DNA from: Somniosus microcephalus | Lineage: Eukaryota | DNA: 64,000 nt | Reading direction: 5' to 3' | Assembly: GCA_052327205.1 (NCBI GenBank) | Contig: CM126218.1 | Span: 70,494,001-70,558,000 of the forward strand | Shown: in pieces, positions 1-64,000 of the stretch | How the letters are laid out: every line of letters starts with the position of its first letter | Numbering within the stretch: the first letter of the stretch is position 1 | The notes under the pieces: generated by a model | What the model was told of the DNA's origin: nothing | Database searches by the model: none | The model's input: the letters and a program-made list of their open reading frames with translations, nothing else | Program-made: the position numbers and the translations under genes

Positions 1-1070
1 TCCCGATCGGGTCCGGGACGCCGACGCTGAGGTAGGTCCCGGGGGCGGCGCTACGAGGGGTATTGCGGTCGGGGTCGGGCCCGAGTCCCAGAGTCGCGAA
101 CTGTACCTGGAATACACCTCGAGGTCCCGCTGGGTCACTTCTAGCGAGTAGGCCAAGGCTGCAGCTGTGTTCAGGTCGAGGTCCTTTGATTCCAGCAGTC
201 TCTGCCGTGAGTAGTCGGACCGAAGGCCTTTCACGAAGGCATCGCGGATGTTATCTTCAGTGTTTTCTGCAGCCGATACTGCTTTAAAGTCACAGTCCCT
301 GCCGAGTGTTCATAGCGCCCGTAAAAATTCAGCTACAGACTCTCCTGGCTGTTGCGGGCGGGATCTTAGGAGGTGTCTGGCATACATGGAATTTACCGGG
401 CTCCGGTACTGCTGTTTCAGTAGGTTGATAGCGGCCTCGTAAGTAGTAATGTCCTGGATGAGTGCGTATACTTTAGGGCTCGCTTGGGCGGTCAGAACTC
501 TTAGTTTGGATCTCTGAGGGACGCCGGATTCTTCCAGGTAGGATTCGAAGCAGCACAGCCAGTGTTTGAAGTCGAGGGCTGCGTTTGTTGCTTGTGGGTT
601 TAGATCCAGGTACGGTGGTTTGAGGGCTCGCAGCCAAGCCGGCTGCTGTGGCTGTTGTAGCTGGGCGTCTGGCTGGTCGTTTGGCTGCTCCGTTGACTGG
701 TTGTTTGGCTGCTCAAGTGACGACATTTTAAAATTTAGTCAATAAAATTGATATACCTATCAATTCGTCCAATGAAAAGCGACGAGTTAAGAAAGTAACT
801 ATAGGTTTTTATTGACTAAATAACAGAGCCCACCCTCGTGGGTGATCGGATCCAAGAAGGAGGAATACCAGCCAGTCGACCACCTTTATACCTGGGCCGG
901 TAGGTGGAGCCATGGGCGGAGTCGGCAGTGGTCAGCCCAGGTATAGCAGCGTGACAAGAGGCGACCTCGTACAGTGATACAACAATGTGAACAGTGATAA
1001 CTATAGGGAAACGATCTAACAGTGATAACTATAGTGTAACGATAGTGAACGGTAAAAGTGGTTTACCACA
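1..1070 (-). mobile_element. Gypsy/Ty3-type LTR retrotransposon, 5' end (LTR + degenerate gag); continues beyond window start
   Basis: Minus-strand gag-like ORF from ATG at 726 (LKPPYLDLNP...FKHWLCCFESYL...YARHLLRSRPQQPGESVAEFLRAL). After an in-frame TGA at 310-312 the frame continues gag-like (DCDFKAVSA...IRDAFVKGL...RQRLLE). An upstream TG...CA-bounded LTR is present. Confidence 0.85.
749..1070 (-). repeat. 5' LTR (about 322 bp) of the Gypsy element
   Basis: Minus strand starts TGTGGTAAACC (1070) and ends GGTATATCA (749); TATAAA at 890-885 and AATAAA at 813-808. The partner LTR is outside the window, so the ends cannot be confirmed by comparison. Confidence 0.7.
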
Positions 1071-1414
1071 TGTAACACGGGAGATATTGGACCAGTCACA
1101 CGCTAAACGTCTCTTATAATTTTCATTGGATAGCTCCTTTTTACTCGACTGCCCAAAGTCAGAATTACCCCAATATGTGTAAAAACATTACGATGGAGCA
1201 TCTGAGCAGTTCTGTAGCTCTGCTGCCTTCAGAGTGCCCGAGGAGCTGGACGCAAACAGCCCAATTGAAAGCTCTAGGCCGCAGAGCTGTCTGTCAAAGG
1301 GATTACAGAGAATCATTGGCCCTGCCCCTTCTCACAGACCCAATCCATGTCTTCATCGCACATACAGCTGTCAATGAAACCCAGCACCTAAAAAAGACCA
1401 GCAGAATATCAATC

Positions 1415-1987
1415 ATGCTCCTGACTCCCCAAAGCCTTTCCACCATCTACAAGGCACAAGTCAGGAATGTGATGGAATACTCTCCACTTGCCTGGATGAG
1501 TGCAGCTCCAACAACACTCAAGAAGCTCGACACCATCCAAGACAAAGCAGCCTGTTTGATTGGCACCCCATCCACCACCTTAAACATTCACTCCCTCCAC
1601 CACTGGTGTAACGTATCTGCAGTGTGTGCCATCTACAAGATGCATTACAGCAACTCGCCAAGGCTTCTTCGGCAGCACCTCCCAAACCCGCGACCTCTAC
1701 CCCCTAGAAGGACAAGGGCAGCAGGTGCATGGGAACACCACCACCTCCAAGTTCCCCTCCAAGTTACACACCATCCTGACTTAGAAGTATATCGCCAATC
1801 CTTCATCGTCGCTGGGTCAAAATCCTGGAACTCCCTGCCTAACAGCACTGTGGGAGCACCTTCACCATACGGACTGCAGCGGTTCAAGGGGGCGGCTCAC
1901 CACCACCTTCTCAAGGGCAATTAGGGATGGGCAATAAATGCTGGCCTTGCCAGCGATGCCCAGATCCCACAAACGAATTTAAGAAAA
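1415..1987 (+). mobile_element. 5'-truncated non-LTR retrotransposon (CR1/L2-group LINE) ORF2 C-terminus and 3' tail
   Basis: LSTIYKAQVRNVMEYSPLAW...KSWNSLP is typical LINE ORF2 C-terminal sequence; 3' tail gggcaataaatgctggccttgccagc followed by an A-rich end. Confidence 0.8.
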
Positions 1988-2139
1988 ATGCTGGATGGTT
2001 GTCCGGAGCACTTTGAATCATCTGTGATGAGCTCAATTGCCCAACCAGCCATCAGGGACATTACTCAAAAGATCGATACCAATGACCCAGTATTCAGCAG
2101 GAATGAGCATATTGAACCCACTTTTGGTCAGCAAGAACA

Positions 2140-2292
2140 AAGGCAATTGGACATGTACTTGAAGAGGACCAATTTGCAGTGTTATGGGGAAAAAGCTGGG
2201 GTGTGGGACTAAATTAGACAGCTCTTCCAAAGAGCCGGCTCAGGCACGACGGGATGAATGGCCTCCTTCTGTGCTGTAAGATTGTATGATTC
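2140..2292 (+). mobile_element. CR1 LINE 3' end fragment
   Basis: ...gaatggcctccttctgtgctgtaagattgtatgattc CR1-type 3' UTR and terminus. Confidence 0.65.
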
Positions 2293-3131
2293 CAACAAAC
2301 CACGGATGCATATTAATGCATTTGGTAAATCATGGCTGTAATGGAAGAAACATAGAAGATAGGAGCAGGAGTAGGCCATTCGGCCCCTCGAGCCTGTTCC
2401 GCCATTCAATGAGATCATGGCTGATCATCCAAATTCAGTACCCTATCCCTGCTTTCTCACCATATCCCTTGATCCCTTTAGCCTTAAGAAATATATCTGT
2501 AGTGTATGTGCCTTTAAGAGCCCCACGTGTACTGTAATGCCGGTAATGGCCACTCGGGCTATATAAGCCTGTATATTGTGTTGTATCAGTTAGTTCCCCT
2601 CCAGACTTTGTTTAGTAAACACCTATGAAACCAACTCCTGTCTTCAGTGTCTCTATCAACACACAGACACAACAGTGGCGACGAATTGGAAACGGACTTA
2701 CCTGCAATTCGGCAGCACCTCAAGGACATCGATTCCTCTGGCGTCCAAAGTTGAAGAAAAATCAAGAAAAAGCTGTGGTTTCACCAGCTAGCCAAGCTGG
2801 TGGCAGGTACTGCAATAATCCTTCCTGGGCGTCGGGCTGGGGCTCCAGCAGCTGGCTCTACAGCTAGGCCAAGCAGCGAAAGCGGAGGCAAGCAGTAACA
2901 GACGGGGAGGGAGCACGCGGGAGACGGCTGGCGCTGCAAGCAGGTCGGCGTTCAGACCTAGAGAGGGAGTCCGGCAGGAACGACTCTCCAACTGTAAATA
3001 ATAAATGAAAAGAATGGAAACCGCGGGAAACAGCGTTGTCATCGGCAGCAGCAGCGAGGAAGTGCGGGAAGCGCCATATCTTTTCTGCAGAAAAGAAAGA
3101 AAAGCGCGGGAAGCGCCATTTTTTTTCTAGG

Positions 3132-4058
3132 ATGCCTAAGTCTGGCAATATTGATGCTTTTGATAACGAGATAGAGGATTGGACCACATATGTGGAAAGA
3201 GTGGAGGTATATTGCACCGCAAATGGAATAGAAGATGAAAAAAAAGCTTCAGTACTGCTAAATCTAATGGGCGCAAAGACATACGGGTTGTTACGAAATT
3301 TAATCACTCCAGCCAAACCAAAGGACAAGAATTTTAAAGAAATTGTTGATACCCTACAGGAGCACTTAAACCCAACACCGCTGCTGATAGCGGAACGATT
3401 CAAATTCTTCAAGAGAAATCAACACAAGAATGAAAGTAACGCTGATTACCTCACCGAATTAAGAAAGCTATCAAAACACTGCCAATTCGGGGCAGGACTA
3501 GCAGATTATCTTCGAGACAAATTCGTCTGCGGTCTCTTAAGTGAAGGAACACAGAAAAGGCTGCTTTCTGAAAAAGATTTAACACTGGACAAGGCTTTCA
3601 GTATGGCTGTATCATACGAAGCAGCCGCAAGAGGAGCTGCAGAGATACAACAAAAGGCACAGGACTTCGGCACCCATGAAATGACACAGGGTTTCGAGAG
3701 ATGTTATCGCTGCGGCAGATCCACTCATGACCAGAGGGACTGCTGGTTCAAGGACAAAGCATGCAGGCAATGCGGAAAGATTGGACACATTGCACGGGTA
3801 TGCCGATCTGGACAAAAAAAATCCACAGGCAGGAAAAAAAAAATCAATAAAGAAAAGTACAGAAAGGTACAAATGATGACGGACAGTAGCTCCGAAGACC
3901 AGAAGAGCGATAGCGACTCCGAAAACAAGAGACTAAGCTGTCTCAAATTACATAATGTAATTGCCAAAGATGATTACCAGACCATTTGGGTTATCCTCAC
4001 GATAGCAGGGTCCCCAGTTAAAATGGAGCTAGATACAGGATCAGCTCTGGCCGTCATA
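3132..4058 (+). CDS. Gypsy Gag with two CCHC zinc knuckles plus start of aspartic protease (truncated by deletion)
   Basis: CYRCGRSTHDQRDC and CRQCGKIGHIARVC knuckles; MELDTGS protease catalytic motif, after which homology breaks. Confidence 0.85.
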
Positions 4059-4059
4059 A

Positions 4060-5688
4060 ATCGACAGGGAAGCACTCAGCCTGGTATGGGGAGTGAAGAA
4101 ATTCAACCATTACCTACACGGACAAAAATTTACCTTGTTGACTGACCATCAACCCCTCATCTCCATATTCAACCCTAAAAAGGGTGTTCCCATTATGACA
4201 GCGCAAAGGCTACAGAGGTGGTCCCTTTTTCTAGGGGCACACCAATACAACATAGAATACAAAGGATCAAAACAGCATGGGAATGCTGACGGGTTATCGC
4301 GCCTACCGTTGCCAACGGTAGAAGAAGCACCTACCGTAGACCCAGTGGAGATTTTCCACTCTACCACAGTCGAATGTCTACCAGTAACAAATTCTGCCAT
4401 TGAAAGTGAAACTAGAAATGACCCGACTCTCTCACGAGTCTACGATTTAACAGTGAAGGGATGGCCAGCACATGGCGAACCACTGTTGCCAGCATTCTCG
4501 CAAAGAAGAGAACAGCTGTCAGTGTGCCGAGGAACCTTGATGTGTGGATCCAGAGTGGTGATTCCACCCAAACTCCAGGATAAAGTTCTAAAGGAGCTTC
4601 ACGAGGGGCATCTGGGTGGAGTGAAAATGAAGAACCTCGCCAGGGCGTTTGTATGGTGGCCAGGTATCGATGGAGACATCGAAGAAATGACCAAGAGCTG
4701 CCTGGGATGCCAGAAGGTCCAAAACGCTCCACCCCAAGCCCCTCTACATCCATGGGAGTGGCCCTCATCTCCCTGGCAAAGGGTACACATCGACTTTGCT
4801 GGTCCATTTATGGACTCAATGTTCTTAATCACGGTTGATGCACACTCCAAGTGGCCGGAGGTAATAAAGATGTCCTCCACCACCACGGAAAAAACTATCA
4901 CAGTATTAAGGACCATATTTGCCAGGAATGGGCTGCCGGAACAGATCTGTTCTGATAATGGACTGCAATTTGTGTCCGAAGAATTCAGGAAGTTCTTAAA
5001 AAACAATGGGGTTAAGCACTACACGTCCGCCCCATACCATCCCGCCACCAATGGATTGGCTGAAAGGTTTGTCCAGACCTTCAAGAAGGCCATAAAGGCC
5101 ATGGGTAATGAAGACATAAAACTTCAGCACAAGGTGGATAACTTCTTGTTCGCATACAGGAATGCAACACATATGGTTACAAACCAAACTCTCGCCATGA
5201 TGTTCTTCAATAGAAGCCTAAGATGCCGGCTGGATTTGATCAAGCCCAACATCAGAAGGGACGTGGAGAACCGGCAATTTCAAGGCATGAATGAAAGGCC
5301 AACTAGAACCTTCCAGATAGGTTAACAAGTTTTGGCCCGGGACTACCGTACCGAGAAATGGCAGCCTGGAACTATCTGCACACGACTAGGACCGCTGATG
5401 TATACCGTGGACATCGGAGAAAGCATAATAAGGCGCCATGCTGACCAAATCATAGAGTCATCCGAAAAGGGACAACCTACACCACAACTCTATACACCTA
5501 ACGATGAAGTAGAGATACCCATATCTAGCTCCGATCCGGTGATACTGGAACCCGATGAACCCGACACTGGCATTCAAGCCGAATCAGCCTTGCCAAAAGA
5601 ACCTACTACACCACCAGAAACTACTACACCACCGAGGCGTTATCCAGACCGAGTCAGGAAGGCTCCAGAGAGACTGACTTATAATTAA
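4060..5688 (+). pseudogene. Gypsy pol remnant: RNase H C-terminus + integrase (HHCC, DDE, GPY/F), with one internal stop
   Basis: REALSLVWGVKKF...TDHQPL (RNase H end), ADGLSR, LHEGHLG...CLGC, RVHIDFAGP, SDNG, NGLAERFVQT; TAA at 5323-5325 before RLGPLMYTV. Confidence 0.9.
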
Positions 5689-7329
5689 TTAAATGCAGCA
5701 TTGTGTAGATTATTTTTCTTGTAACATGTAATTAATAATTACTTAAAATATTATGTACTGGTTGGCTAAAAGGGGAGGAATTGTAGTGTATGTGCCTTTA
5801 AGAGCCCCATGTGTACTGTAATGCCGGTAATGGCCACTCGGGCTATATAAGCCTGTATATTGTGTTGTATCAGTTAGTTCCCCTCCAGACTTTGTTTAGT
5901 AAACACCTATGAAACCAACTCCTGTCTTCAGTGTCTCTATCAACACACAGACACAACAATATCCAACTCCTTCTTGAATATATTTAATGAATTGGCCTCT
6001 ACTGCCTTCTATGGTAGAGAATTCCACAGGTTCACCACTCTCTGGATGAAGAAATTCCTCCTCATTTCTGTCCTAAATGGCTTACCCCTTATCCTTAAAC
6101 TGTGACCCCTGGTTCTGGACTCCCCGACCATTGGGAACATCCTTCTTGCATCTAGTCTGTCTAGTCCTGTTAGAATTTTATAAGTTTCAATGAGATCCCC
6201 TCTCATTCTTCTAAACTCCAGCGAGTAGAAGCCCAATCGACCCAATCTCTCCTCATACGTCATTCCTGCCATCCCAGGTATCAGCCTGGTGAATCTTCGC
6301 TGCACTCCCTCCATGGCAAGAACATCCTTCCTCAGATAAGGCGACCAAAACTGCACACAATACTCAAGATGTGGTCTCACCAAGGCCCTGTACAACTGCA
6401 GCAAGACATTCTTGTTCCTGTACTCAAACCCTCTCGCTACGAAGGCCAACATACCATTTGCCTTCTTAACCGCCTGCTGCACCTGCATGCTTACCTTCAG
6501 CGACTGGTGCACAAGGACACCCAGGTCTCGTTGCACTTCCCCTTCTCCCAATCTATTGCCATTCAGATGATAATCTGCCTTCCTGTTTTTGACACCAAAG
6601 TGGTTAACCTCGCATTTATCCGCATTATATTGCATCTGCCATGCTTCTGCCCAATCACCCAAACTGTCCAAATCATGCTGGAGTTTCTCAGCATCCTCCT
6701 CACAGCACACACTCCCACCCAGCTTTGTGTCATCTGCAAACTTGGAGATATTACATCTAGTTCCCTCATCTAGATCATTAATATATATTGTGAATAGCTG
6801 GGGTCCAAGGACCGATCCCTGCGGTACCCCACTAGTCACTGCCTGCCACTCGGAAAAAGAGCCGTTTATTCCAACTCTTTGCTTTCTGTCTGCCAACCAG
6901 TTCTCTATCCAAGTCAATACCTTGCCCCCAATCCCATGTGCCTTAACTTTACACACTAATCTCTTATGTGGGACCTTTTCGAAAGCCTTTTGAAAGTCCA
7001 AATACACCACATCTACTGGTTCTCCCTTATCTATTTTACCAGTTACATCCTCAAAAAATTCCAGTAGATTAGTCAAGCATGATTTACCTCTCAAAGTCTC
7101 TCAAGAGTCAGTGAGCAGTAAGAAATTTTAACCCTCGGTGTACCATAACCCAAGAAAGAAGAATAACATAACACCATTGACAAAAATACTTCATTCTTAT
7201 CGCACTCATCAAAGTGATTAATCTTCATGTGTAAGTCTCGGCAGATTCCTTAACAACAGCATAAGAGCCCAAACCCACTCAACAGTCACTTCCTGGTAGG
7301 GGTCAGTGGAGTAGAAGAAAGAATGAATA

Positions 7330-7455
7330 GAAAGAAAGACTTGCATTTATATAGTGCCTTTCACAACCTCAGGGCGTCACAAAGCGCTTCACAGCCAATG
7401 AAGTACTTTTTGAAGTGTTGTCACTGTTGTAATGTAGGAAACACGGCAGCCAATT
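7330..7455 (-). mobile_element. Deu-domain SINE 3' fragment
   Basis: Reverse complement matches the 3' tail of the full copy at 9010-9465. Confidence 0.75.
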
Positions 7456-7765
7456 CAACTCCCACCATGGCAATTTGGGAAATCTGAAATCCGTTTAAAA
7501 AAAAAATCTGGTATCAGTAAAAGTGACCATGAATCTGCCAGATTGTCATAAAAACCCGACTAGTTCACCGATGTTCTTTAGGGAAGGAAACTTGCTGTCC
7601 TTACCCAATTTCGCCTATATGTGACTCCAGTCTCACAGACAACGTGGTTGACTCTTAAACTGTTCTCTGAAGTAGCCTCGCAAGACACTCAGTTGTATCA
7701 TCGGGAGGGGCAATAAATGCCGGCCTTGCCAGCAATGCCCAGCTCCTGAGAATTAATAAATAAAA
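7455..7765 (+). mobile_element. tRNA-derived SINE (second family) whose tail matches the LINE at 1415-1987
   Basis: Shared body ctggtatcagtaaaagtgaccatgaa...gggaaggaaac with copies at about 15440-15610 (+) and 41225-41640 (-); tail gggcaataaatgccggccttgccagc. Confidence 0.7.
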
Positions 7766-7843
7766 CAGTGGCACACAAAGCACCCCATTTCTTCCACTGC
7801 TGTCTGTCCTGAGCAAGATATTTGACTCCGAAAGTATTAATAA

Positions 7844-8990
7844 TAAATAAAAACAGAAAATGCTGGAAATACTCAGCAGGTCAGGCAGCATCTGTGGAAA
7901 GAGAAACAGAGTTAACGTTTCAGGTCGATGACCCTTCGTCAGAACTGGAAAAAGTTGGAGATGGAACAGGTTTTTAAGCAAGTGCAGGGGCAGGGAAAGG
8001 GGGGAGGGGAGGAAAGAACAAAAGGGAAGGCCTGTGATAGGCTGGAAGGCAGGAGAGATTGAGAGACATTAAGAGATGGTGCAAGGCAAAAGGAGATGGT
8101 AATGGGACAAGTTAAGAAACAAAAGATGGCTCTAGATGAAGTGTGAATGGCACTGGCAGAATGATTGACAGCTGCCATGTGGGAGACAGAAAAAAATAAA
8201 AATAACAACAAATAATAAATAATGTAAATGGAAAAAAGAATAGGGGCCGAGCTTATGATCTGAAATTGTTGAACTCTATGTTGAATCCAGAAGGTGGTAA
8301 AGTGCCTAATCGAAAGATGAGGTGCTGTTCCTCGAGCTTACGTTGAGCTTCATTGGAACAGTGCAAGAGGCCGAGGACAGTGAGGTCTGAGTGGGAGTGG
8401 AGTGGAGAATTAAAGTGACAAGCGACCAGAAGCTCGGGGTCCCCCTTACGGACTGAACGGAGGTGTTCCGCAAAGCGGTCACTCAACCTACGTTTGGTCT
8501 CCCCAATGTGGAGGAGACCACATCGTGAGCAGTGAATACAGTATACTAAAGTGTAAGAAGTACAAGTAAATCGCTGTTTCACCTGGAAGGGGTGTTTGGG
8601 GCCCTGGACAGTGGGAAGGGAGGAGGTAAAAGGGCAGGTGTTGCATCTCCTGCGCTTGCACGGGAAGGTGCCGGGCGAAGGGGAAGGGGTGTTGGGGGTG
8701 ATAGGGGAGTGGACCAGGGTGTCGTGGAGGGAGTGGTCCCTTTGGAATGCTGAAAGGGGAGGTGAGGGGAAGATGTGTTTGGTGGTGGGATCACGCTGGA
8801 GGTGGCGGAAATGGCGGAGGATGATCCGTTGAATGTGGAGGCTGGTGGGGTGAAAGGTGAGGACAAGGGGAACCCTATCGTGGTTCCGGGAGGGAAGGGA
8901 AGGGGTGAGAGCAGAAGTGCGGGAAATAGAACGGACACGGTCAAGGGCCATGTCAACCACAGTAGAGGGGAATCCTCGGTTGAAGAAAAA
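7844..8990 (-). mobile_element. Penelope-like element, 3' part with GIY-YIG endonuclease and pLTR/3' UTR
   Basis: ORF 8253-8960: CKRRRCNTCPF, FTCTSYTLVYCIHCSRCGLLHIGETKRRLSDRFAEH (GIY-YIG with CCHH), ending LGTLPPSGFN. Confidence 0.9.
7910..7946 (-). ncRNA. Minimal type I hammerhead ribozyme motif in the Penelope pLTR
   Basis: Minus strand AGTT-CTGACGA-AGGGTC(ATC)GACCT-GAAAC-GTT-AACT: conserved core boxes, stem II, stem I AGTT/AACT and palindromic ACGT in place of stem III. Confidence 0.7.
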
Positions 8991-9009
8991 GTATTAAGTT
9001 GCCTTCGCT

Positions 9010-9465
9010 GTGTCAATTGTGGCTCAGTGGGTAGCACTGTTAACTCGGAGTTAGAAGGTTGTGGGTTCAAGTCCCACTCCAGAGACTTAAACACAAAATC
9101 CAGGCTGACGCTCCAGTGCAGTGCTGAGGGAGTGCTGCACGTCGGAGGTGCCGTCTTTCGGATGAGACATTAAACCGAAGCCCCATCTGCTCTCTCAGGG
9201 GGATGCAAAAGATCCCAGGGCACTGTTTTGAAGAAGAGCAGGGGAGTTATCCTAGTGTCCTGGGCCAATATTTATCCCTCAATCAACATCATTAAAGCAG
9301 ATTATTTGGTCATTATCACATTGCTGTTTGTGGGATCTTGCTGACAGCAAACTGGCTGCCGCTTTATCCTACATTACAACAGTGACTTCATTGGCTGTAA
9401 AGCAATTTGGGACGTCCTGAGGTCATGAAAGGCGCTATAGAAATGCAAGTCTTTCTTTCCTTCTT
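9010..9465 (+). mobile_element. Near full-length Deu-domain tRNA SINE (SacSINE1/AmnSINE1-like)
   Basis: A box tggctcagtgg, B box ggttcaagtcc, Deu-like core (ggaggtgccgtctttcggatgagac...gtgtcctgggccaatatttatccctca), L2-like tail ending in tctt repeats. Confidence 0.85.
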
Positions 9466-9589
9466 ACAGCCAGCAGATGGTGGTTCTCCACAGTTGATGC
9501 TTACATTTGCTGGTCTGCATCGGACACGTCTTGTCTCTGGGCTGTGTCAGTAACGAAAGGCATTTTTACCTGGGCACGGACTCACAACC

Positions 9590-9800
9590 CCTTACTAGGA
9601 GGACCGATGGGCTGCCTTTCTACTGAGGTCTGTCTCCCACCTTTCCACCTGACTGGCTCGGGCGGCCCGACCAGGAGTTAGACTCCCGCCCGCACAGCTT
9701 GCAGGGTCGTATAGGAGCACACAAGCCTTCCCAACCCGGGTCAAGGCGCCATCCCTAGGTAAGGTGTGTGGGTGTTGGATGAGAACAGCATCGATTCTGG
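9590..9800 (-). mobile_element. Probable RTE-clade LINE 5' UTR fragment
   Basis: Minus strand aggcttgtgtgctcc...gaccctgcaagctgtgcgggcgggagt...ctcctggtcgggcc resembles RTE 5' UTR motifs (from recall). Confidence 0.45.
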
Positions 9801-10114
9801 CCATGGTGACCCTGCCCCCGACCCCTACTACCTTCCCCTATACAAGGCCAAATAGCCGAGAAACTTCATCGCCTATGCTCAGGCAACAAAAATGGCCGGA
9901 TGTGCGAGACACCCCAACCTGAGCTACCAACATCAGGAGAGGAGTGGAGGAGACGGGGGCGGGGGAATAATCTCAACAACTGCCGGATCAAGGCTACTGA
10001 GGGAGGCAGGGAGCGGGGCTCTTGACTGGTTCAGCACTCAGCCAGTCCTCTTTTTAAACAGTGTAGCGGAAATTCTGCAACATGGTTGGTCCGAGACAGG
10101 ATTGCTGAGACTGG

Positions 10115-11883
10115 GCTCCTGGCCGGCCTCCCACCTTGCACCTCCCATAAAGCTGAGCTCATCCAAAACTCTGCTGCCCCTATCCTAGCTCGCACCAAGT
10201 CCCGTTCACCCCCACAGGCCCGAGTCCTAACTTGCACCAAGTCCCGTTCACCCCCCGAGCCCCTATCCTAGCTCGCACCAAGTCCCGTTCACCCCCCGGG
10301 CCCCTATCCTAACTCGCACCAAGTCCCGTTCACCCCACAGGCCCCTATCCTAGCTCGCACCAAGTCCCGTTCACCCCCACAGGCCCGAGTCCTAACTCGC
10401 ACCAAGTCCCGTTCACCCCCCGAGCCCCTATCCTAACTCGCACCAAGTCCCGTTCACCCCCACAGGCCCGAGTCCTAACTCGCACCAAGTCCCGTTCACC
10501 CCACAGGCCCCTATCCTAGCTCGCACCAAGTCCTGTTCACCCCCACAGGCCCCTATCCTAGCTCACACCAAGTCCCGTTCACCCCCCCGGGCCCCTATCC
10601 TAACTCGCACCAAGTCCCATTCACCCCCCGGGCCCCTATCCTAGCTCGCACCAAGTCCCGTTCACCCCACAGGCCCCTATCCTAGCTCGCACCAAGTCCT
10701 GTTCACCCCCACAGGCCCCTATCCTAGCTCACACCAAGTCCCGTTCACCCCCCCAGGCCCGTGTCCTAACTCACACCAAGTCCCATTCACCCCCCCAGGC
10801 CCCTATCCTAGCTCGCACCAAGTCCCGTTCACCCCCCGGGCTCCTATCCTAACTCACACCAAGTCCTGTTCACCCCCACAGGCCCCTATCCTAACTCGCA
10901 CCAAGTCCCGTTCACCCCCCAGGCCCCTATCCTAACTCGCACCAAGTCCCGTTCACCCACCCAGGCCCGTGTCCTAACTCGCACCAAGTCCTGTTCACCC
11001 ACCCAGGCCCGTGTCCTAGCTCGCACCAAGTCCCGTTCACCCCCCGGGCCCCTATCCTAACTCGCACCAAGTCCCGTTCACCCACCCAGGCCTGTGTCCT
11101 AACTCGCACCAAGTCCTGTTCACCCCCACAGGCCCCTATCCTAACTCGCACCAAGTCCCGTTCACCCCCCGGGCCCCTATCCTAACTCGCATCAAGTCCC
11201 GTTCACCCACCCAGGCCCGTGTCCTAACTTGCACCAAGTCCCGTTCACCCACCCAGGCCCGTGTCCTAACTCGCACCAAGTCCCGTTCACCCACCCAGGC
11301 CCGTGTCCTAACTCGCACCAAGTCCTGTTCACCCCCACAGGCCCCTATCCTAGCTCGCACCAAGTCCCGTTCACCCCCCAGGCCCCTATCCTAACTCGCA
11401 CCAAGTCCCGTTCACCCCCACAGGCCCGAGTCCTAACTCGCACCAAGTCCCGTTCATCCATCACCCCTGTGCTCGCTGACCTACTTTGACTCCCGGTCCA
11501 GCAACGCCTCGATTTGAAAATTCTCATCCTTATTTTCAAATCCCTCCATGGCCTCGCCCCTCCCTATCTCTGCAATCTCCTCCAGACACACAACCCCCCG
11601 AGATATCTGCGTTCCTCTAACTCTGGCCTCTTGTGCATCCTCGACTTCCTTCGCTCCACCATTGGCGGCCGTGCCTTCAGTTGCCGAGGCCCTAAGCTCT
11701 GGAATTCCCTCCCTAAGCCTCGTTGCCTCTCTGCCTCTCTCTCCTCCTTTAAGACACTCCTTAAAACCTACCTCTTTGACCAAGCTTTTGATCCTAATAT
11801 CTCCTTTGACAATGCTATTGTGAATCGCCTTGGGATGTTTTACTATGTTGAAGGAGCTATATAAATACAAGTTGTTGCTGTTG
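10115..11883 (+). mobile_element. L2-type LINE 3' fragment carrying an internal minisatellite expansion
   Basis: IQNSAA..ILARTK...HITPVLADL, FKSLHGLAPPYL, GRAFSC..PKLWNSLP, FKTLLKTYLF; tail gcgcttggga...ctatataaatacaagttgttg. Confidence 0.88.
10176..11456. repeat. About 40-bp minisatellite (about 32 units) derived from L2 ORF2
   Basis: Unit gcccctatcctaactcgcaccaagtcccgttcacccccacag with variants. Confidence 0.95.
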
Positions 11884-12371
11884 GATGCAAGGAGGACAGG
11901 TGGTTGTCTTTCCTGACACAGCCATCCCTCACTTTGATCAGCACTCATAGTCTGGAATGTGAAGGGAAGGACCACCCGCCCCCGCCCCCCCACTGGACCC
12001 CTGGATAATCCACAGCAGCATTAATAATGGATCAGGTTTAAGTCTGAGTGCAGCCTTTGACTAAGTGCTAACTGATCACAAAAAGAAAGGGTTTAATAAT
12101 TTATCCGTGCCTTGACTTATTCATTTATATCTGTTACTGTCACTCTGCGTGGGCCACAGACTGCATTAGCAGCACAGGCAGCTCCAAACACACTGCAGGC
12201 CCATATTCAGCAAGGAGGCGATGGGGAGGGGGCTGGTGGTTGGGGGAGTGGGTGGGGGGGTGGGACAGTGTGGTCAGAAATCTCTGCATTACTCTCTGGC
12301 TGCACAGAGAGGCTGCCTCATTTGTGTAGAATATTATAGAGACTTCCAAAGGACAAAGAGTCAGGGCAAGG

Positions 12372-13180
12372 CAACACACCTAGACACAGACACACACACC
12401 TAGACACAGACACAAACACACACCTAGACACAGACACACACACCTAGACACAGACACAAACACACACCTAGACACAGACACACACACCTAGACACAGACA
12501 CAAACACACACCTAGACACAGACACACACACACCTAGACACAGACACACACACACCTAGACACAGACACAAACACACACCTAGACACAGACACAAACACA
12601 CAACTAGACACAGACACACACACCTAGACACAGACACAAACACACACCTAGACACAGACACACACACACACCTAGACACACACCTAGACACAGACACCCA
12701 CACACCTAGACACAGACACCCACCCACCTAGACACAGACACACACACCTAGGCACAGACACCCACACACCTAGACACAGACACACACCTAGACACAGACA
12801 CAAACACACACCTAGACACACAGACACTCACAGCTAGACACACCCACACACCCAGACACAGACACCCAGACACCTAGACACAGGCACCCACACACCTAGA
12901 CACAGACACCCACCCACCTAGACACAGACACACACACCTAGACACAGACACCCACACACCTAGACACAGACACCCACCCACCTAGACACAGACACACACA
13001 CCTAGACACAGACACCCACACACCTAGACACAGACACACACCTAGACACGGACAAACACACACCTAAACACACAGACACTCACAGCTAGACACACCCACA
13101 CACCCAGACACAGACACCCACACACCTAGACACAGACACCCACACACCTAGGCACAGACACCCAGACATACACACACGCG
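12372..13180. repeat. CA-rich compound micro/minisatellite (cctagacacagacacaca)n
   Basis: Directly visible tandem units of about 18-24 bp. Confidence 0.95.
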
Positions 13181-13539
13181 CACTGTGAGCAGCAATCACT
13201 GGGTAGTGATTAGGAGTGGGAAATCTGTCTGAGTTTTATTCCCTCCCTATCTCCGGCACTGAGGTCAGTTGTCATACCTGGCGTGCTGTGTCCAGCTGTG
13301 GTGAAGGCTCTACATCAAGGATCGACCTGAATCGGAGAGGGTGCAGGGGAGGGCAACAAGACTGACCCCAAGAATGAGCTATGAGGAAAGGTTGGAGAAG
13401 GTGGAACTATATAGTGTAGAGAGAAGAGGGTTAAAGGAGGGAATCTCATTGGGGTATGGAAAGTATTAAAGGGCTGCGTGTGGAAGCCGCTATTTGCTTA
13501 GTATAAATCCACTGTAAATAATACTACCACTGAATTCCC

Positions 13540-13930
13540 GTCCGCCAGCTCAGCAGTGACGATGGGGCTGAATGAATTCACTCCACTGTTGTCGGTTCTG
13601 GACTAGCCTGGTCACTTCAGTCATCTGTATCCCTTTCTGTGACAATTCATGCTTGACATTGTCTATCCAGCGCTTCCTTGGTCTTCCTATTCCACGTATC
13701 TCCATGGAGAGTCTGCAGCACAGAAACAGGCCATTCGGCCCAACAGATCTGTGCCGGTGTTTATCCGCCGCACGAGCCTCCTCTCACCTTACTTCATCTA
13801 ACAGTATTCCAGCTGTTTCCATTCTTGAAACCCAGACCATCGCAGTGGTCTTTCTCGGATCTTCCGTATAAGCCTTTGTTTCTTGTCCAAGCCATTAAAA
13901 AAATTATATCATTCTTGATTCTTTACATCC
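13540..13930 (-). mobile_element. RTE-like LINE 3' fragment interrupted by a short CR1 3' fragment (about 13708-13805)
   Basis: Minus-strand translation GRPRKRWIDNVK...NRQQWS and upstream KIRERPLRW resemble the RTE ORF C-terminus. Confidence 0.6.
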
Positions 13931-14179
13931 TGGTTTAAGGGTGCAGGGTAAACAAGCGGACCCAGGAGGGTGGTTCTACTCGCGGTTGGCCTTGACGACT
14001 CACCCAGCTCTCACTAGTGGCTCCAAATGCCACACCCCTGTGACCTTGCCTCAGTTGCCGCGCTGAACCTAGTGAGAGTAGCCGAGGTGTAATGGGCAAA
14101 CGCTTGGCCAATTCTAGATCTCTGAAACCGAGCTGGAAATAATAACTAGCTATAAGGCAGTATTTATGTAGCAAAATCG

Positions 14180-14370
14180 TACTAAGAAAGAAAGAATGAA
14201 AGACTTGCATTTCATGAGCTCAGGATGTTCCAAAGTGCTTTACAGCCAATGAAGTACTTTTTGAAGTGTAGTTGCTGTTGTAATGTAGGAAACACGGCAG
14301 CCATTTGTGCACAGCAAGCTCCCACAAGCAGCAATGTGATAATGACCAGTCATGTTGGTTGAAGGATAAA
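14180..14370 (-). mobile_element. Deu-domain SINE fragment
   Basis: Matches the reverse complement of 9270-9465. Confidence 0.75.
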
Positions 14371-15839
14371 TACTTAAAGTTACAGTGCGTGTGTGTTCAG
14401 TTTTTGATAGTAAGCAGGAGGTAATGTTTGAGGCTACACACAGGAAGGTCCAGATCATAGATCTGTCATGAGCTTGGAGGCCATGGACTGAAGACTCAAA
14501 CGAATGGCTCCATCCTTCTCAAGAACGTCACGTCCCTCAAAAAATAAATCCCTACATGGAGCAAACCCACCGTTAAAGGGAACTCACTGGCATTCGCTCC
14601 TGTGAAGCGCCTTGGGATGTTTTATTGCATTAAAGCGCTATATACATGCAAGTTGTTGTTGTGCTCGTTCATTAGTGCAGGAGCCCGCAATAAAACAGAG
14701 GGGTGTTTAAATAAACTGTCGCAAAGGAATCACCACTGGCTGTAGAAACAGAGAGCGCGAGAGAGAGATCCAATTATACAGGGAAGTGAATCAGCAACAA
14801 GGCTGTCATTTTACTGCAATGATATCATGAACCATAAGGGTGAAGTTCTGGGTGTGGACTTAAAAACCCAGGGATTAAATTAAATTACAGCCTCGTGCTT
14901 ACTTTCTATGCCCAGAGCTGTTATTATGCTGCTCAACATTAACTTGCTCTACAGACAAGGGCTCAGCACATTTTACAGCATGTGTGTTGGAGAGGGGCTC
15001 AGAGCAGAGCAGGCCAGGTGGTACTGGGCCTCAGCTCCAGGTAACAAGCCCAACTCACTGAGCCCAACTTATCTCCATTGAAGAGAAAGGTGGTTGAAGG
15101 AGACACAGTTCAGGTCCTTAAAATATTGAGTCACAGAATCAGACTCCTTCAGAGGGAAAGTGAACTGAGAATCTCGACTTAATACTTTGCCACAGTGAAT
15201 GACTGCTCAGTGAGGTGGACAATGCCAGCAAATTCAAGGGGGACGCGTATAGATATTTGGAGTATGAGAGATATAGTATGGCAGTTTTCAAACTTTGGAA
15301 CCAGACAGTTGGAGCACAGTGCTATACATTCCTATGTACCGATGAGTGGATAATGTAAATGCAAACAGGCTAGATACTGAGCAGAAAACTGAAAGAAAGA
15401 AAAAGAAAAACTGAAGGACACAAATAGAAATAAATATCTCAAACAAAAAAGCTGGTATCAGTAAAAGTGACCATGAAGCTGTCAGATTTTTGTTAAACCC
15501 AACTGGTTCATTAATGTCCTTTAGGGAAGGAAACCTGCCGTCCTTACCTGCTCTGGCCTACACATGACTCCAGTCCCACACCAACATGGTTGACTCATAA
15601 CAGCCCTCTGAAGAGGACCTGAAAGCTGAGTGGCTCCCTCAATCTTTCCTTCCTTCTACAGTCCACAGGCTTTCAAAACCCAAGCTTGGCGTCATGTAAC
15701 CATTAATAATGATTTGCCATTTCTTCCATTTTACTCTTGCCGGTTGCCATGGTAGTTGGATTATGTTAAGGTACATTAGATGACGACGCCTGTTGATTAG
15801 TGACGCCTGTTTGTAAATGGAAACACTTGGAATGAGCTG

Positions 15840-16140
15840 GGCTCCGAGATCTCTGCGCTCCTCCAATTCTGGCCTCTTGCGCATCCCTGACTTCCTTCGC
15901 CTCACCTTTGGCGGCCGTGCCTTCAGCCTAGGCCCTAAGTTCTGGAATTCCCTCCCGAATACTCTGTGCTTCTATCCCCTCCTTAAAACCTACATCTTTG
16001 ACCAAGCTTTTAGTCACTCATCCTAATGTCTCCTTCTTTGGCTCGGTGTCAATTTTTGCCTGATTTGCGCTCCCGTGAAGCTCCTTGGGGTATTTTTACT
16101 ATGTTTAAGGCGCTATATAAATGCCAGTTGTTGTTGTTTG
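15840..16140 (+). mobile_element. L2 LINE 3' fragment
   Basis: RSLRSSNSGLL...GGRAFS...WNSLP and L2 tail. Confidence 0.8.
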
Positions 16141-16449
16141 GTGAAGTAAACGAAAAGGAAGGAGACTGCATGAACCCCACCTTCTCGAGGGATGCGAGGT
16201 TTTACGTCTATTTCCGATCATTATGGTGGGCCTTAGATTTCCAACCAATGAAGACAAGTCTGACTGGGCTTTGTCTAATCAGTTCGCTGAGAAAACAGAA
16301 CTGACAGTTTGGCATCTGTGTTTTTTGTTAACTGAGCACGTGTTGATTTCCTGCTGTGGTGCGGTGTGTTGGCTGAAATGAATACAGATATTGGTATTCA
16401 AGCCAGGCGGCACCTGAGCTGCTGACAGCCTCTTCCTCGGGTTTCACCA

Positions 16450-16767
16450 TCATGACCTCCTGCCTCGCCCCCACACTCCCGCCATTGGCCCATCCTCCAG
16501 ACGCACGACCTTCCCCGCGGCCAATTGGGAGGGGAATAGACTCTTCGTTGTCCAATTGGATAATCGTAACTGTTAGTGAAACAGCCATTCCCCAGCTCCA
16601 ATATTTTTATAACTAACAAATGGAAGTGTTACAAGAAAATGAAAAAACCACCATTTTGTTGATTGCTCCCTAGGATTTTTCTCCTGGGTTGCTGGCGGCA
16701 GCGTCCTGGAGATTAATCTTCAATTCCTGGAGACTCCAGGACAATCCTGGAAGTGTTGGCAACCCTA
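16450..16767 (+). mobile_element. Partial hAT-type MITE (TAGGGTTGCCAAC family)
   Basis: Right TIR gttggcaacccta and body similar to 18915-19154; left TIR not seen. Confidence 0.65.
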
Positions 16768-17149
16768 CCTCTTCCTCTCTCAGATCTGAAACTTTTGTGT
16801 TATACTCCCAGGAGCTGTAACTGATCCTTTTCCCTTTTTCAAAATAATGAAACCAAGGGCTTCCCCAATGGCCTGGGGGTGGTGGGGGTGGGGGGTGTCA
16901 ACTGGTTTTGTTCTTGGAAGTAATCTGCTATCAATCTGCTCAGAAACCAGCACTTTCTCTGCCTCGGGGAGTTTGTCGAACAAGAGTCTAGCTCTTGGGT
17001 AGCAGATTGTGTGTCACGTCATCAGCAGTCACTTGGTCTACTGATGGTTCACTGAGGTTCTCCTGTGAGCAGCTCAGCCACTTAGACTAGGAAGATCCCA
17101 GGTGACTCAGTTGAGTCAGCCAGCATTGATAAAGGTGCCACAATTAAAG

Positions 17150-17850
17150 AAAGACTTACATTATATCGCGCCTTTCATGATCTGAGGGCGCCCCAAAGCG
17201 CTTTACAGCCAATGAAGTACTTAAAAAAAAAGTGCAGACACTGTTGTAATGTAGGAAATGCGACAGACAATTTGCACACAGCAAGCTCCCACAAACAGCA
17301 ATGTAATAAGGACCAGATAATGGCCCAGAATGGGCGGTGTGGGCATCTAGCGCCGCAAGTTGGAATTTTTTCATCACTCTTCAGCTCCAGTTATTGTTGT
17401 GTCGTAAATTGCTGGAAGTGCGAGCTGATAATGGGGCATCTGGGGCCTTGGTGAACGACGGAACCAACAATCTATCTCCTTAACCAACTACATTTAAGGA
17501 TCAAGAAACACAGGAACGGCGGAGAAGGAAAAAAGGTAAATTAAAGGCAAATTAGATACCGAAAGAGAAATAAAGAGGGAAAGAAAGATTGGATTAAGAG
17601 AGAAAAAGAGGGAAAGTAATTTGTGGTGATTCACAACTCACGACGTATTTCTTTTTATCCCACCAATTTCTGGGCCATAATGTTGGTTGAGGAATAAATA
17701 TTGGACAGGACACTGATGAACTCCTCTGCTCTTCTTCGAATAGTACAGTAGGGCCTTTTACTTCCACCTGAGTGGGCAGACTCAGTTTAACGCCTCATCT
17801 GAAAGATGGCACCTCCGACAGTGCAGCACTCCCTCAGTACTGCACTGGAG
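17150..17850 (-). mobile_element. Deu-domain SINE split by a MITE
   Basis: SINE tail at 17150-17320 continues at 17680-17850. Confidence 0.75.
17321..17677. mobile_element. PIF/Harbinger-type MITE
   Basis: TIR TGGCCCAGAA / TTCTGGGCCA flanked by TAA on both sides (17318-17320, 17678-17680). Confidence 0.75.
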
Positions 17851-18914
17851 TGCAATTGGTCTCAGTGTCCTAGAGTTGGGGTGGGTATCAGCTAGGGGGA
17901 ATCCTGCTCCTGATCACTATCCTGTGAATCCTGTTGGAAAGTGCATGTGTGTGAACATCATGTGAAGCCAGGGATGGACCTGACCATGAGGTATCCCTCC
18001 CCAGAGGTCAGCTAGCCAACAAACACCCCCAATGTGGAATCAGACATGGAGAACGGCCACTTGTTCAGGATACTGGGGCAAGCTGGTGCTGGTCTGTAAC
18101 CTGATATCATCGGGGCCCAATACGCATATTTAGGAACATAGGAACAGGAGGAGGCCATTCAGCCCTTCAATTAGATCATGGCTGATCTGTATCTTAACTC
18201 CATCTACCCACCTTGGTTCTGTAACACTTAATACCCATCACAAAATAAAGAATAAAACATAAGGGGCAGAACTTTTTAACTTCAGGCGGAGAGCGAAAAA
18301 GAGGCAGCAACAAATGGGCCACTCGTTATACCATCGCGCCAGATTTTCCTTTCCATTGATTCCAAGCGCTGGGCATCATGTGGCAGTCCAGTCGGTGAGA
18401 CTTTCTTTTCCGCTGAAAAGCCTAGATGAAGGGCTGAGGCTCATGGTGCAGGACAGCACCAAAGTTGAGGTGAGCAGGAGAGACCACCCCTTTAAAAGAA
18501 ACAAGTGTACGACGCTCAGCTCCGCGGGGCGAAAGACAGAATTAGACGTTAGTGATTTTATATAAACAATAACAAAGGAAGAAAAGGTGAGGCAGCTGTT
18601 TAAATGGTGGGGCTGTTTACACAAAACAAGCCAACTAACTGCCTGACTCACGCACACACGCACACACAGGGGCTTAACACAGCTTCATCTTACATCGGGG
18701 ACAGCAGGCCTGGGTTTAAAGCTGTGACTGTGGTCACCGGGACTGAATGGTGTGGAGGGGTGGATCAGGAAGTGACCTTTCACCTCTGGGATTTGATTCG
18801 GAAACAATTCAGATCGACGGGGTGAAAGTTTCTTCTGATTGTTGGCTCTTAATAGTTTGAGATGGGATGAGTCTGGGTCATCACAATCCAGGTCCTGGTG
18901 GCAATGTGCCCAAA

Positions 18915-19154
18915 TAGGGTTGCCAACTCTGGTTGGATGTATTCCTTCATCACATGACCTCCTGCCAAAACAGTAATTTTCCCATCTCCCAATTTTTTTA
19001 AATAATTAATAAAAAAAGTTAAAAGAAAATAAAAAATACAAATTTTTTTTACGGCCCTATGATTTTTTCCCCCAGGCTGTTGGCAGCAGAGTCCAGCAGA
19101 TTAATGTTTCATTCCTGGAGACTCCAGGACAATCATGGAAAGTTGGCAACACTA
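18915..19154. mobile_element. hAT-type MITE, 240 bp
   Basis: TIR TAGGGTTGCCAACT / AGTTGGCAACACTA; perfect 8-bp TSD TGCCCAAA (18907-18914, 19155-19162). Confidence 0.9.
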
Positions 19155-19334
19155 TGCCCAAATCTGCCCTTAAATTGGCACTAAATTGAAGAGCAGGAGT
19201 TATCCCCGGTGTCCTGGCCAATATTTATCCTTCAACCAATATCACTAAAAACAGGTTATCTGGTTGTTATCTCACTGCTGTTTGTGGGAACTTGCTGTGC
19301 ACAAGTTGGCTGCTGAGTTTTCTACAACAATGAT

Positions 19335-19880
19335 CATAGAAACATAGAAGATAGGAGCAGGAGTAGGCCATTCGGCCCCTCGAGCCTGCTCCACCATTCA
19401 CTGAGATCATGGCTGATCATCCAAATTAAGTACCCTGTCCCTGCCTTCTTCCCATATCCCATTAGCCTTAAGAAATATATCTAACTCCTTCTTGAATATA
19501 TTTAATGAACTGGCCTCCACTGCCTTCTGTGGTAGAGAATTCCACAGGTTCACCACTCTCTGGGTGAAGTAATTCCTCCTCATCTCTGTCCTAAATGGCT
19601 TACCCTTTATCCTCAATTCATTAAATATATTCAAGAAGGAGTTGGATATATTTCTTAAGGCTAAAGGGATCAAGGGATATGGGGAGAAAGCAGGGACAGG
19701 GTGCTGAATTTGGATGATCAGCCATGATCGCATTGAATGGCGGAGCAGGCTCGAGGGGCCGAATGGCCTACTCCTGCTCCTATCTTCTATGTTTCTTAGA
19801 CTGTGAGCCCTGGTTCTGGACTCCCTGGCCATCGGGAACATCCTTCCTGCATCTAGTCTGTCTAGTCCTGTTAGAATTTT
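19335..19880 (-). mobile_element. Young CR1 3' fragment containing an inverted copy of its own 3' end, all inserted in a Deu SINE
   Basis: Near-identical to 2346-2497/5959-6180; about 19614-19796 is the same 3' end in the opposite orientation; SINE halves at about 19185-19332 and 19885-19975. Confidence 0.85.
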
Positions 19881-20924
19881 CTAAGTTACAAACTTCAAAA
19901 AGTACTTCATTGGCTGTAAAGCACTCTGGGACGTCCTGAGATAGTGAAAGGCCAAATAAATGCAAGTCTTTATTTTAGTCTCATTTCAAAGCCACAATAT
20001 GGCACCACCTAAAGAATGGTCGCTTGGGCAAAGGAAACCTGATACTCCAGCGAAGAGTCAACGCTTTCAGACAGGAGGGCAGATAATTAAAAAAGACTCA
20101 GTTCAACGTGTTAAGAGGTGTAGAGGGCCTTTAGTGAAACATTTAGACGGCTTAGACACCAAATTGTGGTGAGCTTGAGAGTTTTGGAAAGGCGAATACA
20201 ACTCAAAATGAATCATAAGCAGTCGGCTCAAAACATGGAAAGATCTATTTATAGATTAGATGCTTTTAACAAGCTGCTGTGGCTTCTTGCAAATGATTTA
20301 AAAATAAAACTCCACATTTTCAAATCTCACACAGGAAATCAAAGCAGCACGATTGAAAATGGTGGATTGAGGAGACGACGCCATTACAGGCTAGATGACG
20401 ACTGAACCCGTGTAAAGGGCATCAGATACGGGGAATGATTCAAGATCCTTAAATTTTACAGTCTAGGTAATCAGCGGAGCTTCCATGTATATGAAATAGT
20501 AAATGTGTAAGACATAGGAAACACGGAATATTCTAAGAAAATAGGACTTGAAGAAATGGAAATGAATTAAAAATAAATCTGAACAGATTATCAAATAAAC
20601 TTCTTTTCTCAAAAAGGGAAAATATTAAGATTCAAAAACATGGGGCAAATTCAAAATACAATGAGATGCCATGTCAGGTGAGTTAATGTTCCAGGTGGAT
20701 AACCTTCAATGAATAGATGGCCTTTTCTCATGTTCTTCGCTCCAATATAACCATCTATGATCATTTTGGTAATTGCATTGAAAACCAACAATGCTCCCTC
20801 TACAGTGTTCCAATGGAAGTCCTGCTTGGGTGGTGCTTGGAGCACAAATGGCATCAGTGACTGTGGGTTAGTGGCCAGGGTTCTTTCTCAATGTCACTAT
20901 CTGGTGCCTCCCTGCCATTCCCTA

Positions 20925-21665
20925 ACCACCGGCTCCATCCCTCTCCCTGGCCACTATGAGGCTGAATCAGACCATTTGCAACCCTGACGTCCCATTTGAC
21001 CTCAAGATGAGCTTCCCTCCATCACCAAGACCGCCTACTTCCACCTCCGTAACATCATCCGTCCCCACCCCGCCTCAGCTATTCGGCTGATGAAACCCTC
21101 ATATATGCCTTTGTTACCTCGAGACTTGACTATTCTAATGCTCTCCTGGCCGGTCTTCCAACTTCCATAAACTTGCAATCATCCAAGACTCTGCTGCCCG
21201 TATCATAACTCGTACCAAGTCCCATTCCCCCCATCACCCCTGTGCTCGCAGACCTACATTGGCTCCCAGTCTGGCAGCATTTCAATTTTAAAATTCTCAT
21301 TGTTTTCAAATTCCTCCATGGCCTCACCCCTCCCTATCTCTGTAACCATCTCCAGCCCTACAACCCTCCGAGATCTCTGTGCTCCTCCAATTCTGACCTC
21401 TTATACATCCCCGATTTTAATCACTGCACCATTGGTGGCTGTGCCTTCAGCTGCCTGGGCCCTAGGCTCTGGAATTCCCTCCCTAAGCCTCTCCGCTTCT
21501 CTACCCCTTTCCTTCTTTAAATCCTACCTCTTTGACCAAGCTTTTGGTCACCCCTCCTAATATCTCATGTGACTCGGTGTCAAATGTTGTTTGGTAACGC
21601 TCCTGTGAAGCGTCTGGAGTTTTATTAGGTTAAAGGTGCTATATAAATACACGTCGTTATTGTTG
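20925..21665 (+). mobile_element. L2 LINE 3' fragment
   Basis: TAYFHLRNI, AFVTSRLDYSNALL, HITPVLADLHWLP motifs and L2 tail. Confidence 0.85.
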
Positions 21666-22793
21666 AGGTGTGTATGGAAGGACAGGATTGGGCATGATCA
21701 GAATAGGCCATGATCAGAATAGGCCACCAACACTCAGTGGTGAGGTTCACACATGAAGAATGGGCACTTGGATGAGGTAGTGGAGAGCATCTTATGAAAC
21801 GATGCCTCAGCGATGAAACAATGTCGTCAGGGGTGGACGATGGGATGAAGGAAAATTGGCAAAGAAAAACTACAGGAAGCAGTACAGTACATACAAAAAT
21901 GACAGGCATGAAAAGAACAGCTATTCCATCAAGCCTGCCCCCCACTCATGATAGCTGGAGCCATGACCAGACACTTCTTAATCACCTCCCACCTGCAGCC
22001 ATGTAATCTCCTGGGAGAGGCAAAAAAAGACAAAAACCCAGGGCCAACAAGAGAAAAAATAATCTGGAAAATTTCTCTGACCCCCCCCCCCCCTCCTTTA
22101 GGCGATTGAAACCAGTCCAGATCATAGTAAGCAATCCCTTTCTCCAGTTTTGCATTGTAAACCCTTTCTCGTGCTCTTTTTGAGTTCAGTGTTTCAGGTT
22201 CTGGTTTGCTTGTATTAGTCTTCGGATGGTAGAGGGGTTCAAGCCATCACACCAGAGTCCTGTGCCCATTGACTGATTCCATGCCACCTTAGTTAATGAA
22301 GGATGCTTTACAGTGCGGCTAGTGGACAAACTCTGACACTTCCTGTTGGTTGACTTTTACTCCCAAATCAACTCAGAGTTCAAGCTCCAGCAGTCTCTAA
22401 TATCTCGAGGAGAAAATTTGGTGTGGAGGCGAAGGATGTTAGCGTGGCAGAAGGCACGACTATTCTACTTCTTACGCAACGTATTTCTTCGAAGCACTTC
22501 CACTTCAGGTACATCATGGGTCAGGTGCAGAGGAAAGCTTGCCGCTACTCTACACCAATGATTCTACTGTACCTCATTGGCTGTAATGTGCTTTGGGACA
22601 CCCTGAAGTTGTGAAAGGCGCTATAGAAATGCAAGTCTTTCTTTTCTAACCCTAGAAGAGCACCAGTCTGAGATTGCCAAATTCAGTACTTTGTGTGTCA
22701 TGGGCCCATGCCTACAAGGAACCATGTTGAGATTGACCAATATTAATTTATGTAGGACCCCTATAGGCAAAAAAACATGAATTTGAGAAAGAC

Positions 22794-22799
22794 TTTATT
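22794..22799 (-). promoter_or_regulatory. Candidate distal poly(A) signal of NRF1
   Basis: Minus-strand AATAAA followed about 17 nt later by a U-rich tract (atgttttttt); other minus-strand AATAAA near 23600, 23826 and 29328-29333. Confidence 0.4.
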
Positions 22800-23054
22800 T
22801 GAACCTAGGTCCAAGAAGTGACAGTTTAATTTTGGGTGGGGTACAGGGCAGACACACTGTGGAATGAGGCCAGATTTCATATTCAAGAGGAAATAAAACC
22901 TGGGCTTGTTATGGTTTGTGCATGATTGTGTGTGTTTACCAAATAAATACAAGGGCACTTATCAGGGTCCAGTCCTCATTATGTTCAGCTGGCACTGAAT
23001 GTATTTAAAGTATCAAATCTACACATCATCTTCTCAAGTGCATTGCTAGCTTTA

Positions 23055-23320
23055 GCGAGAGAGAGAGATGGGAGAGAAAGAGGTGGAGCAGAGCAAGTAT
23101 TGGAGTGAGATAGATGGGGGAAGGAGAGGGAGAGAGATGTGGAGAAGAGATGGGGAGGAAAGAATGTAAGGGGGTAGGAAGAGGAAAATGGGGAGCAAAG
23201 GATGGGAAGGGGAGAAATACAAATGGAGGAGGGAGTGGGAGATAGAGGGAGGGAAGGAGAGGAGGAAAGTACAGATGAAGGAGGGCGCAGGAAAGAGAGA
23301 CAACCAAAAGGGAGAGAGAG
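23055..23320. repeat. GA-rich purine low-complexity tract
   Basis: Almost purely A/G on the plus strand. Confidence 0.85.
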
Positions 23321-25077
23321 TGTGCAATTATGGCCCTTTCAGGTTAGTGAGTAAAGCTACTGACTATGGATTGTTTTGTCTGATGCCCTACAAAGTGTTC
23401 TGTCCCCTCGCCCAATGGATAAGCCCAGGTGTCAGAATAGTAATAATGGACTGAGTGCCTGCGTTATGTTGCTGTACATTTCTTAGCCAATCCCCCTCCC
23501 TGTGCTTTGAAGTTACTGCAAAGACTATCGTGTGGCTGTAATAAAAGAGGCAAAGGCCAGCAGCCTCCATCTTACAGGTACCAGGATTATTCACATCTTT
23601 ATTACACACCATGAGCTCGCTATGCTCAAAAAAAGCCAGCGGTGTTTAGATAGCAAATCACATTTCCCAAACAAAAAAAAAAGCAACATATAAAACAAAA
23701 TCAAATGCAAATTACTTCATTCAAATACATTTTCAGAGTATCCAAGGGGAATAAATATGGTAGCAAACAAACCACAGTACTTCTACGACCTGCAGTCACC
23801 TTCAGCACTTAAAAGAACTTTTCTTTATTATATATACAGTATTTGTATCTATATGAAGATTCAATCTTTGCAATGTGTCCCCTTAGACCCTTTGGCCACC
23901 ATCTGCAGTATCCATTGGTCCACTTTACTAACTAGACAAAATATGGAGGGCAATGGCAACCTAACCACCCGCCCCCCAACTCCACATATAAAGCTGTAGG
24001 TATGCAAAGGAGGAACCATTTCCAACCCATTCTAGCTTGCTGGATGGGATCACTTTTCACAGTACCTGGAATCACTACATTCATTTTTGCATGGTGACCA
24101 AAGTGCTCCCGTGACCTCTTCCCTCCGCTGCCCCCCACCTCCCCCCACCCAAAGTTAACAGCTTCCGCAAGGAATTTAGCCAATACTATAGTGGTTGCAA
24201 GAGTCATTTCAGCTCCGTCACGAATTATCATCCATGTTTTCAGTTGGAGGAATAAGGATCCTGTCTCCCCCTTGCCCCAGTGTTGGGTGTGAGCTGGATA
24301 GGATTAAACAGGGCAACAGGGGAGGTAAAAGTAAGTACAAAGCAGTGTCATCACCAGGATTTTAGTGAAGCGTGACGGTGGTTGTGGGAAACTTCCATAT
24401 CATCTACACCTGAAACGCAAACAGCATCCAGCAGTACCCGCTGCAGATTCTCCATCTCTGAAGAGGGTTCTAAACTGTATAACACTTGGGTGAAGTACTG
24501 GTGTGGCACAGGTCTGTCACTGGTAGTGGGAGAGATGAATTAAGAGCAGCGCACATGAAGCATATTGGCTTAAGTGCGATTTTTCTGACAAAGAGTAATG
24601 GGGCAAGTATTCTTGAATAACCCAAGTGACAACATTGCAGTGTACTTTACATGGCTGTTAACCAGACCAGGAAAGGTCAATGACAAGGAATACTTAAGCA
24701 GTTTAAGTAGTGCCCGGCCCTGCAGTATTTTGACTTTATTAAGCTCTCTTCACTTTCACATAACTATTGAGGAGAATTAATCACTGCACCAGGTTACCTC
24801 TAGTCTGGTACATCACCATGTACGGCTGCCAGCATCTACAACACGCAATAAGATCTTCCGAGTCTGTGTTGCATCCCGTCAGGATATGAGTGTGAGAGCT
24901 TCCCCCTCTTGCCTCAGTTACTAGATCAACCTTTTTCACCTGATTTATAAGAACTCCCTTGAACAATGCTAAACGAAGCCCAACTTTATCACCTCGCTCT
25001 TAGCCCAACCTCGTCCATGAGCTCCACTTGTAATTTTAATTTATTTGTTTCTGCCCATACACCAAGAAGAGAAACTC

Positions 25078-27656
25078 TACAAAGAAAAAGTCTCTGGTGG
25101 GCGTAGTCTACAGGCCCCCGAACAGTAGCAATGTTGTTGGACAGAGTATAAATCAACAAATAATGGAGGCCTGTAAAAAAAGGTACGGTAATAATCATGG
25201 GTGATTTTAATCTCCATATTGATTGGACAAATCAAATTGGCCATGGTAGCCTGGAGGAGGAGTTCATAGAGTGCATCCGGGATGGTTTCCTAGAATAGTA
25301 TGTAATGGAACCAACCAGGGAGCAGGCTATCTTGGATCTGGTACTATGTAATGAGACAGAATTAATAAATGATCTCATAGAAAAGGATCCTCTAGGAAAG
25401 AGTGATCATAGCATGGTTGCATTTCAAATTCAGTTGGAGGGTGAGAAAGTTGTATCCCAAACCAGTGTCCTGATCTTAAACAAAGGCAATTATAATGGCA
25501 TGAGGGCAGAACTGGCTAAAGTGGACTGGAAAAACAAATTAAAGGGTAAGAAAGTTGAAATGCAATGGCGTACATTTAAGGAGGTATTTCATAACTCTCA
25601 ACAAAAATATATTCCAGTGAGAAAGAAAGATTTTAAGAGAAGGGAGCACCATCCGTGGCTAACTAAGGAAGTAAAGGATGGTATCAAATTGAAAACGAAG
25701 GCATACAATGTTGCCAAGATTGGTGGGAGACCAGGCGATTGGGAAATTTTTAAAAACCAGCAAAGGATGACTAAAAAAAGAGAAGATGAATTATGAGAGT
25801 AAGCTGGCAAGAAACATTAAAACAGATAGTAAGAACTTCTACAGGTATATAAAAAGGAAGAGGGTAGCTAAAGTAAACGTTGGTCCCTTACAGGATGAGA
25901 CTGGGGAATTAATAATGGGAAATGGGGAAATGGCAGAGACTCTGAACAAATATTTTGCATCTGTCTTCACTGTAGAAGACTCTAACAACATCCCAATAAT
26001 GGATAATCAAGGGGCCACAGGGAGTGGGGAACTAAAGACAATCACTATCACTAAGGAAATAGTACTCGGTAAAATAATGGGACTAAGAGACAACAAGTCC
26101 CCTGGACCAGATGGCCTGCATCCCAGGGTCTTAAAAGAAGTGGCTGCAGAGATAGTGGATGCATTGGTTGCAATATACCAAAATTCCCTGGACTCCAGAG
26201 AGGTCCCAACGGATTGGAAAACCACTAATGTAACACCCCTATTTAAGAAAGGAGGGAGACAAAGCAGGAAACTATAGACCAGTTAGCCTAACATCTGTCG
26301 TTGGGAAAATGCTGGAGTCCTTCATTAAGGAAGCAGTAGCAGGGCATTTAGAAAAACATACTGCAGTCAAACAGAGTCAGCATGGTTTTAGGAAAGGGAA
26401 ATCATGTTTAACAAATTTGCTGGAGTTCTTTGAGGATGTAACAAGCAGGGTGGACAAGGATGAGCCAGTGGAAGTGATGTATTTGGATTTCCAGAAGGCA
26501 TTCGATAAGGTGCCACATAAGATAAGAGCTCATGGAGTTGGGGGTAATATATTAGCATGGATAGAGAATTGGCTAACTAATAGAAAGCAGAGAGTCGGGA
26601 TAAATGGGTCATTTTCTGGTTGGCAAACGGTAACTAGTGGGGTGCCACAAGGATCGGTGCTGGGGCCCCAACTATTTACAATCTACATTAATGACTTGGA
26701 TGAAGGGATCGAGTGTAATGTAGCCAAGTTTGCGGATGATACAAAGATGGGTGGGAAAGCAAGTTGTGCAGAGGACTCAAAGAATCTGCAAAGGGATATA
26801 GACAGGCTAGGTGAGTGGGCAAACATTTGGCAGATGGAGTATAATGTGGGAAAGTGCGAGGTTATACACTTTGGCAGGAAGAATAAAAAAGTAAACTATT
26901 TTTAAAATGGAGAGAGATTACAAAATGCTACAGTTCAGAGGGACCTGGGAGTCCTTGTGCATGAAACACAAAAAGTTAGCATGCAGGTACAGCAAGTAAT
27001 CAAAAAGGCAAATGGAATGTTGGCCTTTATTTCAAGGGGTTGGAGTATAAAAGCAGGGAAGTCCTGCTACAACTGTACAACGTATTGGTGAGACCACACC
27101 TGGAGTACTGCGTACAGTTTTGGTCTCCTTATTTAAGGAAGGATGTACTTGCATTGGAGGCAGTTCAGAGACGATTCACTAGATGAATTCCAGAGATGGG
27201 GAGTTTGACTTATGAGGAAAGGTTGAGCAGGTTGGGCCTATACTCATTGGAATTTAGAAGAATGAGAGGTGATCTTATCAAAACATATAAGATACTGAGG
27301 GGGCTCGACAGGGTAGATGCAGAGAGGATGTTTCCCCTCATGGGGAAATCTAGAACTCGGGGGCACAGTCTCAGAATAAAGGGTCGTCCTTTTAGAACTG
27401 AGATGAGGAAGAATTTCTTCTCTCAGAGGGTTGTAAATCTGTGGAATTCTCTGCCCCAGAGAGCTGTGGAGGCTGGGTCATTAATACATTTAAAGTGGAG
27501 ATAGACAAATTTTTGTAAGATAAGGGAGTGAAGGGTTATGGGGAGCGGGCAGGGAAGTAGTTTTGAGCCCGAGATCAGCCATGATCTTATTGAGTGGTGG
27601 AGCAGGCTCGAGGGGCCAAGTGGCGTATTCCTGCTCCTATTTCTTATGTTCTTATG
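25078..27656 (+). mobile_element. 5'-truncated CR1 LINE ORF2 (endonuclease C-part + RT) with frameshifts/stops
   Basis: VGVVYRPP, MGDFN, LDLVL, SDH (APE); PGPDG, YLDFQKAFDKVPH, GVPQGSVLGP, FADD; tail ttcttatgttcttatg. Confidence 0.93.
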
Positions 27657-28101
27657 TAAAAAATTTCCTTCAGAAAAGCAGCAGGAACAAGGCTTAGACC
27701 ACAATACTGGGATCTGGAATAGCTTTAGTTCGACTAATGTGTATTAATGGAAAATCTAAAATACCTTTCACATCTAAATAACAATTAACAATGGTAGTAC
27801 TGAATAGCGTTAATGTGCGGGTAAACTTTGTAGAATAAAACAATTTAATTCAATGGCTTGAATGATACTGAGACCTGCCATATGTAGTTAAAACTCCCCA
27901 AATACTAGTATGGAGGAAAAGCATTCTGCTTGGACAGGAGCATCGGGCTCCGTTAATTTTAAACTGAGGCTACCTTCTGTACCTTGGAACGCTTTACTAC
28001 GTTAAAGGCATTATATAAATGCGGATTGTTGCTGCTGTATTCCTATTCCCTCAGTGGTTTAAATTTAGTACAAAACGAGTTCTCTAAAAATGTTTCATGA
28101 C

Positions 28102-28215
28102 CAATGTTCCCTCTAATTTTTTTTCGGGGCACGGTCCCTTTAAATTTTCCATCTCTTCCAGCGGCAGAAGCTGGAGCGTGGCACCTCGCGATTCTCCCTT
28201 TAGGGGGAAATATTG
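28102..28215. mobile_element. hAT-type MITE (CAATGTTCCC family)
   Basis: TIR caatgttccc / ggaaatattg; perfect 8-bp TSD TTCATGAC. Confidence 0.85.
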
Positions 28216-29432
28216 TTCATGACTGCTCGTTAAGTGGACACGGTCTAACAGCGGGAGTGAGTGGGTCGGCGCCTCGAGATGGTTCACCGCACCCACGACA
28301 ACAACAACTGGTAACAACAGCCCCCCCCCGTTGCTGCAGGAGCTCCAGCCCCGAGCCCATGCCCAAAGCCTGGTAAAGTAGCGCCGCTCTGCTCGATGTT
28401 CGCTTACAGCAGCAGCTTTTGCTGCTGAACTAATGCCCGGCTGGAAGTCTGGCTTTACACCCATGGCCCGTGAACTTGATAGGAAATAAATAAAACTCGT
28501 GGAAAATTAAAACAATTAAAAATAATTCCTGGTGCACTCCATGGCCCGGTTTGCTTTCGTGGGGATGGGGCCTTACCGTCTTCATATTCCCTCCCGCCCC
28601 CCCAAATTCGTTAAATTTTATTCCCTCCCCTTCTCCCGAAGGTCCTGGATGGTGTCCTCCGCCCTCTGGTACCTCACTTGAAAAGCCATTCCGAGCCCAA
28701 ACCGTGAGGGGGGTGGGGGGAGAAAAGAGATCGGGATCCAGAGCAGAGCCCGATCCTGTCCTCACATGGCAACACGCATGTACATGTATATAGACACGTG
28801 CACATACACACGCATTCCAACAGGGTCACTGGATAGCGATCGGGAGAGGAAACTCTGGTTGACTTGCCCCCTCCCTATGTGGTGAGACCGGGGGTATAAA
28901 ATTCCTCTACTTTAACTGAATATTTAAAACAAGAGAAAGAGCCATAAAGTCAAAATCTGCACACCAACTAGACAGTAAGCTTTTAAAAGGATTGGGGTTC
29001 AGGTCCTGCGTCAACTTTTACCGAGATGGAAAATGCAGAGAATCCCACCCCCCCACCCCACGCCAATCTAAAGCACCGGAACCACAATTATAAAGGTCCC
29101 AATTGAGACCACTAATAAACAGGACCCCCATCTTCAGTCACAGACACAAACACTTTGTGCATAAATACAGAGAAACTTATACAAATAGGTTTGATTTTTC
29201 TCTTTCTTCCCCCCCCAATATAAAACAGTAAATACAAGAGCTTGAAATCTCTCTGAAGGTAATATAAGAGATGAGAAGTCCTTCCTCTATCATTTCTCTC
29301 TCCAACACTAAACCCACACGGGATACTTTTATTTTCATGGCCACCTGTTAACGCACAAGACACCTGATTGCAGTACTGCAAAGTCGGACTTCTGAAAGAC
29401 AGGAATAGTTGTTTCGTTTGTCAGTGATGTCC

Positions 29433-29605
29433 TCACTGTTCCAGCGTCACCACCTCAACCGCTTGTCCTTCCACGGTTACTCCGGACGATTGGATTTCCG
29501 TCATCCGAGTGGTGACAGGGGCCATTGCAACCTGCACGGGCCTGTTACCCTGGGCCAGGCTGGTCACGACGGTCTGGTACATGCTCACTGGGATCTGCAC
29601 CAGGC
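29433..29605 (-). CDS. NRF1: Nuclear respiratory factor 1, terminal coding exon
   Basis: Acceptor ...ctcccag|GC; encodes (G)LVQIPVSMYQTVVTSLAQGNRPVQVAMAPVTTRMTEIQSSGVTVEGQAVEVVTLEQ*, recognisable as the NRF1 C-terminus; phase 1 matches the upstream exon. Confidence 0.97.
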
Positions 29606-30834
29606 CTGGGAGCAAAGGAAACGGAAAGAGTCAGCCAGTTAACGATACAAACACGGCCCCCTCACCCCAACATCAATACCATTTCCCTTTTGGCGAAGCA
29701 GCCCAGTCTGTGGATATCTCCAAATAGGCCACCAACTTTGAGTTATGTTCTAAGGCTGACTGGGGAGGTCATTTATTTTGAGAGCCACTAGAAGTACCAG
29801 ATTTTCCTTCCCTCCCATTGAAATATCAAACAATCGCTTCCCCATTACAGGGACGGGGAGCCTGAAAGCAAATGTTATTTGGAACTCTGCTCAGTCACGG
29901 GTACAGCACTCCAGCATCATAGCGACTGATAGTCAGCTACAGGAATATAAAGGAGAGATAGAGTGAGAAAAGAACATTCAGCCCATCTTCTTCCACAGCC
30001 CACCCTACACTATCATGAGGCTCGCGCTATCCAACATGTTTAATCTCCTGAGGGAAAGTTCTGTAAAAATACTTCCCAATTCCCAAGGTAACCAAGCAAC
30101 ACTCCGGATTATTCATTCATTCATTCCCACTTTGACTACTGACCCGCATGTACTGCCCTTCACAAACATACTCCCCATTCAAACCCCCAGTAGACAAGAA
30201 GCATCACATCCTGTGGAATATCTGGCCACAACAGCCATTTAATCCCCATTCCCAACCAGATATTCCCTGCATTATTTTGTCCCACCCCCGCTCTAGAATC
30301 TCCTCCAGCCTTCAGTCCTAACCCAAGCCTTCTACTCTCCAGCTCTGGCCTCTTGTGCACCCTCCCCTCCACTGTTAATGGCAGAGCTTTCAGCCAGCTT
30401 GACTCTATGCTCTGGAACTCTCACCCTAAATTCCTCCATCGCGTGAGCTCTCACCCTGCCTTTGGCCACCTCGAATTCCTCCACTTCTGCTTGGCGTCCG
30501 TTTCTCTTCTGTGAAGCACCCCGGGATATTTTCTACCTTGCATGCTATATAAATGCTATCCAGTTATTTTCTGAAGGAGCTAACTGATGTGGCATTAATG
30601 GCTTTTGCTGGGAGTCTGCTCCACATTATCTAAATCTCCAGCCTCGTTTGGTGCTTGTTAATTTTGAATCAGTACATTGTTTTTTTTTTTACCTTTAAGA
30701 GGGGAGAGAGGGAGAGAACAAGGAGGGGGGGCGGCGGGTAAGCTGGTCACAATCTCCCTGGTTGTCCCACATCATACAATTAAAGAACATTAGGAGGTCA
30801 GTCAGCCCCTCGGGTCTGCTCTGCCATTCAATTT

Positions 30835-31050
30835 GATCCCTGCCTAAACCTCTCCGCCTCGCTACCTCTCTTTCCTCCTTTATGACGCTCCTTAAAACCT
30901 ACTTATTTGACCAAGCTTTTGGTCACCTGCCCTAATTTATCCTTATGTGGATCGGTGTCAATTTTGTTTGTCTTAAAATACTCCTGTGCAGCGCCTTGGG
31001 ACATCTTACTACGTTAAAGGCACTATATAAATACAAGTTGTTGTTGTTGT
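30835..31050 (+). mobile_element. L2 LINE 3' end
   Basis: cttaaaacctacttatttgaccaagctttt...ctatataaatacaagttgttgttg. Confidence 0.75.
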
Positions 31051-32679
31051 TTGATCTTGACCGTTGATCGACAATAGATGGGTTTTGCTGGACCCTGAAC
31101 ACACAGAAGGAAGATTTCCTCTGTTGCCTGTTCATAGCAAAAATTCTTTATACAATTATTAGCATTTTGTTGCTAATAACAAACAGAGGAAATCTCCCAT
31201 TGTAAAATTAGTTCTAATACAGTTGGGAAGAGCTGGTTGTACTGGTCTTGATTACAGGCTGGTGAGTTCCGAGCCTGGTCTGGGTTAGTTGGACGCAGCC
31301 CAGGTGCTACAATTGGCCTCAGTGTCTCTAGGTCAGGGAGGGAGAAAACCAACCTGCTCCTGGTCACGATCCTGGGCTGGAAGCCTGGGCAACATCGGGC
31401 TAGGTTAACTCACCCGAGGTCAGGCAGCCTACTGACACTCACCGCAAGGGCTCAAACACAAGGAATATGATCTGGGTGAGGGATTGCAGGGTACCCGGCT
31501 GTGGAACTGCACACCAGCAAAAAGTCGATGCTTTCAGCAGGAGAGGAGCAGGACAAATGTGTGGGGAAAATAAAACGCACAGGTTGCAATGCTGCATAGC
31601 GTAATTGATTGAGTCCAGGCTACCGGGCAACAGGAGTCATTTACCCCCTGGCCCAAATGGCTACACTGCATGCTGGACAGTGAGTGTCAGCAGGCCATTC
31701 AGCCACAGGGGCAGCAAAGCAGAGTCCTATTTCTGCTGTGCACACACGTAGCCTTCCAGCAGAGTGTCATTAGAGAGAGAGCGCGCGAGTGGGAACCTTG
31801 GATGATTTCCCCACATTCCCCCGCCAAAACCAGGGATGATCAGTCAGTGTGACCCCCCCCCCCCTCACTGCCCCACTGGCCGAGAGCAGCTAACTCCCAG
31901 CACGGAGATAATATTGAACCTGGGACCATCCTCGACTGTGCGGCTCAGCTCCTCAAAGCAGTTCATTGGCCGTAAAGCGCTTTGGGACGTCCGGCGGTCA
32001 TGAAAGGCGCTGTATAAATGCAAGCCAGAACTTTTTGTTACACTTGCTGGGCTATCACAGGGGCGATTTTGTGGCGAACATAAAATAAAACACGCGAAGA
32101 CCTCAAAACTCCCACATTTAAAAATCTTTCCCCATTGAATAACGTCAACTGACACTCTGCAGCTGAGCCAGGTCTGCAGGGTTTTACTGTGCCAAGTTTT
32201 TTTTAAAATTCATTTCGAAAGATTCGGAGGACTTAGCCATCTGAATGATTTAGCAAAGTAGAGTTAATCCTACTGGTTATATAATTGATGATTAATTTGT
32301 AAACAGACGGAGGTTTTATTATTTTTTTGGGTACTCCTGTCTATACGTCTAGAACCAGCCTCTAATTAAGCTAATCTTTACATCTTCATCCTGACATGGG
32401 TTGACAAGCTTTCAAATTATATCGAAAAATAAAAAGCTCCTTCACCCCACCCCCCTTCGCACACATAACCAAATCAAAGGACTCAGAAGGAATGAAGCTG
32501 CCCTGTAACTACAGGCTATTAATGGACACTTGTGCACTGATAGCGTGACATGGGCAGCGGGGAGCATGATACTCCTGCCGCTGACTGCCCAGAGTTTGTA
32601 AAGTCCGCGCATGCACGCACACCTCAGGCCCCACATTTCGCAGGACAACTGGGAGAAAAAAAAGAAAAGAATTTATATA

Positions 32680-33215
32680 GTACCTTATTGTGGACAATTC
32701 TGGGCAACACACTTCAGGAAAGATGTAAAGGCCTTAGAAAGGGTACAGAGGAGGTTTACCAGGATGTTACCAGAGATAAGGGACTTCCGTTACGAGAGGT
32801 TGGAAAAGTTAGGACTGTTCTCCTTGTGAAGGTTAAGAGGTGACCTAATTGAGGTTTTCAAGATGAGAGATTTTGATAGAATAGATAGAGAGAAAAACTA
32901 ATCCCCCTGGTGAGTGGGTCAATAACCAGAGGTTATAGATTTAAAATCATTTGGAAAAGATCTAGAGGGGAGATTAGGAGAAATGCTTTCACTCAGTTGT
33001 CAGGATCTGCAATGCTCTACCTGAAAGGTGGTGGAAGCTGATTCCATAAATAATTTTAAAAGGGAGTTGGGGAGGTACACGAGGATGAGGAACTCACAGG
33101 GTTAGGGACAAAAAGCAGGGGTGTGAGAGTAAACATGACTGCTCTTTCAAAGAGCTGGCACAGACACGATGGGCCGAATGGCCTCCTTCTGTGCTGTAAG
33201 TTTCTTTGATTCTTT
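32680..33215 (+). mobile_element. CR1 3' fragment
   Basis: CGQFWATHFRKDVKALERVQRRFTRMLP...LEKLGLFSL and CR1 3' UTR. Confidence 0.8.
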
Positions 33216-33399
33216 TTAAAAAACTTTAAAAGGGGAGCAGTGCAGGGCGAATCATTGCAGGTGATATTTCTAGATATGTTCCCTGTAATTCTACTTTGTG
33301 AACTGGCTGATGACAGTGAAAGGTGAGCTGAATAGTTAACCTTTAGCAGTTTATACCACAGAGGATTACTTACAAGTATAAATTCCAGCCATGGGCAAG

Positions 33400-33710
33400 T
33401 GAAAATATATGAATTGCACAGATATAGGCCATTCAGCCCAAATGGTCTCTGCCGGTGTTTATGCTCCGCACGAGCCTCCTTCCATCCTTCTTCATCTCAC
33501 CCTATCAGCATATCCTTCTATTCCCTTCTCCCTCATGTGCTTATCTACCTTCCCCTTAAATGCATCTATGCTATTCGCCTCAGCTACTCCTTGTGGTAGT
33601 GAGTTCCACATTCTCACCACTCCCTGGGTAAAGAAGTTTCTTCTGAATTCCCTATTGGATTTATTTGTGACTATCTTATATTTATGGTCCCTAGTTTCGG
33701 ACTCCCCCTC
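33400..33710 (-). mobile_element. CR1 3' fragment
   Basis: RRNFFTQGVVRMWNSLP...FKGKVDKHM. Confidence 0.8.
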
Positions 33711-34690
33711 GCGAGAAGAGAACTGTGGCTTAGACTGACTGCCTGAGGAGTGTGGCAATATGCCAGGCTGTGACATGTGAATAGGGCAGGGCCACTGAAT
33801 CCCTTGTCATGAGCCGTGGACATAAGCTCATTACTTCATTCCCAGACTGACTTGGGGCGTAGTACTTTTATTAAACCCAATCACACAATAACATTGCTCA
33901 GCAGCAAAGCCTCTACAGATGTCACTAGCCACTTCTTAGCAAGACAGGGGTTGAGGCTAATCACTGGAGGGAGGGGAGGGGGGCATGGTACTGCAGGAGT
34001 CATTTGAAGTAGAGGTTTTTCCTTCACTTCCTCTCCTGAAGGTGCTAACTTCAGGTTCAGTTTTGCAGACAGCGGGTGCCCTTTTGGCAATGTAACCTTG
34101 TAGCCATTCTTCTAGACACACAGCCTAGATAGTGAGTGACTACAAGCTATTTGACTGTGAGGGCATCAAAGCCTTCCCTTTTCCAATATTTGCTCTCGCG
34201 CTTGTGTGCGCACACAATTTCCAGCAGGAAACCGCTGGATAGCAGTAGCAATCACGCGAGGCTGATTCTTTTCTTTCTATTTCCTTTCTAGTTGCAGCGC
34301 CTGAACCACCGTCTCAGCAGAGACCAGAGAGTTCAGCACATGGCCGGTCCTGAAACCCATCTCTGGTAGCCAATCAGTTGGATTGGCCATTAGTGCCTGG
34401 CCTGGGTCAGGAGCCAATTGGGCTTTGGGAAAGATGTGCTTCATTAAGAACCTGCTTGCATGATATCAGATTTACAAATAAGTGGATTGGACTGTAGCTG
34501 CTAACCTGGAGTGAGATTTTCTATTTAAGCTCCTCCAGCGTGCTATGCACACACAGCAGGGAGTAGAATAAAGCACTTACTGTTGATCAGTACTCTAATA
34601 CCAGGAAACCTTTTCAACTGAAGTCTTTTGTCTCCTCCTTTTCTCCCACTAACGTTCTCAGCTGCCTCTCACCTCCTCCCCCAAGGGTGT

Positions 34691-37600
34691 TGAATCATTC
34701 CTGGGGTACGGATCCACACCCCACCACTGAATCATTCCTGGGGTACGGATCCACACCTCACCATTGAATCATTCCTGGAGTACGGATCCACACCTAACCA
34801 TTGAATCATTCCTGGGGTACGGATCCACACCCCACCACTGAATCATTCCTGGGGTACGGATCCACACCTCACCACTGAATCATTCCTGGGGTACGGATCC
34901 ACATCCCACCACTGAATCATTCCTGGGGTACGGATCCACACCTCACCACTGAATCATTCCTGGGGTACGGATCCACACCCCACCACTGAATCATTCCTGG
35001 GGTACGGATCCACACCTCACCACTGAATCATTCCTGGGGTACGGATCCACACCCCACCACTGAATCATTCCTGGGGTACGGATCTACACCTCACCATTGA
35101 ATCATTCCTGGAGTACGGATCCACACCTCACCATTGAATCATTCCTGCGGTACGGATCCACACCTCACCATTGAATCATTCCTGGGGTACGGATCCACAC
35201 CTCACCATTGAATCATTCCTGGGGTACGGATCCACACCCCACCACTGAATCATTCCTGGGGTACGGATCCACACCTCACCATTGAATCATTCCTGGAGTA
35301 CGGATCCACATCTAACCATTGAATCATTCCTGGGGTACGGATCCACACCCCACCACTGAATCATTCCTGGGGTACGGATCCACACCTCACCACTGAATCA
35401 TTCCTGGGGTACGGATCCACATCCCACCACTGAATCATTCCTGGGGTACGGATCCACACCTCACCACTGAATCATTCCTGGGGTACGGATCCACACCCCA
35501 CCACTGAATCATTCCTGGGGTACGGATCCACACCTCACCACTGAATCATTCCTGGGGTACGGATCCACACCCCACCACTGAATCATTCCTGGGGTACGGA
35601 TCTACACCTCACCATTGAATCATTCCTGGAGTACGGATCCACACCTCACCATTGAATCATTTCTGGAGTACGGATCCACACCTCACCATTGAATCATTCC
35701 TGCGGTACGGATCCACACCTCACCATTGAATCATTCCTGGGGTACGGATCCACACCTCACCATTGAATCATTCCTGGAGTACGGATCCACACCTCACCAT
35801 TGAATCATTCCTGGGGTACGGATCCACACCTCACCATTGAATCATTCCTGGGGTACGGATCCACATCTCACCACTGAATCATTCCTGGGGTACGGATCCA
35901 CACCCCACCACTGAATCATTCCTGGGGTACGGATCCACACCTCACCACTGAATCATTCCTGGGGTGCGGATCTACACCTCACCACTGAATCATTCCTGGG
36001 GCACGGATCCACACCTCACCATTGAATCATTCCTGGGGTACGGATCCACACCTCACCATTGAATCATTCCTGGGGTACTGATCCACACCTCACCATTGAA
36101 TCATTCCTGGGGTACGGATCCACACCTCACCATTGAATCATTCCTGGGGTACGGATCCACACCTCACCATTGAATCATTCCTGGGGTACAGATCCACACC
36201 TCACCATTGAATCATTCCTGGGGTACGGATCGACACCTCACCATTGAATCATTCCTGGGGTACAGATCCACACCTCACCATTGAATCATTCCTGGAGTAC
36301 GGATCCACACCTCACCATTGAATCATTCCTGGGGTACGGATCCACACCTCACCATTGAATCATTCCTGGAGTACGGATCCACACCTCACCATTGAATCAT
36401 TCCTGGGGTACGGATCCACACCTCACCATTGAATCATTCCTGGAGTACGGATCCACACCTCACCACTGAATCATTCCTGGGGTACAGATCCACACCTCAC
36501 CATTGAATCATTCCTGGGGTACGGATCCACACCCCACCATTGAATCATTCCTGGGGTACGGATCCACACCTCACCATTGAATCATTCCTGGGGTACGGAT
36601 CCACACCTCACCATTGAATCATTCCTGGGGTACGGATCCACACCTCACCATTGAATCATTCCTGGGGTACGGATCCACATCCCACCATTGAATCATTCCT
36701 GGGGTACGGATCCACACCTCACCATTGAATCATTCCTGGGGTACGGATCCACACCTCACCATTGAATCATTCATGGGGTACAGATCCACACCTCACCATT
36801 GGATCATTCCTGGGGTACGGATCCACACCCCACCATTGAATCATTCCTGGGGTACGGATCCACATCCCACCACTGAATCATTCCTGGGGTACGGATCCAC
36901 ACCTCACCATTGAATCATTCCTGGGGTACGGATCCACACCCCACCATTGAATCATTCCTGGAGTACGGATCCACACCTCACCATTGAATCATTCCTGGGG
37001 TACGGATCCACACCTCACCACTGAATCATTCCTGGGGTACGGATCCACACCTCACCACTGAATCATTCCTGGAGTACGGATCCACACCCCACCATTGAAT
37101 CATTCCTGGGGTACGGATCCACACCTCACCACTGAATCATTCCTGGGGTACGGATCCACACCTCACCATTGAATCATTCCTGGGGTGCGGATCCACACCT
37201 CACCACTGAATCATTCCTGGGGTACGGATCCACACCTCACCATTGAATCATTCCTGGGGTACGGATCCACACCCCACCACTGAATCATTCCTGGGGTACG
37301 GATCCACACCTCACCATTGAATCATTCCTGGGGTACGGATCCACACCCCACCACTGAATCATTCCTGGGGTACAGATCCACATCCCACCATTGAATCATT
37401 CCTGGGGTACGGATCCACACCTCACCACTGAATCATTCCTGGGGTACGGATCCACATCCCACCATTGAATCAGTCCTGGGGTACGGATCCACATCCCACC
37501 ATTGAATCATTCCTGGGGTACGGATCCACACCCCACCATTGAATCATTCCTGGGGTACGGATCCACACCTCACCATTGAATCATTCCTGGGGTGCGGATC

Positions 37601-38755
37601 CACACCTCACCACTGAATCATTCCTGGGGTACAGATCCACACCTCACCATTGAATCATTCCTGGGGTACAGATCCACACCTCACCACTGAATCATTCCTG
37701 GGGTACGGATCTACACCTCACCATTGAATCATTCCTGGGGTACGGATCCACATCTCACCACTGAATCATTCCTGGGGTACGGATCCACATCTCACCACTG
37801 AATCATTCCTGGGGTACGGATCCACACCTCACCATTGAATCATTCCTGGGGTACGGATCTACACCCCACCACTGAATCATTCCTGGGGTACGGATCCACA
37901 CTTCACCATTGAATCATTCCTGGAGTACGGATCCACACCCCACCACTGAATCATTCCTGGGGTACGGATCCACACCTCACCATTGAATCATTCCTGGGGT
38001 GCGGATCCACACCTCACCACTGAATCATTCCTGGGGTACGGATCCACACCTCACCATTGAATCATTCCTGGGGTACGGATCCACACCCCACCACTGAATC
38101 ATTCCCGGGGTACGGATCCACACCTCACCATTGAATTATTCCTGGGGTACGGATCCACACCTCACCATTGAATCATTCCTGGGGTACGGATCCACACCTC
38201 ACCATTGAATCATTCCTGGGGTACGGATCCACATCCCACCATTGAATCATTCCTGGGGTACGGATCCACACCTCACCATTGAATCATTCCTGGGGTACAG
38301 ATCCACACCTCACCATTGAATCATTCCTGGGGTACGTATCCACACCTCACCATTGAATCATTCCTGGGGTACGGATCCACACCTCACCATTGAATCATTC
38401 CTGGGGTACGGATCCACACCCCACCATTGAATCATTCCTGGGGTACGGATCCACACCTCACCATTTAATCATTCCTGGGGTACGGATCCACACCCCACCA
38501 TTGAATCATTCCTGGGGTACGGATCCACACCCCACCATTGAATCATTCCTGGGGTACGGATCCACATCCCACCACTGAATCATTCCTGGAGTACGGATCC
38601 ACATCCCACCACTGAATCATTCCTGGGGTACGGATCCACACCTCACCATTGAATCATTCCTGGGGTACAGATCCACATCCCACCACTGAATCATTCCTGG
38701 AGTACGGATCCACATTCCACCACTGAATCATTCCTGGGGTACAGCTCCACACTCG
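34691..38755. repeat. 37-bp minisatellite, about 110 units (about 4.1 kb), in the NRF1 last intron
   Basis: Unit tgaatcattcctggggtacggatccacacctcaccat (contains BamHI GGATCC); period 37 read directly (34691, 34728...). Confidence 0.97.
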
Positions 38756-38859
38756 ACCATCACTCCTGCCAAGTGACCATTATTCAGGTGTGAACCCCGA
38801 CAATACTCGCTTCAGGGGCCTACTCATCAACTCATTCTATGTCCATACACACTTCTAGC

Positions 38860-39180
38860 AGGATGCCTTTGTTACCTCCGGACACAACTATTCCAAAGCT
38901 CTCCTGGTTGGCATCCCACACCCTCCATAAATTTGAGCTCACCCGTGTGCCTGCTGCCCGATCCTAATTCGCACCAAGTCCCGCTCACCCGTGTGCCTGC
39001 TGACCTACATTGGCCCCCAGTCCAGCAACGCATCGATTTTAAAATTCTTACCCTTGTGTTCAAATCCCTCTATGTCTTTGCCCCTCCCTATCTCTGTAAC
39101 CTCCTCTAGCCCTACAACCCTCCGAGATCTCTGCGGTCCTCCAATTCGGGCCTCTTGCGCACCCCCAACTTCCTGCATCC
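38860..39180 (+). mobile_element. L2 LINE fragment
   Basis: Similar to 21110-21420. Confidence 0.75.
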
Positions 39181-39790
39181 GTATCCCTGCAATTTTTTCT
39201 CCTTCAAGTATTTATCCAATTCCCTTTTGAAGGTTACTATTGAATCTGTATCCACCGCCCTATCAGGCAGCGCGTTCCAAATCCCAACCGCTCGTTGCGT
39301 AAAAAAGTTTTTCCTCGTGTCGCCTCTGGTTCTTTTGCAAACAACCTGATGGCACAGATTTAAGGTTATTGACCCTTCAGCCATTGGAAACAGTTTCTCT
39401 TTAGTTACTCTATCTAAACCCTTCATGATTGTAAAAAATCTCCTCTTAGCCTTCTCTGTTCTAAGGAGAACAACCCCAGCTTCTCCAGTCTATCCACATA
39501 ACTGTAGTCCTTCATCCCTGGAACCATTCCAGTAAATCTCTTCTGTATCCTCTCCAAAGCCTTCACATCCTTCCTAAAGTGTGGTGCCCAAAATTGGACA
39601 CAATACTCCAGAAGGGGCCAAACTAGTGTTTTATATAGGTTCAGCATAATTTTTGTACTCTCTGCCTCTATTTATAAAGCCCAGGATCCCATATGCTTTA
39701 TTAACTGCTTTGATAACATGTCCTGCCACCTTCAAAGATTTGTGCACAAGCACCCCAGGTCTCTCTTCTTGCATCCCCCTTTAGAATTGT
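39180..39790 (-). mobile_element. CR1 3' fragment
   Basis: [16 protein letters not shown]...KNFFTQRAVGIWNALP. Confidence 0.85.
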
Positions 39791-40224
39791 ACTCCTAGGC
39801 TTGGACTTGAATGCAACCCACCCTGACAGGAGGAAAGTCTCCTCTCTCGATGGGCTGTAATGTGAGGTGAGTTGAAGGCAGTTGTAGGTGTTCCTCGTGG
39901 GTGCAAGTCCACAGTGTGGAAATACCCATAACTAAACCGGAAAACTCACTCAAATAGGGAATGGCTGGTACGCAACGTTGAAAGGTTACATTTACACTAG
40001 TGTAGTGGAGGGTGATCTTCTGAGGCTGGGACTGACACACTCTGGTAGTGGAGCAGAAGGAACTTCAACTCTGCAGTTAGTTCTATAGCTGACTTAGGAG
40101 CATGGCTGCCAACGCTGGGCGATAAAAGGAGAATAGGAGAGGACATCGAGTAACTCAGCAGGTGGGCTTTGGCCTTTCAGCTCCTGGATTGAGTTTAAAT
40201 TCAGCCCAGACGGTCTTCTGACTA

Positions 40225-40557
40225 CAGGAAACTTTGGTTTATCCGGAGGTTAACTGTCTGGAATGCTCGAGCCACCGGCAAAAATCAGGAGCCGTTTCGT
40301 TAGGTTTTTTTTCTTTTCGTTGCTTTTTTCCCCCACCAGTCAGGCTCTGCAAGGTCTCGCTGAAGCTGTTGCTAAGCTACAGAGACGCTTGCAAGGTACG
40401 GCCGACTGTTTAGAAGCTGTTGCTAAGCAACAGTGTTCGTTGCCAGATACGGAGCTCAAAATCTCTATGTTTCAACATTAGTGCTGGTTTGTCTGGCAGT
40501 TTTGATGGGACAGCAACAGCTCGGTCCCGTCGGTGCCGGATAGCACAAAGTTTCCTG
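40225..40557. mobile_element. Tc1/mariner-pogo (Tigger-like) MITE
   Basis: TIR CAGGAAACTTT / AAAGTTTCCTG flanked by TA; related copy in opposite orientation at 49346-49669. Confidence 0.85.
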
Positions 40558-41224
40558 TATAAAAGTCTTGTATGAAATGAGTCCGGGATAGTTTAAATGC
40601 AAACCCTATTGGGCGTGGAGATAAAGCTGGCCACAGGATGTCGGACCTGGGAAATGGAAAAATGTCACACATGCAGTACAGACAGGATGCCCTTCTGAGG
40701 TTGGAGGCCAGGCACATTAGTAGGGCGGACTGGAACTTAACTCTACATCTAATCATGCTGTACCTGACCTGGGAGGGCTTGGTGCCAACACTGGGTGTTA
40801 AAGGTAGGACAGGGTTCATTTCCGAACACGGACACCCCTCACATTAGTAGGCTTTTCTAGGAGTTGCAGCTAAGAGTCAAGTCAACTTCCAAGGCTCCTC
40901 AATCTCGGTGCTACCGAGTGTCAGCACCAAAGAGAGCTGAAGCACTTCCAACACAAACCCTGGGCCGTTCCCCACAAACCCTCCTCTACTGGGTGAGAAA
41001 CAACATTGGGGGAAAAGCTGTACTAATCTATACTAGTAAGGAGTTTACTGGGGGAGAGAGAGAAAGGTTTGAGAAATTCTCTTTCATTAAATGGAGAAGC
41101 ATGGACAGGCCATAGATGAACAAAGGGATTTATGGGTTGAGGTACACAAGTCTTTAAAAGCGAGTTCACAGGGGCAAAAAGTGACCAAAAAGGGATATGA
41201 ATACAAGGATAGGAAATGGGGATT

Positions 41225-41640
41225 AAAAAAAATTCTCAACGTGGGCGTTGCTGGCAAGGTCAGCATTTATTGCTCATCCCTAGCTGCCTTGAGAAGGTAG
41301 TGTTGGGCTGTCTTGAACCACTGCAGTTGTTTGATACAATTGAGGGGCTTTCCAATGCCACTTGAGGCAGTTCCGAGTCAAGCACGTTAGTCTGGGACTG
41401 GAGTCACATATAGGCCAGACTGGGCGAGGACAGCAGGTTGCCTTCCTAAAGCGCATTAGTTCAGTTGGGTTTTTACAACAATCTGACAGCTTCATGGTCA
41501 CTTTTTACTGACATGAGCTTAAAACATTTCTTTTCCAGAATCTTTAAAAGCTGAATTCAAATTGTCAAACTGCCAGTGAAATTTTGAACTCCCATTCACT
41601 GGATTACTAGTCCAGTAACATAGCCACGACACTACCGTGC
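41225..41640 (-). mobile_element. tRNA-derived SINE (same family as 7455-7765)
   Basis: Minus-strand head ggtagtgtcgtggctatgttactggactagtaatcc...gagttcaaa and tail gcaataaatgctgaccttgccagc. Confidence 0.7.
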
Positions 41641-42869
41641 TCCCAGTGAATGTGGAGCTGCCAAGGCTAACAAAATAAAGGAGCATGTTCGCTGGACCTA
41701 CTGCTGTTCCTAAAGGTGCTTCCTGGTAAAATTAAAATCACTAAAGGTGTCAAATTATTTAGTTGAGAAAACTAATTATACATGAACATTTCCTACATCC
41801 ACCATTATACTTTACTCAACTCCAAGTGACAGCAGTGCAGGTGCTGGCTCATTCAGAGCTTATGGTGCCCTGCTAAAAGGCGACCAGGCTGTGGGCTAAT
41901 TGCTGCGAATGGCCTCTCTCAGCCTTCTATGCTCCAAAGCTCATTATCCTATATCTTAAACTATGGTTGGTAGTAGCTGCCCTGCAATAGATTACCAGGC
42001 AGCGCAATCTGCACACGAGTCGATTACAATAATTACTGCTCTGCTAATCGACTTCATTTTTTACAGTAAAATCTGTCACTCTTGATCACCTGTCTCCATT
42101 TGGAATTATTTTCAGATGTACAGATGGATAAAAAATCTGCCCTAATGCAATTGGTACAATCTTTTTTATCACCCTGCTTTACAATCAGCCTCCACTCCTT
42201 TAATTTGCATGTAATGGCCGCATCAGGGACAATGTCACACGTCCCACGCGCTATGTTAAAGCTATTGCACATTGAAGCTTTTCCTTGCTGCTGCCCCTCC
42301 CCTCGATTTTCTCACCCCCTCTCCTGAAGGTTTGAATTGTTGCTGGAGTATAGTTCCACAGGTGCTGGCAGCCCTCTGGTACCTTGCTGAAGGGGCCGTT
42401 CTTCATGTGCGAGCCCGGACAATGAGGGCAGGTCGGATATTTGACTGTGGGGGCATCACAATTAAGCTTAATCCTAACCACCTCTAACGCCCACACTTTG
42501 CTAGCAGTTATTGGACAGCTATCAGGAGCAGGAAGATACAAGGATGAGAGAGAACGAGAGCAGAGTAGTGGGATTAGTTTTTGATTGTTCTAGCAAAGAG
42601 CCAGCACAGAAGTGATGGGTCAAATGGTCTCCTTCAGTGGTGTAAACTTCTATGAGAATACCGCTTTACTGGCTGGCTCATGTTCCTTGGCCTAGGGAAC
42701 TAACATGATCTATATTGTCCCTATTACTGCCCTGGCTGAGATCAATTAACTCATTGGATGGTGAGTGCTACACTGTCTTTACTCACTAGGCCATGAGATT
42801 TAGAAGAAATTTAACTCGCTAGAATGCTCTCCCATTGGCTCCGCTGCTGGGTACTCAACCGTCTGACTT

Positions 42870-43505
42870 GGAATCACAGAATTTTACAGCATTGAAGGTG
42901 GCCATTCAGCTCATCGTGCCTGTGCCAGCTCTTTGAAAGAGCTAGCCAATTAGTCCCACTCCCCAGCTCTTTCCTCAGAACCCTGCAATTTTCTCCCCTT
43001 CAAGTATTTCTCCAATTCCCGTTTGAAAGCTACTACAGAATCTGCTTCCACCGTCCTTTCAGGCAGTGTATTCCAGATCACAACAACTTGCTGCGTAAAA
43101 AAAATTCTCTGCATCTTTTGCCAATGATCTTAAATCGGTGTCCTCTGGTTACCGACTGTTCTGCCACTGGAAACAGTTTCTCCTTAATTACTCTATAAAA
43201 ACCCATCATGATTTTGAGCGCCTCTATCAAATCTCCCCTTAACCTTCTCTGCTCTAAGGAGAACAATCACAGCTTCTCTAGTCTCGCCATCCCTGGTACC
43301 ATCCTGGTAAATTTCCTCTGCACCCTCTCCAAAGTCTTGACATCCTTGCTAAAGCGTGATGCCCAGAATTGGATACAATACTCCAGCTGAGATCTAACCA
43401 GTGATTTATAAAGGTCTAGCATACCTTCCTTGCTTTTGCCCTCTATGCCTCTATATATAAAGCCAAGGATCAGCCTCATCAACTTATCCTGCCATCTTCA
43501 AAGAC
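42870..43505 (-). mobile_element. CR1 3' fragment
   Basis: LEYCIQFW...KDVKTLERVQRKFTRMVPG; RLRGDLIE; CR1 3' UTR. Confidence 0.85.
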
Positions 43506-43994
43506 TTGGAGGCCAGAGTGCAACCACTAGGCCAAGCTCACACCTAATGTGCTAGTAAGTTGCCAATTAGTGAATATTTTAACCCTAGCAATGTTTTTTG
43601 TGGGAGTGGTCACAATCTGTTCTGGGACATCTTCACACCAATGTTCAGTTTCTTCCCCATTCTCACTGTGAGTACTTCTCTAAATCATGCACCTTCTCCG
43701 ACTTGGGTGATACCATGCAGACTGGGCCCTCTTATATTCAGCAGTTTTAAAATGAACTATAGATCACAGGTTTGAATCTTTACCAATACTGATTTCTCGA
43801 TCCGGTTTGTTGCACCCAGGGGCTTTCTGTAGTTTGCTGCCCGTGGAACTGCGGCAGACAGCGGTCAACTGGCAAGAAGCGGCAACCTTTACAGGAACGT
43901 ACAAGGCCACTGTGAATTGCAAAATATGAGAGGGGAATATGATGGAAATGGCACTGACACACGCAATATGAAACCAGCACCACTAGCACAAGCA

Positions 43995-44230
43995 TCCCCT
44001 ACTTTCATCGCTCCACCATTTGGTGGCCGTGCCTTCAGCTGCCTCAGCCCCAAGCTAAACCTTTCTACCTCTCTCCCCTCCTTTAAGTCACTCCTTAAAA
44101 CCTACCCTTTTCACTAAACCTGTCCTAATATCTCCTTATCTGGCTCAAATTTTGTTTGATAATGCTCCTGTGTAGCGTCTTGGGACGTTTTACTAATTTA
44201 AAGGCGCTACATAAATGCAGGTTGTTGCTG
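43995..44230 (+). mobile_element. L2 LINE 3' end
   Basis: GGRAFSCLSPK...FKSLLKTY and L2 tail. Confidence 0.75.
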
Positions 44231-47200
44231 CTTTGCAGACATTTCACTAATGTTGGCTGCTCCAAGTGGCCTTTCTTATTGTCTCCAAACATCACTCAAA
44301 TACACTCAGCAACTTTCTACAAGGGGCCAGACACCACTTGTTTATTCGTCGCCATGATGAACAGATTTACTTTATTTCCCAAATTGTCTCCTTTCCTTCT
44401 GAAGGTGACGATTCTTTGGGGAGGCATCTCACCCAAGTGGCCATGCATGAGGCCAGATAATGAGCTACTCAACGATGGAGGTCATCCAGATCCAATATCC
44501 ACACACACATTCCACCAGGGGATTGGGGGGGCGGGGGGGATCACTGGATATTCGTCAGGGGCAAGAACCTTTGGGAGAGTTGGCCCTCCCTAAATGAGGA
44601 ATACTGATCTCACTGTAATACCCATACCATTATACTAGCTTGACAGCAGGTTACTCAGCACAGATTATGGCTCAAAATGGAACCTTCCTGGCTCAACTCC
44701 GCACTGGGTAAACTCACTGAGCCATTAGAGAGCTTTCTGGAATCTGCTTTTAACAAAAGCAAAGTCAACTGTTGCAACTGGTTTTATTCCACCGCCACTG
44801 AGCTAAGGAGGAATAGAGAGAAAGGCCAGAGTGGGGGGGGGGGGGTTCCAGCCGAGTATCTACAGTGTGGCACAAAGGGGTGATTTGTTCTGTAGCTCCT
44901 CCGCTGGTGATTACAGGCTGCAGATTACTGCAGTCACGTGAGCTGCTTAGAACAAGGCAAGCTGTCAGCCGCTGCTAAGGTCAGCGTGAGCTTTCTATGC
45001 AAAGCTCGGAAAAGATGGAGGGTGGAAGGAGAAGAGACAGAGAAAGAAATGAATCTTCTATTTTTCTACGCTTTAACCTGTTCAATACAGAGCTGTAGCT
45101 CATCGTGTCCCTCAGTCTTTCTTCTCTTTATCCTTAAGCTTAGTGTGGCCAGTCATTTCATTTATCTTAGCGTTTTCAATTCTTTTTAACTTGGGACATA
45201 TAGACCTTAACCTAAATCTCCACCTTATCAACTCCAACACACACACATTATAATTGCTTATCAGTGCCTTGGTGGCTAACCCATTTGGCTTCTAATGTTA
45301 TTTTCCCCCAGTTCTAGCCTGTGTGGGGCTGCACCATACTATACTGTGCCAGCATTTCACCTCACTCTCCTGTATGAAGAGGCCAGACTGAGTTCCAACA
45401 AAACCGGCGCTGGAATTGAAACCGGATCTACGATTACTCAGCTGCTCAAAGGACAAATGCATCGACTGAAAAGAAACAAATCGCACCCGAAACGAGCTGG
45501 GTCTCAGTCCAAGTGACATCAGTATAATGCCGTGCGAGATGTGGCAGACACTGAGTCAGGACAGAGGGGTTCTTTAATGGAGGACGTACATTTGCACCAA
45601 CTCGTGGAATAAACGGGATTGGATTTGTTTCTCTGCTTAAAACTCTGGTACTAGTTTGCAGCTATAGAATTTCAACCCCAAAGATAAAGCAGTCCTGCAT
45701 CAGTATGCGACATCAGAGGTTACCAGCATAGGTTGGAGAATAGGAGGAGATAAAACATATGTATGCATGCAGACACACATGCACAGACATGCATGCAGAC
45801 ACACTCACATTCATGTGCATGCACAGCAAGGAGGTTTTTTGGGAGATGCAGAAAATAAAGATCAATGATTAATTTAAGAGCAATTTGTTCTTTGGGAGCT
45901 CCTATCGTCCCAGTGGCTAAAGGCAGTACCCAGAACAGTGTGACGTTATGCAGGCCTGTAGGTACCAGGTTCGATTCCCGGTCTGTGCCAAGTTCCTACA
46001 ATCGGAAGTTTCTTTTCCAAGCTTGGTATCTGATCACACAGATACGGAGCGAGGAAGGTCATGTGGACCGTCCTACCTCTCAACCAGAAAGAACCTACAG
46101 CTTGCCCCATCTCATCACAATATCCAGCTCCTTCTTAAATGCTGCCAGGACATTTTTTTCCATACCCTACCCAGAAACACTCACATGCCGATTGCTCTGT
46201 GCCAAATGTCAGCCCCAAATTTGCTGTTCACTAGTTTCAACCCGAAGCCTCCTTGTTCCAGTTTAATTTGAATTGGTGTTGCTCACTCCTTCCTCATTCA
46301 CCTCATCTTCTCTTGCTTAACAGCCTCGTTCTGTACTTTGGGATTTGGCATATTACTTGGGTTTCTCGATAAAGACAAACTATTTTAACAGCAAAAGCTG
46401 CTGAATTGATGGGAGGGTTCCCTGGTTTAAATAGTCTTTATGCACAAAATCACCGAAACGTTCATTTTAAATTTAAACTGGCTGTTCCTTTCCTCTCTTT
46501 TTTTGGAAAGTGGGTTTTTATATCTCTCATCAGTCACTGGTTCATGTGTCAGTGCTGCAAGCTCAATGCCACGTTATCCTTTTCTTTCTTAATGAGCTTT
46601 GTCAATTCTGCTGTCACCGTGTTTTAAGAGTCTTAGGCAAATAGCAACCATACACCCATTTACTGGTGATGACATCATTTAATCTGTACGCTGGACCCTG
46701 AGAGACACTTGACTCTGGGCGGCCTGCGTTAGACGGCAGTGACCTTGAGAGGTTATTGCTGAATGTTCTGACAGAAGCAGTAATTGCCAGAAGAAGTCAG
46801 GAGCTGCTCTCACACTGCACTATTCCAACAGCAGCAAATCCATTCATAATTTTTTTTTTTTTTAAACACACATTTCCCTTTTTTGTGCTAATCAGGGGTA
46901 GTTGTGATAGAGAATATGGGAGAAATGGAGAGAAATTTGGGGAAGGGGCGAAGAGAGAAAGACACGAGTCAAAATGATTCATTTTGGACACTGTTCCAAA
47001 CAGAACAAAATATCTCCCTGCGCAGCCAGGTTTAATTTAATTGCACTGTTGACTGTAAGCACACTCAAATCCTGATAAAAAGCATTTACCATCGTGCCAA
47101 GAAATCTGGAAATGTAATCAGGGTTACGCTGAGATCAAGATTTCTAAAAATATCTACTGTTGCATCTCTGCGCCCTTGGCCCAATGAACTATTGGTACCA

Positions 47201-47443
47201 CCTGAACTTCAGCAGAAAGAAGGACACGGCAGAGAAACATATTGGACCTCTAAAAAAAAACAACACTGTTGTCTTCAGATGAAACTTGTCAGTGTCCATA
47301 TCTACTATAAACATACTGGTGGATCTCCAAAGAGGAATGGATGGAAAAGGTTTGGTCAACTGGGATTTTATACAGCAAGAGCAAGTGAGAAGAGTTTAGC
47401 TCATCATAATTCTATAATGAGAATTAGTGAAAAGGGTTTCATC

Positions 47444-47646
47444 CATTAGAATTCTATAGGGTGAATGAAGGAGGTTTCGTCCATTGGAATTCTATAGGGT
47501 GAATGAAGGAGGTTTCGTCCATTAGACTTCTATAGGGTGAATGAAGGAGGTTTCGTCCATTAGACTTCTATAGGGTGAATGAAGGAGGTTTCGTCCATTA
47601 GAATTCTATAGGGTGAATGAAGGAGGTTTCGTCCATTGGAATTCTA
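47444..47646. repeat. 38-bp tandem repeat, about 5 units
   Basis: Unit cattagaattctatagggtgaatgaaggaggtttcgtc. Confidence 0.92.
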
Positions 47647-47699
47647 AACTTGTACCATTTGTGTGAGGCCAGCCAGCACCTGTGGAAACACACCAGTGC

Positions 47700-48395
47700 C
47701 CTGGTGGTGTACATTTCCATGGCTGCTGGTTCCCTGCTGGTGTGTGTTTCCACGGGTGCTGGTTCCCTGCTGGTGTGTGTTTCCACAGGTGCTGAATCCC
47801 TGCTGCTGGTGTGTTTCCACGGGTGCTGGTTCCCTGCTGGTGTGCGTTTCCACAGGTGCTGACTCCCTGCTGGTGTGTGTTTCCACAGGTGCTGGCTCCC
47901 TGCTGGTGTGTGTTTCCACAGGTGCTGGTTCCCTGCTGGTGTGTGTTTCCACAGGTGCTGGCTCCCTGCTGGTGTGTGTTTCCACAGGTGCTGGTTCCCT
48001 GCTGGTGTGTGTTTCCACAGGTGCTGGTTCCCTGCTGGTGTGTGTTTCCACAGGTCCTGGCTCCCTGCTGGTGTGTGTTTTCATGGGTGCTGGTTCCCTG
48101 CTGGTGTGTTTCCACAGGTGCTGGTTCCCTGCTGGTGTGTTTCTCCACGGATGCTGGCTGTGATTCCACAGGTGCTGGTTCCCTGCTGGTGTGTTTCCAC
48201 GGGTGCTGGTTCCCTGCTGGTGTGTGTTTTCATGGGTGCTGTTTCCCTGCTGGTGTGTGTTTCCACAGGTGCTGGTTCTCTGCTGGTGTGTTTCTCCACG
48301 GGTGCTGGCTCCCTGCTGGTGTGTGTGATTCCACAGGTGCTGGCTCCCTGCTGGTGTGTGTTTTCATGGGTGCCGGTTCCCTGCTGGTATATGTT
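47700..48395. repeat. About 33-bp minisatellite, about 21 units
   Basis: Unit ggtgctggttccctgctggtgtgtgtttccaca; stop-free, which explains the overlapping repetitive ORFs. Confidence 0.93.
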
Positions 48396-49345
48396 TAGTA
48401 GATTTTGACATTTGTGCTGAGCAACATTTTAGGTCCCTTCTGTTCCCCTCAAACCCCGCGCCCCCTAGGGCACAAATGCTCTGCGTGCTAGACAGATCAA
48501 TTTGAGATTCATCCTCAGGCACGTGGGCCAAAATCTGCTTAAACTGGTGGGACTATGAGGATTATTGCAGACATATTTTTAGATATGAGCTGAGAATTAC
48601 ATTTCCTGTCATAACAACCTTTGTCCCTAAAGCCTATGCACACACAGACAGAGGCACAGAGTCACACACACACAGGCACAGACACATAGCAACAGGAGTA
48701 GGCCATTTAGCCCCTCTAGCCTGTTCCACCATTCAATGAGATTATAGCTGATCTGTGACCTAACTACATACGCCTTTGACCCATACCCCTCAATACTTTT
48801 GGTTAATAAAAGTCTATCATTCTCAGATTTAAAATTAACAATTGACCTAGCAACAATTGTCGTTTGCGGAAGTGAGTTCCGAACTTCTACACACAAAGGG
48901 TGGTAGAAGTGTTTCCTAACTTCACTCCTGAAAGGCCTGGCTCTAATTTTTACACTATGCCCCAGCCAGCAGAAATAGTTTCTATCTACCCTATCAGTTC
49001 CCCTTAATATCTTGAAAACTTCGATCAAATCATCTCTCAACCTTCTAAATTCTAGGGAATACAACCCTAGTTTGTGTAATTTCTCCTCGTAATTTAACCC
49101 TTGAAGTCCAGGTATCATTCTGGTAAACCTACGCTGCACTCCCTCCAAGGCCAATATACCCTTCCTAAGGTGTGGTGCCCAGAACTGCTCACAGTGCTCC
49201 GGGTGTGGTCTAACCAGGGTTTTGTGTAGCTGCAGCATAACTTCTACCCCCTTGTATTCTAGTCCTCTAGATATAAAGGCCAACATTCCATTAGCCGCCT
49301 TGATTATTTTCTGTACCTGTTCATGACATTTTAATGATCTATGTA

Positions 49346-49669
49346 CAGGAAACTTTCTAGTATCCGGCACGGACGGGACCGACGTGGCGCCGGTTCATCA
49401 ACAATTCCGGATAACCGAACGCTATAGTAAAAGGTACGGAGCTCAGAGCTCCGTCTAAAGCAACAAACCCTGTTGCTTCTTCAAAACAATCGGCACAAGT
49501 TGCAAGCGTCTCTGTAGCTTAGCAACAGCTTCAGCTACACCCTTGCACAGAAACAAATGGAGTAAAAAAAGTAATAAAAGTAATAAAAGTTATCTGAACC
49601 GACTCCTGAATTTTGACGGTGGATAGAGCGTTCCGGTTAATTAGGGGCCGGTTAATTGAAAGTTTCCTG
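49346..49669. mobile_element. Tc1/mariner-pogo MITE inserted in CR1
   Basis: TA-CAGGAAACTTTC ... GAAAGTTTCCTG-TA; removal restores the CR1 sequence ctatgtacctggacc. Confidence 0.88.
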
Positions 49670-50586
49670 TACCTGGACCCCCAAGTCTCTTTGGACCATC
49701 ACTGTTTCTAGCTTTTCACCATTTAGAAAATACTCTGTTCTATCCTTTTTAGGTCCAAAGTGGATGACCTCACATTTGCCTATACTGAAATCCATTTGTC
49801 AGTTTGCCTATTTGCTTAATCTATTAATAGCTTTTTGTAATTTTATGCTTCAATCTACACTGCTTACAATGCGTTTATCTTTGTGTCATTGGCAAACTTG
49901 AATATGTGGCTTTCTATCCCATCATCTAAGTCGTTAATAAATATGGTGAATAGTTGAGGCCCCAACACAGATCCTTGCGGGACACCACTAGTCATATCCT
50001 GCCAATTAGAGTACCTGCCCATTATCCCTACTCTCTGTCTGCTGCCGCTCAGTCAATTTCCAAACCAGGTCGATAATTTGCCTTCCATTCCATGAGCTTC
50101 AACTTTAGCTAACAGTCTCTTATGTGGGACTTTATCAAATGCCTTCTGGAAGTCCATATAAATAACATCCATAGACATTTCCCCTGTCCACTACTTCAGT
50201 CACCTCTTCAAAAAATTCCATCAGGTTCGTCAGGCATGACCTACCCGTTACAAATCCATGCTGGCTCTCTCTGATCAGCTGAACATTTTCAGGGTGTTCA
50301 GTAACTCTATCCTTAATTGTAGACTCTAGTAATTTCCTGACAACAGATATTAGGCTAACTGGTCTAGAATTCCCTGGTTTCCCTCTCTCACCTTTCTTAA
50401 ATAGTGGAGTGACAATTTTCCAATCTAAAGGAACAGTTTCTGAATTGAGAGAACTTTGGAAGATTATAGTTAGGGCATCTGCAATGTTTTCACCTACATC
50501 CTTTAAACCCTGGGATGGAAACCATCTGGTCCTGGGGATTTATTACTCTTTAGTGCCATTATTTTCTTCATTACTGTTATTTTGCT

Positions 50587-51882
50587 TACATAAGAACATA
50601 AGAAAAAGGAGCAGGAGTAGGTCATACAGCCCCGCAAGCCTGCTCCGCCATTCAATAAGATCATGGCTGATCTTTGATGTCAACTCCACTGGCCCACCTG
50701 ATCCCCATAGCCCTTGATTCCCTTAGAGTCCAAAAATCTATTGATCTCAGCCTTGAATATACTCAACGACTGAGCATCCACAGCCCTCTGGAGTAGACCG
50801 TCTTATAATATGGTCGGTCAAATCATCAATAGATTGTCCAGAGATTCCACCCACCACCCCGCCCCCCCCCCCTCCCTCGCCCACCTTATATTTCCTTCCC
50901 CAAACACTCAGTGAAGAAATTTCTCCTCACCTCAGACCTAAATGGCTGACCCCTTATCCTGAGACTATGCCCCCTAGTTCCAGACTCTCCAGCCAGGGGA
51001 AACAACCTCTCAGCATCTACCCTGTCAAGCCCTGTAAGAATCTTATATGTTTCAATGAGATCACCGCTCATTCTTCTAAACTCCAGAGAGTATCGGCCCA
51101 TTCTACACAATCTCTCATCATAGGACAGCCCTCTCATCCCAGGAATCAATCTAGTGAACCTTCGTTGCACCGCCTCCAAGGCAAGTATATCCTTCCTTAG
51201 ATAAGGAGACCAAAACTGTACACAGTGCTCCAGGTGAGGTCTCACCAAGGCCCTGTACAATTGTAGCAAGACTTCCTTACTCTTATACTCCAACCCCCTT
51301 GCAATAAAGGCCAACATGCTATTTGCCTTCCTAATTACTTGCTGTACCTGCCTGTTAACTCTCTGTGTTTCCTGTACGAGGACCCAAATCCCTCTAAACA
51401 CCAACATTTAATAGTTTCTCACCATTTAAAAAAGATTCTGTTTTTCTATTCTTCCTACCAAAGTGAATAACCTCTCATTGCTCCACATTATACTCCATCT
51501 GCCATCTTATTGCCCACTCACTTAACCTGTCTATATCCCTTTGCAAACTCTTTTGCATCCTCCTCACAGGTTACTTTCCCACCTAGCTTTGTATCATCAG
51601 CAAACTTCGATACATTTCACTCGGTCCCTTCATCCAAGTCATTAATATAGATTGCAAGTAGCTGAGGCCCCAACGCTGATCCTTGCTGCACCCCACTAGT
51701 AACAGCCTGCCAACCTGAAAATGACCCGTTTATCCCTACTCTCTGTTTTCTGCCCTTTAACCAATCCTCTATCCATGCTAATATATTACCCACAATCCCA
51801 TGAGTCCTTATCTTACATAACAACCTTTTGTCTGGGCACCTTATCGAATGCCTCTTGAAAATCCAAATAAACCACATCCACT
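50587..51882 (-). mobile_element. Younger CR1 fragment nested in the older CR1
   Basis: Has its own 3' terminus (acataagaacataaga) and RT C-terminal ORFs 50886-51407 and 51617-51877. Confidence 0.85.
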
Positions 51883-53749
51883 GTTTACATTAATTTGGTG
51901 AGTCGGTGTCCCTGATTCAATATTAGGATATTGGGATGTCCGGCATGCTATCCTCTTCCTCTACTGTAAATACTGATGCAAAGTAATTATTCAACATATC
52001 CGCCATTTCCTTATTTTCATTTACAATATCATCGTTATCAGTTTTCAAGGAGCCTACATTGCTCTTGACCACCTTTTTCTAATATATTTGTTTAAAAAAA
52101 TGTTTGTATTGATTTTGATATCCCTTGCAAGTTTCTTTTCATATTCCCTTTTTGTTGCTCTTACTATCTGTTTTGTCACCTTTTGTTGTTCTTTGAATCT
52201 TTCCCAGTTGCCAGGATCTGTGCTAGTTTCTGCATTTCTGTATGCTTTTTCTTTTAGTTTTATGTTGTCCCTTACCTCTTTAGTTGTCCATGGTTTTTTT
52301 TGGCAAGTAAAGCTCTTGCCCCTTAGGGGTATAAGCTAGCTCTGTATCACATTAAAAAAAATTTTGAACACCTCCCACTGATCTTCTGTCATTTTACCCA
52401 TTAAAAGATTTGCCCAGTTTACTGTGGACAGTCTCATCGCATTGAAGTCAGCCTTACCTAAATCTAGAATCTTAATAGCTGTTTCACGTTTCTCCCTTTC
52501 AAACACTACGTTGAACTCGATCATATTAGGATCGCTATTAGATAAATGTTCATGCACCGTTAGGCTGTTAACTACATCTGGCTCATTACTAAATCTAATA
52601 TGGCCTGATAGAGATAGAGACAGAGGCAGAGACAGAGCTTCAAATCCTGAAAGACTCCAGAATTCAACGGACAAAAAACTTTCTAACTGCTTCTTACATG
52701 TTGTATTAAGACCTTTTGATCAGCTTTACTTTTCGAATACACACGCACACATTTGCAGCCATTGCCCAGATTCACAGAATGCTGCCTGCCTCTCCGGGCC
52801 AAGCAGAATTGCCTGTGACAGCTGTTGTTCCGCTTAGTCTATTGACCGATAATGGACTGCATCAAAGCTCTTTACAACAGCTCAAGAGGCCACACGCCTC
52901 AAAGAGAGACAACTATTTCTGGAAAGTACAAGTCTTTGAGGGCAAAGGAAGGGAGGAGAGGTTAAGGAAAGAAAACGGGACTCATTTCTTTTCTCTCTTA
53001 AACGCTGTTCCTCCAAAGTAATTCAGAGCCTTGAAAGGACTCGGCACCACACACAATACTATCACTTGACTGGCCGTGCATCATTCACACTGACAACTAG
53101 GAGGTTGGAACGGGCGACTGGCTAAACTTCAGGCAATACAGATGTGAAAAACGGAGGGACAAAAAAAAAGGGATGTTGATGCGGCGGCAAAATGGGGAAT
53201 AGAAGGAATGCTGTGAGAAGCCAGAGAAAACATTTTTAATTGTCATGGTCAAAACTTCTACATAGCTCGGACACATTGAAGGGCAAGCGACAACACCGGC
53301 ATTTACCCCTGAAGTTACCACGGCCTTTTAATAAAACAAGTTTGAGATGCTGTGACTGCTGTCTGTGGGGCACTGCTGCTGCGCTTGCTTACACAATTTA
53401 TACTGCACTTTAGAAAGTAATTCCCCGTGTAAAATGCCTCAAGCTGTTTCTACATGACAAGACACTATAGAAATGAAAGCATTTCTGCTTTTGAGGATTA
53501 AACAAATACAAAATAAAAGTCCTCACTGCTTGGTGCTGCCCCCCTCCAGTCAGGTGGTAAGATTAATACCATTGGGAGTTCGCCTCTGCTGATTTGATGG
53601 GGTTGAAAGCTTTTGCAACATTTAAGGCAAGCAGCCCAAATCCTGAATCAATGTACTTTTAATAGTGCCCAATAATGGGGCAGCTCAGGGTTCCAAGGAG
53701 GGATTGATATCCGGAAGCATTAATCAAGTGAATTTATTTAAAGTCCACT

Positions 53750-54300
53750 AACGGAGGACTGAATGTCGCAGTGGGTTAGCACAGTCCTTTCATCATCTCT
53801 GGAACCTGAATTCCAATCCAGTCCAGACTAATGGGACCAAGTCTCTTTGCTGGCTGTAAGAATACCATGTGAAGTTGGTTTGGGAGTCCCAACCCAGTTC
53901 CACACGAGTGCAATCTTAAGCAATGTTCCCAGTAAGCTGCACTTTGTTCTGCGCGGCCTGCTTCTTTTAATGCGCTGCTCTTTTAAATTTCTGCGCGTGT
54001 TCGGTATTTAAAATGTAAATGCCGGTGAGTGGCCTGCTTGGGACCTTTCCCATTAGAGGGAATATTGGTCTTAACCACACCAAACTGGCACAAGTTTGCA
54101 CTCTCGCTTAGACTACAGGGACGGCTGGTGTGGGCAGTGTAAAAAATGTCATATGGATGCTTTTCTGATGTTTTCACGGAGACTCATTGCTAGGGCAAAG
54201 CAGATTCCACATGTAACCATGTTACATCAGACTTGGGAGCATTGAGGCTGATGCTGGGTACCCCAGATAGGAAAGTACTCTATCTTTAACATTAACATCC
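53750..54300 (+). mobile_element. Old LF-SINE-like tRNA SINE split by a hAT MITE
   Basis: ggactgaatg..gcagtggg..cctttca..ctctgg..aatccagtccag..ggctgt..atgtgaa..cccagttcc..aactggcac resembles the LF-SINE 5' half (from recall); similar copies near 18745, 39795 and 40145. Confidence 0.5.
53921..54067. mobile_element. hAT-type MITE (CAATGTTCCC family)
   Basis: TIR caatgttccc / gggaatattg; degenerate 8-bp TSD ATCTTAAG/GTCTTAAC. Confidence 0.75.
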
Positions 54301-55276
54301 CAACCTTTATAAACACACCCACAATCTACTTTGAACAAAAACAAGGGTTCATACCCATCATAATAATCCCTAGTTATACTAATCACTCAATCTCTCAGTT
54401 CTTCTCTCCTCTTTCACCCCCTGCTCCCACAGTCAAAATCTAGAAGCACTTATCTTTATTGGACCTGCTGTACTTCACTCATTAGTTATGGCCGATTAAA
54501 GAGCCGGACACGCTTGAGATGGATTTTGTGTGCTGAAATGTTGAAAGGATTTTATGAATGAAGTTTACATCACATTATTATGATACGGTCATAAAACTTT
54601 CATGACAGCTTGTAGTCATCAAATATTCATCCTGGTAATGCTTCAGGCATCAGTTTATGACCAAAAGGTCCTGGACAGCCTCCGATGTTTGTGCAGGCAA
54701 ATTTACAAAATAAATAGCTACAGCATTTTAAATTCTTTAGATGCAATTATGAATTCTGAAAATCCCCTTGGTTCAAAACACTTGCCCCCAAATCTATTTT
54801 ATTCCATTAGGTTTGCTAATCTCCTGTGCCAGATGGATGAGCTATAAGCAATGACTAGGTAAGCTAGGGCTCTTGATGAAAAGGGGATGCTATTCAGTTA
54901 TATGAATTAACAGGGTCGAGAAAGCAAACCTTGAACAGTGCTTTGATATACCCAGGCAGTGGGACAGGAGGGTCCAAGTTTAGGACAGATCGCAAGAAGC
55001 ATTTCTTTATGCAGAAGGTGATCAACAGTTGGAACCAGTTGGCAGGAAGGGTGGGTGAGGCCAGGGCACAAGGCCCAGTTAAGAAAGAGTGGTTGTAGAA
55101 AGAGTTTGGTATTCTGGAATGCGGATTGAAAATGGGCATTCTTCATCCCTACCCACCTTGTGATCAGAGAAGGAACTATCTGTAAATACCACAGAGGTTA
55201 GTTTCGAAGTTTGTCAGCATCAACATGCAGTGCCATATAGGGGCTCCCAGTATAACTTATATATAAATCACGTGAA

Positions 55277-55390
55277 CAATGTTCCCCGTAATTGTTTTTT
55301 GGGTGCGCAGCCCATTCACAGGTTCGCGCATGTGGGAACTTTAACATAGGAAAAGCTGGTCCCGGGCTGCGCAGCTTATAGGGAATGCTG
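55277..55390. mobile_element. hAT-type MITE (CAATGTTCCC family)
   Basis: TIR caatgttccc / gggaatgctg; TSD CACGTGAA/CTCGTGAA. Confidence 0.8.
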
Positions 55391-56137
55391 CTCGTGAACC
55401 CCACAATTAGATTCCACACTGCATCCATTCTCAGCTATGCACTATTTGACATATAAAGCAGCTGGACTCCTAAATGAAGTTTCAACCTCTAACTCGCTCG
55501 CAGGTATTCATTCCATTGCCAACACAGTCACTGGAATTCAAAACAGTTCATTGGATGTAAAGTGCTTCCCAATGTTTGAAAGAAGTGATTAATTGTTGTA
55601 TAAATGCAAGACTTTACTTTCATTATTCTGTGTGCAGCACATCTGAAGTCTAATTTTATTCTCACCTAACTTGGTGCAAAAAGGACAAAACTGTTCTACA
55701 AATCTATTTATTGCTAAACAAGAAAACTTACATTTCTTTTGCACTCTTCACATGCAGAGGCAAGTCTCAGAACCACTTTACAGAACGAAAGACAACAAAG
55801 GGACGAGACTGAAGCGAAAGCATGGCAAAAGAAAATGGTCTTGAAGAGCATCTTGAGGCAGGGAAGGGAGATGAGGAAGTGGGGAGCAAGGTGTTGAACG
55901 ATCGACTGCTAATGGTGGAGCAGAGGAGGCAGGGAACAAGATGTAGGCTGGTGCTGGGAGACTGAGGGTGCATGCGGGGAAATAGGGCCGAAGGAGAGGT
56001 GAGGCCAAGGAGGGATTCTAAGGTGAATACAGTAGGTTGCAGCGACAGAGAAACATCATCAGGAGCTCTGGGATGTACCGAGATTTCAAACCACAGCCGC
56101 AGTTCAAACCATAAAAAGAAATAATGGCAGTTCTTAC

Positions 56138-56262
56138 CGTTAGCATCCTGAACACCGGTCAGCGCTCCTACAGCAGCGGCAGTCTCTCCGGATAGCACAA
56201 TCTGCCCTCCGCCCTGCAGGGTGGCTTCTGCAAGTGTGGCAACAGCATGGGCAGCAGCCTCA
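56138..56262 (-). CDS. NRF1: NRF1 penultimate coding exon (125 nt)
   Basis: ctgcag|T GAG GCT...; encodes (S)EAAAHAVATLAEATLQGGGQIVLSGETAAAVGALTGVQDAN(G); donor G|gtaaga. Confidence 0.97.
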
Positions 56263-56387
56263 CTGCAGCAGAGAAACACAAAACACGTTGGTCACTCACG
56301 TAACTCTTGGCCCTGAAGAGTCGCCAGTAGAAATATACTGTATGTACATAATTACAATATAAACACACATTTATATACAGAATCGTA

Positions 56388-56815
56388 CAGCACAAAAGGA
56401 GGCCATTCAGCCTATCATGCCTGTGCTGCCTCTTTGGTAGAGCTGGCTCTATTCAATTAGTACCACTCCCCTGCTCTTTTCCCATAGCCCTGCAAATTCT
56501 GCCCCCCCCCCCCCCCACCAGTATTTATCGAATTCCCTTTTGAAAGTTAGTATTGAATCTGCTCCCACCACCCTTTCAGGCAGCACATTCCAGATTCTAA
56601 CAACGCGTCGCATAAAACAAATTCTCACCCCCCTGGGTTCTTTTGCCAATTATCTTAAATCTGTGACCTCTGGTTACCGACCCTCTTGTCAGTGGCAACA
56701 GTTTCTCCCTATTTACTGTAGCAAAACCCCTCATAATTTTGAACGCCTTTATTAAATCTCCCCTTAACCATCTCTGCTCCAAGGAGAACAACCCCAGTTT
56801 CTCTAGTCTCTCCAC
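56388..56815 (-). mobile_element. CR1 3' fragment
   Basis: LEKLGLFSLEQRWLRGDLI...TRGHRFKI and 3' UTR. Confidence 0.82.
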
Positions 56816-57266
56816 ATATATAAAATTACTTACCTATATATAAACAGATATACATGTCTATGTATGGGTGTGTGCGCTCGAATGTGTATGTATGGTACAT
56901 AATATAGTCTATTAGAAAAATTAAAGAAACTATACATCGCCCCCTTTTAAAAAAATGAATTCCCCACAAGATCATAGTGTGGGTTTCGATCAGCATGGCC
57001 TTTCTGCCCATTTGATCTCAACTTTGCAGGAAACTCTCTCCATTGTCTTCCTGTTGCAACTTAACGTCCACCTAAACAGGCAGGAAGGACACTGGCAGGA
57101 GGGTGGGTAACCAGTGGATACAGATTTCTGAAGGACAGTACCCCTGTGATGTGGCACTTCCTCAGCACTGCCTAGATTATATGCACGGGCCCTGAAATGG
57201 CGCTCCGACCTCGAACTTTCTGACTCAAGAGGCGAGAATGCTGAGCTGACACTTCACTCCTCTCCC

Positions 57267-58038
57267 GCAGGCGTGCTGCTCCATGCTATTTCTGGGTCCT
57301 GATTCCCAGCTCGCCAGCTCTGGGACTTTGCTGCAGTTGGGAGGAAGGGCAGGATAGAAGGAAAGTGGAGGGGGTGGAAACAGTGCTTTAAAAATGAAGT
57401 TGCTGGGGAACAGTTCTGCGCATGGCATCAGCCCTGCTATACCTTGCAGCCTATTCAGCCACGAGAGGCGAGTAATAGCACTCGCTGTGCTCACTTACGG
57501 CAGTGATCAGCAATGTTCCCTTTAAGCTGCGCAGCTCTCTGGACCTCGCGCGCAGCCGGCTCTTCAATGGGGAAAACCACGCATGCGCGGTATTTTAAAG
57601 GGGCCGCGCACCCAAAAAAAATTAACGGGAACATTGGTGATCAGAGATGCTGAACCCAACCCCCAAAATAAAAACTCTACAGTAAAAACCCCAATAACAC
57701 CATCTCATGCACACAGCAACGAGCTCTTTCGGGAGTCACTTCAAAATCAACAAGATTTCACTCCGTCCTGAACAGAGACTGAACAGTTTGTAAAACTGGC
57801 CTCTCATCGGGGAAGAAATGTTCCAAGGACCCCAACCAGACGAACAGATGCTTGTTCAGAATAGGGATTGGGGGCCACTTACGACCCAAGTCCTCCATAG
57901 CAGGCGTGCTGCTCCATGCTATTTCTGGGTCCTGATTCCCAGCTCGCCAGCTCTGGGACTTTGCTGCAGTTGGGAGGAAGGGCAGGATAGAAGGAAAGTG
58001 GAGGGGGTGGAAACAGTGCTTTAAAAATGAAGTTGCTG
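57267..58038 (+). repeat. 139-bp direct repeat (57267-57405 and 57900-58038) separated by 494 bp
   Basis: gcaggcgtgctgctcc...aaaatgaagttgctg appears twice, apparently identical. Confidence 0.92.
57511..57636. mobile_element. hAT-type MITE (CAATGTTCCC family), 126 bp
   Basis: Perfect TIR CAATGTTCCC / GGGAACATTG; perfect 8-bp TSD GTGATCAG. Confidence 0.92.
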
Positions 58039-59724
58039 TATGGTATATGGGGCGATGGCAGCCCTCCATTATGGCACCACTTGAGATCGTGACCCTTGAC
58101 GAACGCTTTAAATGTAGCACATTAAAGTCAGACTCTTACTATAATGGAGGGGAAGAACAATCAACCTGCTCATTCTGATCCAACAGATTGCTGCTTAGAA
58201 AATAAGAATACCAGTCACTATTGCCCCCTGCTGGAATTAGTGCAGCATTAACACTTATAAATAGGACTTTAAAAAAAAATGTACTGCACATGTTGCATGG
58301 AGACCATGAAATTCCTCAAAGTACCGGGGGTGGGGGGGAGAGAGGGGAGTCAGGGGACTGTGTGAAACCTAATTGACATCTCCTGAAATCAATGTAAATC
58401 CCTGTACGATTCATTGATGAATCAGATCTCCCCCTACCAGAACCTCAGCCAAGAGGACATGGTTAAAAGTGTGAGCCTTGACAGTGAGTGGTGGTGGTGG
58501 TCCCTATTCGAGCGTGGACGGCATCACCACACTTGTCCTTATCCTGTCCTCGTCCCCAAGTCTACAAACGTGCACTTCTTGCAGGGCCCAATGGATAAGC
58601 ATCAGGAGCAAGAATGCTGGCAGAATTCCCCTGGTTCACCCAGGGCCGCGGAGGCCAACTACAGCAGCTGTACCCGACCTCGGGGAGAAAATTGGCAGGG
58701 GAAAGAACATCATCAAACACTACTGGAATCACGCCGTGCTAACCATGCACTGCTCTCACTCAATAACAAAATCTTCAAGGTAACAACACGGGGTTTCTTC
58801 CACAAACTGCGGAACGATACGATAACACAGAAAGAGGATAGCTCGCCGGGCCTTGTACAAAGCCCCTGCACCAGGTGCAAGAATATTTACACACAGGAAA
58901 ACCCACTCGGGCTGCGTGCGTCTGATCCTGAAGTCGGATGGGTCTAATCAAAGGCAGACCACCAGCCCAGAGTCCTGAACGACACCATGAAAATGCAAGT
59001 CCCTTCTTTCTTTGTAATGTCAACCAGCAAGGAAATGTGTTCAAAGTTGAAGCCGAAAATGAGTTGTAAATTGCAGAACTGTGTGGCTAATTTAACAAAA
59101 CCTGCACAATTGAATGTTGGGTTCTGTCCAGGAACAATTTGTCGGAAAACTCATAAAAAGCAGCCCATCTACAGTGCTCATCAAACAGCAGTACTTTCGA
59201 TAGGTGCCTCTGAAGGGGACTCAAAGCCCTCTTCTAGTCGTATCCTGCTTGCAAGCAAGAAATTCCTAATCAACATAGTTTTATGTTCTCAGCATGCGGG
59301 TGATACTGACAAGTGCCTATCACAGCTGGCAACAAAAGAAGAAGCAACTGTTTTTATTTGATTTTTATGGTTAAATTTTTATTTAAAAAAGAAATAGATT
59401 CCAGGTCCTCATCCATAAATGTTTCCACTCTCCCTCCCTCCATCTGTGCTCAGTTAGCTGATCGCAGGCAAGACAGAAACAAGCACAACAACTGAAACAC
59501 AGCACCCGAGAGGTTAGGAAGGGAAAAATCAGATGGGGGTCGTGCCTCTGATCCATGTTCAGCTACCCCTGGTGAAAGTTAACATGTGGATGCTGGGTGA
59601 ATTCAGGCTGCCTCCCTCTCTCCAAGGTTAAATAGCCTTGCTTACCCATTCTCTAGGCTCACATGTCAAGAATTGTTACTTGGATTGTCAGTGCCCGTGG
59701 AATCAGATCTGAGCAACGAGTTAA

Positions 59725-60695
59725 GTTACAAGGTATTTACAGCACAGGAACAGGCCACTCGGCCCAACAGGTCCATGCTGGTGCTTATGCTCCACACGAG
59801 CCTCCTCCCACCCGACTTGAACTAACCCCATCAGCATATCCTTCGGTTTCTTTCTCCCTCGTGTTTATCTAGCTTCCCCTTAAATGCATCTCTGCTCGTC
59901 GCCTCAACTACTCCTTGTGGCGAGTTCCACGCTCTAACCACTCTCTGAATTCCCTTTTGGATTTATTCATGACTATCTTGTATTTATGGCTGCAAGTTCT
60001 GGTCTTGCTCACAAGTGGAAACAGCTTCTCTACGTCTTACCCTATCAAACCCCTTCATAGTCTTAAAGACCTCTATCAGGTGACCCCTCAGTCTTCTCTT
60101 TCCTAGAGAAAGGAGCCCCAGCTGGTTCAATCTTTCCTGATAGTTATAACCTTTCAGTTCTGGTATCATTCTAGTAAATCCTTTTTGCACCTTCTTCAGT
60201 GCCTCTGTATCTTTTTTATAATATGGAGACCAGAACTGTTCAAAGCACTTCAAGTGTGGTCTAACCAAGGTTCGATACAAGTTTAACAATAACTCCTCTG
60301 CTTTTCAATTCGATCCCCAGCGCTTTGTTTGCTTTTTTAAAATGGCCTTATTAACCTGCGTCGCTACTTTGTGCATCTGTACCCCCAGATCCCCCTGCTC
60401 CTCTACCCCATTTAGACACTTATTTTCCAACGAGTATGTGGCCTCCTTAGTCTTCCTACCAAAATGTACCACATCACATATATTGAAGTTCATTTGCCAA
60501 TTACACGCCCATTCTGCAAGTTTATTAATGTCTCTCTGTACTTTGTTGCAGTCCTCCTCTGTATTAACTAACCCCTCCCCGATTTGATGTCATCCGCAAA
60601 TTTCTAAATTGTACTTCCGATTCCAGAGTCCAAATCGTTTACGTAAATGGTGAACAATAGTTGTCCTAGCACCGATCCTTGTGGAACACCATTTG
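59725..60695 (-). mobile_element. CR1 RT/3' fragment
   Basis: GVPQGSVLGQLLFTIYVNDL, ADD, VRPHLK..EQFWSP. Confidence 0.85.
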
Positions 60696-61841
60696 CCAAT
60701 CTAATGCCTTTTGGGTGGGGTGGGGGTGAGTAGAGAACTGGCAGAAAAAAAAAGAAAAGAAAAAGCGGGAGAGTTTTTTTTTGACAAGACACAACTTGGT
60801 CTTCCATCTTTAGAATTCAGGAATATCTCCACCACCCGCCCCCCCCTCCCCCCACAAAGTGTTCAAAGAGGGTCCCACCACTGCACTCTCTCAGCAGGTC
60901 AGGGCTGTCTTAATGACAATTGGGACATTTCTACTCGCAGCGAGAACATTCATTTTCTTGTCCAATTTTTGACTCCGATGCCCTTGACTCATCCCATCCC
61001 GACATTAACATGGCAATTGGTGCTTGGATGCAGAAGACAACAGAGAATGAGAAAAGGCCATTCCGCACATTAAGCTCACTTCTTTCAACCACCGTGTACA
61101 ATCCACCTGTCCATGGACACTACCCAAACTGTTTAATTCCCTTGGGCGGGGAAGAAATATGCTCTGATCACCAAAGGTAATCGAGCAAAGTTGCAGCACA
61201 TTCGTCCAGCCGAACATCTCCACTATTTAACCTCCACGGGTAACATCTCCCCAGCAGCACAAGAACCCATTTGTCCAGTTTTGAGCATCTCAGTTTCTAT
61301 CTTTGCCTATAACTTAAAAACGGAGACATCCCACTCGCTTCTTTGGGTTTAGAATCAACAATCAGAGAAGGGCCCACTGTAGACTTTGTACACCCGATCA
61401 CAAAGATAGAGGTTAAGAATCCACAGTGTGCTGATGCACCCTCCTCCCCCGCACCCCCCATCCGCTCTGCTTTACTCATGCCTCAGTTACCAGTTCCTGA
61501 AAACACACACTCAGCTGGTGTTGTTTCAAGTAATGAGCTTTGAACAACACAAGTCGCATGAATAACATGTTGTGGCCCCTCCACAAACAACTGGCTCACC
61601 AGCAGTTCACAGGTTTAAAACTCTGCTTTATGATCAAATTGCAACAGAAACATATGCAGGGCCCCCCCCGATGGATGCCAGGCTCCCCCGCCCCCCCCCC
61701 CAATGGATCAATGAACTTATCCAATGAGCAGTGCAGTCGCGTAGACCCCGGAGGTCTAAGATTCAACCCGTGGTGCGTGCGGAGTTAGGTAACACAGTCA
61801 GGCAGCAGTAAGAGGTACAGTTAAAAGAAAGAACTTGCAGT

Positions 61842-62000
61842 CAACGCTCCCTATAAGCCGCGCACCTCTCTCGACGGTCCCTCACAGCCCGGGACTGGCT
61901 TTTTGCAATGTTAAAGTTCGCGCGTGCACGAAACTGTGAATGGGCCGTGCACGAAACTGTGAATGGGCCGTGCACCCAAAAAAAATGACGGGGAACATTG
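61842..62000. mobile_element. hAT-type MITE (CAATGTTCCC family) inserted in a Deu SINE tail
   Basis: TIR caacgctccc / gggaacattg; TSD CTTGCAGT/CTTGCAGG; internal 23-bp duplication. Confidence 0.8.
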
Positions 62001-62312
62001 CTTGCAGGATGTCCCAAAGTGCTTTACAGCCAACAGAGTACTTTTGAAGTGTAGTCACTGTTGTAATGTAGTAAATGAGGCAGTCAATTTGTAAGTTTCA
62101 AATAGTGCCCTGGGGTCTTTTACGTCCACCTGAGAGAGCAGACAGGGCCTCGGATTAACGTCTCACCCGAAAGACGGCACTTCCAACAGTGCAGCACTCC
62201 CTCAGCACTGCACTGGAGTGTCGGCCTGGATTATGTGCTCTGAATTGGGACTTGATCCTACGATCTTTTGACTCCGAGGCGAAGGAAGTGCCATCAATGA
62301 ACCACGGCTGAG
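62001..62312 (-). mobile_element. Deu-domain SINE
   Basis: Reverse complement of the 9010-9465 family (head near 62310, tail continuing at 61823-61841). Confidence 0.78.
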
Positions 62313-62639
62313 GAACAGAACACAGATCATGGTACCTCACCCATGATTCTTACCTAGCATCCCAACTGGAACAGACACAAGGAGGGATGTCAGATGATCG
62401 AATTTGGTTGTGACCCTCCCACCCTCCTCTGCAGTCACTGTGGAGGCTCACACATGGAAGACCGCCTACTTGGTTGAGGTACCAGAGAGTACCCCATGGA
62501 TCCTCAGCCTAGCAAGGGCTCAATACCTTCTGGGTGGAGAAAATTGGGAAGGCAAGAAAAAACAGTAACTTATGCCAGAGGGGTTCCAAAGCACTGTGCT
62601 GGGACCCATGGTGACCAATCACATACCCAGATTGTGAGT

Positions 62640-62736
62640 CACAAACAGAAAATGGTGGAAACACACAGCAGGTCAGTCAGTATCTCTAAAGGGAACAGAC
62701 TAGTTAACGTTTCAGGCATTCATCATCAGAACTGAT
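62640..62736 (-). mobile_element. Short Penelope pLTR remnant with hammerhead core
   Basis: Similar to 7850-7946; AGTT-CTGATGA...GAAAC-GTT-AACT on the minus strand. Confidence 0.65.
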
Positions 62737-63576
62737 CCTGCCCACGCCCACGCACAGTCCAGTGTGGGGGTGGGAGTTGCTCGAAAAGGATCAAGAGCCC
62801 TCGCTGATTTTTCTCTTCTCCAGCTCAAGGCCGAAAGCCAACTCCAGGTCCCTCACCATCGCTCTGCTTCCCCAAGATGAGATCAACTAACTCAGGGGTC
62901 AAACCTTCAACCTTCCTGGCCCAAGCTACTCTGAATAAACTCGTCGAGTGATTGCTCTCAGCCCACAAATGAGTTTGTAAGCTTGTCTCTCCCCCAGTCA
63001 CCACCCCGCCAGTTATTTTCTCCCCTCCGTTAGGCTCAATTATCCTCCCTGTAACACCACCTGACATACCCCAGCCATGGGGTCGGATTGGGAAGCTGAC
63101 TGTTTCTCAGGCCTTGGCCAAAACTGCTTAGTAGACTGTGAGAGCGTCTGAGGGGGAATGCTCACTCGCCTTGCGATTTCTATCCCTGCCACCCCCCCTT
63201 AAAATTTGCTCACCAGCCCCATCAACCCCCCCAGGTCAGCAGAGACCAGCGACTCCGTGTGCGGAACTGAACGACCTGGCACCGTGTGTGTCAAAGAAAG
63301 AGAACAGTGGAACAGAATGATCTACATCTGGCTAATCGAAAACATTAAAACAGCGAAACACGAACGAGCGGCATCAATAAAAGGACTGCTTTCATCTGTG
63401 AGCTCCAAAAATGAGTTCTTTTTTAAAAAAAACAATAATGAACTTGAAAATTAAATTTAGACCCAGGGTCCACCTATGGTGGGCAGGAGAGGTCGAGGAT
63501 ATTTCCACGTTTTTAACGAGAGTCAGATGGGAAGTTCATGCAGCATTCCTCCAGAGCACCGCTGGCCGACACCCAC

Positions 63577-63734
63577 CTGTTCAGTGCCATGGTAACGGTG
63601 GCCCCTTGCTGCATCTCCTGGGACGCGGCCACTGCGACCTCTGCCAGAGAGGCCACGGCCTGGGTGGCTTCGGAGGCCTGGGTCGTCTGGATCGCCATTT
63701 CCCCACCTTGCAACGTGGCCCAGTTCTGTTCGAC
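63577..63734 (-). CDS. NRF1: NRF1 coding exon (158 nt); the gene continues beyond the window end
   Basis: acacag|GTC...; encodes VEQNWATLQGGEMAIQTTQASEATQAVASLAEVAVAASQEMQQGATVTMALN(S); donor AG|gtgggt; phase 2 joins the next exon to give AGT (Ser). Confidence 0.97.
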
Positions 63735-64000
63735 CTGTGTGAAGAAAGTGCAGGCGTTACTGAGAAGGAAAATCAGTGGGGGGGGGGGGGGGATATGCAC
63801 GTATTGCTCAGGACTTTAATTATTTTTTGTACTTTTTTATTAAAAAAGAAAAATTCTAATCTCCTGCTCCAACAAAGTCACAGCCAGTCGGGGGAAGGGC
63901 TTATCCCCCCCATGCGTCAAGCAGATCCATACCAGCTTTCAGACCGGTCAAGCCCCAGTTAAAATGAACATGGTAGCTCGAGGATACAGACACCTCCTCC

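Follow-up and report, generated by a model that had tools for sequence, protein, structure and literature searches.

Minus-strand DNA synthesis in LTR elements must start next to the end of the 5' LTR, and the question raised by this locus is what primes it in an element that carries no TGG-type tRNA site there. The stretch of Somniosus microcephalus DNA analyzed here, called the window, is 64 kb long, and its positions 1070 to 1, read on the minus strand, are the 5' end of a Gypsy-type LTR retrotransposon. No TGG-type tRNA site was found directly after the LTR of this element, in agreement with the preliminary description of the sequence, and the position that follows the LTR is instead the perfect complement of a segment of the element's own LTR. 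The features of the locus are as follows.

749..1070, minus strand: 5' LTR of 322 bp, TG...CA, with heterogeneous read loose ends at 749 and 1070
885..890, minus strand: TATAAA, candidate TATA box from the sequence, 69 nt upstream of the arm
807..821, minus strand: LTR arm of 15 nt, the putative self-primer, ending in AATAAAA; identified by complementarity, with a variant at 815 that pairs with 739
808..813, minus strand: AATAAA, candidate poly(A) signal inside the arm, found by hexamer search
801..806, minus strand: ACCTAT, forming the 5' half of the inner stem and following the arm without a gap; the variant at 802 disrupts its fifth pair
755..760, minus strand: ATAGGT, forming the 3' half of the inner stem and located 6 nt short of the LTR end, found by folding and stem search
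748, minus strand: one-base spacer between the LTR end and the primer-binding position; the same offset of 1 occurs in 8/8 relatives
733..747, minus strand: primer-binding position, perfect complement of 821-807, without TGG, found by complementarity search
1..726, minus strand: 5' part of gag, running off the window edge, assigned by gag homology, with a stop codon at 310-312

The LTR boundary had been placed at 749 from the letters alone, and it holds: other copies of the family diverge at this position into unrelated flanks in both reads and contigs, with support from 71 reads of RNA run X13 (agreement of 0.40), 181 reads of RNA run X14 (0.37), and 23 in contig set X2 (0.41). The LTR start at 1070 is marked by 73 reads (agreement of 0.44), again with unrelated flanks beyond it. 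Self-comparison found no second LTR copy within the 64-kb window; the 3' LTR, pol, and the target-site duplication of this copy lie outside it. The gag ATG at 726 is located 22 nt past the LTR end, the distance originally given, and the gag frame of the window copy is interrupted by the stop codon. The match to the Retrotrans_gag domain is weak and under the cut-off, and comparison of the window gag with proteins gave 15 matches to Gypsy-type polyproteins at 30 to 52% identity. The gag start (655-727) is a 12-nt repeat region that is highly variable among expressed copies, and the upstream part of the LTR (990-1043) contains two 26-nt direct repeats, 28 nt apart, of which the RNA reads show an additional copy in some family members.

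Positions 733-747 and 807-821 form an inverted repeat of 15 nt that is 100% complementary, with the two arms 59 nt apart, so that the pairing proposed in the preliminary description is borne out base for base, as is its position one nucleotide from the LTR boundary, with 748 as the lone intervening base. Allowing up to two mismatches, the arm/site sequence matches just these two places in the whole window. The 15-nt match was reproduced in 0/5000 shuffles of the last 150 bases of the LTR, and only 1/665 other CA[AT]TT sites in the window and the fetched loci gives a self-match of at least 10 nt. That single exception, at window position 19615 on the plus strand, is a 27-nt perfect fold-back that does not belong to an LTR and lies at a junction of interspersed repeats.

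The neighboring sequence provides a negative control. A second Gypsy element at 2498-5958 on the plus strand, which we take to be of the Mag/SURL type, has 177-bp LTRs that are 99.4% alike, a TGG primer site, gag, and an RNase H-integrase region, with most of the protease and reverse transcriptase (RT) apparently missing. Its TGG lies one base past the LTR, and its best self-match is 5 nt. The element studied here resembles such Mag/SURL-type elements in being an animal Gypsy with short LTRs and a zinc-knuckle gag but differs from this neighbor, which has a TGG site and no self-match. Elsewhere in the window, self-comparison revealed long tandem arrays at 10176-11460 and 34690-38760.

Related elements were used to determine whether the geometry extends beyond this copy. 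Of 12 loci fetched, L004 and L005 were set aside because they are the element already represented by L003, and L009 (a 3' LTR alone) and L011 (a fragment) were dropped as well, leaving 8 distinct relatives with a junction. In the metagenome scan, with patterns taken from pol and confirmation against gag, 5/602 stretches passed; three scans of viral contigs found no relative. The LTR end is backed by a second LTR in L001, L003, L007, and L012, and in L002, L006, L008, and L010 it was derived from a CA[AT]TT motif near gag, a procedure that favors arms ending in AA.

The complementarity is kept at the same offset in all 8 relatives, which answers the conservation check that the first description had called for. 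Six of them (L001, L006, L007, L008, L010, and L012) have a perfect self-match of 13 to 15 nt at offset 1, each with 0/5000 shuffles as good, and the other two have near matches (11/12 in L002; 13/15 in L003, or 14/15 against its 3' LTR). A TGG start is absent from all nine junctions, i.e., the window element and the 8 relatives. In the seven perfect cases the gag ATG lies 18 to 28 nt past the LTR, and in six of the seven the match is flanked by at least two unpaired positions at its end, the exception being L001, where 5 further pairs follow beyond one mismatch. The distance from the arm to the LTR end varies from 23 to 58 nt across elements. When a site is compared with the LTRs of other families, the match averages 5.25 nt, with a maximum of 11 over 72 cross pairs.

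Chance, or a one-off template-switch fold-back in the window copy, might account for the self-match of a single element, given that the region is AT rich and that fold-backs occur in the window (the 27 nt at 19615). This explanation is refuted by conservation, since the feature is present in family copies from three organisms and in 8/8 relatives, and it can effectively be dismissed. The self-complementary feature is real and beyond chance.

The relatives L006 to L012, filed as bacterial bins, are most likely animal DNA carried along. Three of these loci (L006, L008, and L010) are contigs of 3949 to 4023 nt with overlapping ends and a single LTR, found in bacterial bins, and are either one-LTR circles or collapsed assemblies of intact elements. 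L001 (5792-7811), L003 (5476-7482), and L012 are internally deleted elements that retain both LTRs and the self-complementary site. In L002, L003, L010, and L012, a pyrimidine tract followed by CAG was seen by eye at distances upstream of the arm that range from a few nucleotides to about 30; a pattern search for it caught L003 and L012 only. The tract resembles a splice or trans-splice acceptor and could shorten the leader before the primer.

Variation within the family was surveyed over 712-905 in RNA runs X13 and X14, which were chosen by species label, and in contig sets X2 and X4. Among the 40 of 53 variants listed, the only ones inside the two 15-nt arms are at 739 and 815, which are exact pairing partners, and their joint change turns a U-A pair into C-G. 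The variant shares at 739 and 815 are 47 and 63% in X13, 59 and 65% in X14, 69 and 58% in X2, and 62 and 66% in X4, counted position by position, so that the shares say nothing on co-occurrence within copies; the two variants are likely to be linked, i.e., carried by the same copies. Covariation of the two 15-mers, suggested earlier as a check, is thus found as compensatory variants at partner bases, each counted separately. Variant density is lower in the arms (2/30 positions) than elsewhere (32/164), but not significantly so (P = 0.067, from the same 40 of 53 variants), and the inverted repeat was found in family copies of three organisms. The locus adds a compensatory change that is segregating within one very abundant family.

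Copies of the family are transcribed, as gag reads in X13 run about 10:1 in the direction expected for sense RNA, assuming the usual stranded library. Among the loose ends listed for X13 and X14, none marks an RNA start or a poly(A) site or tail. On the plus strand at 825-826, 18 RNA reads of X13 carry the same foreign sequence fused to the LTR at 825, directly after a T-rich tract ending in CAG; this junction resembles one between a host exon and an antisense splice acceptor adjoining the arm.

The same data bear on whether the position after the LTR is read by a host molecule. An internal tRNA fragment or another host small RNA could prime synthesis, with the match to the LTR being secondary, and half-tRNA primers without TGG are described for copia elements in the available text of PMC6317226. 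Priming by such an RNA is difficult to reconcile with nine sites that differ from one another and yet each match their own LTR, or with change within the family that tracks the LTR. No tRNA gene was found in the window, and an Rfam search of 700-1100 gave no tRNA-like match. Priming by a host RNA is consequently regarded as very unlikely.

The arm is the likely primer because it is the sole partner found for the position after the 5' LTR. The preferred reading, to which a rough probability of 0.75 is given from sequence and from analogy, is that this piece of the element's own RNA primes minus-strand DNA synthesis instead of a tRNA, as in Tf1 of fission yeast. In Tf1, the RNA's initial 11 bases pair with the site, and RNase H cleaves between base 11 and base 12 (PMC7175516, available text); the binding site at the end of the cDNA later receives a copy of the primer (PMC11042837, available text). 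A comparable sequence of events can be proposed for the shark element. The nascent RNA would fold so that the arm (821-807) pairs with 747-733, and it would then be cut right after the A run at 807, adjoining the short inner stem, probably by the element's RNase H, as in Tf1. The RT would extend the new 3' end over the one-base spacer and copy only 58 nt back to the cut, and the short DNA would jump to the 3' LTR by way of the segment that runs from the cut to the poly(A) site. Poly(A) cleavage falls some 10 to 30 nt past the hexamer, and a primer that ends at the poly(A) signal could be explained by the jump, because a cut there would leave just enough repeat for it. Plus-strand synthesis would finally copy the still-attached primer and rewrite the binding site. 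Through such copying, the site would stay perfectly Watson-Crick complementary to the arm; the copying suggests a primer of 13 to 15 nt and fits both the compensatory change and the abrupt limits of the match. Self-priming predicts a primer 3' end at 807 and a first DNA base opposite 748. The preliminary description had offered self-priming as one candidate function; its sequence signature is now strongly supported by the compensatory change and by 8/8 relatives, whereas the priming itself is something that we infer from that signature.

AATAAA, ATTAAA, and AGTAAA are common poly(A) hexamers, and the AATAAA at 813-808 is the sole instance of these three in the last 250 nt of the LTR. The terminal hexamer of the arm is AATAAA in the window element, L007, L008, and L012; ATTAAA in L002, L006, and L003 (by its 3' LTR); AGTAAA in L010; and GTTAAA in L001. 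Thus, 8/9 arms end in one of the three (L003 by its 3' LTR). None of the nine elements has a TATA box some 30 nt upstream of its arm, the nearest being at -50, -69, -143, and -154. The arm may therefore differ from that of Tf1 in not being the RNA 5' end, in which case a second cut or some other source of primer would be needed. The 5' end of the primer could be set by a TATA-less start at the arm, by a second cut around an internal primer, or by the trimming of a 3'-end RNA.

The last of these possibilities amounts to a different source for the same pairing, in which priming is done by the arm as present in the 3' LTR, or by a short RNA from early polyadenylation in a 5' or solo LTR, trimmed to the duplex and acting in trans. 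A trimmed RNA would directly explain why the primer ends at a poly(A) signal, as the arm does in the 8/9 elements ending in AATAAA, ATTAAA, or AGTAAA, and the missing TATA box at the distance expected for an arm that starts the RNA points the same way. It is nonetheless considered unlikely, as the 4- to 6-bp stem adjoining the arm in 9/9 elements fits a substrate folded in cis, as in Tf1, and trimming from the 3' side leaves the sharp far end of the match unexplained.

A broader proposal may be put forward tentatively, at well below even odds: a Gypsy clade found across animals would draw its primer from within its own RNA, the poly(A) signal determining where the 3' end of the primer falls, and one helix of 13 to 15 bp would thereby make the primer, fix the length of the repeat for the first jump, and shut the 5' poly(A) site. 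In contrast to Tf1, priming would not use the capped 5' end; it would require either a second cut or a trimmed RNA derived from polyadenylation.

Occlusion of the 5' poly(A) site had been suggested at the outset as a second function of the hairpin. Folding predicts that AAUAAA is closed only when the site is present (unpaired probability of 0.00 to 0.16 with the site versus 0.42 to 0.71 for the LTR alone), but L007 has a second AATAAA that lies outside the pairing and is left unpaired, and the arm of L001 has no listed poly(A) signal. On this modeling, the hiding of the 5' poly(A) signal is likely to be a side effect rather than the main purpose. There is precedent for such control, since the HIV-1 5' poly(A) site is repressed by an RNA hairpin (PMC2645353, available text) and retroviral poly(A) suppression in the 5' LTR is described in the available part of PMC3694450.

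Hiding the signal could alternatively be all that the hairpin does, with something else acting as the primer. The predicted drop in the accessibility of AAUAAA, the presence of the pairing partner only after the 5' LTR, and the HIV-1 example would all suit this explanation. It does not account for the fixed one-base offset from the LTR end in 9/9 elements, there is no other primer site in the seven perfect cases, where the gag ATG follows within 18 to 28 nt of the LTR, and the second unpaired AATAAA of L007 and the missing signal of L001 are difficult to accommodate. Occlusion as the sole role is accordingly judged quite improbable. The HIV-1 poly(A) hairpin resembles the structure described here in that a stem at the 5' end is predicted to enclose AAUAAA; it differs, as far as the available text describes it, in lying within R and being present at both ends, whereas the partner found here is outside the LTR, takes up the primer-binding position, and pairs at the 5' end alone.

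Beyond the 15-nt duplex, the 151-nt region folds at z = -3.13, with 0/200 shuffles as good. The 6-bp extension (760-755 with 806-801) that had been described as lengthening the stem does exist in this copy, and the form that bulges out the LTR end is particular to its family. The variant at 802 breaks it in 23 to 42% of the read depth, which is not equivalent to copy number for this family, and no partner change is present among the 40 of 53 variants listed. In the relatives, a stem of 4 to 6 bp also adjoins the arm, but its partner lies anywhere from 2 to 36 nt ahead of the LTR end. The idea that the extension is a conserved closing stem was rejected, given the variant at 802 and the varying position of the partner. 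A stem of this kind begins at the first base after the arm in 9/9 elements (combined P of about 0.03) and is not significant in single elements, where 48 to 289 of 500 shuffles are as good. The motif RCCT...AGGY is present in 7/9 stems (L012 by its 3' LTR), with other paired letters in L008 and L010.

The proteins place the element among animal Gypsy elements. Its gag relatives are single-frame polyproteins of about 1200 amino acids with two zinc-knuckle-like motifs, protease, RT, RNase H, and integrase; those with names come from nematodes, a flatworm, cnidarians, a sea cucumber, a shrimp, an insect, hagfish, and cartilaginous fish. The TG...CA LTR followed by gag and the order protease-RT-RNase H-integrase, found in 6/6 gag relatives scanned, are traits of Ty3/Gypsy. 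No Chromo match at E 0.1 was found in the same 6/6 relatives, and there was no chromodomain in the precomputed domains of the 120 relatives listed. The element is thus not a Tf1/sushi member by domain content, as tested on the domains of its relatives. A tree of RT-RNase H was built from 71 rows, with 6 short proteins left out, and included 7 chromodomain-bearing proteins, none of them a named Tf1/sushi sequence. In this tree, 32 relatives form one branch (SH-aLRT of 100; stem of 0.61) apart from the 7 chromodomain-bearing proteins. Nesting within the latter was weakly rejected (p-AU of 0.03, on 31 of the 71 rows and for a group picked after the tree had been seen), and a sister position was not rejected (p-AU of 0.42). 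It is possible that self-priming arose independently in this clade.

Self-priming Tf1/sushi chromoviruses include Tf1 and Tf2 of Schizosaccharomyces pombe, Tj1, and Tosmo1-3 (available text of PMC7175516, PMC4600332, bioRxiv 10.1101/2022.12.06.519325, and PMC11042837). The clade described here resembles them in lacking a tRNA site, in having a position after the 5' LTR that is complementary to its own LTR, and in showing extra pairing beside the primer duplex. In contrast to them, it has no chromodomain match in 6/6 relatives and its RT-RNase H forms its own branch; the match is 13 to 15 nt long, compared with 11 nt; and it ends at a poly(A)-signal-like hexamer 23 to 58 nt before the LTR end. 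In Tf1 the primer constitutes the RNA 5' end, whereas in the present elements the arm may not do so. The "pretzel" of Tf1 comprises three duplexes in which both sequences adjacent to the site pair to the LTR (bioRxiv 10.1101/2022.12.06.519325, available text). A rough exact-match test gave no evident pretzel here, as the flanking duplexes are 2 to 5 bp, except for 9 bp in L008, and an inner stem follows the arm instead.

Self-priming has also been predicted in the plant lineages Tcn1 (gypsy) and TAR/Houba/Osr-1 (copia), so that it is known from more than one lineage (PMC6317226, available text). As in the present case, those predictions rest on at least 10 nt complementary to the LTR and located 0 to 5 nt after it. 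They concern plant and fungal elements, whereas the link to the poly(A) signal is a feature of the animal clade, as far as the available text allows comparison. A search for the motif of the clade's RT gave no match in 5 text supplement files of PMC6238403 or in the searched part of PMC8556966, and the available portions of PMC5006619, PMC2864245, PMC6934838, and PMC3601003 deal with other elements lacking a tRNA site or with general LTR motifs and do not cover the clade.

A search of the open literature, with Repbase, GyDB, and subscription journals lying outside it, found no title or abstract start describing self-priming in this clade. Some Repbase entries do mention self-priming, and a prior description for this clade is possible. 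The reading favored here is that a chromodomain-less clade of animal Gypsy elements primes itself in the manner of Tf1, using a primer that ends at a poly(A)-signal-like hexamer.

The literature available here links self-priming to the Tf1/sushi chromoviruses and to a small number of plant lineages. A further clade, separate from these and with the taxon range described above, would make tRNA-free priming a common strategy in animals. It also offers a solution to the problem that the 5' poly(A) site poses for a compact LTR. Element finders that require a tRNA site would miss such elements. Silencing by tRNA fragments acts at the primer site (PMC7472051, available text), and elements that prime from their own RNA would be expected to escape it there.
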